A stretch of DNA of 64,000 nt, taken from an uncultured Alphaproteobacteria bacterium (GTDB taxonomy: Bacteria > Pseudomonadota > Alphaproteobacteria > HIMB59 > GCA-002718135). Below are positions 1 to 64,000 of the stretch, one piece after another (within the stretch, counting starts at the first letter, position 1; each line of letters starts with the position of its first letter). Below the pieces are notes generated by a model, which did no database searches, was not told where the DNA came from, and worked only from the letters and a program-made list of their open reading frames with translations. The position numbers were made by a program, and so were the translations under genes. The stretch lies in the NCBI GenBank assembly GCA_902515745.1, contig CABXWB010000007.1, forward strand, positions 15,478 through 79,477, written 5' to 3'.

Positions 1-573
1 CTTGCATTTATCTCTCCAATAATAGTGACAATATTATCAATTTTTTATTTAAAAGAAAAAGTTGGAATTCATCGATGGGCTGCCGTTTTGATTGGGTTTT
101 TTGGTGTTATGATCATTATAAGACCAGGTTTTATAGAAATTAATTTCGCATCTTTCTCAGCTATTGCAGCAGGAATTTCTTACGCTTTTTACATAATTTA
201 TACTCGAAAATTATCTTTTACAGATAATGCTGTTGTTACTTTGCTTTTTACAGGTATCGTAGGTTGTATTTTTATTTCTCTCATTGTTCCTTTTTACTGG
301 ATAAATTTAGATTTAAGACAATTATTTTTACTCATCTCATTAGCTTCAATTGGAACTTTAGGACATTTTTTAATAATTCTTTCTTTAAGACTTGGAGAAG
401 CTTCTAAACTAGCTCCTTTGGGTTATTTTGAGATCTCCACAAATATACTTGTTGGATATGCCTTCTTCGGTGATTTGCCTGATATTTGGATTTATTTAGG
501 ATTATCTTTCATTGTTTTTAGCGGTATATATATTTTTATTAGAGAAAGAAAAGAGATTAAAAAAACTAATTAG
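1..573 (+). CDS. DMT/EamA family transporter (5' end outside window)
   Basis: Hydrophobic; LKEKVGIHRWAAVLIGFFGVMIIIRPG EamA signature; frame is open from position 1. Confidence 0.85.
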   Translation, partial: LAFISPIIVTILSIFYLKEKVGIHRWAAVLIGFFGVMIIIRPGFIEINFASFSAIAAGISYAFYIIYTRKLSFTDNAVVTLLFTGIVGCIFISLIVPFYWINLDLRQLFLLISLASIGTLGHFLIILSLRLGEASKLAPLGYFEISTNILVGYAFFGDLPDIWIYLGLSFIVFSGIYIFIRERKEIKKTN

Positions 574-1420
574 TTTTTCTAGTTGTTTGATAAATAAATA
601 TTGTAACAGATCCAAGCAATAGGGCTCCTCCTATAATTGTATTTAAAGGAGGTATTTCATTTATAACAAACCAAACCCAAGCAGTACCTAAAACACTTTC
701 TAATAAAAATATTAGAGCTACTTCGTGTGCTGGAGTAAATTTAGGAGAAATTGTCAAAATCATAAATGGTATCGGTAGTATTAATAAGCACATTATAAAA
801 AGAAATAAAATTTGATCATTATTTAAATTAAAGTTAATTCCAAAAGGTAGAGCGTAAAGAGCTGATATTAAACATCCTAATAAACACGCTGGTACCAAAT
901 CTTTATTTTTAAATAATCTAACAAGAACCATACTAAAACCCATTCCTATTGCTACAATTAGAGCCATAATATCTCCGTATAATCCTGTAGATGTAAAACT
1001 TCCTATTCCAATGATTATCATTGCAAGCATAGCAATTAAAATAACTATCCATGTAAAAAGACTTGGTATTTCTTTAAGTATAAAAACTGAAAATAATGCA
1101 GCAAATATTGGAGCTGATGCAATGAGAACCAATGTATTAGCTACAGCAGTATTTTGAATTGAATACACAAAACAAATATGAGTTATAGCATAGAGAATAG
1201 CATAGATTATACCTGGCACCCCAATTAGATAAAATGATTTAAGAAAAGATCTTTTGTAAGTATAAATAAGAAAAATTAATATTGTAACAATTGGTAGTGC
1301 GCTTCTATAAAATATTAAACTAAAATCATCTAAATTTACTAATCTAATAAATAAACTATCAGGACTAAGAATTAAAACCCCAACAAATGATAGTATAAGC
1401 CCCTTATTTCTTGTTTTCAT
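566..1420 (-). CDS. DMT/EamA family transporter
   Basis: About 10 TM helices; APIFAALFSVFILKE and LLESVLGTAWVW EamA-like repeats. Confidence 0.85.
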   Translation of the reverse strand: MKTRNKGLILSFVGVLILSPDSLFIRLVNLDDFSLIFYRSALPIVTILIFLIYTYKRSFLKSFYLIGVPGIIYAILYAITHICFVYSIQNTAVANTLVLIASAPIFAALFSVFILKEIPSLFTWIVILIAMLAMIIIGIGSFTSTGLYGDIMALIVAIGMGFSMVLVRLFKNKDLVPACLLGCLISALYALPFGINFNLNNDQILFLFIMCLLILPIPFMILTISPKFTPAHEVALIFLLESVLGTAWVWFVINEIPPLNTIIGGALLLGSVTIFIYQTTRKTN

Positions 1421-1488
1421 AAATATTTGAAAATAAATAGATTATTAATATATCTATCAGTATCGTTCTTTAAATCACACTTGTTTTT

Positions 1489-1895
1489 ATGAAAAAATTA
1501 CTTTTTTTATGTTTTATTTTTTTATCACTTAATACTTACGCCTTAGATTCAAATAAATTAATAAACCTTGAAAATTTTAATTTACTTTTTGATCTTCAAA
1601 AGAATGATTGGAATGAAAATGTTCTTTTCCTGATAAAAAAAAATTCATTTTCTAAAGTAGATAGTGACTCAGATGTATTTTATTTAAAATCAATATTTAA
1701 TGATGGCGAAATAATTACAATGCCATTTTTTTCTAAAGATGTTGTTGAAAAAATTAAATTTGAATATATTTTTTTAGAAATTAACAAAGAAAATTTAAAA
1801 TTTTAAATAATCATTTTCATTTGTTTAAAAATATTTGTTTTAAATACCTCAATAATGATAAGTCAATACAGGTAGTTATTTCAAAATGTAATTAA
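1489..1895 (+). pseudogene. Secreted hypothetical protein with a probable frameshift near 1800 (pseudogene or sequencing error)
   Basis: Signal peptide MKKLLFLCFIFLSLNTYA; ORF stops at 1806, but an alternative frame stays open from 1803 to TAA at 1895, overlapping the convergent stop. Confidence 0.5.
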
Positions 1896-2800
1896 TTGAA
1901 AATCATTGATGTAGCTTTAAAAATTAAACTATGTCTTTTAGCTAACTCAAACTTATCATCTGAATACCCACCTCCTATTACTGTAGCAATAGGGATTGAT
2001 TTATTTTTAAAAAATTCTAGCACTGTAAGTTCTCTTTTTAAAAGACCTTCTGTTGTTATTTGTAAATTTCCTAATTTATCATTTTTATGAATATCAACTC
2101 CTGTATCAAAAATTACTAATTCAGGATTAAAATTTTTTAAACAACTATTAAGTGTTTGATTTAATATTTCTAAATACTCATCATCTTCTGTATTATTATC
2201 TAATTCAACATCCATATCACTTATTGATTTTCTAAAAGGAAAGTTATTTTTACAATGAATAGAACATGTAAATATTTTATCATTACTCTTAAGGATTGAA
2301 GCTGTACCATCACCTTGATGTACATCAGTGTCAAAAATTAATATTTTTTTTACTTGATGCGTTCTTATTAAATGTAATGACGCATAAGCCAAATCGTTAA
2401 AAACACAATATCCTGAACCAAAATCTCTATGACTATGGTGTGTACCACCAGCTAAATGATTTGCTATACCATTCTTAATCGCCTCTTTGCATGTTAATAG
2501 AGTTCCATTAACTGCTAAAAAGGAACGATTAGAAAGTGTTTCTGACCATTTAAAACCCAATCTTCTTATTTCCTTATCGGATAAAGTGCCATTTTTAATT
2601 TTTAATACGTAATCTAAATCATGGCATATAGAAACCTCTTCAACACTTGCTTTTTGAGGACTTTGAATGTTTGCACGATGATGAAAATCTGAAATTTTTA
2701 ATTCATTATACAAATCTGAAAACTTACTAGCAGTAAATTTATGATTTTCAGGCAGAGGAATGTCATAATCTTCATGTGTTACCCAACTGATTTTTTTCAT
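1892..2800 (-). CDS. Histone deacetylase family (class IV/HDAC11-like) Zn-dependent deacylase
   Basis: GGTHH, GYCVFND, DTDVHQGDGT, GVD and GGGY motifs. Confidence 0.9.
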   Translation of the reverse strand: MKKISWVTHEDYDIPLPENHKFTASKFSDLYNELKISDFHHRANIQSPQKASVEEVSICHDLDYVLKIKNGTLSDKEIRRLGFKWSETLSNRSFLAVNGTLLTCKEAIKNGIANHLAGGTHHSHRDFGSGYCVFNDLAYASLHLIRTHQVKKILIFDTDVHQGDGTASILKSNDKIFTCSIHCKNNFPFRKSISDMDVELDNNTEDDEYLEILNQTLNSCLKNFNPELVIFDTGVDIHKNDKLGNLQITTEGLLKRELTVLEFFKNKSIPIATVIGGGYSDDKFELAKRHSLIFKATSMIFN

Positions 2801-2854
2801 AAATTTGCCTCTTTTTAACTCAATTTATGCCTAAATTAATTTGTACATAGATTA

Positions 2855-2923
2855 TGTGGCACTAATCTACCAATATATATTTAGTGAGTAAATGTATTCT
2901 ATCCATAAAGAATTAGTGTCACA
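2855..2923. repeat. Intergenic element with terminal inverted repeats, copy A
   Basis: TGTGGCACTAAT (2855-2866) / ATTAGTGTCACA (2912-2923); related to 5941-6020. Confidence 0.6.
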
Positions 2924-3032
2924 ACCAATATGGAATTTGTTTTAATATTTGATTTATTAATTATTTGTTTAATTGGTTTATTTATTGTCAATTTTTATTG
3001 AATAAATAACCAATTTAAATAATATTTTAAGA

Positions 3033-3812
3033 ATGAATGATTTTTATGATCTAAATGGTTATTTTTCACCATTAAAAATTTACAATTTAAATGATGCAAA
3101 TTTTTTTAGAAGTAAATTAGAAGATTCAGAAAAAAAACTAGGTAAACTTCATTATATTGTGAAAACTTATACAATAATTAAATGGGTTTATGAAATAGCA
3201 ACTAATAAAATATTGCTTGATTTTGTTGAAGAAATTATAGGTAAAAATATATTATTATATAATGCAACTTTTATAATAAAAGAGCCAAACACAAAAACAC
3301 ACGTAAGTTGGCATCAAGATCTTACCTATTGGGGCTTTGATAATAATGAAAAACAAGTAAGCGCATGGTTAGCTTTATCCAAAGCTAATGATCAAAGTGG
3401 TTGTATGCAAATGATTCCAGGCTCCCATAAAAATGGATTTTTTGAACATCATTCAACTGAAGATAAAAATAATGTTTTATCTAGAGGTCAAACTGTAAAA
3501 GATATTGATATAAATAAAGCAGTATCATGTCCGTTAGAACCCGGTGAAGTTTCTTTTCATCATGGTCTAACATTACACGCATCTCAACCTAATTTTAGTA
3601 ATGACAGAAGAATAGGTTTAAATTTTCAATTTATTTCTACTGATATGAAACAATTAAAAAGCAAAAATGATAGTGCTATTTGTATAAGAGGAGAAGATAA
3701 GCATAAAAATTTTAAGACAGATAAGGTAGCAAAAGATGACTTTGATCATGAAGCTTATCAACATCTGCTTGAACTGAATGATCATTATAATGAAACAATA
3801 AGAAAAAACTAA
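3033..3812 (+). CDS. PhyH-family Fe(II)/2-oxoglutarate dioxygenase
   Basis: WHQD...GCMQMIPGSH...TLHAS...DRRIG motifs. Confidence 0.9.
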   Translation: MNDFYDLNGYFSPLKIYNLNDANFFRSKLEDSEKKLGKLHYIVKTYTIIKWVYEIATNKILLDFVEEIIGKNILLYNATFIIKEPNTKTHVSWHQDLTYWGFDNNEKQVSAWLALSKANDQSGCMQMIPGSHKNGFFEHHSTEDKNNVLSRGQTVKDIDINKAVSCPLEPGEVSFHHGLTLHASQPNFSNDRRIGLNFQFISTDMKQLKSKNDSAICIRGEDKHKNFKTDKVAKDDFDHEAYQHLLELNDHYNETIRKN

Positions 3813-3857
3813 TTTTTATTTACGAACTTTAAAAAAAAATTAATTTATAAATAAATA

Positions 3858-3888
3858 TAATGATGGGTTATTACAAAACCCATCATTA
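3858..3888. terminator. Hairpin, probable terminator between convergent genes
   Basis: TAATGATGGGTT / AACCCATCATTA 12-bp inverted repeat. Confidence 0.65.
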
Positions 3889-3894
3889 AGACTA

Positions 3895-4257
3895 TTATTT
3901 TTTCCAAGGTCCAAAATCTTTTTGATCAGATGTAAATTCGTAAGATTGAAACTCTTTATCTCCTACAATCCAACCATCATGACCAGGTGCTAAATAATAA
4001 GCATCACCAGCTTTAAAAGTTTCTTCATTACCATCATCATGCTTTACTTTCATTTCACCTTTTATAACAACACCAACATGCCCAGCCTGACAACTTTCAG
4101 TACCTACTAGCGGTTTAATACAAGAACTCCAACTCCATCCTGGTTGTAAAGTAACCTGACTCATTGATACATTACCCAAGGTCACGGTTGAAGAATGAAC
4201 TTTATCTGGTGTTTTAATTTCTCCTTCAGAAAAAGATTTTCTCATTATGTTTGACAT
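3895..4257 (-). CDS. Cupin-domain protein
   Basis: LQPGWSWS...CQAGHVG...PGHDGWIVG small cupin family pattern; AGGAG RBS. Confidence 0.85.
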   Translation of the reverse strand: MSNIMRKSFSEGEIKTPDKVHSSTVTLGNVSMSQVTLQPGWSWSSCIKPLVGTESCQAGHVGVVIKGEMKVKHDDGNEETFKAGDAYYLAPGHDGWIVGDKEFQSYEFTSDQKDFGPWKK

Positions 4258-4312
4258 ACCAAATCTCCTACATTGTGTTAATAAACAAATAAATTAAACT
4301 ATTTTAATATTT

Positions 4313-5500
4313 ATGAAACTGTCAATTAATAATAATAACCCAATAGCTTTGTTAATTTTATCTTCAATAGCTATGCCTATTGCTTTTAGTACTTGGATGG
4401 TTTTATTAAATAATTTCTCAGTTGAAAGAGCAAGTTTTACTGGAGTCGAAATTGGAATACTTCAAAGTATCAGAGAGATACCTGGCTTCCTAGCATTTAC
4501 TATTATTTTTTTACTATTCTATTTTAAAGAACAATATTTTGCCATTTTTTCTTTAGCCTTAACTGGTTTTGGTGTTGCAATTACAGGTTTCTTACCAACT
4601 GTTTATGGTTTGTATTTTACAACAATTATTATGAGTACTGGCTTTCATTATTGTGAAACAGCAAAAAATTCTTTGAGTTTGCAATGGCTTTCAAAAGAGG
4701 AGGCTCCACCTGTTTTGGGAAAGTTAATAGCTGTTAGCTCAATTACGTCCTTATTTTTGTATTGTATTATTTGGAGTTTATTAGAAATCTTTAATTTAGA
4801 TTATAAGTTTATATTTTTAATTACAGGATTGATTTGTATTCTTATTTCCATACACCTTTTTATCTCATTTCCTTTTTTTGAAATCAAAAATAAGCAACAT
4901 AAAAAAATAATTCTTAAAAAAGAATATTCTCTTTACTATATATTAATTTTTTTATCGGGTGCTAGAAGACAAATTTTTGTAGTTTTTGCAGCTTTTTTAA
5001 TGGTTGAAAAATTCGGATATTCGGCATCGCAGGTTACTTTACTGTTTTTGGTTAATTATATTTTTAATTGGTTTTTTGCAGAACGAATTGGAAAGTTAAT
5101 AAATATTTTTGGTGAGAAAAAATGTCTTATATTTGAATACATTGGACTCGTAATTGTTTTTACATCTTATGCATTCGTGACTAATGCTTATGTTGCAGCA
5201 GGTTTATATATTATTGATCATATGTTTTTTGCATTAGCTATTGCAATTAATACATATTTTCAAAAAATTGCTGATCCAAAAGATATTGCAAGTACTGCAG
5301 GTGTTTCATTTACTATCAATCATATAGCTGCAGTATTTATTCCAGTAATATTAGGTTTTGTTTGGATTAATTCTCATTCAATAGTTTTTTTAATAGGTTC
5401 TTTATTCGCTCTTCTATCTTTAATCGCGTCATTTTTTATACCTAATAATTTATCAAAGATTATTTTAGATCAAAGTAATTTAAATAAAGTCAAAGTATAA
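4313..5500 (+). CDS. MFS transporter
   Basis: About 12 TM helices; QSIREIPGFLAF, GARRQIFVVFA and FTINHIAAV family motifs. Confidence 0.85.
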   Translation: MKLSINNNNPIALLILSSIAMPIAFSTWMVLLNNFSVERASFTGVEIGILQSIREIPGFLAFTIIFLLFYFKEQYFAIFSLALTGFGVAITGFLPTVYGLYFTTIIMSTGFHYCETAKNSLSLQWLSKEEAPPVLGKLIAVSSITSLFLYCIIWSLLEIFNLDYKFIFLITGLICILISIHLFISFPFFEIKNKQHKKIILKKEYSLYYILIFLSGARRQIFVVFAAFLMVEKFGYSASQVTLLFLVNYIFNWFFAERIGKLINIFGEKKCLIFEYIGLVIVFTSYAFVTNAYVAAGLYIIDHMFFALAIAINTYFQKIADPKDIASTAGVSFTINHIAAVFIPVILGFVWINSHSIVFLIGSLFALLSLIASFFIPNNLSKIILDQSNLNKVKV

Positions 5501-5501
5501 T

Positions 5502-5921
5502 TTACTCACCTATATAGCTTAGAATTATCTTTCTTTTGTATTTGCTGTACCTATGCTCAATTAGATATATCCCTTGCCAAATACCTAATTGCATTTCCTT
5601 ATTATATATAGGAATTGTTAATGAAGTTTGAGTTAGCATAGATTTTATATGTGCAGGCATATCATCATCTCCTTCATAACCGTGTTTATATAATGAAGAA
5701 TCTTCAGGAACTATTTTTTGAAAAAAAGAATTAATATCCTCTAAAACATCAGGGCTAGCATTTTCCATTATTGTTAAAGAAGCAGATGTATGTTGTATAA
5801 ATAAATTTAGCTGACCTTTAATAATATTATTTTTTACAATCCAGTCATAAACTTTTTTTGTAATTTCATACATTCCCTGTCCATTATTAGAAATTATCAA
5901 TTCATCTTGTAAATTTATCAT
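5502..5921 (-). CDS. yjbQ: YjbQ/UPF0047 family protein
   Basis: HTSASL, DDMPAHIKS and LGIWQGIYLIEHR motifs. Confidence 0.9.
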   Translation of the reverse strand: MINLQDELIISNNGQGMYEITKKVYDWIVKNNIIKGQLNLFIQHTSASLTIMENASPDVLEDINSFFQKIVPEDSSLYKHGYEGDDDMPAHIKSMLTQTSLTIPIYNKEMQLGIWQGIYLIEHRYSKYKRKIILSYIGE

Positions 5922-5940
5922 TTTCTAATCTTAAAATGAA

Positions 5941-6020
5941 GTTGTGGCACCTACAAGGAGAATTATAATGAAAATTAATGTTATGAAAAAAAGAACTATT
6001 CTTTTGATAAGTGCCACAAC
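5941..6020. repeat. Intergenic element with terminal inverted repeats, copy B
   Basis: Perfect GTTGTGGCAC (5941-5950) / GTGCCACAAC (6011-6020). Confidence 0.65.
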
Positions 6021-6112
6021 GTTAAAATATAATCAAATTTTGTTTTAATAGAGATATAAATAAGGAAAAATTGTGTTATGATTATCTAATTCTTTTTAGT
6101 TAGGCATATTAT

Positions 6113-7003
6113 TTGTTAAACAATAATCAATTCGCAATTTTTTTAATTATTATATCAATTATTTTTGGTACTCTAATGGGTACATTTATAAAATTAGCTC
6201 AAGAAGAATTAAATGTATTTACAACTGGTTTTTTACGATTTTTCTTTGGTTTTCTAATCATTACTCCTTACATTCTAAAAACAAAATTTGAAGTATTTAG
6301 TACAAAAAATTTTAAAATTCATATTTTACGATCAGCACTAAACTTACCTGCAATGTTACTTGGTTTTGCAGCTTTAGCTATGCTTCCATTAGAGAAAATG
6401 ACAGCCATTCATTTTATAGTTCCTATAATTGTTACAATCTTAGCTGTGATATTTTTAAAAGAAAAAATTTATTTATATAGGTCAATTGCATTAGTGATGG
6501 GATTTCTAGGAATGTTAATAATATTGAGACCCGGTATAATAGATATTTCTATTGGAATATATATGGCGCTTATTTCATCGCTAATTTGGTCAGTAGTTAT
6601 AATTTTAACTAAAAAAGTATCTAAGGATGATAGTGCTATAACAATATTATCACACCAGTATGTTTATATGAGTCTTTTTTCATTTCCATTAGTTATATAT
6701 TTTTGGGATCAACCAAACTTAAAAACAATTATTTTTATATTATGTGCTGCAATATCAGGAACGATCTTACATATTGCATTAAATCATGCATATAAATTAG
6801 TTGATGTAACTATGACTCAACCTTATTCATTTTTAGGCTTAATAGTTTCATCAATAATTGGGTATTTTGTCTTTAGTGATAAACCTGATTTTTATACCTG
6901 GTTAGGTGCCTCTGTAATTTTTTGTGGTGTACTTCTAATTTCTTACAGAGAACTTCAATTAAATAAAGAAATTACAAGAAAGAGATTAAATATTAATTCA
7001 TAA
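6113..7003 (+). CDS. DMT/EamA family transporter
   Basis: About 10 TM helices; FLKEKI...GFLGMLIILRPG. Confidence 0.85.
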   Translation: MLNNNQFAIFLIIISIIFGTLMGTFIKLAQEELNVFTTGFLRFFFGFLIITPYILKTKFEVFSTKNFKIHILRSALNLPAMLLGFAALAMLPLEKMTAIHFIVPIIVTILAVIFLKEKIYLYRSIALVMGFLGMLIILRPGIIDISIGIYMALISSLIWSVVIILTKKVSKDDSAITILSHQYVYMSLFSFPLVIYFWDQPNLKTIIFILCAAISGTILHIALNHAYKLVDVTMTQPYSFLGLIVSSIIGYFVFSDKPDFYTWLGASVIFCGVLLISYRELQLNKEITRKRLNINS

Positions 7004-7045
7004 TATTAATATTTAACATCGTTAGATTATGTGTATTATTAGTAA

Positions 7046-8293
7046 ATGCAAAATAATTATTTTTATAAATGGATAGATAGTAATAAAGATGATGAAATAA
7101 ATAGTTTCAAAGAATGTATTGATTCATACATTTATTTTAAGAAAGATGCTTTTTATAAAACTAACAAATTAATTAAAAAAAAACCAGAATTTAATGCTCC
7201 AAAATTATTAAAAATAGTTTTATTGCTTTTCTCTAGAGATGTACAAAAAATTTCATTGGCTAGAGAAACATTTAAATCGATTTCTACTGATAAAGTAAAT
7301 GATTATTTTCATCAATATTTAGAGATAGTAAATCTCTGGATTAAAAATGATTTAAAAAATTTATTAAATAAATTGGAATTAATTATAAAAGATAATCCCA
7401 AAGATATTTTTGCAATCAGATTATTTCATTTTAATAATATTTTCTTAGGTATTGATAGTAAATTTTTAAATAAACATGAGGAAATACTAAGTCAGTGGTC
7501 TGAAAATGATCAACATTATAATTTATTATTAGGGATGACTAGCTATGCTTTTGAGGAAAATAATATAATTGATAAAGCTAAGCTTTTAGCCTTAAATTCA
7601 CTAAATCAATCATCCAATGATTTGTGGAGTTGGCACGCCCTTTTGCATGTACACGATAATGAGAATAACGACTCAATTAATAACAATGATAATTTCAATA
7701 AAATTAATTGGTCAATTTACGGGCCAATAAAGAGACATATATGGTGGCACCAATCATTAATATTATTCTACAATCAAGAATATGAGAAAAGTTTAAAACT
7801 ATTTGATAATTATTTCTCTTCTTCAGAAATTTTTTATTTAGATTTTTGTAATGCTTGTTCTTTTTTATTAAGACTTCATTACAAGGGAGTAGATGTTAGA
7901 GAAAGAATGGATAAATTAAGTGATTATGCTGAATATTTTAAAAATCAACACATACTTCCATTCATTGATTATCATCTTATTTTTTATTACTTATACTATA
8001 ATGACCAAGATTATTTTCAACAACTTGAAGAAAGAATGGAAGAAAATTATTTAGAAAATTCTTTTAAAGAAAATTATATTAATTACTTAAAGCCAATTAT
8101 TAACAATATGAAATCAAATGAATTATTAAACGAAAATATAATTAAATCACAATTTAAATACCTAGGAGGTAGTTTTGCTCAACGAGAACTTATTTTTTTA
8201 AGTTTAATCCAAAATACAAAATATGAAAAAAATAAATCGGATTTAATATCAGAATATAATGATTATAAATCAGTATCAAAATTATATGTATAA
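7046..8293 (+). CDS. TPR-like protein, TTC38 family
   Basis: GMTSYAFEE, DLWSWHALLHV, HIWWH and LGGSFAQRE resemble TTC38 motifs. Confidence 0.7.
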   Translation: MQNNYFYKWIDSNKDDEINSFKECIDSYIYFKKDAFYKTNKLIKKKPEFNAPKLLKIVLLLFSRDVQKISLARETFKSISTDKVNDYFHQYLEIVNLWIKNDLKNLLNKLELIIKDNPKDIFAIRLFHFNNIFLGIDSKFLNKHEEILSQWSENDQHYNLLLGMTSYAFEENNIIDKAKLLALNSLNQSSNDLWSWHALLHVHDNENNDSINNNDNFNKINWSIYGPIKRHIWWHQSLILFYNQEYEKSLKLFDNYFSSSEIFYLDFCNACSFLLRLHYKGVDVRERMDKLSDYAEYFKNQHILPFIDYHLIFYYLYYNDQDYFQQLEERMEENYLENSFKENYINYLKPIINNMKSNELLNENIIKSQFKYLGGSFAQRELIFLSLIQNTKYEKNKSDLISEYNDYKSVSKLYV

Positions 8294-10100
8294 CTCTCAA
8301 TTATTAGAAGAAAAATTTATAAAAAATTCAAATAATAATTTTACCTTATTAAAAGATAATCTTTTTTTTCGAAATATAACTTTTCAAAACTTTCAAATTT
8401 TAAAGATGATATCATTTTTGGTAAGAGACAAAAATTGGAATAACTATGATCCTAAAATTCTAAATTATAAAGAGAACTTTGATACATCCTTAGAATATAT
8501 ATTCGATTTAGAATATGGTATAGATGAAATTCTTAAAACAAGAAATGTTATATTATTTTCTCAAAATTCTATAACTCTATCCTCTGAAGGAGAATTTTTA
8601 ACTGATTTTTGGACTAATAGAATAGGCTTTAATTTATTAATTCCATTACAAAATCATGTTGGTTCAAACATCATTGTAACAAAAGGGAACGACTTAAAAG
8701 AGAAAAAAAAATTTCCAGAAAATATAACACCCGACCAACCATTTTTTAAATTTAAAAATCTTACTTACACTTTAGACGATAGTTTGTTAGTGGATATAAA
8801 TTTTCAAGGTATTTTATTTGAGATGGAAGATCAAAGAAATTGGGGTGACGCTTCTTTCAAAATATATAGTGGCTCTTTATTAGATCCTTTTCCATACGTA
8901 GAAAAAGGGGGCACGAATTTCTCTCAAACTGTTAAAATAGATATAGTAAATAAAAAAGAAAGATCATTCCCACCTAAGAATATTCTAAAAATTGATCATA
9001 CTACTGCTTATAAGTTTCCTAAAATTGGTATAAAAATTGATTCTCTAATTATTCCAAATGATAATTTAATAAATAACTTTGATTATTATTACTATCTTAT
9101 TGATTTTACTGAAGATTTTAGCAATGTAACTTCAAGATCTCAAAACAAGGTGTTTCTTATAGCTTTGGTTGATCATGCCAATGAACCTGTTGATGAGTTA
9201 ACAAAAATTCATAATTTTATTGCTGAAAATACTATTAATTTAGATAAAATTTTAATTTGTCCAAAAATATATTTGAATAGTTTTCAACCAGCTGGTGTAT
9301 GGCCTGAAGTTCCGGAATTAAATGAATACTATAAAATTGCGAAAAAAATGTTTTCTAATTGCCAAATTGTTTCTGGAATGGTCACTAATTTTACAGAATT
9401 AAATAGAAAGAGGCCAAAAATGTTTTATGATTTGGTTAGTTTTTCCTTCACTCCAATTGTTCATGATTCTAGTGATTTTGGTGTGTTAAATACACCTGAA
9501 ACTATACCTTATATCCTTAAAACTTTAAAAAATTTTTCTAAAAATGCCGATGTTCATATTGGTCCAATTTCTATTGGTATGCATTTCAATCCGTATGGTG
9601 AAAATCTTGTAAGTAATAAAAAGAAAATAAGATTAGAAATGGCTGATAGCGATCCAAGGCATGATCAATTATTTTCACTAACTTGGACACTGGCAATTTT
9701 TACTCAATCAATAAATAAAGAATCAAAATTTTTTACTTTTAATTCTATTTATGGGAATCACGGAATATTAAATAAAGATAATACCAAGCGACCATTATAT
9801 CATTTAAATAATTTTCTTGTATCATTATCAAATTCAGAAATTTTTAAATTTAATCCAATTAACGAGGTGTATGGATTAAAAATCGTACAAAATGATAAAA
9901 ATTATTATTTATTTGTAAATTGCTCAAAACAAAAAAAGGAAATTAATATTCCTGAATTAAATTTTACTCATCAATTTAAACTTAATTTAAAAAATTATAC
10001 TGATATTTTTAATAATGATTTTTCTTTTTTTAACTTTAAAAAAGATACAAATCCATATGAGTTTGAGCCATTAGAAATTAAATTTATAGAAGATAAATGA
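8286..10100 (+). CDS. apnL: D-apionate lactonase-like protein
   Basis: VRDKNW, TNRIGFNLLIP, FEMEDQRNWGDASFKIY and FTELNRKRP motifs recalled for the ApnL family; start moved to ATG 8286, overlapping the upstream stop. Confidence 0.7.
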   Translation: MYNSQLLEEKFIKNSNNNFTLLKDNLFFRNITFQNFQILKMISFLVRDKNWNNYDPKILNYKENFDTSLEYIFDLEYGIDEILKTRNVILFSQNSITLSSEGEFLTDFWTNRIGFNLLIPLQNHVGSNIIVTKGNDLKEKKKFPENITPDQPFFKFKNLTYTLDDSLLVDINFQGILFEMEDQRNWGDASFKIYSGSLLDPFPYVEKGGTNFSQTVKIDIVNKKERSFPPKNILKIDHTTAYKFPKIGIKIDSLIIPNDNLINNFDYYYYLIDFTEDFSNVTSRSQNKVFLIALVDHANEPVDELTKIHNFIAENTINLDKILICPKIYLNSFQPAGVWPEVPELNEYYKIAKKMFSNCQIVSGMVTNFTELNRKRPKMFYDLVSFSFTPIVHDSSDFGVLNTPETIPYILKTLKNFSKNADVHIGPISIGMHFNPYGENLVSNKKKIRLEMADSDPRHDQLFSLTWTLAIFTQSINKESKFFTFNSIYGNHGILNKDNTKRPLYHLNNFLVSLSNSEIFKFNPINEVYGLKIVQNDKNYYLFVNCSKQKKEINIPELNFTHQFKLNLKNYTDIFNNDFSFFNFKKDTNPYEFEPLEIKFIEDK

Positions 10101-11119
10101 AAAAATTAAAAGGAGCATTAATTGGTTGTGGTTTCTTTGCTGAAAATCATATTTTAGCATGGAAAGAATTAAGAAATATAGACATAATATGTGTTTGTGA
10201 TTTAGATATAAAAAAAGCTAATAAATTTAAATCTAAATTTAATATTTTACATTCTTATTCATCTATAGAATTAATGTTAAAAAAACATAATATTGACTTT
10301 GTTGATGTTGTAACAACAATGGAAACACACTTAAATATTGGTAAAATTTTATCTAAGTATAAAATTCCAACTTCTATACAAAAGCCATTTGCAGAAAATT
10401 TATCAAATGCAAAAAAAATTGTTTCTTTATATAAAAAAAATAAAACACCGCTTATGGTTCATGAGAATTTTAGATGGCAAAGCCCTCTATTAAAATTAAA
10501 AGAAATTATAAATAAAGAGCAGTTAACTAAACCACATTATGCCAAGATATCTTTTAGACATGCAAATCCTGTTGGATATACCAATCAAACATATTTATAC
10601 GATTTAAAAGAGTATTTAACCTTAGACGTAGGAATCCATTTATTTGATTTAAGTAGATTTTTTATGGGAGAAGCAAAAAGTATTTATACAGTAAATCAAA
10701 ATACAAATAATAAATTTAAAGGTGAAACCGATTTTATATCCCTGATAAGAAATAAAAATAAAAGTATTACTATTGTTGATGCATCTATTTCTTCAATAAA
10801 AAAACCAGATAGATTTGCTCAAACACTAGTTAATTTAGAATTCTCTAACGGCTCAATTGATTTGGACTACAATTACAAAATTACTCTTCACAAAAAAAAT
10901 AAGAAGAAGATTTATGATGGAAAACCAAAGAAATATAAATGGATTTCAAAGCCTTGGGATCAAATTCAAGAAAGTGTAATTAATACGCACAAACATTTCA
11001 TTAATTCACTAATAAATAATATTGAACACGATACCAGTGGTGAAGATAACATAAAGAGTTTATCATTAGTCTTCAATTCATATAAATCTGATATACTAAG
11101 AAAAGAAATTAAAATTTAA
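10097..11119 (+). CDS. Gfo/Idh/MocA oxidoreductase, probable D-apiose dehydrogenase (ApsD-like)
   Basis: LKGALIGCGFFA, QKPFA, MVHENFRWQ and DVGIH; coupled (ATGA overlap) to the apnL-like gene. Confidence 0.7.
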   Translation: MKKLKGALIGCGFFAENHILAWKELRNIDIICVCDLDIKKANKFKSKFNILHSYSSIELMLKKHNIDFVDVVTTMETHLNIGKILSKYKIPTSIQKPFAENLSNAKKIVSLYKKNKTPLMVHENFRWQSPLLKLKEIINKEQLTKPHYAKISFRHANPVGYTNQTYLYDLKEYLTLDVGIHLFDLSRFFMGEAKSIYTVNQNTNNKFKGETDFISLIRNKNKSITIVDASISSIKKPDRFAQTLVNLEFSNGSIDLDYNYKITLHKKNKKKIYDGKPKKYKWISKPWDQIQESVINTHKHFINSLINNIEHDTSGEDNIKSLSLVFNSYKSDILRKEIKI

Positions 11120-11133
11120 TTTTTTGTTTAAGT

Positions 11134-13746
11134 TTAAATTGTAAATTTCGAGATTTCATCTCTAATTAATTTACTTAAGAGACTGTAACCAAGTACATTC
11201 ATGTGTAATGGATCTTCTGAATAAAATTTTTCAAAACCAGCATCAAGCATAGGAGAGCAAAGATCGATATAGCGCCATTGACTAAAATTCTTAATTTTGT
11301 TTTTTATTCGTTCATTTGCTTCTAAAATTGTATTTAAATAATTATTCCTGAATATACTTGGTTTTATGGATACAAAAAAACATAACGTATGAGGTAATTT
11401 TTCATTAACTTCAGAAGCAAATAATAAAAATTCACTTTCTAAATCTTCAGCACTCATTCCGCTACCTATATCATTATCACCAGCATAAAAAATCATCTTA
11501 TCAGGATTATTTGGAACTACTATTCTATTAAAATAGGTTCGGCATGATACTAAAGTGGATCCACCAAATCCTAAATTTAATAAACGATCAAATGATAAAT
11601 CTGTTTTTGCATTTTCCCAATCTCTAAATGTTGAACTTCCAAATAAGATTATTTGGTTATTTTTATATTGATCTGAATGTAATTTAATTTCTAATTCTCT
11701 CACATCTGCTTCAAATTCTTCTTCAATAGGGCTAACTAAATTTAAATTACTTACTATATCTTCATTATTAATTTTATTTTTTGACGCAGATTTTGCTAAC
11801 TCAACGGCTTCCTCAACATAAGTTTTAAAAGTTTTTCTATATTTAGATAAAAAATTTTCTAACTCTTTTTTATTTTTCATATCATTTACAAAATCTTTTA
11901 TTTTAATTGGCTCCTTAATAACTGCAGAATAAATTGTATCAGAAATTGAATAATCAAAATTGGCTAATGCAATTGGAACAAGAAGAGGTTCTGGTTTTAA
12001 TTGATCTGCTAATAAAAATGCCCCTGGCTTTAAAGGACCAGGGGAATTTGGAGTTAAATTATCTTCAGTTTCAGATGTGCCTTCTGGCGCAATAACTAAA
12101 GGTCTGTTTTGATCAAAAATATTTTGAGTTTCGATAAATAATTTACTTTTTCTCTTCTTTTTTTGGTCTTGAGTTTCATTTAAATAGTCTGACTCCGGCG
12201 TGTGAACAAAAATATAATCTAAATTCTCATAATAATTATATCTCCAAAATTCTGTATTTCTAGAATATCGAGCAATTCTTTGACCACCATCACCATATTT
12301 TGGAAATAAAATTTTTGCACTTATGAAATGACTATCTATACTAAATTGATGTCCATTAGCTAAACCATTTTCTTCAATGCTTGCTAAATGATTATAAAAA
12401 AATATGTTTGTAGGTTCATCAGGTAAATTCTCCATACCTTTAATAACATAAGGAACTTGGTCAAAAGCTTTTGTAAAATCTGAATTTGTTAATTTTTGTA
12501 ATGCTTGTTTATTTATTGAATCATATGAAGTTGCTACTCTGTTGTATATTTTATTTAGTTGTTTAAAAAATCTATTTTTTCTCTCCAAACCACTCAATGC
12601 ATCTATCATAAGACTAGCTATAGATTTTTCATCATCATTACCTGTAACAATTAAATCATAAATCGTATCAAATGCTAAAGAATGAGTTAAATGATTTTCT
12701 AACAAATGAGGAATTGTGTAAAGTTTTGAATTGCTTGGTATTTTTGAAGAATTATCTTCTAGTAAATATTTAAAAAACTCCTTTTCATTTTTAGCAGGAT
12801 ATGTTGTTAAACCAGTTGAGCTTTGAATATAACGACTTAATTGCCATAATTGTCTTTTAAAAAATTTTATAGCTAATTTTGGATTAGTTTTAATTAGATT
12901 ATCGATAAATTCGTTTGAAAATTTTAAAATTGTTGTATCTCGCGTAGATTTCAATGAGTAGGGTGATTCTATATCATGCAATCCTGATGATAATGATAAT
13001 GCCACTCCAGTTCTAGCTATTGATCTTGAATTATTTTCCAATTGATCATCTTTTAGATTTGTAAAAGAAGCTTCAACTTTCCCTTTTAACAATATATTTA
13101 TTCCATCAGATTTTGAACCTTCTAGAGTTATATATTCACCGGTAGAAAATAACCTAATATTTGCATAATTTATCAGTTCATCTAAATCATCATCATCTAG
13201 AAAAGCTAAAAATGCTGAATTCTTTATTCTTTTAGTGTTTACAATATCTCCACCAGTTTTAACACCTTCCGCTAAATTAATATTTTTTTGCTTTACGGAT
13301 TTTTCTAAGTTACGAGATGACCAGATTAAGTTAATTGATTCATATAATAAAAAGGAATAAAAAAAACTAGCATAGTCAGGATCTATCTCTTCTAACTCTT
13401 TTAATTTTTCTATTTTGATAGAAATATATTCTGAATTACCTTTAATAAATATATCTGACATATATCTACCTGGTGCATTTAATCCTGAAATACCAAGAGG
13501 TGATCCAACATTTTTTAATGTTGCTAACTTATAAAAAACATTATTATGATATTTTACGTATTCCGCTTCACCTTTTAAAAGAATAAATATTTGATCTGCA
13601 ATACCATGCTGCTCTACAATTTTGATGTCTTCAGTACTTTTGTGTAATTCTGTGCCTGAATTGATTAAATCTTCAGTATTTTTTTTTGGAGATAAAGAAA
13701 AACCTTTATCTACTAGTATTAAAGATATTTTTTCACTTAAATTCAT
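11134..13746 (-). CDS. Multidomain protein: 2 cNMP-binding domains + PlsC-like acyltransferase + SGNH hydrolase
   Basis: IVEQH..ADQIFILLKG and ITLEGSKSDGINILLKGKV cNMP folds; NHLASIEE / APEGT / LKPGAF acyltransferase blocks; GSST / GFGGS / GDND / DPLH SGNH blocks. Confidence 0.75.
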   Translation of the reverse strand: MNLSEKISLILVDKGFSLSPKKNTEDLINSGTELHKSTEDIKIVEQHGIADQIFILLKGEAEYVKYHNNVFYKLATLKNVGSPLGISGLNAPGRYMSDIFIKGNSEYISIKIEKLKELEEIDPDYASFFYSFLLYESINLIWSSRNLEKSVKQKNINLAEGVKTGGDIVNTKRIKNSAFLAFLDDDDLDELINYANIRLFSTGEYITLEGSKSDGINILLKGKVEASFTNLKDDQLENNSRSIARTGVALSLSSGLHDIESPYSLKSTRDTTILKFSNEFIDNLIKTNPKLAIKFFKRQLWQLSRYIQSSTGLTTYPAKNEKEFFKYLLEDNSSKIPSNSKLYTIPHLLENHLTHSLAFDTIYDLIVTGNDDEKSIASLMIDALSGLERKNRFFKQLNKIYNRVATSYDSINKQALQKLTNSDFTKAFDQVPYVIKGMENLPDEPTNIFFYNHLASIEENGLANGHQFSIDSHFISAKILFPKYGDGGQRIARYSRNTEFWRYNYYENLDYIFVHTPESDYLNETQDQKKKRKSKLFIETQNIFDQNRPLVIAPEGTSETEDNLTPNSPGPLKPGAFLLADQLKPEPLLVPIALANFDYSISDTIYSAVIKEPIKIKDFVNDMKNKKELENFLSKYRKTFKTYVEEAVELAKSASKNKINNEDIVSNLNLVSPIEEEFEADVRELEIKLHSDQYKNNQIILFGSSTFRDWENAKTDLSFDRLLNLGFGGSTLVSCRTYFNRIVVPNNPDKMIFYAGDNDIGSGMSAEDLESEFLLFASEVNEKLPHTLCFFVSIKPSIFRNNYLNTILEANERIKNKIKNFSQWRYIDLCSPMLDAGFEKFYSEDPLHMNVLGYSLLSKLIRDEISKFTI

Positions 13747-13794
13747 TAATTATCTAACTTAATAAATTTTCCTTTTTTTATAAAGAGAAAAATT

Positions 13795-14499
13795 TTATCT
13801 TCTTATAATTGACTTAAAAATATTAATAAAAGACAACAGTATTATTTTTAATCTAAATATACTTACAATTGATTGAGCTAAATATGTTAATGCAGCAGCT
13901 CTTAAAACAGATTTACATTGGTACATATTCTCTTTAGGAACATATCTTTTTAGTATTGGTAAAGCTCTCTTAAAACTTGCATCAAATTCTACTGGAAGAG
14001 TAATCATATGGATTAACACATTTGTAGATAAACATCCCATTATTATTATTGCAGCAATCAGAGTGATAAATGGACTTTTAGTGAAGGCAAATATCGATGG
14101 TAGTCCTATGATTAATAAAAATGAACCAATTCTCTGAAAGATCATTGTTTTTTCAATTAATGATTGTCTAAGGATAAGTGGCTTATATTTCTCTTTATCT
14201 TGAATTGCATGACCAATTTCATGAGCAACAACGGCTATACTTGTTATACTTTTTTTATCAAGTTTATCTGTAGCTATATGTATTTTTTTTTCTTTAGGAT
14301 TGTAATGATCCAGTTGTTGAATAGGATTAATTGATACATTGTTGATTTTCTCCTCTTCAAGTATTTTTTTTCCAAGTTCTCTCCCAGTAAAGGGCATATC
14401 AGGTAAAATTTTATTATATTTTTTTAAAATAAAATTTACCCATAAACTTGGTAGAAACAGTGCAATAAAGGGTAAAAAATAGTAAAATAATTTAATCAC
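13795..14499 (-). CDS. Membrane zinc metallopeptidase (YugP/Zn_peptidase_2)
   Basis: DHYNP, AHEIGHAIQD, TLPVEFDAS and AAALTY. Confidence 0.9.
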   Translation of the reverse strand: MIKLFYYFLPFIALFLPSLWVNFILKKYNKILPDMPFTGRELGKKILEEEKINNVSINPIQQLDHYNPKEKKIHIATDKLDKKSITSIAVVAHEIGHAIQDKEKYKPLILRQSLIEKTMIFQRIGSFLLIIGLPSIFAFTKSPFITLIAAIIIMGCLSTNVLIHMITLPVEFDASFKRALPILKRYVPKENMYQCKSVLRAAALTYLAQSIVSIFRLKIILLSFINIFKSIIRR

Positions 14500-14582
14500 A
14501 ATATAAAAATAGGAATAATATTATTAAAAATCAATTTTATTTAAACTAGTATTATTAACAATTATTAATTATTGCTTAAAAA

Positions 14583-15773
14583 GTGAAATCTAAATTTGAA
14601 AGAATTAATAGACTACCCCCATATATATTTGGAGAAATAAATTCGTTAAAAATGAAATTAAGATCAGAGGGTAGGGATATTATTGATTTTGGTATGGGCA
14701 ACCCTGATATGCCAACACCCCTTCACATAAGACAGAAATTAAAAGAAGTTATAGATAAGCCAGGTGTTGGACGTTATTCTGTTTCTAAAGGTATTAATGG
14801 ACTAAGAAAAGCTCAAGCTAATTATTATAAAAATCGATTTAATGTTGATTTAAATCCATCGAGTGAAGTTATTGTAACAATTGGTTCTAAAGAAGGTTTA
14901 GCAAATTTAGCACAAGCTATAACTTCAAGAGGTGATAGGATATTGTGCCCAGATCCGTCATATCCTGTTCATCCATATGGTTTTATGATTGCTGGTGCTA
15001 AATTAACACCTTTGAAAACATTTTTTAATGGACAGTTCGATAAAAATAAATTTTTATTAAATATAGTTAATAATTTAAAAAAATACTCTTCAATAAAAGT
15101 TATTATCGTTTCTTTTCCTTCAAATCCAACAGCTCAGATAGTTGATTTAGATTTTTATAAAGAATTAGTAAAAATTGCAAAAAAATATCAAGTTTATATT
15201 CTATCCGATTTAGCTTATTCTGAAATTTACTTTGGTAATAATCCGCCTCCATCAATATTAGAAGTTAATGGAGCAAAGAGCATGGCAGTTGAATTTACGA
15301 CCTTATCCAAAACTTATGCAATGGCAGGATGGAGAATAGGTTTTGCTGTTGGAAACAAAACCTTAATTGAAGCATTAACAAAAATTAAATCATATGTAGA
15401 CTATGGTGCTTTTACACCTGTTCAAGTAGCAGCTACTGCTGCTATTAATGGATCTCAAAAATGTGTAGAAGAAATAAGGGAGACTTATAAAAACAGAAGA
15501 GATGTTTTAATAGAATCTTTTGAAAGGGCTGGTTGGGATAAAATTCCAAAGCCTGAGGCATCAATGTTTGTATGGGCTCCATTACCAAAAAAATATAAAA
15601 AAATAGGTTCTATGAAGTTTGCCAAAAATTTAATGATAAACGCCGATGTTGCAGTAGCTCCTGGTTTGGCTTTTGGAAAAGGAGGGGAAGGTTTTGTTCG
15701 TATTGGTCTAGTAGAAAATACTCAAAGAATAAGACAAGCAGCAAAAAATATTAAAAGATATTTTAATACTTAA
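14583..15773 (+). CDS. PLP-dependent class I aminotransferase (AlaC / LL-DAP aminotransferase-like)
   Basis: DFGMGNPD, GSKEG, PSNPT, SDLAY and SKTYAMAGWRIG. Confidence 0.9.
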   Translation: MKSKFERINRLPPYIFGEINSLKMKLRSEGRDIIDFGMGNPDMPTPLHIRQKLKEVIDKPGVGRYSVSKGINGLRKAQANYYKNRFNVDLNPSSEVIVTIGSKEGLANLAQAITSRGDRILCPDPSYPVHPYGFMIAGAKLTPLKTFFNGQFDKNKFLLNIVNNLKKYSSIKVIIVSFPSNPTAQIVDLDFYKELVKIAKKYQVYILSDLAYSEIYFGNNPPPSILEVNGAKSMAVEFTTLSKTYAMAGWRIGFAVGNKTLIEALTKIKSYVDYGAFTPVQVAATAAINGSQKCVEEIRETYKNRRDVLIESFERAGWDKIPKPEASMFVWAPLPKKYKKIGSMKFAKNLMINADVAVAPGLAFGKGGEGFVRIGLVENTQRIRQAAKNIKRYFNT

Positions 15774-15781
15774 TATCAAAC

Positions 15782-16753
15782 TTATAAAATCTTAATATAA
15801 TGTGATAATTTTTCACCTGCATCCCAAGCATCACTTAGACTTTTTCCTAGAACCCAATCTCCACTTAAAAATATTTTATTATCTTTAGAATTTATCCAAT
15901 TTTTTTTGGAGATAGTATTATAACTGAATTTTGTTTGCGCATATAACCACCTGTGTGATTTAATAAAACTTATTTCATTCTTTATATCAAATGTTTCTTC
16001 AAATATTGATTGAGCATATTTTTCTAGTGCAATCTTGTCTATATCAATATTATTTTTTGTATATTCAGAACTCATATTTAATACCCAACAATCATGGGAT
16101 AATTCATTAAATTTTATATTTTGATTCATAAAGAAACTAATATCTTTATGAAGATTTAATCCAGCTTTAATATTAATGTTATTATTATCTTTATAGCATA
16201 ACATTACAGTATGTATGGGGTCATAAGATGGCTCGCTAACAATCTGAGTAAAATCAATAAAATTTTTTGAAAGTTCTTTTGATTGTAAGTAAGGTATACA
16301 AATTAAAACATAATTAAAATCTTTAAACTCTTCCTTTTCAGAAAATAATGAGAAGAGATCATTACTATTTTTTGAAATTTTAATTATTTTTGAACTTAAA
16401 TAACTTTTTACTTTAATATTATCAAAAATAGACTGTGGAATAGAATTCATTCCATTTTGACCAATAATAATTTTTTTTCTAGTCTTTTTATTTTTTAAAT
16501 AATCTGTTGCAAAATCTATGTCTATTACTCGTCCCGAATTATATCTACTTATTACTTCATTTAATTGATTTACAGAATGATTTGTCGATAGATAATGTGC
16601 ACCATGATCAAAAAGATAATTATCATGCTTTCTAGTAGAGACTCTTCCTCCTGGTCTCCATGACTTATCAAAAATTGTAATATTATGTTCTTGAAGATTA
16701 TAAGCAAGAGACAATCCAGTCATCCCAGCTCCAATTATTGCAATATTTTTCAC
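15782..16753 (-). CDS. Renalase-like FAD-dependent oxidoreductase
   Basis: IIGAGMTG, DKSWRPGGRVSTR, FDHGAHY, HRWLYA and GDW. Confidence 0.85.
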   Translation of the reverse strand: MKNIAIIGAGMTGLSLAYNLQEHNITIFDKSWRPGGRVSTRKHDNYLFDHGAHYLSTNHSVNQLNEVISRYNSGRVIDIDFATDYLKNKKTRKKIIIGQNGMNSIPQSIFDNIKVKSYLSSKIIKISKNSNDLFSLFSEKEEFKDFNYVLICIPYLQSKELSKNFIDFTQIVSEPSYDPIHTVMLCYKDNNNINIKAGLNLHKDISFFMNQNIKFNELSHDCWVLNMSSEYTKNNIDIDKIALEKYAQSIFEETFDIKNEISFIKSHRWLYAQTKFSYNTISKKNWINSKDNKIFLSGDWVLGKSLSDAWDAGEKLSHYIKIL

Positions 16754-16957
16754 TTAATTAATGTTAATTATTTGAAAATTTTTTTTAACCGAAGATTTAA
16801 TTTTTTTTAAACCAAATTTACTGCATAGATTTTTATATCTTTGTTTTGCAGGTAAATTAATTGTTTTAAAATGTATATTATCGTGACCAAACATCATTTT
16901 CTGACCATTAATTTCATATAATTTTTTATAAATACTAGATTTTCTTCTGATCACCAT
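16754..16957 (-). CDS. Small hypothetical protein
   Basis: 67-aa ORF abutting both neighbours on the same strand; no recognisable motif. Confidence 0.45.
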   Translation of the reverse strand: MVIRRKSSIYKKLYEINGQKMMFGHDNIHFKTINLPAKQRYKNLCSKFGLKKIKSSVKKNFQIININ

Positions 16958-16960
16958 AAT

Positions 16961-17044
16961 TTAATAGAAAAAATATATAGTTAAATTTAAAGCAGCAAAG
17001 ATAAATACTATCGCAATAGCTGCGTATAAGTTTCTCTTGTTCAT
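16961..17044 (-). CDS. Small single-TM protein, 27 aa (not in ORF track)
   Basis: MNKRNLYAAIAIVFIFAALNLTIYFFY*; fills the gap in a minus-strand gene run. Confidence 0.55.
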   Translation of the reverse strand: MNKRNLYAAIAIVFIFAALNLTIYFFY

Positions 17045-17088
17045 ATCTATTTATAGTTAAAATTATACTTAAAAGTCAAGATACTAAA

Positions 17089-17946
17089 TTAATTTAACAT
17101 TAATGATTTTAAAAAATCTAAGTTTTCAATTAATCGCCTTAATTCTTCTGGATCTAGTCCTTTTAAATTTTCTTTAAATAAATTTTGATAATCTAATGTA
17201 TCAATACGATCTGTATATATTTCTTTTAAAGAAATTGTATTTGAATTATCATAATCATAATTCCCAATTAATATCTTTGATAATGCAGGAAATATTAGTG
17301 ATGTAGTTGTGTAAGTTGCAAATCCTATGTCTCTATCTTCGTCTTGTCTTTTATCAATAAAAGTAAAATAAATAGCTATTCTTGCTGCACGTGTTAATTC
17401 TGCTATAGATAATTCATCATCTTGTGATACATCTAAAAAAGCAAAAGTTTCATTAATACAATTTGCAGGATTGCTATCATTATTACATGTTTCAATTAAT
17501 TGAGAATTCATTAAGTTAATAATTTCACCATAAATAATTTGAAAGACACTAGGTATAGATTCACATTTTTCATAAACAGAATAATCTGATGAATTTAAAA
17601 AAGAATAATCTATACCATCCCAATCATCAGGAGCAGTAATCTCAAGTAAATTTTCGCCATCTTTTTTTAAAAAATAATAATAACTTCCATCTAGTTCACC
17701 CCATTTGTAAGCAGACCAATCTTTTACCTTTGAAGTTTTTGATACATTAAATCCAACATATGTCTCATCAATCCACATACTTGTGTTATTTGATATTATG
17801 AATACTTGATATTCTGCATTACAATCATCACTCCAAATACCTTGCATATCTTTTGGAAAATTATTTTCAAATATTAATTCTGCATTGAGGTGAAATGGTA
17901 ATAATAAAAAAATACTAAAAATGAATTTTACTAAATTATTCTTCAT
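17089..17946 (-). CDS. Secreted protein with two EF-hand-like loops
   Basis: Signal peptide; DVSQDDELSIAE and DYDNSNTISLKE. Confidence 0.65.
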   Translation of the reverse strand: MKNNLVKFIFSIFLLLPFHLNAELIFENNFPKDMQGIWSDDCNAEYQVFIISNNTSMWIDETYVGFNVSKTSKVKDWSAYKWGELDGSYYYFLKKDGENLLEITAPDDWDGIDYSFLNSSDYSVYEKCESIPSVFQIIYGEIINLMNSQLIETCNNDSNPANCINETFAFLDVSQDDELSIAELTRAARIAIYFTFIDKRQDEDRDIGFATYTTTSLIFPALSKILIGNYDYDNSNTISLKEIYTDRIDTLDYQNLFKENLKGLDPEELRRLIENLDFLKSLMLN

Positions 17947-18445
17947 AGGGTATAACTCTTATTACATCTCCGTAGATAATTACAACTCTTTGACCATTTG
18001 GAAGAGCATTATCATCTCCTTGTACAAAAGCTTTTTCTTGATCATTTTGGCAATTAGAAATGTCATTACCACATTCATCAATATTCACTATATATTGGAA
18101 GCCATCATGATTACCAATTTTAGCTTGTATTACCGAGCCCATAGCAGCTCCCCCAATAGTTCCATATACTATAGCAATATCTTGACATTTGGTTCCTAAT
18201 ATTTCTTCTTCTCCACATATTTGAGATGCTAAAAGACCTCCTATCATTGCTCCAGCAGTTGCTCCAATCCAATCACTTTCACCTTCAATTTTTACTGGAA
18301 GAGAGGTTTTGATTGTTCCATATTCAATATTAGTTACTTTTTGTGCATCAGATTTTTTTACCTTATTTGAAGATGTGGTATTACAAGAGATTAGTGCAAA
18401 ACTAATTATAAGGGGAATTACCAATAATTTTATTAATTTGGTCAT
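17936..18445 (-). CDS. SlyB/Pcp-like glycine-zipper outer membrane lipoprotein
   Basis: Lipobox LISC; GATAGAMIGG and GTIGGAAMG zipper; C-terminal VQG...GQRV..IYG...RV. Confidence 0.8.
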   Translation of the reverse strand: MTKLIKLLVIPLIISFALISCNTTSSNKVKKSDAQKVTNIEYGTIKTSLPVKIEGESDWIGATAGAMIGGLLASQICGEEEILGTKCQDIAIVYGTIGGAAMGSVIQAKIGNHDGFQYIVNIDECGNDISNCQNDQEKAFVQGDDNALPNGQRVVIIYGDVIRVIPYEE

Positions 18446-18541
18446 TAATATATAAATTATTATAGTTAAAAATTGTCTAAAATATGCAATTAATTTTAAT
18501 AAATCATATAAATTTTCTAATAACTTACTATTTAAACATTC

Positions 18542-20020
18542 ATGAAAAGTTTATTTTTAATCCTTGGAAATCAATTATTCCCACATAAACACCTAAGTAA
18601 ATATAAAGACTCAACAATTTTTATGTGTGAAAGCTTTGATCTTTGTACTTTTCAAAAACATCATAAATTAAAACTCATTCTTTTTCTTTCCTCAATGAGA
18701 TCTTATGCTGATGAATTAAAAAAAAATAAATTTAAAGTAAATTATATTGATTTAAAAAAGGATTTTAAAACATCCTATGAAAAAAAATTAGAAAATTTTA
18801 TAAAAAAAAATAAATTTGAAGAATTAACTTCTTTTGAAATTGAAGATAAATTTTTTGAAGAAAAAATAAGCACCTTGTGTAAAAAAAATAAGATTAAATT
18901 AACTTTTATACAATCACCCATGTTTTTAAATTCAAGAGATGAATTTAAAAATTATTTAAGTAAAACAAAAAAACCATTTATGGCAAATTTTTATAAAATT
19001 GCCCGTGCAAAAATTGATATTTTGATGGAAAACAATAAGCCCAAAGGTGGAAAATGGAGCTTTGATGAAGATAATAGAAAAAAACTCCCTAAAGATATTA
19101 AAATACCAGAAATGATTACTGCAAAAGAAACAAAGCATACAAAAGTTTTAAAACAACAAATAAACACAATTTTTAAAAATCACCCAGGCCAAGTTGATAA
19201 TTTTTGGCTACCTACAACTTATGATGATGCTGTTAAATGGTTAGATTATTTTATTATTAAAAAATTTAATTTATTCGGTGATTACGAAGATGCAGTTGAT
19301 ACTAATAATAACATTTTATTCCATAGTGCTCTAAGCCCCATGATTAATTTAGGTTTATTAACACCAGAACTTATAATTGAAAGAGTTAAAAAAGTTGAAA
19401 ATAAAATTAAAATTAACTCTTATGAAGGCTATATCAGGCAAATTATTGGATGGAGAGAATTCATTAGAGGAATATACCAAAATTATGATCAACAATTAGA
19501 AAAAAATAATTTCTTTCGACATAAAAATTCTCTTACTAAAAAATGGTATGACGGTACAACTGGATTAGATCCTTTAGATCACTCAATCAAAAATGCTCAA
19601 AAATATGGGTACACCCATCATATTGAGAGACTAATGGTTTTATGTAATATTATGAACTTATGTGAAATTAAACCTAATGAAGTTTATAATTGGTTTATGG
19701 AAATGTTTGTAGATAGCTCTGATTGGGTAATGTCACCTAATGTTTATGGTATGGGATTGTTTAGTGATGGAGGTATATTTAGTACCAAACCTTATATTTG
19801 TGGTTCAAGTTATTTTATGAAAATGATGAATTTTAAAAGGGGTGATTGGAATGATATTATGGATGGATTGTATTGGCGTTTTATTAATAAAAATAGAAAA
19901 TTTTTTCAATCTAATCCACGTTTAAATATGATGGTTAATATCTATGATAAAATGAATACAGAAAGGAAAAATCATATAATAAAGAAAGCAAATCAGTTTA
20001 TTCATGATAATACCAATTAA
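18542..20020 (+). CDS. Prokaryotic (6-4) photolyase / cryptochrome, PhrB-like family lacking Fe-S cysteines
   Basis: LILGNQLF, GGKWSFDEDNR, RQIIGWREF, HHIERLM, DWVMSPNVYGM and KPY. Confidence 0.85.
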   Translation: MKSLFLILGNQLFPHKHLSKYKDSTIFMCESFDLCTFQKHHKLKLILFLSSMRSYADELKKNKFKVNYIDLKKDFKTSYEKKLENFIKKNKFEELTSFEIEDKFFEEKISTLCKKNKIKLTFIQSPMFLNSRDEFKNYLSKTKKPFMANFYKIARAKIDILMENNKPKGGKWSFDEDNRKKLPKDIKIPEMITAKETKHTKVLKQQINTIFKNHPGQVDNFWLPTTYDDAVKWLDYFIIKKFNLFGDYEDAVDTNNNILFHSALSPMINLGLLTPELIIERVKKVENKIKINSYEGYIRQIIGWREFIRGIYQNYDQQLEKNNFFRHKNSLTKKWYDGTTGLDPLDHSIKNAQKYGYTHHIERLMVLCNIMNLCEIKPNEVYNWFMEMFVDSSDWVMSPNVYGMGLFSDGGIFSTKPYICGSSYFMKMMNFKRGDWNDIMDGLYWRFINKNRKFFQSNPRLNMMVNIYDKMNTERKNHIIKKANQFIHDNTN

Positions 20021-20397
20021 TGGATAAATTTGATGTTGTTGCAGCAATAATAATAAAAAATGGTAAATATTTTATTGCGCAAAGAAATAGAAATAAACAT
20101 ATGGGATTAAGTTGGGAGTTTCCAGGTGGAAAAGTGGAAAAAGAGGAAACTTTTGAAATTGCGCTTAAAAGAGAAATAAAAGAAGAACTTAATATAGAAA
20201 TAAATATTAAAAATAAATTAGGTGAAGAAAATTATCAAGATGACAAAATAAATGTAAAATTGCATTATTTTATATGCTCTCATTTTAATGGTGAAATTAT
20301 TTTGAGTGAACACGAAGACTCAGCTTGGATTACAAAAAATGAATTTAAAAATTATAATTTTGCTGAAGGTGATAGTGATATTATAAAGTTATTATAA
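20020..20397 (+). CDS. MutT-like NUDIX hydrolase
   Basis: Nudix box WEFPGGKVEKEETFEIALKREIKEEL. Confidence 0.9.
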   Translation: MDKFDVVAAIIIKNGKYFIAQRNRNKHMGLSWEFPGGKVEKEETFEIALKREIKEELNIEINIKNKLGEENYQDDKINVKLHYFICSHFNGEIILSEHEDSAWITKNEFKNYNFAEGDSDIIKLL

Positions 20398-20484
20398 GAC
20401 TAATTTTAAAATCCTCTAAATCCTTAATTTTTCTACTATTTTTTTCAAAAATTTTATTTTCTTTTATTTTAGTGATAAAGACCA

Positions 20485-21204
20485 ATGGAATTTATGAAAG
20501 TTAATAAAGACCAAATATCAGCATGGGGTGTCCATGCTTTTACAGGATCAGGAGCTATACTTGGATTCCTTGCCTTAATATCAATATTGAATAATGATCA
20601 AACTGGTGCTTTCTTATGGTTAGGCTTAGCATTATTAATTGACGGGATTGATGGTACATTAGCAAGAAGAATAGGGGTAGAGGAAAAAGCACCAAATTTA
20701 GATGGAATAATTTTAGATAGTATAGTCGATTATCTTAACTATGTAATTAACCCTGCTTTAATGATTTACTGGTTTCAATTAGTGCCAAATGGTTTTGAAA
20801 TTATAATGCCAGCAATAATATTTGGAGTTTCATTGTACACTTTTATTAATGTTAATATGAAAACTGATGATTATTATTTCAGAGGATTCCCTGCAATCTG
20901 GAATATTGTAGTACTTTATTTTTTCATATTAAATTCAAATGTTTGGATAAATCTTATTGTAATTATTATTTTATCAATATTAACTTTTATTCCTTTTAAA
21001 TTTGTTCATCCATTAAGAGTAAAATCTTATCGAAACTTAACTATTTTTTTTACCGTAATATGGTCAGCAACAACATTGAGATTAGTTACTAAATCTGAAA
21101 TAAATTTAATTATAAATGATACTATAGTGTTAATTATCTGGTTAATCTGCACAGGTTATTTTTCATATATTTGTTTAAATAAGTCATTAAAAGACTTCTC
21201 TTAG
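20485..21204 (+). CDS. pcs: Phosphatidylcholine synthase
   Basis: VHAFTGSG, DGIDGTLAR, LDSIVDY, KTDDYYFRGFP and FVHPLRV. Confidence 0.85.
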   Translation: MEFMKVNKDQISAWGVHAFTGSGAILGFLALISILNNDQTGAFLWLGLALLIDGIDGTLARRIGVEEKAPNLDGIILDSIVDYLNYVINPALMIYWFQLVPNGFEIIMPAIIFGVSLYTFINVNMKTDDYYFRGFPAIWNIVVLYFFILNSNVWINLIVIIILSILTFIPFKFVHPLRVKSYRNLTIFFTVIWSATTLRLVTKSEINLIINDTIVLIIWLICTGYFSYICLNKSLKDFS

Positions 21205-21301
21205 TAAGCAATTTAGCTATTTTTTTATATATGCATTTTTTGCATATCTAAATATGATCATAATCAATTTAAATATAAATAATTTTTATTATTAATTTTA
21301 C

Positions 21302-21354
21302 ATCGTTCATTTTGAATAATTCAAAACGGAAGTAGACGAAAGTTGAAGGAACGC
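21302..21354 (+). ncRNA. Glutamine riboswitch (glnA motif), aptamer 1
   Basis: P1 CGTTC/GAACG; P2 TTTTGAA/TTCAAAA; CGGAAGTA junction; P3 GAC-GAAA-GTT; GAAG. Confidence 0.88.
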
Positions 21355-21368
21355 ATGCAAGTTATTAA

Positions 21369-21421
21369 ATCGTTCAATCTGTTTTTAACAGATCGGAAGT
21401 AAGCTAAAGCTGAAGGAACGC
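21369..21421 (+). ncRNA. Glutamine riboswitch (glnA motif), aptamer 2
   Basis: P1 CGTTC/GAACG; P2 ATCTGTT/AACAGAT; CGGAAGTA; P3 AGC-TAAA-GCT; GAAG; stems covary with aptamer 1. Confidence 0.88.
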
Positions 21422-21455
21422 GGATCTTATTAAAATCCATAGCTAAGCATGAACT

Positions 21456-21479
21456 ATAACAGATTGAAAGGACTGTTAT
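21456..21479 (+). promoter_or_regulatory. Putative riboswitch expression-platform hairpin containing AAGGA
   Basis: ATAACAG/CTGTTAT stem; 21458-21468 is also the exact complement of aptamer 2 positions 21373-21383. Confidence 0.55.
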
Positions 21480-21484
21480 TAAAT

Positions 21485-21538
21485 ATGATAGGTATTAAGT
21501 TTGGATTTATAAATACTTCATTCATTTCATCGTACTAA
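21485..21538 (+). CDS. Putative 17-aa uORF/leader peptide
   Basis: MIGIKFGFINTSFISSY*; stop lies 2 nt before ATG 21541; SD spacing (12 nt) is long. Confidence 0.3.
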   Translation: MIGIKFGFINTSFISSY

Positions 21539-21540
21539 AT

Positions 21541-22947
21541 ATGTTTAATGAAATGTATCAATCTGAGAGTCTAATCAGAAATCACTATAACAATATAAAT
21601 GAATGGTTAGAAAAAATGACAGCTAAAGTGATTAATGAAAAAAATGCTGAGGCAGAGACTCATTTTAGAAATATAGGAATAACATTCTCAACTAATAGTG
21701 AAACAGCAAGAGAGAGAATAATACCATTTGATTTAATTCCAAGAATTTTTACTTTTAGTGAATGGTCTAAATTAGAAAAAGGAGTAATTCAAAGAGCGAA
21801 AGCTTTAAATGCTTTTTTGGCAGACATTTATAATCAAGGAGAAATAATAAAAGCTAATATTATACCTAAAGAATTAATTTTTAAAAAGAAATCTTATGAA
21901 GTTTCAATGTTTGGTTTTACACCACCTAGATCAATTTATAGTCCAATAGTAGGTATAGATTTAGTAAGAACAAATCATAATGAGTATTTTGTATTAGAAG
22001 ATAATTGTAGAACACCTAGCGGTGTATCATACATGTTAGAAAATAGAGAAATAATGATGAGAATGTTTCCTGATTTATTTCATACAAATCGAGTTACACC
22101 TATTGATGATTATCCAACTAGATTACTTCAGACTTTAATGAGTTTAGCTCCAATAAAATGCAACACATCTGAGCCAGTATGTGTTCTTCTTACACCTGGT
22201 CCATTGAATAGTGCTTATTATGAACATAGTTTTCTATCCGATCAAATGGGTATTGAAATGGTAGAGTCTACTGATTTGTTTGTTGAGGGTGAATTTCTAT
22301 ACATGAAAACCGTAGATGGTCCCAAAAAAGTTGATGTTGTATATAGAAGGATAGATGATGATTTTTTAGATCCTCTTTGTTTTAACCCAAATTCAGTAAT
22401 TGGAATACCTGGAATTATGGATGTGTATAGAACTGGAGGAGTAAATATTTGTTCAGCTCCGGGTGCCGGTATCGCAGATGACAAAGCAATTTATATTTAT
22501 GTTCCAGAAATGATAAAATTTTATTTAGGAGAACAACCAATATTAGAAAATGTTCAAACATGGAGTTGTGACAAAGATGATGAACTTAATTATGTATTAG
22601 ATAACTTATCTGATCTTGTTGTAAAAGAAGTTGATGGCTCTGGAGGATACGGGATGCTAATAGGTCCAAAATCCTCTAAATCCTCAATTGAAGAATTTAG
22701 AAGAAAACTTTCCGCAAATCCTCGGGGATATATTGCTCAACCTCTCTTAGATCTATCATTCTCTCCAACTTTGATAAAAAATCAAGTTGAAGGAAGAAGA
22801 GTTGATTTGAGACCTTTTTGTTTAATGGGAGAAAATGCACAATTAAGTTCTGGAGGATTAACAAGAGTTGCAATGAACGAGGGATCTTTCGTTGTTAATT
22901 CAAGTCAAGGTGGTGGAGTCAAAGATACATGGGTTTTAGCGGAATGA
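21541..22947 (+). CDS. Circularly permuted type 2 ATP-grasp peptide ligase
   Basis: GITF, IPFDLIPR, VLEDNCRTPSGVSY, NSAYYEH, YRRIDDDFLDP, GSGGYG, DLRPF, GGLTRVA and VVNSSQGGGVKDTW. Confidence 0.93.
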   Translation: MFNEMYQSESLIRNHYNNINEWLEKMTAKVINEKNAEAETHFRNIGITFSTNSETARERIIPFDLIPRIFTFSEWSKLEKGVIQRAKALNAFLADIYNQGEIIKANIIPKELIFKKKSYEVSMFGFTPPRSIYSPIVGIDLVRTNHNEYFVLEDNCRTPSGVSYMLENREIMMRMFPDLFHTNRVTPIDDYPTRLLQTLMSLAPIKCNTSEPVCVLLTPGPLNSAYYEHSFLSDQMGIEMVESTDLFVEGEFLYMKTVDGPKKVDVVYRRIDDDFLDPLCFNPNSVIGIPGIMDVYRTGGVNICSAPGAGIADDKAIYIYVPEMIKFYLGEQPILENVQTWSCDKDDELNYVLDNLSDLVVKEVDGSGGYGMLIGPKSSKSSIEEFRRKLSANPRGYIAQPLLDLSFSPTLIKNQVEGRRVDLRPFCLMGENAQLSSGGLTRVAMNEGSFVVNSSQGGGVKDTWVLAE

Positions 22948-22953
22948 GATACA

Positions 22954-23889
22954 ATGTTAAGTAGAACAGCTGAGTATCTTTACTGGATTAGTAGATATAT
23001 GGAGAGAGCTGAGACTAATGCTAGACTCTTAGATGTAGGTTATAGAATGTCATTATTTCCTAATCCAAATGGCTACAATAATGAGTGGGAATCTGTTTTA
23101 GCTGCTGCAGGCGCAATACAAGGATACAAGAATAAATATAATATTATTGAACAAAAAAAAGTTGAAGATTATTTATTTTTCGATGAAGATAATCCTTCAT
23201 CTGTTTTTAATTGTATTCTTAATGCTAGAAGTAATGCTTTAGTTGTAAGAACATCATTCACACCTGAATCTTGGCTAGCTATTAACAAAACTTATCAAGA
23301 AATTTTAAAATTAAAAAATAATAATTTTAATGCATCAGACCTTCCTAATTTAACTGAATGGACTATTGAACAAGTAAATTTATTTAGAGGTTCATTAAGT
23401 TCTTTATTAAGAAACGATGGTTATAACTTTCTTTATTTAGGATTATTTGTTGAAAGGGCAGATAATTCTGCAAGATTATTAGATGTTAAATATTTTGTTT
23501 TACTTCCTAAACCTCAATATATCGGAGGAAATATTGATAATATGCAGTGGAGTATACTCCTTAGATCTTTATCATCTTTTAGAGCTTTTCGTTGGGCATA
23601 CGATGGTGATGTCACTTCTACAAAGATAGCTGATTTTTTAGTACTAAACAGTGATTGCCCAAGATCACTTAGTTTTTGTATACAAAACATTGTAAAACAC
23701 TTAACAAATTTGACTTGCAGTCCTGAGAAAGTTAATAAAATTTATAATACCCTAAAAGATCTTAATATTAAAATTCAAGAAGAGAAAATTGAGTCAATCG
23801 TTGATTTTGGCCTTCATGAATTTGTTACACAATTTATTAATAAAATTTCAAGCGTAGATTCTGATATTCAAAAGGAGTTTTTTAATTAA
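22954..23889 (+). CDS. Alpha-E domain protein (DUF403)
   Basis: MLSRTAEYLYWISRYMERAE and GLFVERAD ER motifs; PRSL. Confidence 0.93.
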   Translation: MLSRTAEYLYWISRYMERAETNARLLDVGYRMSLFPNPNGYNNEWESVLAAAGAIQGYKNKYNIIEQKKVEDYLFFDEDNPSSVFNCILNARSNALVVRTSFTPESWLAINKTYQEILKLKNNNFNASDLPNLTEWTIEQVNLFRGSLSSLLRNDGYNFLYLGLFVERADNSARLLDVKYFVLLPKPQYIGGNIDNMQWSILLRSLSSFRAFRWAYDGDVTSTKIADFLVLNSDCPRSLSFCIQNIVKHLTNLTCSPEKVNKIYNTLKDLNIKIQEEKIESIVDFGLHEFVTQFINKISSVDSDIQKEFFN

Positions 23890-24728
23890 TGGAAATAATA
23901 ATTGAGCATACAACTAAATATGAATATAAAAATCCTGTAGCTGGACTTATACAATCAACTAAACTTTATCCATCTGAATATAATGGTTTAAAAATTCTAG
24001 ATTGGAATGTTCATCATGACTCAGCAGAAAAATCTGCAGTCTATAAAGACGGAGAAGCAAATAATATACAAAGTTTTACTAGTTTAAAAAAAGTAAAAAA
24101 AATTCAGTTTACTGTTCTTGGTAAAGTAGAAACTTTTGATACAAAAGGGGTTTATTTTAACCCAGATGATAAATTAGATCCTTGTGTTTATTTAAGGAAT
24201 TCAAATTTAACTATTCCAGATGTAGACATAAAAAATTTAGCTTTAGAAGCAAAAAATGGTTTTAACAATGATGAAAGATTACTTATTTCTCACAATTTAA
24301 TGAATTTAGTAAGAGAAAAAGTTGAATATAAACCTCTTTCAACAAATAATGAAACAACAGCTCAGGTAGCTTATAATCAAAAAAAAGGTGTATGTCAGGA
24401 TCAAGCACACATAATGGTGTCAGCTGCTAGAACAATCAATATACCTGCTAGATATGTTAACGGTTACATGCATAATAATTCACATTCATCAGAATTTCAG
24501 TCAACACATGCATGGGCAGAATTTTTTATAAATGATCTTGGTTGGGTTGGTTTTGATCCTACAAATGGTTGCAGCCCTGATGAAAGATATATAAGAGTAT
24601 CTTGTGGTCTTGATGCAAGTGAAGCTGCACCTATAAAAGGGGTTTTCTACGGACATAATGGTCAAAACAATTTGATTGAAAACTTAGATATACACGTTCA
24701 AACACTTGAAAATAGTTCTCAACAATAA
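23889..24728 (+). CDS. Transglutaminase-like protein
   Basis: IEHTTKYEY N-domain; GVCQD, PARYVNGY, HAWAE and GWVGFDPTN catalytic C-H-D. Confidence 0.92.
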   Translation: MEIIIEHTTKYEYKNPVAGLIQSTKLYPSEYNGLKILDWNVHHDSAEKSAVYKDGEANNIQSFTSLKKVKKIQFTVLGKVETFDTKGVYFNPDDKLDPCVYLRNSNLTIPDVDIKNLALEAKNGFNNDERLLISHNLMNLVREKVEYKPLSTNNETTAQVAYNQKKGVCQDQAHIMVSAARTINIPARYVNGYMHNNSHSSEFQSTHAWAEFFINDLGWVGFDPTNGCSPDERYIRVSCGLDASEAAPIKGVFYGHNGQNNLIENLDIHVQTLENSSQQ

Positions 24729-24766
24729 AAAAATTTGTTAAATTTCACAAATAAAGAAGGAAAAAT

Positions 24767-25126
24767 ATGTACCAAAATAAAAAACAACTACAATTTATAT
24801 GGATTTTTAAACCTGAACTTTCAGATGTTGCAAAGCGTGTAGCTGAAGATCATGTTAAATGGATGAATGAAACTCACACTAAAGAAGGAGAAAAGGCTCT
24901 TATAGTATTAAATTGGTCAATTGGACCTGAATTTAAAGAAGGAGCCGAGACAGGAAACATAGCTCTTATTTTAACAGAAATTTATGAAAACCAGGCTGGA
25001 ATAGATAATCATTTTATGCTTGCACAAAATAATGGAAGCTATTTTAGAGATGATTTAGATGAATTTGCAAAAAATTGTGAACAAAGAGTAACTATTCATT
25101 CTTCAGATGTCATTCAATCAATATAA
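24767..25126 (+). CDS. Hypothetical protein, possible dimeric alpha/beta-barrel (ABM-like)
   Basis: Strong RBS; ILTEIYENQAGIDNH resembles the ABM-type E-x-Y...H motif. Confidence 0.65.
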   Translation: MYQNKKQLQFIWIFKPELSDVAKRVAEDHVKWMNETHTKEGEKALIVLNWSIGPEFKEGAETGNIALILTEIYENQAGIDNHFMLAQNNGSYFRDDLDEFAKNCEQRVTIHSSDVIQSI

Positions 25127-25222
25127 ATTAATAAAGACATAAATCTATATCTGATTTTTAAAATAATTTCTTCATTATCATCATTATTTAGCTTTATTTT
25201 ATACATTAGCTAGCCTATCTAT

Positions 25223-25624
25223 ATGATAATGGAGATTAAACAAATTTTTAAAAATTTTATTTTAGCAGACTTTATTGTTATAATTTTAATGGTAATATCA
25301 TCTATGTATCAACCATCTGAAATTACAAATCTTTATGAAAATTTAAATGATGGATTATTATCTAATTTTGAAAATTTTTCTCGAATAATATCTATTAGTC
25401 TATTCTTTTTATATCTATTTACTTTAAATTTACTTTATAGATTTATATCTTATGGAAAACCTCTATATTTGTTTTTAGTTGTAGCTGGCATAGTTCTTAA
25501 TTATTTTAGTGGTTCTGTTATTTATACTGCTTTTAGTGGTATGCTTGATCAAATTGGTGGATTGATTAGTGGCTCAATTTTGATTCTTTTATATTTTTCA
25601 CCAATTAAAGATAACTTTAGATAA
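25223..25624 (+). CDS. Hypothetical membrane protein
   Basis: About 4 hydrophobic segments. Confidence 0.7.
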   Translation: MIMEIKQIFKNFILADFIVIILMVISSMYQPSEITNLYENLNDGLLSNFENFSRIISISLFFLYLFTLNLLYRFISYGKPLYLFLVVAGIVLNYFSGSVIYTAFSGMLDQIGGLISGSILILLYFSPIKDNFR

Positions 25625-25736
25625 AAAATAACTTAGTTTTCTGCAATCAAATCAATATGTATGTATTTTTTATTAAAATATAGTTAAAATATTAAAATAG
25701 GTCGGTCAAAACCCTTGTAAAAAAAAGACCATAAAT

Positions 25737-26135
25737 TTGAATATGGTAAAAACTTTAGCTAAAATTATCATTGGTTTATTAAGCTTATGGGCAATGGTAT
25801 TTATAATTGCAGAGATTATGGGGGTAACTATCTATTTTCCATATACTATTGTTGAAAGACAAGAAATACCATATCATAGAATTACTTCAATCAGATTAGC
25901 TGTTTTTCTAACTTTTGCTTACTTTGGTTTTAGATATCTTTTTTTTCAATCAGAAAAACTTTATCCTATTCAGTTTTTAGAAATTTATATTAAATCACTT
26001 ACAGTTTGTTGTTTATTTGTTTTTTATACTAGTCAAGTTGATTTTAGAGAATACTATTTTGTTCTTTTCTTATTTATTGTTTCATTAATCTTGCATTATG
26101 CATCAAGAAATAAAATAAGAAGTTATTTTAATTAA
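25737..26135 (+). CDS. Hypothetical membrane protein
   Basis: About 4 hydrophobic segments; followed by a terminator. Confidence 0.7.
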   Translation: MNMVKTLAKIIIGLLSLWAMVFIIAEIMGVTIYFPYTIVERQEIPYHRITSIRLAVFLTFAYFGFRYLFFQSEKLYPIQFLEIYIKSLTVCCLFVFYTSQVDFREYYFVLFLFIVSLILHYASRNKIRSYFN

Positions 26136-26161
26136 AAGGCGATTTATAAAAACCGCCTTTT
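26134..26161. terminator. Bidirectional intrinsic terminator
   Basis: AAAAGGCG...CGCCTTTT between convergent genes. Confidence 0.75.
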
Positions 26162-26174
26162 CTAATAAATTAAT

Positions 26175-26600
26175 TTAAGTTGTAATTATTTTTAATATTA
26201 CAAGAATTAATCCTATCAATGGAAATATTAGCCCTCTAGTAGTTGGTTTAAAACCATAATTATTTACTAGATTAAATACTCTTAATGCACCATTTACAGT
26301 GGCAAACACAAAAAGAATAGCTAAAAACGAATACCAAAATTCATATTGAATTAGGTTTTCTTCGTAAGTATTGTTAGTAACATCAAAAGTTAATAGTATT
26401 GACATTAATAATATAGCTAAAAAAACTACACCCAAAACACCTCTAAATATTGTTTTAGGTTCTTCATTTGAAAATCCAAGTTCATCGTAAAATCTATTAT
26501 TAAAAAAAAATTGATAAATAACAAATAAATTAAAAAGCATAAACAAAACATGAAAGGTGAAGGGAAGATTTCCTCCAGCTTCAAGAATATGTTGGGACAT
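26175..26600 (-). CDS. Hypothetical membrane protein
   Basis: AGGAG RBS; 4 hydrophobic segments. Confidence 0.7.
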   Translation of the reverse strand: MSQHILEAGGNLPFTFHVLFMLFNLFVIYQFFFNNRFYDELGFSNEEPKTIFRGVLGVVFLAILLMSILLTFDVTNNTYEENLIQYEFWYSFLAILFVFATVNGALRVFNLVNNYGFKPTTRGLIFPLIGLILVILKIITT

Positions 26601-26675
26601 AAAATCTCCTTTTTTTTAGATAATTAACAAAAATTTTAATGATTCTTTATAAAAAAATTATTAAAATAGTAATTA

Positions 26676-27530
26676 ATGAAAAATATTTTAGTTACAGGTG
26701 GTTCTGGTAAAGCTGGACGAGCAACAATTAATTTATTATTAAAAAATAACTTTAATGTCTTCAATGTTGATTTGGTTAATCATTCTGAATTAGATGTTCC
26801 TTTTACTAAGGTTAATTTAGAAAATTTTGGTGATGCAATGGAGTCAGTATCTGAAATAGATGACCGTATTAATGGAATAGATGCTATAATTCATCAAGCA
26901 GCTATTCCTGCTCCAGGTTTAGAAACAAATCATAAAACCTTTAGAATGAATACTCTGAGCACTTACAATATTTTTCAAGCAGCTAAAGTATTAAAAATTA
27001 ATAATATTGTATGGGCATCAAGTGAAACTGTTCTTGGCTTACCTTTTGACACTTACCCGCCATATGTCCCAGTTGATGAAGAATATGATCCTCTTCCTGA
27101 AACTAGCTATTCCTTATCTAAGGTTATGGGTGAAGAAATGGCTAGACAATATTGTAGGAGAAATCCAGAATTGAAAATATTTGGACTTCGCTACTCAAAT
27201 ATAATGGAAGAGCATGATTACAAACAATTTCAATCTTTTCAAAAAGATCCATTTGTAAGAAAATGGAATTTTTGGGGATATATTGATGCTAGAGATGTTG
27301 CTCAAGCTTGTTTATTAGCAATGGAAAGTAAATTAAAAGGTGCTGATATCTTTATTATCGCTGCAGATGATACTGTTATGGAAGAAGATAATAAATATCT
27401 TCTCGATAAAGTATTTCCAAACATTCAAATCAAAGGAGAAATTGGAAAAAATAAAACTTTATTAAGTAATGAGAAGGCTAAAAAAATATTAGGATTTAAG
27501 CCAAAATATTCATGGAAAAATATTAATTAA
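26676..27530 (+). CDS. NAD-dependent epimerase/dehydratase (extended SDR)
   Basis: VTGGSGKAG, WASSE and YSLSK. Confidence 0.88.
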   Translation: MKNILVTGGSGKAGRATINLLLKNNFNVFNVDLVNHSELDVPFTKVNLENFGDAMESVSEIDDRINGIDAIIHQAAIPAPGLETNHKTFRMNTLSTYNIFQAAKVLKINNIVWASSETVLGLPFDTYPPYVPVDEEYDPLPETSYSLSKVMGEEMARQYCRRNPELKIFGLRYSNIMEEHDYKQFQSFQKDPFVRKWNFWGYIDARDVAQACLLAMESKLKGADIFIIAADDTVMEEDNKYLLDKVFPNIQIKGEIGKNKTLLSNEKAKKILGFKPKYSWKNIN

Positions 27531-28489
27531 ATTTCTAAACTCATTAAACCATTTTTATCAAAACTAATTGGAATTGGATTTGATATTTCTCCTATAAAAT
27601 TTTTATTTTGATCATCATGCAAAAAAGCCATAAAGAAAAATTTATCATCATTTTCAATAATTCTTCCTGCATACAGTTCTATTTTATAATTTGTTGTTAA
27701 GTAGGGGCCTGGCGCTAATTTCCACGGACCTTCAAATTTATCAGAAATTAAATAATGTGTACCTCGCTTTTTTGGTCCGTTATAATTTTTCTTAAATTTA
27801 TTGGACCAATCCTCAGGATGGTTACAAAATAAACAATACCATTTATTATTAGCTTTAAATATTTGAGGGACTTCTAACTGACTGAATAAACCACCAAATA
27901 AAGGTTTAATGGATTTCCATTTATAAAGATCAATTGATTCTGCCATTCCAATAACACCACATTGATATGGATCATTATGTATTGATGCTCTAGCTGTGTA
28001 AGCCATTATAAATTTATTTTCATATGGATGCTTCATTACCCATGGATCACGCATAGCACGATCTTGCCAATAATTATCACTCTTTAACTCTTGGTAAATA
28101 TTTTTATCTAAATCTAAAGCTAATCCATTCCCAAATCTTTCAAAAGAAAAGGGTGTTTCACCTATTGCATGACCAATTCTTTGTTTGCTACCATTTTCCT
28201 TTTTATTCCTTCCAGTGTAAAAGTAATGCCACTTACTATTATTTTTAATTATAGATCCTGTCCAAATTGTAAAATCATCAAAATTTTCACTTTTAGAAGG
28301 AGTAAAAACGGTGCCATGATGATCCCAATTAATTAAATCTTTTGAGGTAGCTAATCCATGAGTAACATTATTATGCCTAAGATCAGGATCTTTTAGAGAT
28401 TTATTAGCTTGAAGAAAATAACAATACCAAATATCGTTATCATAACTGATCCAAAAATCCCAAAGCCATTTTTCTTTAAGTTTAATCAA
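27527..28489 (-). CDS. GH32/GH68-clan (GH-J) glycoside hydrolase, beta-propeller only
   Basis: WLWDFW nucleophile, WTGS, MRDP and LEVP acid/base motifs. Confidence 0.8.
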   Translation of the reverse strand: MIKLKEKWLWDFWISYDNDIWYCYFLQANKSLKDPDLRHNNVTHGLATSKDLINWDHHGTVFTPSKSENFDDFTIWTGSIIKNNSKWHYFYTGRNKKENGSKQRIGHAIGETPFSFERFGNGLALDLDKNIYQELKSDNYWQDRAMRDPWVMKHPYENKFIMAYTARASIHNDPYQCGVIGMAESIDLYKWKSIKPLFGGLFSQLEVPQIFKANNKWYCLFCNHPEDWSNKFKKNYNGPKKRGTHYLISDKFEGPWKLAPGPYLTTNYKIELYAGRIIENDDKFFFMAFLHDDQNKNFIGEISNPIPISFDKNGLMSLEI

Positions 28490-28490
28490 T

Positions 28491-30140
28491 TTAATTAAAA
28501 GAGACTTCTGCTAAAGAAGCAGTATCTTCTAAGTATAAATATAATTTATCATTGTAATAAATCACATCTCTTATTCTTTCACCAATATCTAATTTTTTTA
28601 TAATATTAAAATTATCTTCTTTATTATTATAATTGTATTCAAAAAAATATAGAGAATGGGCTTTTAAAGATGCCACAACATATTGATTCTTATTATTTAA
28701 ACCAATAATTTGTGAAATTCCTATTGATGGATTGAAATATTTTAATGGTTCTATAAATCCGTGTTCAGAATGTGATTTATGTAATGGATATTTTTCATAT
28801 TTATTTTTATTTTCGGGGGCATTTTTACCTCCATAATGCTCTCCATAAGATGAAATAGCCCAACCAAAATTTTGTATGGTATTATTATCAAGTTTGATAA
28901 CATTTATTTCATCACCACCTTGAGGTCCATGCTCTGCCTCTAAAAGAAAATTTTCATCCTCATTAAAAAAAAGACCCTGAGGATTTCTATGACCTATACT
29001 GATAATTTCATAATTTTTAATTTTCTTATTAATTTTAAGAACCTTACCAAAAATACTACTCTCCGTTTGTGCTCGATATCGACTTCTAAAATCACCTATT
29101 GAAAATAATACAGTTTCATTATTTAAATTAATAATTCTTCCACCTGATTGATGAGCATTGTATTCATTATCTATATTATCATATTCATTCACACATTCTT
29201 CTGAAGCAAATAATGTTTTAAAATGAATATAAACATAATTCATTTTTCCTGAAAGCAGGCTGGTATTCCAACAATTTTCTTTAACTTCTTTTGTGTAGGA
29301 GACATAAATATCATCATCAAAGATTTCTACGTCTTTTATTGAGTACCAACCTCCTTTTAACCATGAGTATTTAGGATCATCAAAGTGTCTTGATTTTTTG
29401 AATTGTTCAACATCAATAAAATTATTAAGATTATTCTGAATCTGTTTAAGAGATATTCCAAACTTTGGTTTATTTAATGGTTTTTTTGAGTATCCAATAA
29501 TACCACTAGAAGAAACAAGAATTAGATTATTATCATAAATATCTAAATAACCACTTCCAGGTGTTGTGTTAGTTATTCCATATAACAAAGTATCTCCAAT
29601 GGGAGTGTAAAATTTGACACTTAAATTATCATCATAGATATTAAAACGTCCATCATAACCATAGTTTAAATCTTTTCCTTGATCTTTAAACATCATATCG
29701 AATTCAGAGGGATCTATTGATTTAAAAATTTGATTAAAGGTTATTTGATTTTGTTCTAATTTTTTTAAATTACTATTAAGATTATCATTCAGGTTATTAA
29801 ATGCATTGACAAATATTTCTCTATCTCCACTTATTAATATTTTTTCTTTATTAAAATTTCTTATATTTTCTTCTAAATCATTTATATTTTTTTGATCAAC
29901 GTTAATTGTAGCTTCTAAATTCTCTCTATTTTTATTCTCTAATTTTTCAATCTTGTTTTCTAAATTTTCTATATTTTTAAAAGGAACTAAATATTCATAA
30001 GCAAATTCTCTATATTCTTTTCCTAGCCTATTTGTAATAAAAGAAAAATCTAATAACAAATTTAATAAAAGGATTAAAATTAAAATAAAAATGGATATAT
30101 TTTTTAAATTATACAATTTAGTTAATATGTACTTCTGCAA
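28491..30140 (-). CDS. Membrane-anchored PQQ-dependent sugar dehydrogenase (GSDH family)
   Basis: HQSGGRI, GHRNPQGL, EHGPQGGDEIN and ERIRD; N-terminal TM and coiled coil. Confidence 0.8.
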   Translation of the reverse strand: MQKYILTKLYNLKNISIFILILILLLNLLLDFSFITNRLGKEYREFAYEYLVPFKNIENLENKIEKLENKNRENLEATINVDQKNINDLEENIRNFNKEKILISGDREIFVNAFNNLNDNLNSNLKKLEQNQITFNQIFKSIDPSEFDMMFKDQGKDLNYGYDGRFNIYDDNLSVKFYTPIGDTLLYGITNTTPGSGYLDIYDNNLILVSSSGIIGYSKKPLNKPKFGISLKQIQNNLNNFIDVEQFKKSRHFDDPKYSWLKGGWYSIKDVEIFDDDIYVSYTKEVKENCWNTSLLSGKMNYVYIHFKTLFASEECVNEYDNIDNEYNAHQSGGRIINLNNETVLFSIGDFRSRYRAQTESSIFGKVLKINKKIKNYEIISIGHRNPQGLFFNEDENFLLEAEHGPQGGDEINVIKLDNNTIQNFGWAISSYGEHYGGKNAPENKNKYEKYPLHKSHSEHGFIEPLKYFNPSIGISQIIGLNNKNQYVVASLKAHSLYFFEYNYNNKEDNFNIIKKLDIGERIRDVIYYNDKLYLYLEDTASLAEVSFN

Positions 30141-31668
30141 TAGATGCTGTATCTTCTAAATATAAATATAATTTTTCATTGTAATAAATCATATCTCTAA
30201 TTCTTTCGCCAATGTGAACTCTTTCAATTTTTATATTGTCGGAATTACCGTTACTTACTTTGTTTGGAGTATTTATTTTTTTATCATTATAATCATATTC
30301 AAAAAAATAAAGAGACTCGTCTTTCATTGAAGCTACAACGTAGCTATTATTTATATCTAAGCCAACTATTTGAGATATACCAATAGATGGATTAAAATAA
30401 ATAACAGGTTCAATAAAATCATATTCAGAGTGAGATTTATGAAGTGGATACTTTAAGTACTTTTTTTTGTTAAAGGAGGCTTTTTTCCCACCATAATGTT
30501 CACCGTATGAAGAAATAGCCCATCCATAGTTAGGTATTTCATCATTATTCAATTCTATTAAATTAATTTCATCACCACCTTCAGGACCGTGCTCAGCTTC
30601 TAGTAAGAAATTATTATTTTTATTGTAATATAAACCTTGAGGATTTCTATGTCCCATGCTTACAACTTTGTAATCCTTGGTATTTTTATTTATTTCAATT
30701 ATTTTACTAAATATACTATCTTCTTTTTGAGCTCTAAATCTACTTCTAAAATCACCAGTAGAAAAAAGTAGTTTTTGATCATCAACATTAAATATTCTTC
30801 CTCCTGATTGATGAGCATTAAATTCACCATCAATGTTATCATAAAAATGAACACATTCATCAGATGTAAAAAGATTATCAAATATAATAAGTTTATAATT
30901 TATTTTCCCATATAATAAACTTGTATTCCAACAATTTTCTTTAACTTCTCTTGTATACGATACATAAATTTGATCTTTATAAATATTAATATCTTTTATT
31001 GAAAACCAACCTCCTTGTAACCAGTCAAAATCATGAACTCTTGATTTTTTAAATTGCTCTTCGCCTATGAATTTATTAATATTTGTTTTTATTTGTTTAA
31101 AATGTAAATCTTTTTTTATGCTTTGAATCGGATTATTAGAATAAGCTAAAATACCACTAGCTGATATTAAGATTAAATTATCTTCATATATTTCCAAATA
31201 ACCACTTCCAGGAAGATTATTAGATATACCATATAATAATATATTATTTTGAGGGCTAAAAATTCTAGTCCGAATTTTATTGTTTGAAAAGCTTTGTTCA
31301 GGATTAATTGAATATTCTAAATTGCTGTTATTTTTTTTGATGCTCATATCAAATTGATAAGGATCAAATTGTTCTAAAATTATATATAATAATTCTGAGT
31401 CATTTTTAGTTTCAATATTTTCTTCATATAAATCATTGTAAGCTTTCTCAAATAATTTTTTTTGTCCTCTAAATAGATTACGTTCTTTTTTAAGTTCCTT
31501 AATCTGCTTTTCTAAATTGTTAGTATTCTTATGTACGATCAAGTATTCTGCTATAAATTTTTTACTATTTGCACCAAATTGATTATATATAAATGATAAA
31601 TCTAATAATAAATTTAAAACTAATATTATAAATAAAATAAAAAAAATAGTATTTCTAAATATCTTCAT
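30118..31668 (-). CDS. Membrane-anchored PQQ-dependent sugar dehydrogenase (GSDH family), tandem paralog
   Basis: Same motifs as the adjacent gene, with long identical peptide blocks. Confidence 0.8.
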   Translation of the reverse strand: MKIFRNTIFFILFIILVLNLLLDLSFIYNQFGANSKKFIAEYLIVHKNTNNLEKQIKELKKERNLFRGQKKLFEKAYNDLYEENIETKNDSELLYIILEQFDPYQFDMSIKKNNSNLEYSINPEQSFSNNKIRTRIFSPQNNILLYGISNNLPGSGYLEIYEDNLILISASGILAYSNNPIQSIKKDLHFKQIKTNINKFIGEEQFKKSRVHDFDWLQGGWFSIKDINIYKDQIYVSYTREVKENCWNTSLLYGKINYKLIIFDNLFTSDECVHFYDNIDGEFNAHQSGGRIFNVDDQKLLFSTGDFRSRFRAQKEDSIFSKIIEINKNTKDYKVVSMGHRNPQGLYYNKNNNFLLEAEHGPEGGDEINLIELNNDEIPNYGWAISSYGEHYGGKKASFNKKKYLKYPLHKSHSEYDFIEPVIYFNPSIGISQIVGLDINNSYVVASMKDESLYFFEYDYNDKKINTPNKVSNGNSDNIKIERVHIGERIRDMIYYNEKLYLYLEDTASIAEVHIN

Positions 31669-31734
31669 AGTTTTTAGTTATTATTATTATTATTTGATAT
31701 TTTATTACTTATAGAAAAAAAATAAATAAAAATC

Positions 31735-32886
31735 ATGCAAAAGAAATTACATTTTAATAGTTTCATTGCCGCATCTATAGCTATATTTATCCCTATCTTT
31801 ATATGGGGAAATACAGTTTCTCATTTTCCTTGGATAATTGAAAAACTAGACTTTACAAATAGTACAATTGGTTTTTTACTAATGTATTTCGCAATTATAC
31901 AATTAATAGCTTCTCAAACTGCAGGAAGATTAATTATTCCTAAAATTGGCACAAGAAACACTTTAATTATTGGTATAATTATATTTTCAATTTCTCCAAT
32001 TACTTTTGGATTATCAAATTCTAAAACTTTGTTTCTATTAAGTTGTTTCCCAACTGGTATTGGTTTTGGAATGGTTCAAACTACTACAACAATTGTTACA
32101 AGAAATGCTGAAGAAAAAACAGGTTTAATATTACAAACATATTTAAGTGCTTTTCTTACCTTAGGTTTTCTTTGTGGTGCATTGTGCTCTGGAATATATA
32201 GACATTTAAATTTCGACTCACATTATTTATTTTTTACACTTATATTTATTGCCCTTGGATCTACTTTTTTTATTTTTTATTTTGGATTAAAACCAAATTT
32301 AGAAGAAAATAATGAAATAGAGAAAATTAAAATACCAGAAAAAAATATTTTAATTTATGGACTGTATATGTTCATTTTTATGGGAACAGTTATGGCACTA
32401 GTTGACTGGGCACCATTATGGTTTGAAAGAGAATTATTAACTACAAGTCTTATTGCTAGTTTGACTATTGTTAGTTGGTCAGGAGGTGAAACAATAGGTA
32501 AGTTTTTAGGTGCAAAATTAATAATTCTTACAAATGAAAAAATTATTGGCGCTTATATACCTTTATTTGGTTCATTAATTTATGTCTTAATAATATTTTA
32601 TGGAAATATATATTTAATTTTAGTTGGTCTTTTTTTATTAGGATTTGCAACAGCTAATTTTTTTCCTATAGTTATTAGAATTGCATTAAGAAAAACAACA
32701 GATAATATAAATACTGCTGCAGCAAATCTTTCAACAATTGGTTTTTTAGGATTACTAATTGGTCCTGCAATTGTTGGATATACCTCTGAGATTTTTAGCA
32801 TAACTACAAATACTAGGGCAATATCAATAATATGGATAATGTTATTTTTGATGTTTCTTTATACGATTAGAAATTCTAAATTATAA
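31735..32886 (+). CDS. MFS transporter
   Basis: About 12 TM helices; DWAPLW and GLLIGPAIVG; paralog of 56385-57533. Confidence 0.8.
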   Translation: MQKKLHFNSFIAASIAIFIPIFIWGNTVSHFPWIIEKLDFTNSTIGFLLMYFAIIQLIASQTAGRLIIPKIGTRNTLIIGIIIFSISPITFGLSNSKTLFLLSCFPTGIGFGMVQTTTTIVTRNAEEKTGLILQTYLSAFLTLGFLCGALCSGIYRHLNFDSHYLFFTLIFIALGSTFFIFYFGLKPNLEENNEIEKIKIPEKNILIYGLYMFIFMGTVMALVDWAPLWFERELLTTSLIASLTIVSWSGGETIGKFLGAKLIILTNEKIIGAYIPLFGSLIYVLIIFYGNIYLILVGLFLLGFATANFFPIVIRIALRKTTDNINTAAANLSTIGFLGLLIGPAIVGYTSEIFSITTNTRAISIIWIMLFLMFLYTIRNSKL

Positions 32887-33796
32887 AATTTTTTTTAAGT
32901 TTCTTTACTAATAAATCTTTAATATTTTCTTTACTTAATGTTGCCATTTTTTTTCTTGTTTCCAATGTTGCACTTGCATTATGTGGAGAAAGAAGAATAT
33001 TTTTTAATTTTTTTAATTTATTATTAATTTTTGGCTCATTATCAAAAACATCAAGAGCTGCTCCAGATATTATTTTATTTTTTAGAGAATATATTAAATC
33101 ATCTTGATTTATTACAGAACCTCTTGAAACATTGATTATCATGCTAGTTCGTTTCATACTTTTAAGGATTTCTCTGTTTATTAGGTTTTTTGTTGATTTA
33201 CCTCCAATACAGGTTAGCACTAAATAATCTACTTTTTTAACCATTTCATTTAAATTTTTGTAGAATTTTAATTTAGATCTTTTTTTATTAGGCCCTGTAT
33301 AAACTACCTCCATAGATAAAGATTTAGCTCTTTTTGAAAATGCCTTACCTATTTCTCCTAAACCAACTATTCCCACTATTTTTTCTGATAGGCTTATTGT
33401 TAAGGGAAAAGGTTTTTTTATCCATTTATTTTCGATTATGAACTTATGACTATCATAAATCTTTCTTGATAAACTTATCATTAATCCTAGGGCTAAATCT
33501 GCCACATCTTTAGTTAAAACTTTTGGTGTATTAGTCACCACAATATTATTTTTTTTACAAAAATTTAGATCAACACCATCATAACCAACGCCAAAAACAG
33601 AAACGATTTTTAAATTTTTAAAATTTTTTAAAAATTCTTTATTTGTTTTAAAACCTCCAGTAACAACAATTGATTGATATTTATTAAAATTTATATTTTT
33701 TTTTAATAACCATAAGCAATCTACATTAAAATCTTTTTTAAAAATATAAACAAAATCTTTTATTAAAATATCAGTAACTAAAATATTATATTTCAT
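32876..33796 (-). CDS. D-2-hydroxyacid dehydrogenase (GhrB-like)
   Basis: GVGYD, VTNTP, GIVGLGEIG, INVSRG, LDVFDNEP and SPH. Confidence 0.9.
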   Translation of the reverse strand: MKYNILVTDILIKDFVYIFKKDFNVDCLWLLKKNINFNKYQSIVVTGGFKTNKEFLKNFKNLKIVSVFGVGYDGVDLNFCKKNNIVVTNTPKVLTKDVADLALGLMISLSRKIYDSHKFIIENKWIKKPFPLTISLSEKIVGIVGLGEIGKAFSKRAKSLSMEVVYTGPNKKRSKLKFYKNLNEMVKKVDYLVLTCIGGKSTKNLINREILKSMKRTSMIINVSRGSVINQDDLIYSLKNKIISGAALDVFDNEPKINNKLKKLKNILLSPHNASATLETRKKMATLSKENIKDLLVKKLKKNFII

Positions 33797-33802
33797 TAAA
33801 TA

Positions 33803-34831
33803 TTAATCTGTGCTTGATTTAGCCCATAGATTAATTTTTTCTTCTTTTGCATATTTATCTATTTCTTTTAATTCAGAATTACTAAAAGTTAGATTGTTTT
33901 GACTATCTAAACATTCATCTAATTGCTTAACTGTTCTTGCCCCAATTAAAGCTGATGTCATAGTTGGATGACGAAGTATCCAGGAAAGAGCCATTTGAGG
34001 TAAAGATTGTCCTCTTCTATTTGCAATTTTTGTTAACTCTTTAATTTTAATTAAATAACTTTTTGTAATCATTTTTTTATCAAGAGATGAATTATCTGAA
34101 ATTCTTGATACTATAGGTATTTTTTTCAAATATTTTCCTGATAACATTCCTTGAGCAAGAGGAGAGAATGCAATACATCCTATGCCTAATTTTTTTAATG
34201 TAGATAATAAATCTTTTTCCACCCATCTATTGATCATGGAGTAAGATGGTTGATGAATTAAACAACTAACTCTTCTTTCTTTTAATAAATTATTCATTTT
34301 AATTGTTTGTTTTGAACTATAAGAAGAAATCCCTACATATAAAGCCTTACCACTTCTGATGGATTGAGCTAATGCATCTGCTGTCTCTTCTAATGGTGTT
34401 AACGGATCAAAACGATGAGAATAAAAAATATCTACGTATTCTAGCTTCATTCTTTTCAAACTTTGATCAAGGCTTGCAGTTAAATATTTTTTTGATCCCC
34501 ATTCACCATATGGACCATCCCACATATGATATCCTGCCTTACTTGATATTATCATTTCGTCCCTATATTTTTTAAAATCAGAATTCATAACTTTACCAAA
34601 ATTTTCTTCTGCAGATCCTGCTGGTGGACCATAATTATTTGCTAAATCAAAATGAGTTACACCTCTATCAAATGCTCTAAAAAGCATCTTCTTTGCTTCT
34701 TTTGACATAGATTTTTTACCACCAAAATTGTGCCAAAGGCCCAAAGTAATAGGGGGGAGTAAAAGACCGCTTTTGCCTGATCTTCTGTATTCAAGTTTTT
34801 TATATCTTTTATTATTTGCTTTATACGCCAT
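33803..34831 (-). CDS. Aldo/keto reductase, L-glyceraldehyde 3-phosphate reductase (YghZ/Gpr-like)
   Basis: LGLWHNFG, HFDLANNYGPPAGSAE, SSKAGY and DIFYSHR. Confidence 0.9.
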   Translation of the reverse strand: MAYKANNKRYKKLEYRRSGKSGLLLPPITLGLWHNFGGKKSMSKEAKKMLFRAFDRGVTHFDLANNYGPPAGSAEENFGKVMNSDFKKYRDEMIISSKAGYHMWDGPYGEWGSKKYLTASLDQSLKRMKLEYVDIFYSHRFDPLTPLEETADALAQSIRSGKALYVGISSYSSKQTIKMNNLLKERRVSCLIHQPSYSMINRWVEKDLLSTLKKLGIGCIAFSPLAQGMLSGKYLKKIPIVSRISDNSSLDKKMITKSYLIKIKELTKIANRRGQSLPQMALSWILRHPTMTSALIGARTVKQLDECLDSQNNLTFSNSELKEIDKYAKEEKINLWAKSSTD

Positions 34832-34904
34832 TAATACTTTTTAAGTATATTTAGCTTTTACATCAAGTAATTATTTAAAAATTAAAGATAGTAAAAATTA
34901 TTAA

Positions 34905-36680
34905 TTAATTCTCATGTTTTTGTTTATTCCACATTAATGCGTATAATCCATTTTTATTAAGTAGGCTTAAATGATCTCCTTCTTCAATGATATTTCCTTT
35001 ATCAATAACAATTATTTTATCTGCATTTGACACAGTAGAGAGTCTATGAGCTATAATTAATGTAGTTTTACCTTGAGATATTTTGTTTAAATTTTTATTT
35101 ATTTCCTTTTCTGTATTAGTATCTAAAGCTGATGTAGCTTCATCAAAAAAGAGAATTGATGGATTTTTTAAAACAGCTCTTGCAATAGCAACTCTTTGTT
35201 TTTCTCCTCCAGATAATTTAAGACCTCTCTCACCCACAATAGTATTGTATTTGTTAGGAATGCTTTCAATAAAATCATGAATACCAGCTATTTTTGCTGC
35301 ATTTATTACATCTTCATGACTTGAGTTTATTAATCCATAAGAAATATTATAAAAAATTGTATCATTAAATAAAACTGTATCCTGAGGAACTACACCTATC
35401 ATTTGTCTTAATGAGTTTTGTTTATATTTTTTAATATTTTTCTTATTAATTAATATTTCTCCACTATCTGGATCATAAAAACGAAACAATAATTTACTTA
35501 TTGTTGATTTCCCAGCACCTGTTGGTCCAACTATCGCTAAAGATTTACCTTCTGGTATACTGAAGGATATATTTTTAATTATTGTTCTTTTATTTTCATA
35601 TCCAAAAAAGATATTTTTAAAAATTATTTCTGCATTATCGTTTTTTAAATTGTCATTTCCACTATCATCAATGCTATTTTTTTCCTTTAAAAGATTAAAC
35701 ATATTTTCCATATCAACTAAAGATTGTCTTATCTCACGATAAATAGTTCCTAGAAAATTTAATGGTTGATAAAGTTGAAGCATATATGCATTAATAACTA
35801 CAAATCCACCAACAGATATAGTTTTATTCTGAATTCCAAATACTGTTAAGACAAGCATAAGAGTTATTCCGATCATTATTACAAATGTTTGACTGATGTT
35901 TAAAATAGATAAAGATGTTCTATTCCTGTTTGCTGCATTTTCATATTTTTCTAGGGATTCATCCAATCTATTAAACTCATGATTTTCATTATTAAAATAT
36001 TTAACAGTCTCAAAATTAAGGAGACTGTCAATCATTTTAGTACTAGCCGCATTGTCTGCTGCATTCATATCTTTTCTAAATTGTAATCTCCATTGCGTAA
36101 TTGTAAATGTTAAAAAAACATAGATAGAAATAGTAACGAAGGTGATAATTGCATATTGTAAACCATATAAAGTAAGTAAAATTATTATAACAAGTACAAG
36201 CTCTACAAAAGTTGGAACAACATTAAATAGGACATAACGTAACAAAAAATCTATACCTTTTGTCCCTCTATCAATGTACCTATTGAGACCACCTGTTTGT
36301 CTAGAAAGATGAAAATCTAAAGATAAAAAGTGTAAATGTTTAAAAACTTTTAAACTTACTCTTCTTATTGCATTTTGTGAAACTTTTGAAAAAAGAGCAT
36401 CTCTTATTTCATTTAAAGCAAAAGAAGCAATTCTTACCAATCCATATGATATAATTATAGCAATTGGAACATATAATAATAAGTTGATACCATTGCTTAA
36501 TTCATTAAGTGAGTCAACTGCATTACCTAGTATCAAAGGTGTGTAAACACTTGCTATTTTTGCAAGTATCATACTTAAGCCTGCGAAAACTACTCTTATT
36601 TTTAAATCATTTCTACTTCTTGGCCATATAAATGGTAGTAGTAGTTTAAAAGTATTAAAAATTGTGGAATTCTTGTTCAT
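34905..36680 (-). CDS. Atm1-type ABC exporter (fused permease/ATPase)
   Basis: FHLSRQTGG, DSLLNFETVKYF, PLNFLG, GPTGAGKS and LSGGEKQR. Confidence 0.92.
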   Translation of the reverse strand: MNKNSTIFNTFKLLLPFIWPRSRNDLKIRVVFAGLSMILAKIASVYTPLILGNAVDSLNELSNGINLLLYVPIAIIISYGLVRIASFALNEIRDALFSKVSQNAIRRVSLKVFKHLHFLSLDFHLSRQTGGLNRYIDRGTKGIDFLLRYVLFNVVPTFVELVLVIIILLTLYGLQYAIITFVTISIYVFLTFTITQWRLQFRKDMNAADNAASTKMIDSLLNFETVKYFNNENHEFNRLDESLEKYENAANRNRTSLSILNISQTFVIMIGITLMLVLTVFGIQNKTISVGGFVVINAYMLQLYQPLNFLGTIYREIRQSLVDMENMFNLLKEKNSIDDSGNDNLKNDNAEIIFKNIFFGYENKRTIIKNISFSIPEGKSLAIVGPTGAGKSTISKLLFRFYDPDSGEILINKKNIKKYKQNSLRQMIGVVPQDTVLFNDTIFYNISYGLINSSHEDVINAAKIAGIHDFIESIPNKYNTIVGERGLKLSGGEKQRVAIARAVLKNPSILFFDEATSALDTNTEKEINKNLNKISQGKTTLIIAHRLSTVSNADKIIVIDKGNIIEEGDHLSLLNKNGLYALMWNKQKHEN

Positions 36681-36910
36681 ATTATATTTTTGTATTTAAA
36701 TTATCTTCAAATAGTCGAATAACTAAATCATTTAAAATTAATATATAGTTTATAATAATCAATTATTAAGAATAGCTGTAATATTTTGGTGTAATTGCAA
36801 CTTTCTGTATTAAATATTGTTTCTAATTTTTATCAAAATAAAGACGAGTTGAATAATGAGTAATCTACATTTACAAAATGTTCTAAATACTATCTATAAT
36901 TCATAGTAAA

Positions 36911-38374
36911 ATGAGTAAACGTAAAAATTTAAACAATATTGATTTGTCATTTCATTTACAACATCCAGGTAATGGTAATGAGCCAGGTGATCCTAATGCA
37001 ATTTTTTACTTAAATGGAGTTTATCACCTTCATTATATTTTAAGACATAAATGGGATGGCATAAGAAAAAATTTACCAAGAAATAATTTTCCTTTTAATC
37101 ATTCTCATTCATTTATTCATTGTACTAGTAAAGACATGTTAAATTGGGAATGGCAAACAACAAAATTACAACCAAGTTTTACAAAACATGGTATGTTTAG
37201 TGGAACTGGATTTATTACATTAGATAAAAAACCGGCAATTATCTATCATGGAGAAAATACAAAAAATAATTTTGTTATAATTGCTAAAAACAATGAATTA
37301 TCAAAATGGAATAAACCTTTACCAATCAATAAAAAAATATTTAAGATTAATTTTTGGGATCCAGATTGTTTCATAATAAATAACACTTACTATTCAATCT
37401 CAGGAGGAATTAACCCGGATTTATTTAAATCAAAAAACTTAATTGAATGGAAATACGTGGGAAAATTTATGTCAAAAGACTTAGATGATGTAGTTAAAGG
37501 GGAAGATATTTCTTGTCCAAATTTTTTTAAATTAAAAAATAAATGGGTACTTTTGTGTATAAGCCATTCTCATGGATGCCGTTACTATATTGGAGATTGG
37601 GATAAGAAAAAAGAACAGTTTATTCCTGAAGCTCATGAAAGAATGAACTGGCCTGATGTAAGAGATCCAATATATGTACTTGAATCAAGAAATTTTTTTG
37701 CTCCAGAAACAGTTATGTCTAAAGATGGTAGAAGAATAATGTGGGCATGGTTAAGAATTCAACAAATCAAAAATTGTAATATTTTATCAATACCAAGAGA
37801 ACTAAGTTCTCATAATAATAAAAAATTATCAATTACTCCATTAAAAGAGCTAGAAAAATTAAGATACGATAAAAAAATTTTAACTAAAATACAAATTAAA
37901 AACAAAACAAAAAACTCTAATGATATTATTACTAAAAATATCACTTCAATTAATTTCAATGCAATTGAGATTAAATTATTTATCAAATCATCCGAGATAA
38001 AAAATAAAAGATTCGGATTTCAATTATTTTCAAACAATAAAGATATAGGCTTTCCTATAATTTTTGAGCCTGAGTCAAAATCAATTTTAGTAGGATCCAC
38101 AAAAGCATCACTTGATTTTCAAAATTTATATAAAACAAAAAATATAGAAATAACTATTTTCATTGATCATTTTTTGATTGAAGTATTTATTAATAATATA
38201 CAATCAGTTGTAGGAATATATGAAAAATTTGAAAACCAATATCAAATTAATGCTTACTCTTTTAATGGTTCATTCATTATTGAAAAATTACTAATATGGA
38301 AATTAAAGAAAATTAATTATGGATATAAAAAAGCTAAAAAAAATAAAATTTGGCGAGTAAAAGAAAAAATTTAA
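36911..38374 (+). CDS. GH32-family protein with non-canonical catalytic motifs
   Basis: GDPN, FSGTG, FWDP, ISCPNFF, FAPET and SIPREL; C-terminal beta-sandwich IFIDH..IEVF. Confidence 0.75.
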   Translation: MSKRKNLNNIDLSFHLQHPGNGNEPGDPNAIFYLNGVYHLHYILRHKWDGIRKNLPRNNFPFNHSHSFIHCTSKDMLNWEWQTTKLQPSFTKHGMFSGTGFITLDKKPAIIYHGENTKNNFVIIAKNNELSKWNKPLPINKKIFKINFWDPDCFIINNTYYSISGGINPDLFKSKNLIEWKYVGKFMSKDLDDVVKGEDISCPNFFKLKNKWVLLCISHSHGCRYYIGDWDKKKEQFIPEAHERMNWPDVRDPIYVLESRNFFAPETVMSKDGRRIMWAWLRIQQIKNCNILSIPRELSSHNNKKLSITPLKELEKLRYDKKILTKIQIKNKTKNSNDIITKNITSINFNAIEIKLFIKSSEIKNKRFGFQLFSNNKDIGFPIIFEPESKSILVGSTKASLDFQNLYKTKNIEITIFIDHFLIEVFINNIQSVVGIYEKFENQYQINAYSFNGSFIIEKLLIWKLKKINYGYKKAKKNKIWRVKEKI

Positions 38375-39306
38375 GGATCAATCAGATCCAAATTATTTTT
38401 AGTAATTTCATTAATTTCATTTAATATTGTTCCATTGATTGGATTTTCTAAAATATTAATTGGCTTCATAATATGAGATATATCTCTAACTCCTATGAGT
38501 ATACTTGATAAAAAATTACGACTTAAAACCCATGATAAAGCTAAATCTATTAATGATAAGTTTGTTTCATTAGAAAGTTTTTCTAATTTATTCATAGTCT
38601 CAAAGAAAACATCATTAAAGTAAATGTCTTTATGGGACGGCTTTATATCAAATCTTGTTTTTTTAGGTGAAACTTGACCATTTTTATACTTACCAGTTAT
38701 AAAGCCTGCGCCTAAGGGACTATAAGATATAATATCTATATTTTCTAAATCACAGTAATTTATTAAATCTTTCTCAGCACCTCTATAAAGCACATTATAT
38801 ACTGTTTCCAATAAACCAAATTTTGAAAAGTTATTTATTTCTTGAATTTTTTTAGAAGATTTTAAAATTGATAAATCATAATTATTACATGCAACTCTTA
38901 TAATTTTTCCTTCTTTTTGAAATCGATCCATAACTTCTAAAATTTCATCTAATTTTGTATTTGGGTCATGAGTGACTCCGTAATAGTCGATATGATCAGT
39001 GTTCATTCTCATTAAGCTTTCATGAACACACTTCTCTATTGTTTTTTTTGAAAGATCTCCATGTATTTTTGAAACTATTGTTATGTCTCTTCTATTTTTC
39101 TTAATTTTAAAAAATTTCCCAATTATTTTTTCAGAAATTCCATCACTATAATAATACGACGTATTAAAAAGATTTATTCCATTCTCAACTGCAACGTCAA
39201 GAAGCCTAATTGATTCATCTTCTGTTATTTCTCTACCAAATGTAACACATCCAAGACCAACTTTACTTATTTTTTTATTTAATGATTTAAAATTAGAGTA
39301 TAGCAA
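38371..39306 (-). CDS. Aldo/keto reductase
   Basis: VGLGCVTFG, YSDGISEKIIG and YSPLGAGFITGKY. Confidence 0.85.
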   Translation of the reverse strand: MLYSNFKSLNKKISKVGLGCVTFGREITEDESIRLLDVAVENGINLFNTSYYYSDGISEKIIGKFFKIKKNRRDITIVSKIHGDLSKKTIEKCVHESLMRMNTDHIDYYGVTHDPNTKLDEILEVMDRFQKEGKIIRVACNNYDLSILKSSKKIQEINNFSKFGLLETVYNVLYRGAEKDLINYCDLENIDIISYSPLGAGFITGKYKNGQVSPKKTRFDIKPSHKDIYFNDVFFETMNKLEKLSNETNLSLIDLALSWVLSRNFLSSILIGVRDISHIMKPINILENPINGTILNEINEITKNNLDLIDP

Positions 39307-39307
39307 A

Positions 39308-40093
39308 TTATTTTTCTAACCAATGCTCAAAAAGAGGTTTAACTTCATCATTAATTTTAGAAAATGCATCTTTCTTTACTGAAGGATAAAGACTTCCAAA
39401 CTTATTTTTTTCTTCTATAATTTTTTTTCGATCAAATGAGTTTGGTCTAAAAACTTCTAAATTTAACCACCAAGGCGCATAACGAACAACAAGACTAGTT
39501 CTTCTTTTATTAGATTTATTCACATCGCTTGCATGCCATAATCTACTATCCATTACAAAAACACTACCTGCTTTTCCTGCAATATTTATTTGATCTGCAT
39601 AATCACCATAATAAGGATCACCCTCAAATGTAGGGTTGGTTTCTAAAAGATGACTTTTTGGTTTGACTAACGTACTTCCAACTTCTTTATCAAAATCTAC
39701 AAACATAAATATACAGGTAATATGAAGTACTTTTTTAGGAAATGGCTTGTTAATATTACCACCATTAAAAACACAAAAAGGCCAATCAGCATGCCAATCT
39801 CCTTTTTTATTATTCTGTTCATTAATTTGTGTTGAAGTAGATGAAATTCTATAATCTTCACCAAGATAATGTAGCATCAAATATTTTATATCTGGATGTA
39901 TTAAATACTTATCAAAACTTTGGCAAAAATTAATTGTTGTTGCAAGATAAGTTACCCCATTATTATTTTTTCCAAACTTATCTGCAGACTCCTGAAGTTC
40001 TAAATTAAGTAATTTAACTTCATTTTGAGGAATAATATCTTCAAGAATTGTATATCCATTTTCTTCAAATTCTTTTATTTTTTTAATAATCAT
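39308..40093 (-). CDS. PhyH-family Fe(II)/2-oxoglutarate dioxygenase
   Basis: ENGYTIL, WHADWP, GKAGSVFVMDSRLWH; start reassigned to MIIKK at 40093. Confidence 0.85.
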   Translation of the reverse strand: MIIKKIKEFEENGYTILEDIIPQNEVKLLNLELQESADKFGKNNNGVTYLATTINFCQSFDKYLIHPDIKYLMLHYLGEDYRISSTSTQINEQNNKKGDWHADWPFCVFNGGNINKPFPKKVLHITCIFMFVDFDKEVGSTLVKPKSHLLETNPTFEGDPYYGDYADQINIAGKAGSVFVMDSRLWHASDVNKSNKRRTSLVVRYAPWWLNLEVFRPNSFDRKKIIEEKNKFGSLYPSVKKDAFSKINDEVKPLFEHWLEK

Positions 40094-40134
40094 ATTTGCT
40101 AATATTTTTATATAATAATATATAACATTAATAA

Positions 40135-40314
40135 ATGACTGACTTACAATGGTATGCCTATCTTGGAGGATTTGTAGCATTCGCAATCGGATGTTATTTA
40201 TATTATCTCTCTAGAAATAAAAAATTAAATTATCAACAAGTTAAAAACAGAAAAAGATTTATGAACTTTTTTTTAATTATAGCATTAGTTTGTGTTGGTT
40301 ATTCTTGGTTATAA
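40135..40314 (+). CDS. Small 2-TM membrane protein, 59 aa (not in ORF track)
   Basis: MTDLQWYAYLGGFVAFAIGCYLYY...FFLIIALVCVGYSWL*; basic loop between two TM segments. Confidence 0.65.
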   Translation: MTDLQWYAYLGGFVAFAIGCYLYYLSRNKKLNYQQVKNRKRFMNFFLIIALVCVGYSWL

Positions 40315-40335
40315 AAAGTAATAATTGGAGAAAAA

Positions 40336-40509
40336 ATGACTGATAGGGATTTTAAAAATATAGAAGATATTCAAAGAATTTTAAAATATTTAGAAAAAGG
40401 TAAGCTTGATGTTGAATCTTGGTCTAATGTTGATGAATTAAAAAATAGTTTAAAATTACTAATTGAAGAGCATAAAGATTATATGGATCATATGAAACTT
40501 CATCATTAA
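40336..40509 (+). CDS. Small helical protein with His-rich C-terminus, 57 aa (not in ORF track)
   Basis: GGAG RBS; MTDRDFKNIED...EEHKDYMDHMKLHH*. Confidence 0.7.
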   Translation: MTDRDFKNIEDIQRILKYLEKGKLDVESWSNVDELKNSLKLLIEEHKDYMDHMKLHH

Positions 40510-40530
40510 TTTTATAAAAAAGGAGGTAAA

Positions 40531-40815
40531 ATGTCAGTAGCGAGAATAACAACAATTAATTTTAAATCTAAGGAAGATGCTGATGAGTCGATTAAAGATT
40601 ATTCAGAAAAAGCACCATCTGAATTTCCAGAGGCTGAACAATTATTACAAATACGCGCAAGTGATACAACTGTTATGGCTATTTCTTTATATGCTGATAA
40701 TGAATCAATGGAACGTGCTTCAGCTGCTAGAGCTAAAAGAATGAGTAATAATGAAAAAACTTTTGATGTTGTTGACACAAAGACTGGTGAAGTAACATTA
40801 AATCATAAAAATTAA
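40531..40815 (+). CDS. Hypothetical protein, possible dimeric alpha/beta-barrel
   Basis: AGGAGGT RBS; ferredoxin-like beta/alpha pattern ending TGEV. Confidence 0.75.
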   Translation: MSVARITTINFKSKEDADESIKDYSEKAPSEFPEAEQLLQIRASDTTVMAISLYADNESMERASAARAKRMSNNEKTFDVVDTKTGEVTLNHKN

Positions 40816-40822
40816 ATTAGGA

Positions 40823-40899
40823 GTGCCCGTAGCTCAGTAGGATAGAGCACCAGATTCCTAATCTGGGGGCCGCATGTTCGAATCATGCCGGGCACGCCA
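40823..40899 (+). tRNA. tRNA-Arg (CCT)
   Basis: GTGCCCG/CGGGCAC acceptor stem; CCAGA-TTCCTAA-TCTGG anticodon arm; TTCGAAT T-loop; encoded CCA. Confidence 0.96.
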
Positions 40900-40923
40900 G
40901 TATTTTAAAGATATTTTATACTT

Positions 40924-41625
40924 TTAATTTACAATACTTAATTCTTTTTTTAAAAATTCTTTATCTAATTGATCTTTAATACCTTCCTTAGTCACACTAC
41001 CTCTTCGCATTATGAAAATATAATCAGATAACTTAAAAGCAAATTCAAAATATTGTTCAACAAGAAATATCGACATTTTTTTTTCATTTTTTAAATAGAG
41101 AATTATATCACCAATTAGTTTTATTATATTTGGTTGAATTCCTTCTGTAGGTTCATCCATTAATAATACTTTAGGTTTTGTTATGAGAGCTCTTGCAATA
41201 GCTAATTGTTGTTGTTGCCCTCCAGATAAATCTCCACCTCTTCTGTCAATCATTTTTTTTAAAATTGGAAATAAATCAAATATTTCTTCTGGAATAAAAT
41301 GATCTTGTGTTTTTAAACATCCAAACCCTATTTCTAGGTTTTCTCTAACTGATAACAAAGGGAATATAAACCTACCTTGAGGAACATAACCAATACCTTT
41401 TTTTGCAAGATTATGTGATTTCTCGTTATTCATATTTATATTTTGATAAAAATAATCTCCGGAAGAAGGATTATGAATTCCAGTTAACATTTTTAATAAT
41501 GATGTTTTTCCTACACCGTTAGAGCCCATTAGTGTTGTTATCTTACCTTCTTGAATTTCCATATTAACATTATGAAGAATTTGTGATGAACCATAATGTA
41601 AATTTATATTTTCTAATTTAATCAT
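40924..41625 (-). CDS. urtE: Urea ABC transporter ATP-binding subunit
   Basis: GSNGVGKT, YVPQGR, RRGGDLSGGQQQQ and DEPTEGIQP; operon context. Confidence 0.93.
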   Translation of the reverse strand: MIKLENINLHYGSSQILHNVNMEIQEGKITTLMGSNGVGKTSLLKMLTGIHNPSSGDYFYQNINMNNEKSHNLAKKGIGYVPQGRFIFPLLSVRENLEIGFGCLKTQDHFIPEEIFDLFPILKKMIDRRGGDLSGGQQQQLAIARALITKPKVLLMDEPTEGIQPNIIKLIGDIILYLKNEKKMSIFLVEQYFEFAFKLSDYIFIMRRGSVTKEGIKDQLDKEFLKKELSIVN

Positions 41626-42366
41626 CTATCTTCCTAAATAAACTTCAATAACATTTTCATCATTTGAAACTTCATTAATTGTTCCTTCTGATAAAATTGA
41701 ACCATCATGCAAGACTGTTACATTGCATTCTAAATCTTTTATAAATTCCATATCATGTTCAACAACAATTATAGATTTTTTTAAGGAAAGTTTTTTTAGT
41801 ATCTTTACCGTTTGTTGTCTTTCTTCTGTAGTCATACCAGCTGCAGGTTCATCAACTAACAATAGTTTTGGTTCTTGAGTTAATAACATACCTATTTCTA
41901 ACCATTGTTTTTGACCATGGCTCAATTCTCCAGAAATCTTAGATTTAATTTCAAATAAATTAATTTCTTTTAATATTTTATTTATTTTTTCTTCATCTAA
42001 AGAATTAAATGATTGAAAAATTACACTGAATGGATTTCTAATTTTTTTTTGCGAAATTATTAAATTTTGCAAAACAGTTTTATTTTCAAAAATCGTTGGT
42101 TTTTGAAATTTCCTACCGACTCCTAATTGTGCAATTTCAGACTCTTTTAATAATAATAATGAGTACTGTTTATCTGTCCATAAAACATCGCCATTATCTG
42201 GTTTAGTTTGTCCTGTTATTATGTCCATGAAAGTTGTTTTACCTGCTCCGTTAGGTCCAATAACAGCTTTGATTTCGTTATATCCTATCCTGAAACTTAA
42301 ATTATTAACTGCTTTGAAACCATCAAATGAAACAGAAATATTTTTTACCTCTAAAAGATTATTCAT
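41626..42366 (-). CDS. urtD: Urea ABC transporter ATP-binding subunit
   Basis: SFDGFKA, GPNGAGKT, GRKFQKP, LSHGQKQWLEIGM and EVYLGR. Confidence 0.93.
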   Translation of the reverse strand: MNNLLEVKNISVSFDGFKAVNNLSFRIGYNEIKAVIGPNGAGKTTFMDIITGQTKPDNGDVLWTDKQYSLLLLKESEIAQLGVGRKFQKPTIFENKTVLQNLIISQKKIRNPFSVIFQSFNSLDEEKINKILKEINLFEIKSKISGELSHGQKQWLEIGMLLTQEPKLLLVDEPAAGMTTEERQQTVKILKKLSLKKSIIVVEHDMEFIKDLECNVTVLHDGSILSEGTINEVSNDENVIEVYLGR

Positions 42367-43535
42367 ACTTTTCTTATAAATATGCTTTTTAAAAAACCAA
42401 AAATACCTTCTCTACTAATTAAAGTTACAATAACAAATCCTAGTCCTAAAATTACTGTCCACCAATTTACCCATTCAATTTTATAAAATATCAACGATAT
42501 GCTCGGCGCCTGACCACTTGTAAACCATGAAGATATTAACGAAACTGATGCAGCACCTATTATAGCCCCATATAAATTTCCTCTACCTCCTATTGCTACC
42601 CATACAGCTAAATATATTGATGCAATAGGTGCGATTTCAGCTGGATTTATTATACCAGCTTGAGGATAATATAATGCACCAGCTAAAGCTGAAATAACAG
42701 CGGTAAGTACAAAAACAAATAATTTATATGATTCAACATGATAGCCAAGAAATCTAATTCTAGTTTCATCATCTCTTATTGCAGTAATAATTGAGCCAAA
42801 CTTACTATTAACCAAATAAAAAAAGAAGATGAATACTAATATTAAAAACAATGCACTAGCCCAAAAAAAATAAATGGAAATAACAAATTGAGAGGTATCA
42901 TCATATCCTGGGATATTTTGAAGTCCTGATAGTCCATTATTTCCTCTCAAACCGCTATCATTTTGAAATAAATAGAGAGATAGAGCTAGAGTCATTGCTT
43001 GAGTTAAAATAGATAAGTAAACTCCAGTAACTCTAGATCTAAATGCTAACCAGCCAAAAACAAAAGCAAGTAAACCAGGAATAAGAATAACCATTGCAAG
43101 TTGGAAATAAAAATTATCTGCATATGCCCATATTAACGGTATTTCAGATCCACCAACAACTCCAAATATTTGATTCCCTATAGCATCAGATATTTCTTGT
43201 GGAGTTAAAGGTAATGACTCTGATATCGAAGCAGTAAGTACAATTATTTCAGTTCTTTTGTACATTAACCACATACCAATCATGTATCCTCCAAGCCCAA
43301 AAAATGCAAAATGCCCTAAAGATAAAATACCACAGTATCCCCAAACAACATCCATAGATAAAGCTACAACGCATAAACATAGGGTTTTACCCAATGTTTT
43401 AATAAAGCTAGTAGAAATAAAATTTATTGAAAATAGATCACTTAATAAAGTTATTATAAAACTAAATAAAATAATGGTGATACAAAAAAATAAAACCTGT
43501 CTATGATTTGTATCTTTTAATAAACTATTAAACAT
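42363..43535 (-). CDS. urtC: Urea ABC transporter permease
   Basis: WGYCGILSLGH, FRSRVTGVYLSILTQA and VAIGGRG. Confidence 0.93.
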   Translation of the reverse strand: MFNSLLKDTNHRQVLFFCITIILFSFIITLLSDLFSINFISTSFIKTLGKTLCLCVVALSMDVVWGYCGILSLGHFAFFGLGGYMIGMWLMYKRTEIIVLTASISESLPLTPQEISDAIGNQIFGVVGGSEIPLIWAYADNFYFQLAMVILIPGLLAFVFGWLAFRSRVTGVYLSILTQAMTLALSLYLFQNDSGLRGNNGLSGLQNIPGYDDTSQFVISIYFFWASALFLILVFIFFFYLVNSKFGSIITAIRDDETRIRFLGYHVESYKLFVFVLTAVISALAGALYYPQAGIINPAEIAPIASIYLAVWVAIGGRGNLYGAIIGAASVSLISSWFTSGQAPSISLIFYKIEWVNWWTVILGLGFVIVTLISREGIFGFLKSIFIRKV

Positions 43536-45543
43536 CTTTAACCCTGCCTTTTAATGCAAATATTCCACGAGGTCTAAATTGTATAAATAAAATTATAAAA
43601 ATAATCATGTATGTTTGAGCTGCAAGAGTATTTGATGGATTGAACCATTCAATAATTTTTTGAAGAAAACCAATTAATGCTGCTCCAGCTAAAGTACCAA
43701 ATATATTTCCTACTCCTCCAACTACAACGGTCATGAAGCTCTGAACAATATATTCAGTTCCCAATTCTGATGTAACTTTAGAAAATAGTCCAATTGCAAC
43801 ACCCGCAATTCCTGCAATTGCTGATCCAAAACCAAATGTTAACATATTAATTCTATCAGGATTAATTCCCATATTAGATGCCATTATTGGGTTTTGAGTA
43901 ACAGCTCTAATTTCAAGACCTAACCTTGTCCTGTTCATTATAAAAAGTAATAATAATAGAAACAATATACCCATTAAAATAATTGCTATTCGAATATAGC
44001 TAATCGATAAATCATCGTTAATTGAGAGCGCTCCATCAAGCCAAGAGGGTGCAGTCAAAGGACGTGCTTGAGTACCAAAGATATTTTTAGCCAATTGCTG
44101 TAAAGCTATACTTATTCCAAAAGTGGCCAATAAAGTATCAAGTGGATTTTTATATAAGTGCCGAATAACCAATCTTTCTAATAATACTCCTGCGCCAAAT
44201 GTAATTATAAATGCTAATGGCAGGGCAATCAGTATCGATATGGTGTGATTTGGTATATATTGTTGAACGACGTAACCAGTATAAGCGCCCATCATTATAA
44301 ATTCACCGTGAGCCATATTTATAACCCTCATGACCCCAAAAGTAATTGCAAGACCGATTGCTCCTAAAAAATAAATGGATGATAAACTAATACCATCTAC
44401 AAAAAGATCGATATACCTATAGATATTCACTCTAAAATTTATATTTTTAAGAGTCTCTTTAGTCTTGTTTGTTACTTGTGATGAGATTTCATCATACTCA
44501 GTATAAAAAGTAAATTTATCTACTGATTTTTTAATTTCTTCCTTTGATATAAAAGGGGGTACAACATTAATAGAGGCTAAATAGTTGTAAGCATCCAATC
44601 TATTTAAATCATTATTTAGTGAGCTAATATCAAAGCCTGCATTTTTTAGTTTTTTGATATTTGAAACTAAACTTTCTTTTATTATTTTTTTTGTAATTCT
44701 TGGCAAAACTTTTTTATTATTACTTAATAAATCGTAAGCGTCATTATAAGTTAACTCAGGCTTATTACTAGAATACGAAGATAAAATATAATTAGATGTA
44801 CCATCATTGTTCTTATATGTTTTGTTTGGAATAATTTTTCTAGCTATATTTCCCATAATTTTTTTATTATTTGTAAAGAGAATATCTGATGTATTTAATA
44901 AATTATTTAAAGAAGCTCTAACTTCTAAGGATGTATCATTTGAAAAAAAACTTAAAACATCTAACTTTTCCTGTTCTGATTTACTAAACTTTAAAATTGC
45001 AAAATTTAAGACTTTATTGATTTCCTCTCTAAAATTATTGTCGATCTCATTTTGATATGCTGTTCTTAAAATTTTGAGATGAGTTTTCTGAATATCTCTC
45101 TTTAATGATTGAAGACTTTCTCTTCTAACATTTATATCTTCATCTAAAATTTGATATTCTACGAGTGCTGAGTCAATTTTAGACCTTACTCCACTATTAG
45201 GTTTTATACTTTTTAATTGTTTTTTTGTAAATTTACCAATTTCATTATTATTGAATATGTCATAAGCAATAATGGTATCTTCTTTTTTTTCTGTATAAAC
45301 TATAAGATTAGAATCTTTAATAATTGATAGCTCTTTTGATTTCCAAAGAATTAAGAATTTTTTTACATCATCTTGATTAAAAATTTTTATATCATTTAAA
45401 ACTGGGTCAACTGTTTTAGATGAACTTTTTGATATTAATTTGTAATTACTATTAATAAATTCTTGAATTGTTGTATTTGAGTGAACACTAAAAGAAATTA
45501 ATAAGAAAAATATTAATAAAAAAGAATTGAAAACATATTTCAT
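43528..45543 (-). CDS. urtB: Urea ABC transporter permease with long periplasmic N-domain
   Basis: GLAITFGVMRVINMAHGEF and TLLATFGIS. Confidence 0.93.
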   Translation of the reverse strand: MKYVFNSFLLIFFLLISFSVHSNTTIQEFINSNYKLISKSSSKTVDPVLNDIKIFNQDDVKKFLILWKSKELSIIKDSNLIVYTEKKEDTIIAYDIFNNNEIGKFTKKQLKSIKPNSGVRSKIDSALVEYQILDEDINVRRESLQSLKRDIQKTHLKILRTAYQNEIDNNFREEINKVLNFAILKFSKSEQEKLDVLSFFSNDTSLEVRASLNNLLNTSDILFTNNKKIMGNIARKIIPNKTYKNNDGTSNYILSSYSSNKPELTYNDAYDLLSNNKKVLPRITKKIIKESLVSNIKKLKNAGFDISSLNNDLNRLDAYNYLASINVVPPFISKEEIKKSVDKFTFYTEYDEISSQVTNKTKETLKNINFRVNIYRYIDLFVDGISLSSIYFLGAIGLAITFGVMRVINMAHGEFIMMGAYTGYVVQQYIPNHTISILIALPLAFIITFGAGVLLERLVIRHLYKNPLDTLLATFGISIALQQLAKNIFGTQARPLTAPSWLDGALSINDDLSISYIRIAIILMGILFLLLLLFIMNRTRLGLEIRAVTQNPIMASNMGINPDRINMLTFGFGSAIAGIAGVAIGLFSKVTSELGTEYIVQSFMTVVVGGVGNIFGTLAGAALIGFLQKIIEWFNPSNTLAAQTYMIIFIILFIQFRPRGIFALKGRVKDV

Positions 45544-45554
45544 TATTAGATTAA

Positions 45555-45591
45555 ACTAAATGCTATTGGTAGTTAATCAACAGCATTTAGT
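45555..45591 (-). terminator. Hairpin after urtA (partial terminator or mRNA stabiliser)
   Basis: ACTAAATGCT / AGCATTTAGT inverted repeat in the urtA-urtB spacer. Confidence 0.6.
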
Positions 45592-45602
45592 CTTAATAGT
45601 AT

Positions 45603-46865
45603 TTAATAATTTGATTTTATTTGAACACAAGAATTAGTGTCAGTATTGTACATACCACATCCTAAATCTTTCCAGTCTGATTTTAACACAGCTGATTCAG
45701 CTAAATGATCTGTCCATGCATCTCCTGGCACTTCCTCAGTTTGACTTATAATATCAAATTGTCCATCTTCTAGTATCTCTCCAATAAGTACTGGTTTTGA
45801 TAAATGATGATTTGGAAGCATCTCAGCCATACCACCTGTTAGATTTGGAACTTTTAATCCATACATTTGCTCTCTCACTGCATCTACATCAGTTGTGCCA
45901 GCAGCTTCAACAGCTTTAACATACATATTAAAACCAATTACATGAGCTTCCATGGGATCATTAGTAACTCGATCCTCACCCATTTTTTCTTTCCATTTAG
46001 CAACAAATTCTGCATTTATATCAGTGTCAGCTGATTGGAAATAATTCCAAGCTGCCAAATGACCAACTAAGTTAGATGTATCTAAACCTGAGAGTTCTTC
46101 TTCACCAACTGAAAATGCAACAACAGGAATATCATCAGCACTTACATTTGCTGCTGCTAATTCTTTATAAAAGCCTATGTTAGCATCACCATTAATGGTT
46201 GATATTACACCTACTTTTTTTCCATCTGCACTCAATGCGACAACATCAGCTACTATTTTTGACCAATCATCATGACCAAATGGCGTATAATTTACAAAAA
46301 TATCAGACTCCGGAATACCTTTATCAATTAAATACTGATTTAAAATTCTGTTGGTAGTTCTTGGATAAACATAATCTGTTCCTAATAAAGCAAATTTTTC
46401 GACACCAAGTTCTTCTAAATAATAATCAGTAGCTGGTATTGCTTGTTGGTTAGGTGCTGCTCCAGTATAGAAAACATTCTTCGAACTTTCTTCACCTTCA
46501 TATTGAACTGGGTAAAATAGTAATCCATTTAATTCTTCAATTACTGGTAAAACGGATTTTCTTGAAACTGAAGTCCAACAACCAAATATTACATCTACTT
46601 CTTGAACAGTAAGCAGCTCTCTTGCTTTTTCAGCAAATAGTGGCCAATCTGATGCTGGATCAACTACAACAGCCTCCAATTGTTTTCCTAAAAGACCTCC
46701 TTTTTTATTTTGTTCATCAATCATGAACAGCATTGTATCTTTTAAGGTTGTCTCCGAAATACCCAAAGAACCAGATAAGGAATGCAATACTCCGACTTTA
46801 ATTGTTTCTGCGTATGCTTTTAAACTTAAAAAGCTTATAAATAATATAATGATAAATTTTTTCAT
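45603..46865 (-). CDS. urtA: Urea ABC transporter substrate-binding protein
   Basis: IKVGVLHSLSG, DPASDWPLFAEKA, GCWTSVSRK, YPVQYEG and GTDYVYPR. Confidence 0.95.
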   Translation of the reverse strand: MKKFIIILFISFLSLKAYAETIKVGVLHSLSGSLGISETTLKDTMLFMIDEQNKKGGLLGKQLEAVVVDPASDWPLFAEKARELLTVQEVDVIFGCWTSVSRKSVLPVIEELNGLLFYPVQYEGEESSKNVFYTGAAPNQQAIPATDYYLEELGVEKFALLGTDYVYPRTTNRILNQYLIDKGIPESDIFVNYTPFGHDDWSKIVADVVALSADGKKVGVISTINGDANIGFYKELAAANVSADDIPVVAFSVGEEELSGLDTSNLVGHLAAWNYFQSADTDINAEFVAKWKEKMGEDRVTNDPMEAHVIGFNMYVKAVEAAGTTDVDAVREQMYGLKVPNLTGGMAEMLPNHHLSKPVLIGEILEDGQFDIISQTEEVPGDAWTDHLAESAVLKSDWKDLGCGMYNTDTNSCVQIKSNY

Positions 46866-47041
46866 ATTATTTCCTCTCTAAAAAATTGTATCAAATTCAT
46901 CTTAAAAATTTTAGGAACTTATAGAAACACTAACTTAACAATTCAGATATGCGTATTTAACTTATCCAAAACTGCTAATATTTTTTGGTATTTTAATTTA
47001 CGATTAAAGTTTATAAATTATTTTAATACATAATAATAATA

Positions 47042-47836
47042 ATGTTAAAAAAATTACAAAGATCTGAAGGTGTAATAGACTTAAAAATTTTAGACAATGA
47101 AGTAAAAAAATTATTTCAAAAGGGTTCATCCAAAGTTTTAATTCCAAATAGTTATAACAAAAATAAAGAATTCGTTTTACTTAATACAAGTGGAGGCACA
47201 ACATGTAATGATATTATTAAAACAAATATCAAAATAGAAAATTCAAAAACTAACATAACCACTCAAGCGGCAGAAAAAATATATTCTGGTGTTGGAGATC
47301 CTGCTCTCATTGAAGTAAATATTTCAATCAAAAATTCTAATATTAATTGGCTTCCAAAAGAATTAATACTTTTTAATAATTCAAAATTGAAAAGAAATAT
47401 AAATATTAATTTAGATAAATGTTCTAATTTATTTCTTTGTGAAACTCTAATATTAGGAAGAAAAGCGATGTCAGAAGAAATTAATAACTTATTTTTTTTA
47501 GATCATTGGAAAGTCAATATAGATAATCAAATTAAACATTTTGAATCAATAAATATTAATCAATATACACATCAAATATTTAATAATAAATTTTCAATTA
47601 ATAAAAACTCAGCTTTTTCAACAATTTTAATATTTGGATATATTGTGGATCAAATTAAAGATGATTTAATAAAAATTATTAAAAAAATAACTAATATTTA
47701 TTGTGAAATTTCTACTTGGAATAATAAAATTGTTATAAGGTGTTTAGCTAATGATAATTATGATTTAAAAAAAACACTAAATTATATTTTAGAAAATATT
47801 ATTCATGATAAAGTTCCTAATAGTTGGTATTTATAA
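47042..47836 (+). CDS. ureD: Urease accessory protein
   Basis: LNTSGG, TTQAAEKIY and ETLILGR; position before ureA. Confidence 0.9.
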   Translation: MLKKLQRSEGVIDLKILDNEVKKLFQKGSSKVLIPNSYNKNKEFVLLNTSGGTTCNDIIKTNIKIENSKTNITTQAAEKIYSGVGDPALIEVNISIKNSNINWLPKELILFNNSKLKRNININLDKCSNLFLCETLILGRKAMSEEINNLFFLDHWKVNIDNQIKHFESININQYTHQIFNNKFSINKNSAFSTILIFGYIVDQIKDDLIKIIKKITNIYCEISTWNNKIVIRCLANDNYDLKKTLNYILENIIHDKVPNSWYL

Positions 47837-48139
47837 ATGAAATTAACACCAAGAGAAAAAGATAAGTTAATGGTCAGCATGGCAGCCAATGTTGCCAGGA
47901 AACGTTTACAAAGAGGAGTTAAACTTAATTACCCAGAAGCTATAGCTTTGATAACAGATTTTGTCATAGAAGGTGCAAGAGATGGAAAAATGGTATCAGA
48001 ATTAATGGAAACAGGTGCTCATGTTGTAAAAAAAGAAGATTGTATGGATGGAATTCAAGATATGATTCCAGAAGTGCAGGTAGAAGCAACATTTCCTGAT
48101 GGAACAAAATTAGTAACAGTACATAAGCCGATAAGATAA
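47837..48139 (+). CDS. ureA: Urease gamma subunit
   Basis: [11 protein letters not shown]...[14 protein letters not shown]. Confidence 0.98.
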
Positions 48140-48447
48140 TGAAACCTGGAGAAGTAATAACAAAACAAAATAGTGATATTAATTTGAATGATTATCGTAA
48201 TTCAATTACGTTAAAAGTTTCTAATAGTGGCGATCGACCAATACAAGTTGGAAGCCATTATCATTTTGCTGAAACTAATGAATATTTAAAATTTGATAGA
48301 GAAAAATCAAATGGTATGCGTTTAGACATTCCATCAGGAACAGCTGTACGATTTGAACCCGGTCAATCAAAAGATGTAGAATTAATTCCAATAGCTGGAG
48401 ATAGAAAGATATTTGGTTTTAATAAGAAAGTAATGGGTCAATTGTAA
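48139..48447 (+). CDS. ureB: Urease beta subunit
   Basis: [13 protein letters not shown] and [15 protein letters not shown]. Confidence 0.98.
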
Positions 48448-50153
48448 TGAAAAAAATAAATAGAGATTCTTATGCTGATATGTATGGTCCAACAACCGGT
48501 GATAAAATTAGACTTGCTGACACAGAACTTTTTATTGAAGTAGAAAAAGATTTAACAACATACGGTGAAGAAGTAAAATTTGGTGGAGGAAAAGTCATTC
48601 GAGATGGAATGGGGCAGTCTCAAGTATCCCGACAAGATGGTGCGGTCGATACAGTTATAACAAACGCTTTAATTGTTGATGTAAAAGGAATTTATAAAGC
48701 TGATATTGGGCTTAAAGATGGCTTAATTAATGAGATTGGAAAAGCTGGTAATCCAGATACACAACCAAATGTAAATATTGTTATAGGACCTGGAACAGAA
48801 ATTATTGCAGGTGAGGGAAAAATTATTACAGCAGGAGGCTTTGATAGTCATATTCATTTTATTTGTCCTCAACAAATTGATGATGCACTTCATTCAGGCA
48901 TAACAACGATGTTGGGAGGAGGAACTGGCCCTGCTCATGGTACTTTGGCAACTACAGTTACACCTGGACCATGGCATATAGAGAGAATGATACAATCTGC
49001 TGATGCTTTTTCAATGAATTTAGCTTTTGCAGGTAAAGGAAATAGTTCATTACCCAAGGCTCTCGAAGAACAAGTAATTGCTGGAGCAAGTTCATTAAAA
49101 TTACATGAAGATTGGGGTACAACTCCAGCAGCTATCGATAATTGTTTAAATGTTGCTGATGAACATGACATTCAAGTTATGATTCACACTGATACTTTGA
49201 ATGAAAGTGGATTTGTAGAGAGTACGATTAAAGCAATTAATGGAAGAACCATTCATGCATTTCATACGGAGGGAGCAGGGGGAGGTCATGCACCTGATAT
49301 TATAAAAGTTTGTGGTGAAGAATATGTTATTCCATCATCAACAAACCCAACAAGACCTTATACAGTTAATACAGTCGAAGAACACTTAGATATGTTAATG
49401 GTTTGTCATCACCTTGATAAGTCAATACCAGAAGATGTTGCATTTGCTGAAAGTCGAATTCGAAAAGAAACCATTGCTGCTGAAGATATACTGCATGATA
49501 TGGGTGCATTTTCAATTATTGCATCTGATAGTCAAGCAATGGGTCGTGTTGGTGAAGTTATTATAAGAACATGGCAAACAGCACATAAAATGAAAGTACA
49601 ACGTGGGCAATTAAAGGAAGAGCAGGGTGATAATGATAATTTACGTGTTAAACGTTATATAGCTAAATATACAATTAATCCTGCCATTGCTCATGGTATT
49701 TCCGATCATATTGGCAGTATTGAAAAGAATAAACGTGCCGATATAGTCATTTGGGATACTGCTTTTTTTGGTGTTAAACCTGAAATGGTTTTGCAAGGTG
49801 GAAGTATTTCTTGTTCGCAAATGGGTGATCCTAATGCTTCTATTCCAACACCACAACCAGTGTATTCACGACCAATGTTTTCTGCTTTTGGAAAATCATT
49901 AGAAAAATCTACAGCAACTTTTGTTAGTAAAGTTTCTTTAGATAAAAATTCATTCAAAAATTCTGGAATTAGCAAATCTTTATTGCCAGTTAAAAATATT
50001 AGAAAAATTTCTAAAAAAGATATGGTATTAAATGATTATTGTCCAAATATAGAAGTTAATCCAGAAACTTATGAAGTTAAGGCAGATGGAGAATTAATTA
50101 CCTGTGAGCCTGCTAAAATACTACCTTTAGCTCAACGTTATTTCATGTATTAA
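48447..50153 (+). CDS. ureC: Urease alpha subunit
   Basis: [29 protein letters not shown] and SDSQAMGR. Confidence 0.99.
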
Positions 50154-50158
50154 ATTTT

Positions 50159-50605
50159 ATGCAAACAGCCTTTAAAATAACAGATCACAAAGATGCTAGT
50201 AAAAATATACAAGATGAAATTACTTTATCTTATGAAGAACGATTTATACGACGAAAAAAATTAATAACAGATAATGGAACGGAATTTTTAGTTAATCTAG
50301 AAGAAACAGTCAGTATGGATGAAGATCATTATTTCGAATTAGAAAATGGAAATTTAATTCAAGTAGTTTCAAAAGAGGAAAATTTGATTGAAATTACAGG
50401 TAATAATTTAAAACATATTATTTGGCATATTGGCAACAGGCATTTACCTTGTCAAATTGAAGAGAAAAGAATTCTTATTCAAGATGATGCTGTAATTTTA
50501 GATATGATTTTAAAATTACACGGGAATGTAAAAAAAGTTTTTGAAAAATTTAAACCTGAAGGTGGAGCTTACGGTATGGGACGTACTCATAGTCATAAAC
50601 ACTAA
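50159..50605 (+). CDS. ureE: Urease accessory Ni chaperone
   Basis: WHIGNRHLP, FKPEGGAYG and His-rich tail. Confidence 0.95.
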   Translation: MQTAFKITDHKDASKNIQDEITLSYEERFIRRKKLITDNGTEFLVNLEETVSMDEDHYFELENGNLIQVVSKEENLIEITGNNLKHIIWHIGNRHLPCQIEEKRILIQDDAVILDMILKLHGNVKKVFEKFKPEGGAYGMGRTHSHKH

Positions 50606-50606
50606 A

Positions 50607-51242
50607 ATGAAAAAAATAAAAGATCCTCTTCAAATATTACAAATTTGGTTTTCTTCGTCTTTTCCTGTAGGTTCATATGCATACTCACATGGTTTAGAGG
50701 CATTAATAGATGGTAATAAAATTAAAAATAAAGATGATGTTAGAGAATATTTAGAAGCATTATTATTTTATGGCAGTCTTCGAAATGATTATATTTTTTT
50801 AAAGTCTGTGTATGTGGGTGAAGAAATTAATGACTTAATTCTAGCAAGTGCTTCTTCAAAAGAAAGACACATAGAAATGATTGATATGGGTAATTCATTT
50901 CGAAAGATAATGAAAGATAGTTGGGAGCTAGTATTAGAAGAAAATACATCTTTTGTTTATTGTATTAGCAAAGCAGCTCTTCATTTTAATATAAAATTTG
51001 ATGACTTAATTAAATTTTATCTCCAGTCATATATTTCAAACTTAATTAATGTTTGTGTAAAGCATATTCCTATGTCACAAAAAGATGGACAAATATTAAA
51101 TGTTAATTTTATTGATCAAATACAAAAATTTTTAGATCAATCATACCAATTAACTCTTAAAGATATTGGAACGAGTTTTTTTATTGGTGATATTTTTGCA
51201 ATTAAACATGAAAATTTAGTTTCAAGGATTTATTTAACATGA
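50607..51242 (+). CDS. ureF: Urease accessory protein
   Basis: [15 protein letters not shown] and HE...SRIYLT; start reassigned to ATG 50607. Confidence 0.9.
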
Positions 51243-51850
51243 ATAATATAAATGGTCCGTTAAAAGTTGGTATAGGTGGAGGAATAGGAACAGGAAAAAC
51301 TAGCTTAACAGAAGCTTTATGCCGTCATTTATCAAACAGAATTTCAATGGCAGTAATATCAAATGATATTTATACAACTGAAGATGCAGAATATTTAATG
51401 AGAGCTCAAGTTCTTCCTATGGAAAGAATTAAAGGCGTTGAAACAGGTGGGTGTCCCCATACGGCTATCCGAGAAGATTGTTCAATTAATTTACTAGCCG
51501 TTGATGAAATGAAAAATAAATTTCCTGATTTAGAATTAATACTTATTGAATCAGGCGGCGATAATTTGGCAGCTACTTTTAGTCCAGAGTTAGTCGATTT
51601 AACAATTTATATGATTGATGTTGCCCAAGGAGCTGACATTCCAAGAAAAAAAGCTCCTGCTATAAAAAAATCAGATTTGTTGGTAGTTAATAAAGTTGAT
51701 TTAGCACCTCATGTCGATGTTAATATTGATCAAATGGAAGAGGATGTAAAGGAAGCCAGAAATGGGTTACCTTATGTTTTCGGTGAAATGAAAAATAATA
51801 ACGGAATAGAAAAAATTTCTGACTTCTTAATTTCTCAAGGTGGGATTTAA
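51239..51850 (+). CDS. ureG: Urease accessory GTPase
   Basis: [25 protein letters not shown] and NKVD. Confidence 0.96.
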
Positions 51851-52107
51851 TATTCTTGCTTCTCTAAAGTGTACACAGTGTCTGTACTATTAAATTTTGC
51901 ATCAAATTCTTTTGATTTAGAATCTTCAAATAAAGCATAAAATTTATCTTGGTCAGTAACATTTGCCATACTAATAACATGACCATCTTTTACAAAAGCC
52001 ATATCAAAGCCATCTGTGTATTTAGCTATATCTTCTTTAAAGTAATTATATAATTCCATATAATCATCTTTTGTAAATGTTCCTTTTGTAACAACACATA
52101 AGTTCAT
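51847..52107 (-). CDS. Hypothetical 86-aa protein downstream of the SAM-II riboswitch
   Basis: GGAG RBS before MNLCVV; small alpha/beta protein. Confidence 0.7.
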
Positions 52108-52125
52108 ATTTTTCTCCATTTATTC

Positions 52126-52163
52126 AAAAAAAAAATCCTCGCCATTTCTCTTAATGGGAGGAT
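52126..52163 (-). terminator. Intrinsic terminator in the 5' leader (riboswitch expression platform)
   Basis: Minus strand ATCCTC-CCATT-AAGAGA-AATGG-C-GAGGAT followed by a T run. Confidence 0.75.
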
Positions 52164-52178
52164 AATTTTATACGTATC

Positions 52179-52221
52179 TCTTTTTAGCTGCTTGTGAACC
52201 GCAATAGAGTCAAATCGTTCT
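52179..52221 (-). ncRNA. SAM-II riboswitch
   Basis: Minus strand GAAC-GATTTGA-CTCT-ATTGC-G-GTTC-ACAA-GCAGCTAAAA-AGAG: P1 GAAC/GTTC; pseudoknot TTGC/GCAG and CTCT/AGAG; GCTAAA consensus. Confidence 0.82.
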
Positions 52222-52346
52222 AATAAATACATAATACAAATTTGTTACAATTCAATTAAATCTAATAATGTTATTAAAATTAAATAGCTCTTTTCGATAA
52301 AAGTTAATTTATTTGAACTTCTCATTACAAAACCTATATCTCAATT

Positions 52347-52631
52347 ATGAAAATTTTAGAAAATATATCTAATTTATTTAGCCAAAATAAAAATAATTCA
52401 GTCAAAGAAGATACTATTCCAGAAAATCTTCGTAGCAAAGAATTAGAATGGAAATTAGCTTTACTTGTTAGAAACATTGATAATGTAGAAGATATTGATC
52501 TAAAATTTGTTATTGTTTCCAAAAAAGACATAGGTACCAAAAAAGATTTATTTACATCCTATAGATTGGATTTCAATGGAAGAGAAAAATTAAATCTATT
52601 TAAAAAGAAATACAAAAATATACTTTTATAA
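52347..52631 (+). CDS. Hypothetical protein
   Basis: 94-aa ORF abutting the convergent gene. Confidence 0.6.
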   Translation: MKILENISNLFSQNKNNSVKEDTIPENLRSKELEWKLALLVRNIDNVEDIDLKFVIVSKKDIGTKKDLFTSYRLDFNGREKLNLFKKKYKNILL

Positions 52632-52632
52632 A

Positions 52633-53037
52633 TTACTCATATTTATCAGAATACAAATAAGGTATCCCAATAACCAAAATAATATAGAAAACCATAAATC
52701 CTGCAATAAGAGGTATAACTTCTGCAGCTGGTACTGTACTAAACGGCCCTAAAACAAACCCATAAATAACAAAAAGAATATTTAAACCTACTAAATAATA
52801 ACCACCACTTTTTTTCATGCTATACAACATATAAATTGTGTAAGCGATTGCTAATTGAAAAACTATACTTACAATAAAATCTAAAGTGGAAATCTGAACA
52901 TTAAAATCTCCTACAGGTGGTTGAACACCCTGACCTGAAAAGTATCCATACGTAATTCGATAAGTTGTATCAATAAAATCTAAAGAGATAAGGATCAGCA
53001 TTATCCAATGTAAAGGTTTAAATAATCTTTCTTTCAT
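52633..53037 (-). CDS. Hypothetical membrane protein
   Basis: 4 TM segments; 9 bp downstream of bactofilin. Confidence 0.75.
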   Translation of the reverse strand: MKERLFKPLHWIMLILISLDFIDTTYRITYGYFSGQGVQPPVGDFNVQISTLDFIVSIVFQLAIAYTIYMLYSMKKSGGYYLVGLNILFVIYGFVLGPFSTVPAAEVIPLIAGFMVFYIILVIGIPYLYSDKYE

Positions 53038-53046
53038 TATATAAAC

Positions 53047-53499
53047 TTATTCTTTTTTTATAGATTCTTGCAATGAAACATTATTCTCATCTGAAGGTTT
53101 TGTATCTTTTTTAATTGATTGAATTTTATCAGAAAGTTTAATGTCACCACTTATTTGACCACCAAGTTTAATTTGTAAATTTTGATATTCAATTTTACCT
53201 GATACTTTACCTTGTTCTTGAATAGTAAGAGTACCAGACGCTTTAATATCTCCATCAAATGCGCCCCAAATATCAGCGTTATGAGTTTCAATAGCACCTT
53301 TACAGTCACCAGTAGCACCTACTACTAGATTATCTGTTTTCATTGTAACATCGGCTTCACCATCAATTTGTACTTCATCAGCTTTTTTAATTTCACCATT
53401 AATAATTACACCTTGACCAATGACAACTTTTGCAGATCCTTTTGCAGGTCTAAATACGTCAGGTGTAGAATTTGTATTATCTTCTTTTTTATCAAACAT
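53047..53499 (-). CDS. Bactofilin (polymer-forming cytoskeletal protein)
   Basis: VVIGQGVIINGEI...VQIDG...GKVSGKIEYQNLQIKLGGQISG beta-helix repeats; GGAGG RBS. Confidence 0.9.
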   Translation of the reverse strand: MFDKKEDNTNSTPDVFRPAKGSAKVVIGQGVIINGEIKKADEVQIDGEADVTMKTDNLVVGATGDCKGAIETHNADIWGAFDGDIKASGTLTIQEQGKVSGKIEYQNLQIKLGGQISGDIKLSDKIQSIKKDTKPSDENNVSLQESIKKE

Positions 53500-53518
53500 T
53501 TATTCCTCCCTTATGTTT

Positions 53519-53576
53519 TTTAACGCAGGTGTTCTTCGACTGCAGGAGTTTTGTTAAAGCAGGTTTCTACAACTGC
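53519..53576. repeat. Tandem GCAG...CTGC hairpins, including a divergent copy of the 40-nt element
   Basis: GCAGGTGTTCTTCGACTGC and GCAGGTTTCTACAACTGC; 53536-53555 matches the reverse complement of 62770-62789 at 18/20. Confidence 0.55.
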
Positions 53577-53636
53577 TATAGGTAGATTTTTAACATAAAA
53601 AAAAAAAAAATTAAATATTAATGTTATTTTTCAATA

Positions 53637-54320
53637 CTATTTTTGATGATTTACAACATCAACAAGTATAGCAATTACTAAGTTTAATATAGTTATTGAA
53701 CAAATTGAAATAAAACTAAAGAAATAAATCCAGGCCCACCAATAGATTGCCTGCATAGGTAGCATAACGTTTTCCCAGCTAGATAAGGTCAAAACTTGAA
53801 ATAAAGTTATAAGAGATATTCCTAAATCTTCCCATCTTTCTGGATCATTTTCACCAAATAAAATAGAGCCCATAGTTGCATAAATATAAAGAATGATAAA
53901 AAGAAGAAGACTTACAAAAAATACTCTTTTTATGGAAGCAAGAATAGCTTCTATAATTTTTTTTAATTCAGGAATAACAGATATCAATCGTAACACTCTA
54001 AAAATACGAAGCAGGCGTAGAACTAAAAAACTAGAATTATTTGGAATTGGAATTAGTGAAATTGCTACAATTATTGTATCGAATACATTCCAGCCATCTT
54101 TTAGAAAATTTTTCTTTTCTTTTTCTCCAATAAAACGAATGAGTATTTCAATAACAAAGAAAACTGTGATCGCATAATCAAGTAAATAAATAGTATTCAA
54201 AAATATAGGATCTAATTGATATGTTGTTGCTCCAATAAGAATGGCATTTAATATAATTATAACAACAACAGAAAATTGAAATATACGATTATCTTTTAAC
54301 TTAGAAAAAAAATCTATCAT
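53637..54320 (-). CDS. BacNav-family voltage-gated cation channel
   Basis: S3 GWNVFD; S4 RLLRIFRVLRL; pore TLFQVLTLSSWE; S6 LNLVIAILVD. Confidence 0.88.
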   Translation of the reverse strand: MIDFFSKLKDNRIFQFSVVVIIILNAILIGATTYQLDPIFLNTIYLLDYAITVFFVIEILIRFIGEKEKKNFLKDGWNVFDTIIVAISLIPIPNNSSFLVLRLLRIFRVLRLISVIPELKKIIEAILASIKRVFFVSLLLFIILYIYATMGSILFGENDPERWEDLGISLITLFQVLTLSSWENVMLPMQAIYWWAWIYFFSFISICSITILNLVIAILVDVVNHQK

Positions 54321-54326
54321 AGTTAT

Positions 54327-55346
54327 TTAAATAGTTTTTAAATTATCAATTTTTCTATCCATTACAAAGAACCACAATGGTGGAATTAAGGCCATAATTA
54401 ACATGACGGAATAATTAGCAGGCATCTCTATTGCTTTTTCTTCTTGAGATAAAAGAGGATAGGGTTTTGAAGCACTCTGGTGATGTTCTGCATGAAGACC
54501 TAAATTAAACGTCGACCAATTTGCAGATATATGACGGCTGTTCCAAGAATGTAAATCTGTAAATCTTTCATATCGTCCATTTTCTTTTGTTCTCTCTAAG
54601 CCATAATGCTGAATATAATTTACTAACTCCAATAAAATTATTGAGACAAATGAATGAAAGATCACAAAAACTAAACCATTAATATTGGCAATTAGATAAG
54701 CAAATACTAAAAATAGAAACTCTAATACGAAATAATGAATCATTCTATTTTGAAAACTAAAGGTATTTAATTTTTTTTTATCAAGAATATTTTTTTCAAT
54801 TTTCCATGAAGAAATTACACTATTAATTACACAGCGAATAAAATAAAAATAAAAATTTTCTCCTCTTCTAGCAGTTGCAGGATCTTCTTTAGTTGCAACA
54901 TTTAAATGATGTCCATAAATATGTTCAATACGAAAATGCCCATAGCAACATAAAACAAGTAAAAATACTCCGATACTTCGCATAAATTTATTTTTACGAT
55001 GAATAAGTTCGTGTGCAGTAGTAATTCCAATAGAGCCTCCTGACATACCTACAGATGCTCCTAAAGCAGCAGCAATTAATAATGTGATGTTTGAGTCAGA
55101 AACTATTATTAAACCAAATATGATTAAGAATAAAATACAGGGAAGAACTATTATAATTGAAAAATTGTGAAATACACTTTCTTTTAGTTCAACATCGTCT
55201 TTACTTAAGTAAGGTAATACAAGATCGATAATTGGAACTAAAACGAAAACCCAAATAAACGGTGAAATAGACCAAGAGGGATTAATTACTAATCCTAAAG
55301 AACTAGAAAAAATTAAAATAAGTGGTGTTACAAGATAAAAAACCAT
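54327..55346 (-). CDS. alkB: Alkane 1-monooxygenase (AlkB-like membrane di-iron hydroxylase)
   Basis: AHELIH, EHIYGHH, VAT.EDPATAR, NYIQHYGL, HSWN, HAEHH and ALIPPLWF. Confidence 0.85.
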   Translation of the reverse strand: MVFYLVTPLILIFSSSLGLVINPSWSISPFIWVFVLVPIIDLVLPYLSKDDVELKESVFHNFSIIIVLPCILFLIIFGLIIVSDSNITLLIAAALGASVGMSGGSIGITTAHELIHRKNKFMRSIGVFLLVLCCYGHFRIEHIYGHHLNVATKEDPATARRGENFYFYFIRCVINSVISSWKIEKNILDKKKLNTFSFQNRMIHYFVLEFLFLVFAYLIANINGLVFVIFHSFVSIILLELVNYIQHYGLERTKENGRYERFTDLHSWNSRHISANWSTFNLGLHAEHHQSASKPYPLLSQEEKAIEMPANYSVMLIMALIPPLWFFVMDRKIDNLKTI

Positions 55347-55411
55347 TAAAAAATATTTATATATTATTTTTTTATTAAACTAATAATTAAAAAGTATAAT
55401 TAGAAAAAATA

Positions 55412-56347
55412 ATGAGTGATAATATTAAAGGTCTTTTAATTCTCCTAGTAGGGGTTTTGCTGATATTCACACAAGATGTTTTAATTAAATATACCATATT
55501 CGACGCAAGCTTAATGCAGATACTCGTTTTTAGAGGATTTATTGGTTTTTTATTACTAGCTGCTTATCTCACCTATAATAAACAACCTGTTATCTTTCGA
55601 TCAGCTCATCCGTATATAGCAATATTTAGAGGTTCGACTTTCTTTTTTGGCTTCACTATGTTTTTTATTTCTTTGAGTCAAATTAGTCTAGCTGAAGCTA
55701 CTAGTTTATTTTTTGTGAGTCCATTTTTTATGACAATATTTTCTTATTTTATATTAAAAAAAAATTTTGGTATAAATAGATTATTTTCTATTTGTATCGG
55801 GTTTAGTGGTACTATTCTTATCATCAAACCAGAATTTAATAATATAAATATTTATATGTTTTTTCCAATAATTGCTGCATGCTCATATTCTTTGAGTATG
55901 GTTTTAGCAAAAAAAACTGCTGGTAATGATTCCTTATTTCAACAAACATTCCATGTTTATATTGGTGCCTTTATCGGCGGAAGTATAATTAGTGTTTTAA
56001 TTCATAATTATGATTTTAATTTATCTATTTTTTATATTTTAAGTAATCCATGGATATTTAATGATTATCGAACATTTGGATTAATAATTTTTATATCTAT
56101 AGTTGGAGGTCTTGGTTTGTTTTGCTTAATTGGGGCCTATAGATTGGCTTCACCTTTAAGTTGTAGTATTCTAGAATATATCCATCTAATATTTGCAATT
56201 GTTGTAGGCTATTTTATTTTTTCTGAAATTCCAGATTTATATTCATTTATTGGAATCTTTCTCATCGTATCAAGCGGTATCTTCATTGTCTTTAGAGAAA
56301 ATAAACTTGAAGAACTAGTAGTAGCTAAAACTACTCTTAGAACTTAA
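55412..56347 (+). CDS. DMT/EamA family transporter
   Basis: About 10 TM helices; IGFSGTILIIKP and FSEIPD. Confidence 0.85.
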   Translation: MSDNIKGLLILLVGVLLIFTQDVLIKYTIFDASLMQILVFRGFIGFLLLAAYLTYNKQPVIFRSAHPYIAIFRGSTFFFGFTMFFISLSQISLAEATSLFFVSPFFMTIFSYFILKKNFGINRLFSICIGFSGTILIIKPEFNNINIYMFFPIIAACSYSLSMVLAKKTAGNDSLFQQTFHVYIGAFIGGSIISVLIHNYDFNLSIFYILSNPWIFNDYRTFGLIIFISIVGGLGLFCLIGAYRLASPLSCSILEYIHLIFAIVVGYFIFSEIPDLYSFIGIFLIVSSGIFIVFRENKLEELVVAKTTLRT

Positions 56348-56384
56348 TAGTAAATATTTTAGATTTTAATATAACAAACAATAT

Positions 56385-57533
56385 ATGAGTATTTACAACA
56401 AAGCATTTATTGCAATATGCTTTAACGGTTTTGGTCTTGCATTTATCTGGGGAATAACTGTAACTAATATACCATGGTTGTTTGATCGCGTAGGTATTAA
56501 GGAAACAGATTTAGGAATTTGGTTTACAATTTTTGCCATTCTTCAACTTTTCTTTAGCCAATTATCTGGAAGGGTAATTGTTCCAATTATAGGAACAACA
56601 AAAACTTTAATGCTAGGCCAATTATCTTTTGCTATTTTTCCCTACATTTTTATTACAGCAAATAACGTACAAACATTTTTTCTTTCCAGCATACCTTTAT
56701 CTATAGCTGCAGGCTTAATTTTTCCAACATTAGCAAGCACAACTAATTTTATAGAAAACAACACAAAAAGAATATATCAAACCTACCAACAAGCATCTTT
56801 TAGTTTTGGTTTTATTATAAGTGGTATTTGTGCGAGTCTATTTTTTTATTTAAATTTATATCCTCCTCATATATTTGTAGGATTAATATTTTTTTCATTA
56901 TTAATTATAATTCTAACTTATATTTTTGGATTATCTTCAACGAATGATTATTATGATAAATTAGAAAAATTCAAAATACCTGAGAAAAAAGTTTTATTTT
57001 TTGGATTAAATTTAGCAATTTTTATGGGCACTGTTGGTATTATGTTAGAGTGGACACCTTTATGGTTAAAAAGAGATCTTAATGCAACACTTTATGTTTC
57101 ATCACTTTCAATTTTATTTTGGGGAGCGGGTGAATTTATTGGAAGAATTTTTGGAGAAAAAATTGTAAATTTATATGGAGTAAAATTTGCTGCTGGATAT
57201 TTTGGTTTAGCCGGTTGTTTAATATTTTTTATAGCTGTTTTAAGTGGAAATATTTATATTATTCTTTTTACTGTTTTTTTATTTGCTCTTTCGACAGCAA
57301 ATTTTTATCCAGTAGTATTGATGCAAGGATTAAAATACACAACAGAAAGCATATCTGTAACAGCTGCAAATATTACAACAATTGCTTTTTCAGGTTTCCT
57401 AATTGGTCCTGCAATAGTTGGTTTTAGTGCAGAAACGTTTGGGCTTACTTTTAATGTAATTGCATTGTGCTTTATATGGGCATTTAATGCGGTTCTATTT
57501 ATTTACTTTATTAATCAGTTAAATAAAAATTAA
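56385..57533 (+). CDS. MFS transporter
   Basis: About 12 TM helices; paralog of 31735-32886 (KIPEK, ANFxP, GxLIGPAIVG). Confidence 0.8.
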   Translation: MSIYNKAFIAICFNGFGLAFIWGITVTNIPWLFDRVGIKETDLGIWFTIFAILQLFFSQLSGRVIVPIIGTTKTLMLGQLSFAIFPYIFITANNVQTFFLSSIPLSIAAGLIFPTLASTTNFIENNTKRIYQTYQQASFSFGFIISGICASLFFYLNLYPPHIFVGLIFFSLLIIILTYIFGLSSTNDYYDKLEKFKIPEKKVLFFGLNLAIFMGTVGIMLEWTPLWLKRDLNATLYVSSLSILFWGAGEFIGRIFGEKIVNLYGVKFAAGYFGLAGCLIFFIAVLSGNIYIILFTVFLFALSTANFYPVVLMQGLKYTTESISVTAANITTIAFSGFLIGPAIVGFSAETFGLTFNVIALCFIWAFNAVLFIYFINQLNKN

Positions 57534-57548
57534 AGATCAAATAAAAAA

Positions 57549-57588
57549 TGGGGCAAAACTTCAGCAGTGGAGCTGACTTTATACCCCA
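57549..57588 (-). ncRNA. 40-nt structured element, copy 1 (unknown family)
   Basis: Minus strand TGGGGTATAAAG-TCAGC-TCCACT-GCTGA-AGTTTTGCCCCA; covaries with 62767-62806. Confidence 0.6.
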
Positions 57589-57649
57589 ACTCATTATATT
57601 GTATCTTTTTACATTCTAAAACTATATTCATGCCAAGATTTAATAATAT

Positions 57650-59221
57650 ATGAGAAGATTAATTTTATTAGTTGTGGTTTTAGTAATCGCCGGAGGAGGA
57701 TATTATTATTATACTTCCAGTGATTCCGAGGTATCAACAACAAGTTATGAATATATCAAAATTGAAAAAGGAAATATAAAAAAGACAGTTTCTGCTACTG
57801 GTAAAATTATACCAACCTCAACATTAATATTATCATCAGAGATATCTGGAAAAATAGTTGATATTAATAAAGATTTTAATGAAAAAATTAATAAAGGAGA
57901 AGTTCTCGCAATATTTGATCAAAACCCTTTTATCCTAAGTGTAAAAGAGTCACAAACTTTAGTGGATATCTCAAAATCTAAGCTAAAACAAAAAAAAGCT
58001 AGTCTTGAAAAAGCAAAATCAGAGTTAAACAATGCAATCTCAAATAAATCAGGTGCTGAGTCAAGATTAAATGACAGCGCTTTATATTTATCAAAGTTAA
58101 AAGAAAATCTTGAAGAAAGAAAGGCTCTATTTGTAAAAAAATTTATTTCTAAAAAAGAATTTGATGATACTAATTTTGATTATGAAAGTGCAATTATTCA
58201 AAATGCTACATTAAAATCTGAAATCTCATCTTTGGATGCAGTAATTAATTCAAGAAAAGCACAAATTGAGATTATTAAAGCAGAACTTGAAGAGGTAGAA
58301 AAAATAATTCAACAATCAAAACTTACACTAGAAAGTGAAGAGCTAGATTTAACTAAAACCAAAATAGTTTCACCCATTGATGGTTTTATTTTAGATAGAC
58401 ATATTAGTGTAGGTGACGTTCTAGGTGCATACCAAAAAGATTCTATTATGTTTACCATTGCTGAAACACTATCAAATATGAACATAGAAATTTTTATAGA
58501 TGAATCAGATATAGGCAATATTCAATTAAATCAGATTGTAGAATTCTCTACTGATGCATTTCCTGATAGAAAATTAAATGCTACAATAAGTCAAATACGT
58601 TATTCACCAATAGATGATCAAAATGTAATTACCTATGAAGTTATTGCATCATTTGATAACCCTGAAAATTTACTTTTACCTGGCATGACAGCCAACGTTG
58701 ATATTATTGTTCAAAATAAAGAAGATGTTTTAAAAGTTAAAAATTCGGCTCTTTCTGTAAAGCTTAACCAAAAACCTAAACAAAATTCAGGAGGTAGTAG
58801 ATGGGGTGGTGGTGGTGCGTCTCAAATGCAAGAAATAATGGCACAAATTAATATGACGAAAGAGCAACAAAACAAAATGAGAAGTGTTTATCCTAAACTT
58901 GGTAAAGTAAGAGGTTCTTTAGAAGCTAAAAACTTATCTCCTGAAAAAATAAGAAAAGAAATACAATTGTATATTGAAAATGCATTAGTAGAATTATTAA
59001 CTGATGAACAAAGAAATAAATATTTTGAATTAAAACAATCTTTGAACGTTAAAAAAGTATTTAAATTAGCTGAAGGATCTCACGAACAAATAGATTTGAT
59101 TACTGGTCTTAATTCTGGTGGTTACACAGAAATTATAAAAGGTGAAGTAGAAGAAGGTGATGATGTAATATCTAAAGTTATTGTCGAAACTTCTGAAAAA
59201 AAAGCTCTAAGATTATTTTAA
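57650..59221 (+). CDS. MacA-like periplasmic adaptor (membrane fusion protein)
   Basis: N-terminal anchor, SATGKI, SEISG, IVSPIDG, IDESDIG and LLPGMTA. Confidence 0.88.
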   Translation: MRRLILLVVVLVIAGGGYYYYTSSDSEVSTTSYEYIKIEKGNIKKTVSATGKIIPTSTLILSSEISGKIVDINKDFNEKINKGEVLAIFDQNPFILSVKESQTLVDISKSKLKQKKASLEKAKSELNNAISNKSGAESRLNDSALYLSKLKENLEERKALFVKKFISKKEFDDTNFDYESAIIQNATLKSEISSLDAVINSRKAQIEIIKAELEEVEKIIQQSKLTLESEELDLTKTKIVSPIDGFILDRHISVGDVLGAYQKDSIMFTIAETLSNMNIEIFIDESDIGNIQLNQIVEFSTDAFPDRKLNATISQIRYSPIDDQNVITYEVIASFDNPENLLLPGMTANVDIIVQNKEDVLKVKNSALSVKLNQKPKQNSGGSRWGGGGASQMQEIMAQINMTKEQQNKMRSVYPKLGKVRGSLEAKNLSPEKIRKEIQLYIENALVELLTDEQRNKYFELKQSLNVKKVFKLAEGSHEQIDLITGLNSGGYTEIIKGEVEEGDDVISKVIVETSEKKALRLF

Positions 59222-59222
59222 G

Positions 59223-59906
59223 ATGATTAATATAAATTCTCTCTCAAAAGAATATGTGATGGGAGATAACAAACTTTTAGCATTAGATAAAATTGACCTT
59301 TCAATCAATGAAGGAGATTTTGTTAGCATTATGGGTTCATCAGGATCTGGGAAATCTACTTTAATGAATATTATTGGTTGTTTGGATGTCCCTTCTAGTG
59401 GTCAATATCATTTTAGAAATAATAATGTTTCAACATTGAATTCCAATAAACTGGCGGAATTACGAAACAAAGATATAGGATTTGTTTTTCAAAACTTTAA
59501 TTTACTTCCACGATTAAATGCTACAGAAAATGTTGTGCTTCCACTTTTATATTCTGGTAAAAATTTAAAAGAAAGAAATAAATTAGCACTTGAAGCTTTA
59601 GAGAGTGTTGGATTAAAAGATAGAGTACATCATAGACCTAATCAATTATCTGGTGGTCAACAACAAAGAGTGTCAATAGCAAGAGCAATAGCTGGATCTC
59701 CTAAATTAATTTTAGCAGATGAGCCAACTGGAGCTTTAGATAGTAAAACAGGTTTAGAAATAATGAAAATATTAAATGATCTTAATGCAAAAGGGATAAC
59801 AATAGTTCTCGTAACGCATGAAGATGACATTGCTAATTATGGATCAAGAATAATAAAAATGAAAGATGGTAGAATTTTAGAGGATAGAAAAAATGTCAAT
59901 AACTGA
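59223..59906 (+). CDS. MacB/LolD-type ABC ATPase
   Basis: GSSGSGKST, GFVFQNFNLL, LSGGQQQR and DEPTGALD. Confidence 0.92.
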   Translation: MININSLSKEYVMGDNKLLALDKIDLSINEGDFVSIMGSSGSGKSTLMNIIGCLDVPSSGQYHFRNNNVSTLNSNKLAELRNKDIGFVFQNFNLLPRLNATENVVLPLLYSGKNLKERNKLALEALESVGLKDRVHHRPNQLSGGQQQRVSIARAIAGSPKLILADEPTGALDSKTGLEIMKILNDLNAKGITIVLVTHEDDIANYGSRIIKMKDGRILEDRKNVNN

Positions 59907-61119
59907 TCTTATATATCTTTCACAAAAAAGTTTACGTTCAAATATTTTAAGAAGTATTTTAACATCTCTTGGTATCATTATTGGTGTGAGTTCTGTTATT
60001 ACAATGATTTCTATTGGGTCAGGTGCTAGAATTGAAGTTGAGCAACAAATTGAAAGATTTGGATCAAATAACTTAATAGTTAGATCGCAGAGTTCTTCAA
60101 ATAGAGGTGTTTCTATGGGGGTTAATTCAGTTAACACTTTAACATTAAAAGATATGGAAGCTCTTAAAGAAGAACTACCTGCAATTAAAGCAATTGCACC
60201 TAGAGTAAGCTTGAGTACACAAATTATTGCTAATGGAAATAACTGGCTTGCGACTGTTACAGGTACAACAAATGATTATTTTGATTTAGGTAACTGGAAA
60301 TTTGAAAATGGAAGAAGTTTTGAAGAAGAAGAATTAGATTCAGGTTCAAGAGTTGCCATTATAGGTAAGACAGTTCAAAAAAATTTATTTGATACTGATA
60401 ATCCCATTGATGAAGTAATCAGAATTAATAAAGTTCCATTTACTGTTATAGGTTTACTAGATGCGAAAGGTGGAACAGCTTGGGCTGATTTAGATGACAC
60501 AATAATTGTTCCCTTAAAAACTGCCAAACAACGATTAGTAGCTAAAAAATTTCCTGGAGATCAAATTCGTAGCATGACCATTAATGTAAGATCTTCTGAA
60601 TTACTTTTTAAAACAGAAAAAGATGTTGATACAGTAATGCGAAAACTTCATAAAATTTCTGCTAACGGTAATCCTGATTTTGTAATTAGAAACTACGCAC
60701 AATTTTTAAATGCGAGACAAGAGTCTTCAAGAGTTATGTCAATTCTTCTCGCAACAGTTGCGGGTATTTCCTTAATAGTAGGAGGCATAGGTATTATGAA
60801 CATTATGCTTGTTACTGTTACAGAGAGAACAAAAGAAATTGGCGTTTGTATGTCTGTTGGTGCAAAAAAACGAGATATACTTCTTCAGTTCTTGATTGAA
60901 TCATTAATGATATCACTCATTGGAGGCCTTATAGGAATTGCTTTAGGTTTAGGGGTAATATTTGGCGTCAGTGAATACTTTAAATGGAAAATGAGTCTTG
61001 ATTATATGTCTATAGTTCTTTCTTTTGTATTTTCTTCCTCTATTGGAATTATATTTGGATTTTACCCGGCTAGGAAAGCTGCAAACCTTAATCCTATTGA
61101 TGCTTTAAGATACGAATAA
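59893..61119 (+). CDS. MacB/FtsX-type ABC permease
   Basis: RSILTSLGIIIGV, VGGIGIMNIMLVTVTERTKEIG and FGFYPARKAA.LNPIDALRYE. Confidence 0.92.
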   Translation: MSITDLIYLSQKSLRSNILRSILTSLGIIIGVSSVITMISIGSGARIEVEQQIERFGSNNLIVRSQSSSNRGVSMGVNSVNTLTLKDMEALKEELPAIKAIAPRVSLSTQIIANGNNWLATVTGTTNDYFDLGNWKFENGRSFEEEELDSGSRVAIIGKTVQKNLFDTDNPIDEVIRINKVPFTVIGLLDAKGGTAWADLDDTIIVPLKTAKQRLVAKKFPGDQIRSMTINVRSSELLFKTEKDVDTVMRKLHKISANGNPDFVIRNYAQFLNARQESSRVMSILLATVAGISLIVGGIGIMNIMLVTVTERTKEIGVCMSVGAKKRDILLQFLIESLMISLIGGLIGIALGLGVIFGVSEYFKWKMSLDYMSIVLSFVFSSSIGIIFGFYPARKAANLNPIDALRYE

Positions 61120-61121
61120 AA

Positions 61122-62732
61122 TTGATGACAAAAAAATATGATTTCATAATAGCTGGTGGTGGAACGTCAGGAATTATAACAGCAACAAAATTAATTGATC
61201 ATGGTGCTTCTGTTTTAATTTTAGAAGAAGGTATTAAAACAAATAATTTACTTTTATCGATGCCAGCTGGTTGGATTAAGGGATTAGAAAATAGTCCATT
61301 CTTAAAATTTTATGAGTCTATTCCGCAAAAACAATTAAATAACCGTCAACATTTTATAGCACAAGCCAAAACACTAGGTGGAGGTTCAAAAGTAAATGGT
61401 ATGGTTTACATGCGAGGTAAACCATCTGATTATAATAAATGGGAAGAGGAGAGTGATGATAGTAATTGGAACTGGAACTCTTTACTCAAGCATTTTGTTA
61501 AACTTGAAGATAATCAGCGTATTAAAAATGAATATCATGGAAACAAAGGTAACTTAAAAGTTTCTGATCCTGGTTATATTGTAGAAGGTACAAACTTATA
61601 TATCAAAACAATGCAAGCTATGGGCTTGCCTTATAATGATGATTTCAATGATGGTGATCAATATGGTGTTGGAACTATGCAATACACCATTGGCAATGGC
61701 AAAAGATGCGATGTGTACAGTGCTTTTTTACAATCAAAAACTAATATTAAAAATTTAGAAGTCAAAACCAGTTCTATTGTAACAAAAGTTATTCTTGATC
61801 AAAAAAAAGCAATTGGTGTTGAGTGTGTATCAAATGGTAAACCAACTAAATATTTTGCGAATGATATTATTTTAACATCAGGAGCATACGTAACACCTAA
61901 AATTTTAATGCATTCCGGAATAGGGGAAGAAGAGCAATTACAACAATTTAATATTCCAGTAATTGAAAATTTAAAAGGTGTCGGTAAAAATTTGCAAGAT
62001 CATCATGAAGTCCCTGTTATCTCCAGAGTAAAACCTGGTTATAGTTATTATAAACAAGATGAAGGATGGCGAATGATAAAAAATGGAATTCAGTATTTAT
62101 TATTTAATTCAGGTCCTGTTCGATCTCAAGGTGTTGATAGTTGTTCTTTTTTTAATCCAGAAAATTTAGAAGATAAAAAAGATCCTAAAATTAAACTGTA
62201 TTGTGTGCCCATAATGTATACTGATAGAGATACAAAAGGCATAAAACCTGATCACGGTTTAACTCTTACATCTTGTATAATGAATCCAAAATCAAGAGGA
62301 GAGGTTAAAATTCAATCTTCCAACCCATTAGATTTACCTCTTATCGATCCAAATTTCTTAAGTCATGAAGATGATATGAATGTTATGTTAAATGCCGTAA
62401 AACTTGCAAGAAAGGTTATTCAAACAAAACCTTTATCCAATATTGTTCTGGAAGAAACAGTTCCTGGTAAATCTATTAATTCTGATGAAGATCTAATTAA
62501 TTATTCAAAAAAAATGATCAAAACAAATTGGCACCCTGTTGGAACATGTAAAATGGGCAAGGATAATGATGATATGGCAGTTTTAAATACAAAATTGGAA
62601 GTGAAGGGAATAAAAAATTTAAGAGTTTTTGATGTGTCGATGATGCCAACAATTGTTGGCGCTAATACTAATGCTCCAGCTATGGCAATAGCAGATAAAG
62701 CTACAGACTTATTATTGAGGTCAAACCACTAA
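61122..62732 (+). CDS. GMC oxidoreductase (choline dehydrogenase-like; substrate unknown)
   Basis: YDFIIAGGGTSG, LGGGSKVNGMVY, GVGKNLQDH, WHPVGTC and ANTNAP. Confidence 0.9.
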   Translation: MMTKKYDFIIAGGGTSGIITATKLIDHGASVLILEEGIKTNNLLLSMPAGWIKGLENSPFLKFYESIPQKQLNNRQHFIAQAKTLGGGSKVNGMVYMRGKPSDYNKWEEESDDSNWNWNSLLKHFVKLEDNQRIKNEYHGNKGNLKVSDPGYIVEGTNLYIKTMQAMGLPYNDDFNDGDQYGVGTMQYTIGNGKRCDVYSAFLQSKTNIKNLEVKTSSIVTKVILDQKKAIGVECVSNGKPTKYFANDIILTSGAYVTPKILMHSGIGEEEQLQQFNIPVIENLKGVGKNLQDHHEVPVISRVKPGYSYYKQDEGWRMIKNGIQYLLFNSGPVRSQGVDSCSFFNPENLEDKKDPKIKLYCVPIMYTDRDTKGIKPDHGLTLTSCIMNPKSRGEVKIQSSNPLDLPLIDPNFLSHEDDMNVMLNAVKLARKVIQTKPLSNIVLEETVPGKSINSDEDLINYSKKMIKTNWHPVGTCKMGKDNDDMAVLNTKLEVKGIKNLRVFDVSMMPTIVGANTNAPAMAIADKATDLLLRSNH

Positions 62733-62766
62733 TTTATTAATGAAAATACTAATCAATTAATATTTA

Positions 62767-62806
62767 TGGAACAAAACTCCCTCAGTCGAGAGGGCTTTAT
62801 ACCCCA
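62767..62806 (-). ncRNA. 40-nt structured element, copy 2 (unknown family)
   Basis: Minus strand TGGGGTATAAAG-CCCTC-TCGACT-GAGGG-AGTTTTGTTCCA. Confidence 0.6.
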
Positions 62807-62832
62807 TATATAGCGTGTTATTTTTTATTTAT

Positions 62833-63102
62833 CTACTCGACCAAGAAAACTAATTCTTGGCTATCTAAATCAACACCAGCATCAGTTCTAAGTTTTGCTA
62901 ATTCTGGATCTTGCATTGCTGCTTGCATTTTTTCCATCGATTCAATCTCTAAAACTTGATAAATTTTAGTTTCATCATCTTTAGGGTGGCCATATGCTAA
63001 AACTTTTATTCCATATTTTTCTCTATGAGTATCAACACTGAGAAAAAGATTTTTCCATTTTTCATAACCTTCTTTTAATTTAACATTCATAATAATTTTC
63101 AT
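62833..63102 (-). CDS. Small hypothetical protein, possible dimeric alpha/beta-barrel
   Basis: YEKWKNLF...REKYGIK...DAGV pattern; AGGA RBS. Confidence 0.75.
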   Translation of the reverse strand: MKIIMNVKLKEGYEKWKNLFLSVDTHREKYGIKVLAYGHPKDDETKIYQVLEIESMEKMQAAMQDPELAKLRTDAGVDLDSQELVFLVE

Positions 63103-63167
63103 AATACGTCCTTTTTTCTATTTCTTTTAGTTGAATATATTAGTCTATAGTTAATTAATTTAGCTAT

Positions 63168-63491
63168 TTAATTTGCTTCTATAATTACTAAATTTCTTAC
63201 AACAACATCCTCTTTATTTTCACCTAAATGTGCCAAAGCTTCTTGATAACGAGGATCATTGTAACCATCTATTGCGTCCTGCACGCTATTAAATTCAACG
63301 ACTGCTGAATATAATAAATCAAAATTCTTTTGAACATAGAATTTTGGCTCACTGCTAGCAGTAGGTACAAAATTTCCTGATTTCTTTTCTGCTTCCTCTG
63401 CAACAATATTCATAAATTTCTCTAAATATTGTCCCCATTTTTCTTCATTTTTAATTTCTTTTACTTGTCCAACCCAATATCCTTTTTTCAT
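63168..63491 (-). CDS. DUF1330-like protein
   Basis: KGYW...VVEFNSVQDA..GYNDPRYQEA...R...IIE. Confidence 0.8.
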   Translation of the reverse strand: MKKGYWVGQVKEIKNEEKWGQYLEKFMNIVAEEAEKKSGNFVPTASSEPKFYVQKNFDLLYSAVVEFNSVQDAIDGYNDPRYQEALAHLGENKEDVVVRNLVIIEAN

Positions 63492-63516
63492 AAATCCTCC
63501 TTAAAAGTAAGTTTAT

Positions 63517-63837
63517 TTACATTTCTGTAGCGCCAGTTTCTGTTCTCCAAATCAATCCATCTTTTTTTAATGCAACCATCATTAAGGCTTCTTTATCTCC
63601 AGATGCATAAGTATTAAAGCGATGTGTAACTAAAATTTCATCATTTTCATAAATACAACGAACTTTATCTTGAGTAATATTATTAAACATTTCTAATGTT
63701 TGTTCTTCACTTCCTTCACTTTTTTTAAAAACTTTATTTTGCTTATGACTAATAAATTCATGGTCTTCATGGAACAGAGCTCTGTGAGCTTTTGCATCTT
63801 TTTCTTCAAATGCTTTTTGTAATTTTTCAAATAACAT
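63517..63837 (-). CDS. NTF2/SnoaL-like protein
   Basis: ALFHEDHEF, RCIYENDEILVTH and KDGLIWRTETGAT; AGGAG RBS. Confidence 0.75.
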   Translation of the reverse strand: MLFEKLQKAFEEKDAKAHRALFHEDHEFISHKQNKVFKKSEGSEEQTLEMFNNITQDKVRCIYENDEILVTHRFNTYASGDKEALMMVALKKDGLIWRTETGATEM

Positions 63838-63953
63838 AAATCTCCTTTTGTTTTTTAAAATTTAAAATTCAAATTTTACAATTTTGTGAATATTCTATTA
63901 TCGAATAATAATTAAGTTAAGCAAAAAATATTATTAATAAAAAATAATAAATA

Positions 63954-63983
63954 TTGACGAATAGTTATTCAAACCTTTATGCT
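63954..63983 (+). promoter_or_regulatory. Possible sigma70 promoter for a gene beyond the window
   Basis: TTGACG-N18-TATGCT. Confidence 0.3.
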
Positions 63984-64000
63984 TTATTAATAAAAAGATT

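Follow-up and report, generated by a model that had tools for sequence, protein, structure and literature searches.

Type-1 glutamine riboswitches that have been tested, such as that of Synechocystis gifB, turn expression ON upon binding (Klähn 2018, PMC6212724). According to the aptamer literature, the switching nucleotide C60 joins G23 when glutamine binds, and the helix after P1 comes apart. Genes downstream of RF01739 aptamers in environmental sequences, tabulated in Supplementary Table S2 of the 2018 study, include CP_ATPgrasp_2 (38), Alpha-E (7), COG2308 (4) and Bact_transglu_N (2); the words 'ATP' and 'grasp' are absent from its main text, where the host and the direction of the glnA-linked riboswitches are stated as unknown (PMC6212724). 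The preliminary description of the locus analysed here had taken the pairing of riboswitch and ligase operon as possibly new, a suggestion that does not stand, since the pairing was already tabulated there without comment. The aptamer class and its tandem form are also already known. The second related system is the Anbu operon, described in Pseudomonas putida as induced by nitrogen limitation in the portions of the literature used here (PMC3235984, PMC5666114).

The locus lies in a 64,000-nt stretch of DNA from a small, uncultured marine alphaproteobacterium (the window), in which two RF01739 aptamers precede an intact CP-ATP-grasp/Alpha-E/transglutaminase operon. We propose, with a probability of roughly two in three, that this tandem is a functional type-1 glutamine riboswitch acting as a translational OFF switch, that the operon forms a small nitrogen-starvation regulon with glnA and amt, and that the RNA replaces the missing GlnD sensor. 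The new elements are the tandem leader on glnA and amt as well, its distribution in a probable genus where searches found no GlnD, the proposed relay, and a second family.

Tandem glutamine aptamers upstream of the ligase operon

21302..21354, + strand: glutamine aptamer 1 (RF01739; cmscan match 21302-21357, 64.8 bits, E 4.7e-12)
21369..21421, + strand: glutamine aptamer 2 (RF01739; cmscan match 21369-21424, 65.9 bits, E 2.2e-12)
21541..22947, + strand: circularly permuted ATP-grasp ligase, 468 aa (CP_ATPgrasp_2, PF14403, E 4.5e-154)
22954..23889, + strand: all-helical Alpha-E protein, 311 aa (PF04168, E 2.2e-82)
23889..24728, + strand: transglutaminase-like cysteine enzyme, 279 aa (Bact_transglu_N PF08379 and Transglut_core PF01841)

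Both aptamers scored far above the RF01739 gathering cut-off of 35 bits in the cmscan search, which confirmed their earlier assignment to the glnA-motif glutamine riboswitch. The two cores are identical and the P2/P3 stems differ yet still pair, as first noticed by eye, with one G-U in P3 of aptamer 1. Comparison of 56 leaders, selected by their core pattern, placed all two-sided changes in P2/P3 (13 of 29 predicted pairs), and the core columns together with the C after P1 (the equivalents of G23 and C60) were invariant in both aptamers. The three open reading frames and their domains follow in the order originally described and are tightly coupled, with a 6-nt gap between ligase and Alpha-E and a 1-nt overlap between Alpha-E and transglutaminase. 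The aptamers had been placed directly upstream of these genes; they are upstream but not adjacent, with 119 nt intervening before the ligase, an interval that contains the expression platform and a 17-codon mini-ORF.

Proteins encoded by the operon and their possible function

The catalytic residues of the Anbu-operon type (Cys-His-Asp; ER motifs) are intact in the triad. Residues E17, R18, R24, G163 and E167 of Alpha-E were invariant among 106 homologues, and C169-H207-D223 of the transglutaminase were kept in all 78 loci with a match (80 searched). The structure model of Alpha-E had a pLDDT of 94; fold searches with it returned generic helical bundles only (best Z 9.8), with none from Foldseek at E<=0.001, a PDB sequence search with Alpha-E gave nothing significant, and NCBIfam provided no name for any of the three proteins. 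The predicted complex of ligase, Alpha-E, ATP and Mg reached a median of 0.29 against a mark of 0.32. A full-length match of the ligase was obtained with PDB 3N6X (E 5.6e-176), whose name, 'putative glutathionylspermidine synthase', is a putative annotation. Two M. tuberculosis homologues served only as negatives for GABA-trehalose synthesis (preprint 10.64898/2026.04.15.718621).

The ligase might use ATP to join a scavenged amine to a carboxylate as an amide, while Alpha-E serves as scaffold or carrier via its invariant glutamates and the Cys-His-Asp enzyme releases the product. This is the weakest step of our proposal, and we hold it to be more probably wrong than right. The enzymes would constitute a nitrogen capture or recycling cycle, and no store. 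A Gln/Glu-based chemistry for nitrogen storage or scavenging had been advanced in the preliminary description. Such a chemistry is not implied by glutamine control, since glnA and amt have the same leader, and ATP turnover by a Yersinia homologue was unstimulated by free Gln or Glu. An OFF switch at high glutamine would speak against storage, and expression at low glutamine favours scavenging or turnover over it.

Alternatively, the triad could tag proteins, not small amines, for turnover or reversible regulation in nitrogen starvation, which is compatible with an OFF switch. This is the hypothesis published for the Anbu operon, as presented in the portions of that literature used here, and the intact catalytic triad agrees with it. 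On the other hand, those same portions show no activity for the Anbu-operon enzymes, and tblastn with an Anbu-type protein gave no match in the genome (89.7% complete), so that the gene, already seen not to be adjacent, was not found elsewhere either. The sole PF00227 match in this genome is a 184-codon frame that we read as HslV, and no second PF00227 match was found among the f1 genomes listed. We consider protein tagging less likely than not.

The Anbu tblastn search returned nothing in 52 genus and Pelagibacteraceae-labelled loci, and matches in 25 of 28 other alphaproteobacterial loci. The minimal three-gene version is not particular to this locus but also occurs in Pelagibacteraceae-labelled records and in genome G194. 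Genomes of the sister family encode CP-ATP-grasp and an Anbu-type gene but neither Alpha-E nor the transglutaminase N-domain (0/71 each), so Alpha-E is not needed by every such ligase.

Distribution of the leader

The three tandem aptamer pairs of the genome precede the ligase operon, glnA and amt. In a group of 105 genomes, probably an AEGEAN-169/HIMB59 genus, RF01739 was present in 103, vs none of 71 sister-family genomes, whereas GlnD was found in 0/105 and in 3/3 genomes, respectively. Two aptamers occurred upstream of the ligase in each of the 52 genus loci with enough upstream DNA. All 28 riboswitch-bearing genomes of a second alphaproteobacterial family have a single aptamer, with a different platform, before the same ligase. 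The start codon in two of these genomes lies 4 nt after the 3' strand of aptamer P1, so binding would bury the only SD-like sequence. Both trees computed in the analysis were quick ones. The suggested tie of the operon to glutamine status is strengthened by the leader shared with glnA and amt and by the pairing in the second family. Viral tandems, with short linkers, accounted for at least 13 among 120 loci; the relay element described below was in none of the 13 listed.

Promoter region and transcripts

21232..21244, no strand assigned: palindromic candidate operator TGCA-N5-TGCA, 70 nt before aptamer 1, from leader pattern matches
21287..21295, + strand: candidate -10 region read from the sequence, with a putative transcript start at about 21302

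With one mismatch allowed, 47 of 52 ligase leaders contained the operator, which lay at -70 to -72 in 45 of them. It was also present in 30 of 44 amt leaders, always at -69 to -71, but in 0 of 42 glnA leaders. As the pattern has one site within the window vs 0.69 expected by chance, it is the fixed position that carries the evidence, and the -70 palindrome is probably an activator site. The candidate -10 region was not listed by a consensus promoter scan, whose sites were no more numerous than in shuffles. An RNA contig starts at 21302, with adapter-like loose letters on it, and is a hint only. Contigs 21302-21558 and 21403-21838 bridge the aptamers and the ligase, without proving a start or one continuous transcript, and an RNA contig also runs into aptamer 1 out of the gene upstream. 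The sigma-54 pattern was found in 0/28 regions upstream of distant ligase homologues and in 0/30 within 90 nt of second-family aptamers; sigma-54 was not above cut-off in 187 genomes of the order.

Leader architecture between aptamers and ligase

21354..21365, + strand: linker, 5' strand of the proposed long-range helix, from the C after P1 (C60 equivalent), in the minimum-energy fold of the window leader
21434..21451, + strand: conserved 3' relay element, with the linker or the initiation region as partner, common to ligase, amt and glnA leaders
21455..21480, + strand: hairpin with an SD-like sequence (21466-21471) in the loop, 7 pairs kept in 23/23 distinct ligase platforms (1 further platform skipped)
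21485..21538, + strand: 17-codon mini-ORF, putative translational coupler, its stop 2 nt before the ligase start

We propose that these features form a conserved relay, in which a helix between the linker and an anti-RBS element would be followed by the SD hairpin and the ligase-coupled mini-ORF. Complementarity between the linker and 21439-21451 was kept in 145 of 151 leaders; of the other six, five lost one end pair and one lost two pairs. Changes in this helix were one-sided only across the 151 leaders compared. RNAalifold predicted neither the linker helix nor, from a misaligned alignment, the SD hairpin, one position of which varies as G-C, G-U and A-U. In amt and glnA leaders, the C-run of the relay element matched the G-run beside the SD in all 76 having both patterns, an agreement that represents few independent events; the pattern was absent from 18 of 94. 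The mini-ORF stop lay between -8 and +6 nt from the ligase ATG in 51/51 distinct leaders (7% expected from shuffles), and the peptide sequence was not conserved. As a whole, the leader folds no better than shuffles (z 0.01).

An OFF switch could also operate through transcription attenuation or RNA decay instead of an initiation block, and in one subgroup of glnA leaders a G+C-rich hairpin precedes a U-rich run and the SD-side pattern is lacking. This route appears improbable to us, as the window leader yielded no terminator-like site, and the SD and start codon are the centre of the conserved features.

Predicted direction of the switch

In folding models, freeing the tail after P1 made the initiation region costlier to open in 36 of 36 leaders sampled, by 2.5 kcal/mol in the window leader and with medians of 1.1 (ligase), 3.3 (amt) and 3.7 (glnA) kcal/mol. 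When the relay element was scrambled, the corresponding medians were -0.9, -0.3 and +0.4. The modelled effect in ligase leaders is small, and their SD hairpin is present in either state. Removal of C60 alone let the helix persist, and the median effect was then +0.4 kcal/mol for ligase and +0.1 kcal/mol for amt leaders, so that complete melting has to be assumed. Scrambling in the second family left part of the effect in place (median +1.15 vs +2.98), and the direction was opposite in 3 of 23. These models point to glutamine turning translation OFF, the reverse of what the tested cyanobacterial switches do.

In the translational OFF switch that we favour, an activator would bind the -70 palindrome and transcription would begin at aptamer 1. 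At low glutamine, the linker would pair with the relay element, leaving the initiation region more open, and ribosomes, after translating the mini-ORF, would start anew at the ligase ATG. Glutamine, as carried over from the aptamer literature, would draw C60 to G23 and melt the post-P1 helix; the freed relay element could then pair with the start region and lengthen the SD hairpin, and translation would fall. Such a strand exchange would invert the known ON actuator.

A switch turned ON by glutamine as in gifB, with the operon storing surplus nitrogen as peptide or polymer, would agree with the activation of expression by both tested classes when bound and with the small OFF effect modelled for ligase leaders. 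We give it a slim chance: glnA and amt, whose expression should decrease when glutamine is high, have the same linker and relay element, those second-family leaders in which P1 contains the SD are compatible with OFF only, and homologous operons go up under nitrogen limitation in the literature partly covered here. Similarly doubtful is an actuator consisting of a leader peptide started at the AUG right after aptamer 1 with the SD-like sequence in P1, where ribosomes in the linker would set the downstream fold. ATG or GTG stands at that place in 151/151 leaders, and two second-family leaders initiate just behind the same P1 strand; the length of the frame, however, varies between 4 and 43 codons with no shared value, and the start triplet also belongs to the paired linker. 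Finally, its relay element and operator make the ligase leader similar to that of amt, but its being a vestigial copy from an amt locus is scarcely credible given its retention at 52/52 loci with ligases 85-100% identical, its paired stems, its ligase-specific SD hairpin and its coupled mini-ORF.

Comparison with known systems

If the translational OFF switch is true, an RNA acts in place of a lost protein sensor, and the cluster, OFF with glutamine, belongs to the nitrogen-hunger response. At somewhat under even odds, we extend this reading to streamlined marine alphaproteobacteria carrying OFF-acting type-1 switches: in one family, the tandem and strand-exchange relay would have replaced GlnD and would run a regulon of glnA, amt and the operon, and in a second, independently, a single aptamer before the operon would have this as almost its only target, the ligase system being a core nitrogen-scavenging pathway of oligotrophs. 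The analysis names a probable host group for the glnA-linked glutamine riboswitches, left open by Klähn 2018, and offers a concrete, mutable OFF-switch model for a class with ON examples only in the literature used here. For the widespread CP-ATP-grasp/Alpha-E/transglutaminase system, low glutamine is the condition in which to examine its product.

The Anbu operon (PMC3235984, PMC5666114, PMC6376114) has its first three genes in identical order and, in the portions used here, a link to nitrogen limitation, whereas the present locus lacks Anbu and is under riboswitch control. The tandem glnA RNAs of marine metagenomes before glnA and amt (Weinberg 2010, PMC2864571; Klähn 2018 Table S2) share the motif, the tandem arrangement and the classes of target; to these the present analysis adds a proposed host family, platform, operator and mini-ORF. 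The Synechocystis gifB riboswitch (Klähn 2018, PMC6212724) has the same core, and there, too, switching is proposed to work through a helix that starts at the C60 equivalent; unlike that ON switch, the leader described here is tandem and alphaproteobacterial, targets glnA, amt and the ligase operon, and is predicted to turn OFF through a relay element.

A tandem glutamine riboswitch precedes a three-gene ligase operon

Comparison with Rfam and analysis of the downstream genes located the following features:

21302-21357, plus strand: glutamine aptamer 1 (RF01739; Rfam, 64.8 bits)
21369-21424, plus strand: glutamine aptamer 2 (RF01739; Rfam, 65.9 bits)
21541-22947, plus strand: CP-ATP-grasp ligase, downstream of the aptamers
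22954-23889, plus strand: Alpha-E, downstream of the ligase
23889-24728, plus strand: transglutaminase-like gene, third of the operon

Both scores lie far over the RF01739 cut-off of 35 bits, and the aptamers belong to this family as judged by sequence and structure. The preliminary description, which had placed two glutamine aptamers upstream of a CP-ATP-grasp/Alpha-E/transglutaminase operon with no adjoining Anbu, was thus confirmed in these points; no Anbu gene was found across the genome to which the window belongs (G000). The feature is real, and the operon is of a known type, here without Anbu.

Metatranscriptome contigs, obtained from 4 of 23 listed runs and unable to establish a start site, span 21302-21558 and 21403-21838, and a third runs across the boundary between the gene upstream and aptamer 1. 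The first opens with loose letters, presumably template-switch adapter.

Elsewhere in the window, at 40924-51850, a urease cluster on the plus strand and genes resembling those of a urea ABC transporter on the minus strand have in common a divergent promoter region with neither a riboswitch nor a match to the operator pattern. The Rfam match '5_ureB_sRNA' (48596-48885) is antisense, inside the large urease gene. Two similar neighbouring ORFs of 516-549 aa, apparent paralogues, lie at 28491-31668 on the minus strand.

Regulon and host

The G000 genome holds six aptamers as three tandem pairs, preceding the ligase operon, glnA and amt. The latter two pairs (G000:C2:22679-22799 and G000:C1:105307-105429) stand before glnA (behind a PII gene) and amt; the glnA leader also contains a terminator-like hairpin. 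RF01739 was present in 103 of the 105 genomes of the genus, in 77/79 of the family and in 0/71 of the sister family, and the ligase in 58/105 and in 0/11 genomes of the family's other genera, counts that are not independent because the genomes are incomplete and related. A pattern search revealed two aptamers at all 52 genus ligase loci having at least 280 nt upstream (56 of 58 examined, 4 being cut by contig ends).

With the same limits on the counts, GlnD was not found in the 105 genus genomes and was present in 3/3 genomes of the sister family, and sigma-54 exceeded the cut-off in 0/187 genomes of the order. In G000 no GlnE was seen; there is one PII and one NtrC-family regulator behind a 718-codon frame, which we take to be NtrX and NtrY-like, respectively. 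We infer the host from the nearest record bearing a lineage-type name, AG-337-I02 (97% identity), put in order HIMB59/AEGEAN-169 in the available part of PMC8692485.

The leader is predicted to act as an OFF switch

After 2 of 153 tandem leaders were dropped, 151 distinct ones from ligase (57), amt (48) and glnA (46) loci were compared. In 145 of them the linker between the aptamers (21354-21365) is complementary to positions 21439-21451 of a relay element behind aptamer 2 (21434-21451), with five losing one end pair and one losing two. Since the 80 metagenome leaders were fetched by a pattern that fixes the linker, the 3' element being outside it, linker conservation is tested by the 71 genome leaders only. 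The helix forms in the minimum-energy fold of the window leader, a fold no better than those of shuffles; RNAalifold did not predict the helix on the leaders, and its changes are one-sided only. The relay element can also pair, by its sequence, with the initiation region. Its C-run agrees with the SD-side G-run in all 76 amt and glnA leaders having both patterns (CC/GG in 50, C/G in 26; 18 are without the pattern), an agreement that reflects few independent events.

The equivalent of C60 is the first base of the linker helix. Pairing of C60 with G23 upon glutamine binding has been described (Klähn 2018, PMC6212724; PMC11477058, both as available in part), and according to the former it melts a P1-attached helix. 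When 36 leaders of this set were folded under constraints, freeing the five bases after P1 made opening of the initiation region costlier in 36/36, by +2.5 kcal/mol in the window leader. The modelled effect came mainly from aptamer 1 and was largely lost with a scrambled relay element. When only C60 was freed, the modelled ligase and amt leaders changed little, so the OFF reading rests on regulon logic and an assumed melting step: glutamine binding would melt the helix following P1 and the initiation region would close. The relay is thereby predicted to act as an OFF switch.

Ligase leaders carry an SD-bearing hairpin with 7 pairs kept in 23/23 distinct platforms (1 skipped). The mini-ORF that it serves has 16-25 codons, and in 51/51 distinct leaders the stop codon falls between -8 and +6 nt relative to the ligase ATG, vs 7% of shuffles; the encoded peptide sequence is not conserved across leaders. 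Most leaders of the ligase and of amt, but none of those of glnA, have a palindrome 70 nt 5' of aptamer 1, a candidate operator.

The pairing recurs in a second family

In a class-wide draw, one of 150 other genomes carried the aptamer: G194, from a second alphaproteobacterial family (f10) of a different order, with GlnD and sigma-54. Its aptamer directly precedes the same three-gene operon. RF01739 occurred in 28/42 genomes of f10. The 32 matches yielded 30 loci, of which 28 lay before the ligase (one in each of the 28 genomes), one before amt and one before another gene. Of the 23 leaders modelled, 20 have an initiation region that is shut in the bound form and 3 one that is opened (median +2.98, against +1.15 for the scrambled control). 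In two further leaders (L472 and L477) the start codon is 4 nt past the P1 3' strand.

The f10 aptamers (L451-L479) are single, on a platform unlike that of the window leader, of anti-aptamer/anti-SD type; one precedes amt (L452, genome G351). Another genome (L480, G342) has the aptamer at three places, preceding an ORF.

The f10 ligases form a separate clade, and the window ligase groups with Pelagibacteraceae-labelled ligases, at which no riboswitch was found (0/13 by cmscan; 0/16 with upstream DNA by pattern). Recruitment on two separate occasions fits this pattern, and so does a single ancient pairing with loss and a changed platform. In the Pelagibacteraceae-labelled three-gene operons lacking a riboswitch (L097-L116), a shared near-palindrome of 13 nt lies some 40-80 nt upstream of the ligase start and is a candidate regulator site; it reads TGTCAATTTGGCA or the reverse complement of this.

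Many viral contigs (L262-L381) contain RF01739-like aptamers, which are in tandem in 13 of 120. In most cases the next feature is a hairpin that covers the SD of a short basic ORF, matching the expectation for an ON switch.

Possible role of the enzymes

The ligase aligns to PDB 3N6X along its length, the Cys-His-Asp triad of the transglutaminase-like protein is kept in 78/78 loci with a match (80 searched), and E17, R18, R24, G163 and E167 of Alpha-E are invariant in all 106 full-length sequences aligned, picked from 150 matches. Alpha-E and the transglutaminase N-domain were each found in 0/71 sister-family genomes, so the two travel together. In four sister-family loci read (L443-L446), a distant CP-ATP-grasp (49% identity) is divergent from an Anbu-type gene; this pair is a two-gene form of the system.

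Expression at low glutamine, as predicted here, would favour nitrogen capture or recycling, and we tentatively propose an amine capture-and-release cycle (probability about 35-40%). Peptide synthesis or protein tagging has been proposed (PMC5666114, PMC3235984, PMC6376114, as available in part), and tagging of proteins by the three enzymes is somewhat less probable than the cycle. The Yersinia ligase is described, in the portion of the source available, as releasing phosphate from ATP with no stimulation by Gln or Glu, and PMC3597751 gives, in its available part, a correlation of these domains with urea genes in marine metagenomes. The preliminary description had proposed Gln/Glu peptide or protein-tag chemistry for nitrogen storage or scavenging; scavenging would be the favoured half, and storage is improbable.

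Relation to known systems

The locus is of interest for a relay predicted to act as an OFF switch, for the loss of GlnD that complements it and for a pairing repeated in a second family. The pairing itself, of which the preliminary description knew no report, is already counted in Table S2 of Klähn 2018; the main text, as far as available, leaves it undiscussed and calls host and direction unknown for glnA-linked cases. The aptamer class and its tandem form are known from Weinberg 2010 (PMC2864571, in part), 8 of whose supplementary files gave no match to the operon identifiers. RF01739 in SAR86 (PMC12379486, in part) indicates that further non-cyanobacterial hosts exist, and the accessible text of PMC10308909 on AEGEAN-169 says nothing about riboswitches. 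Related prior art is found in the available parts of PMC3870248 and PMC6316151. Within the literature covered, with most subscription papers outside its scope, no description of the pairing or of an OFF-type platform was found. The known Anbu operon includes Anbu, whereas the window operon is of the same type without it.
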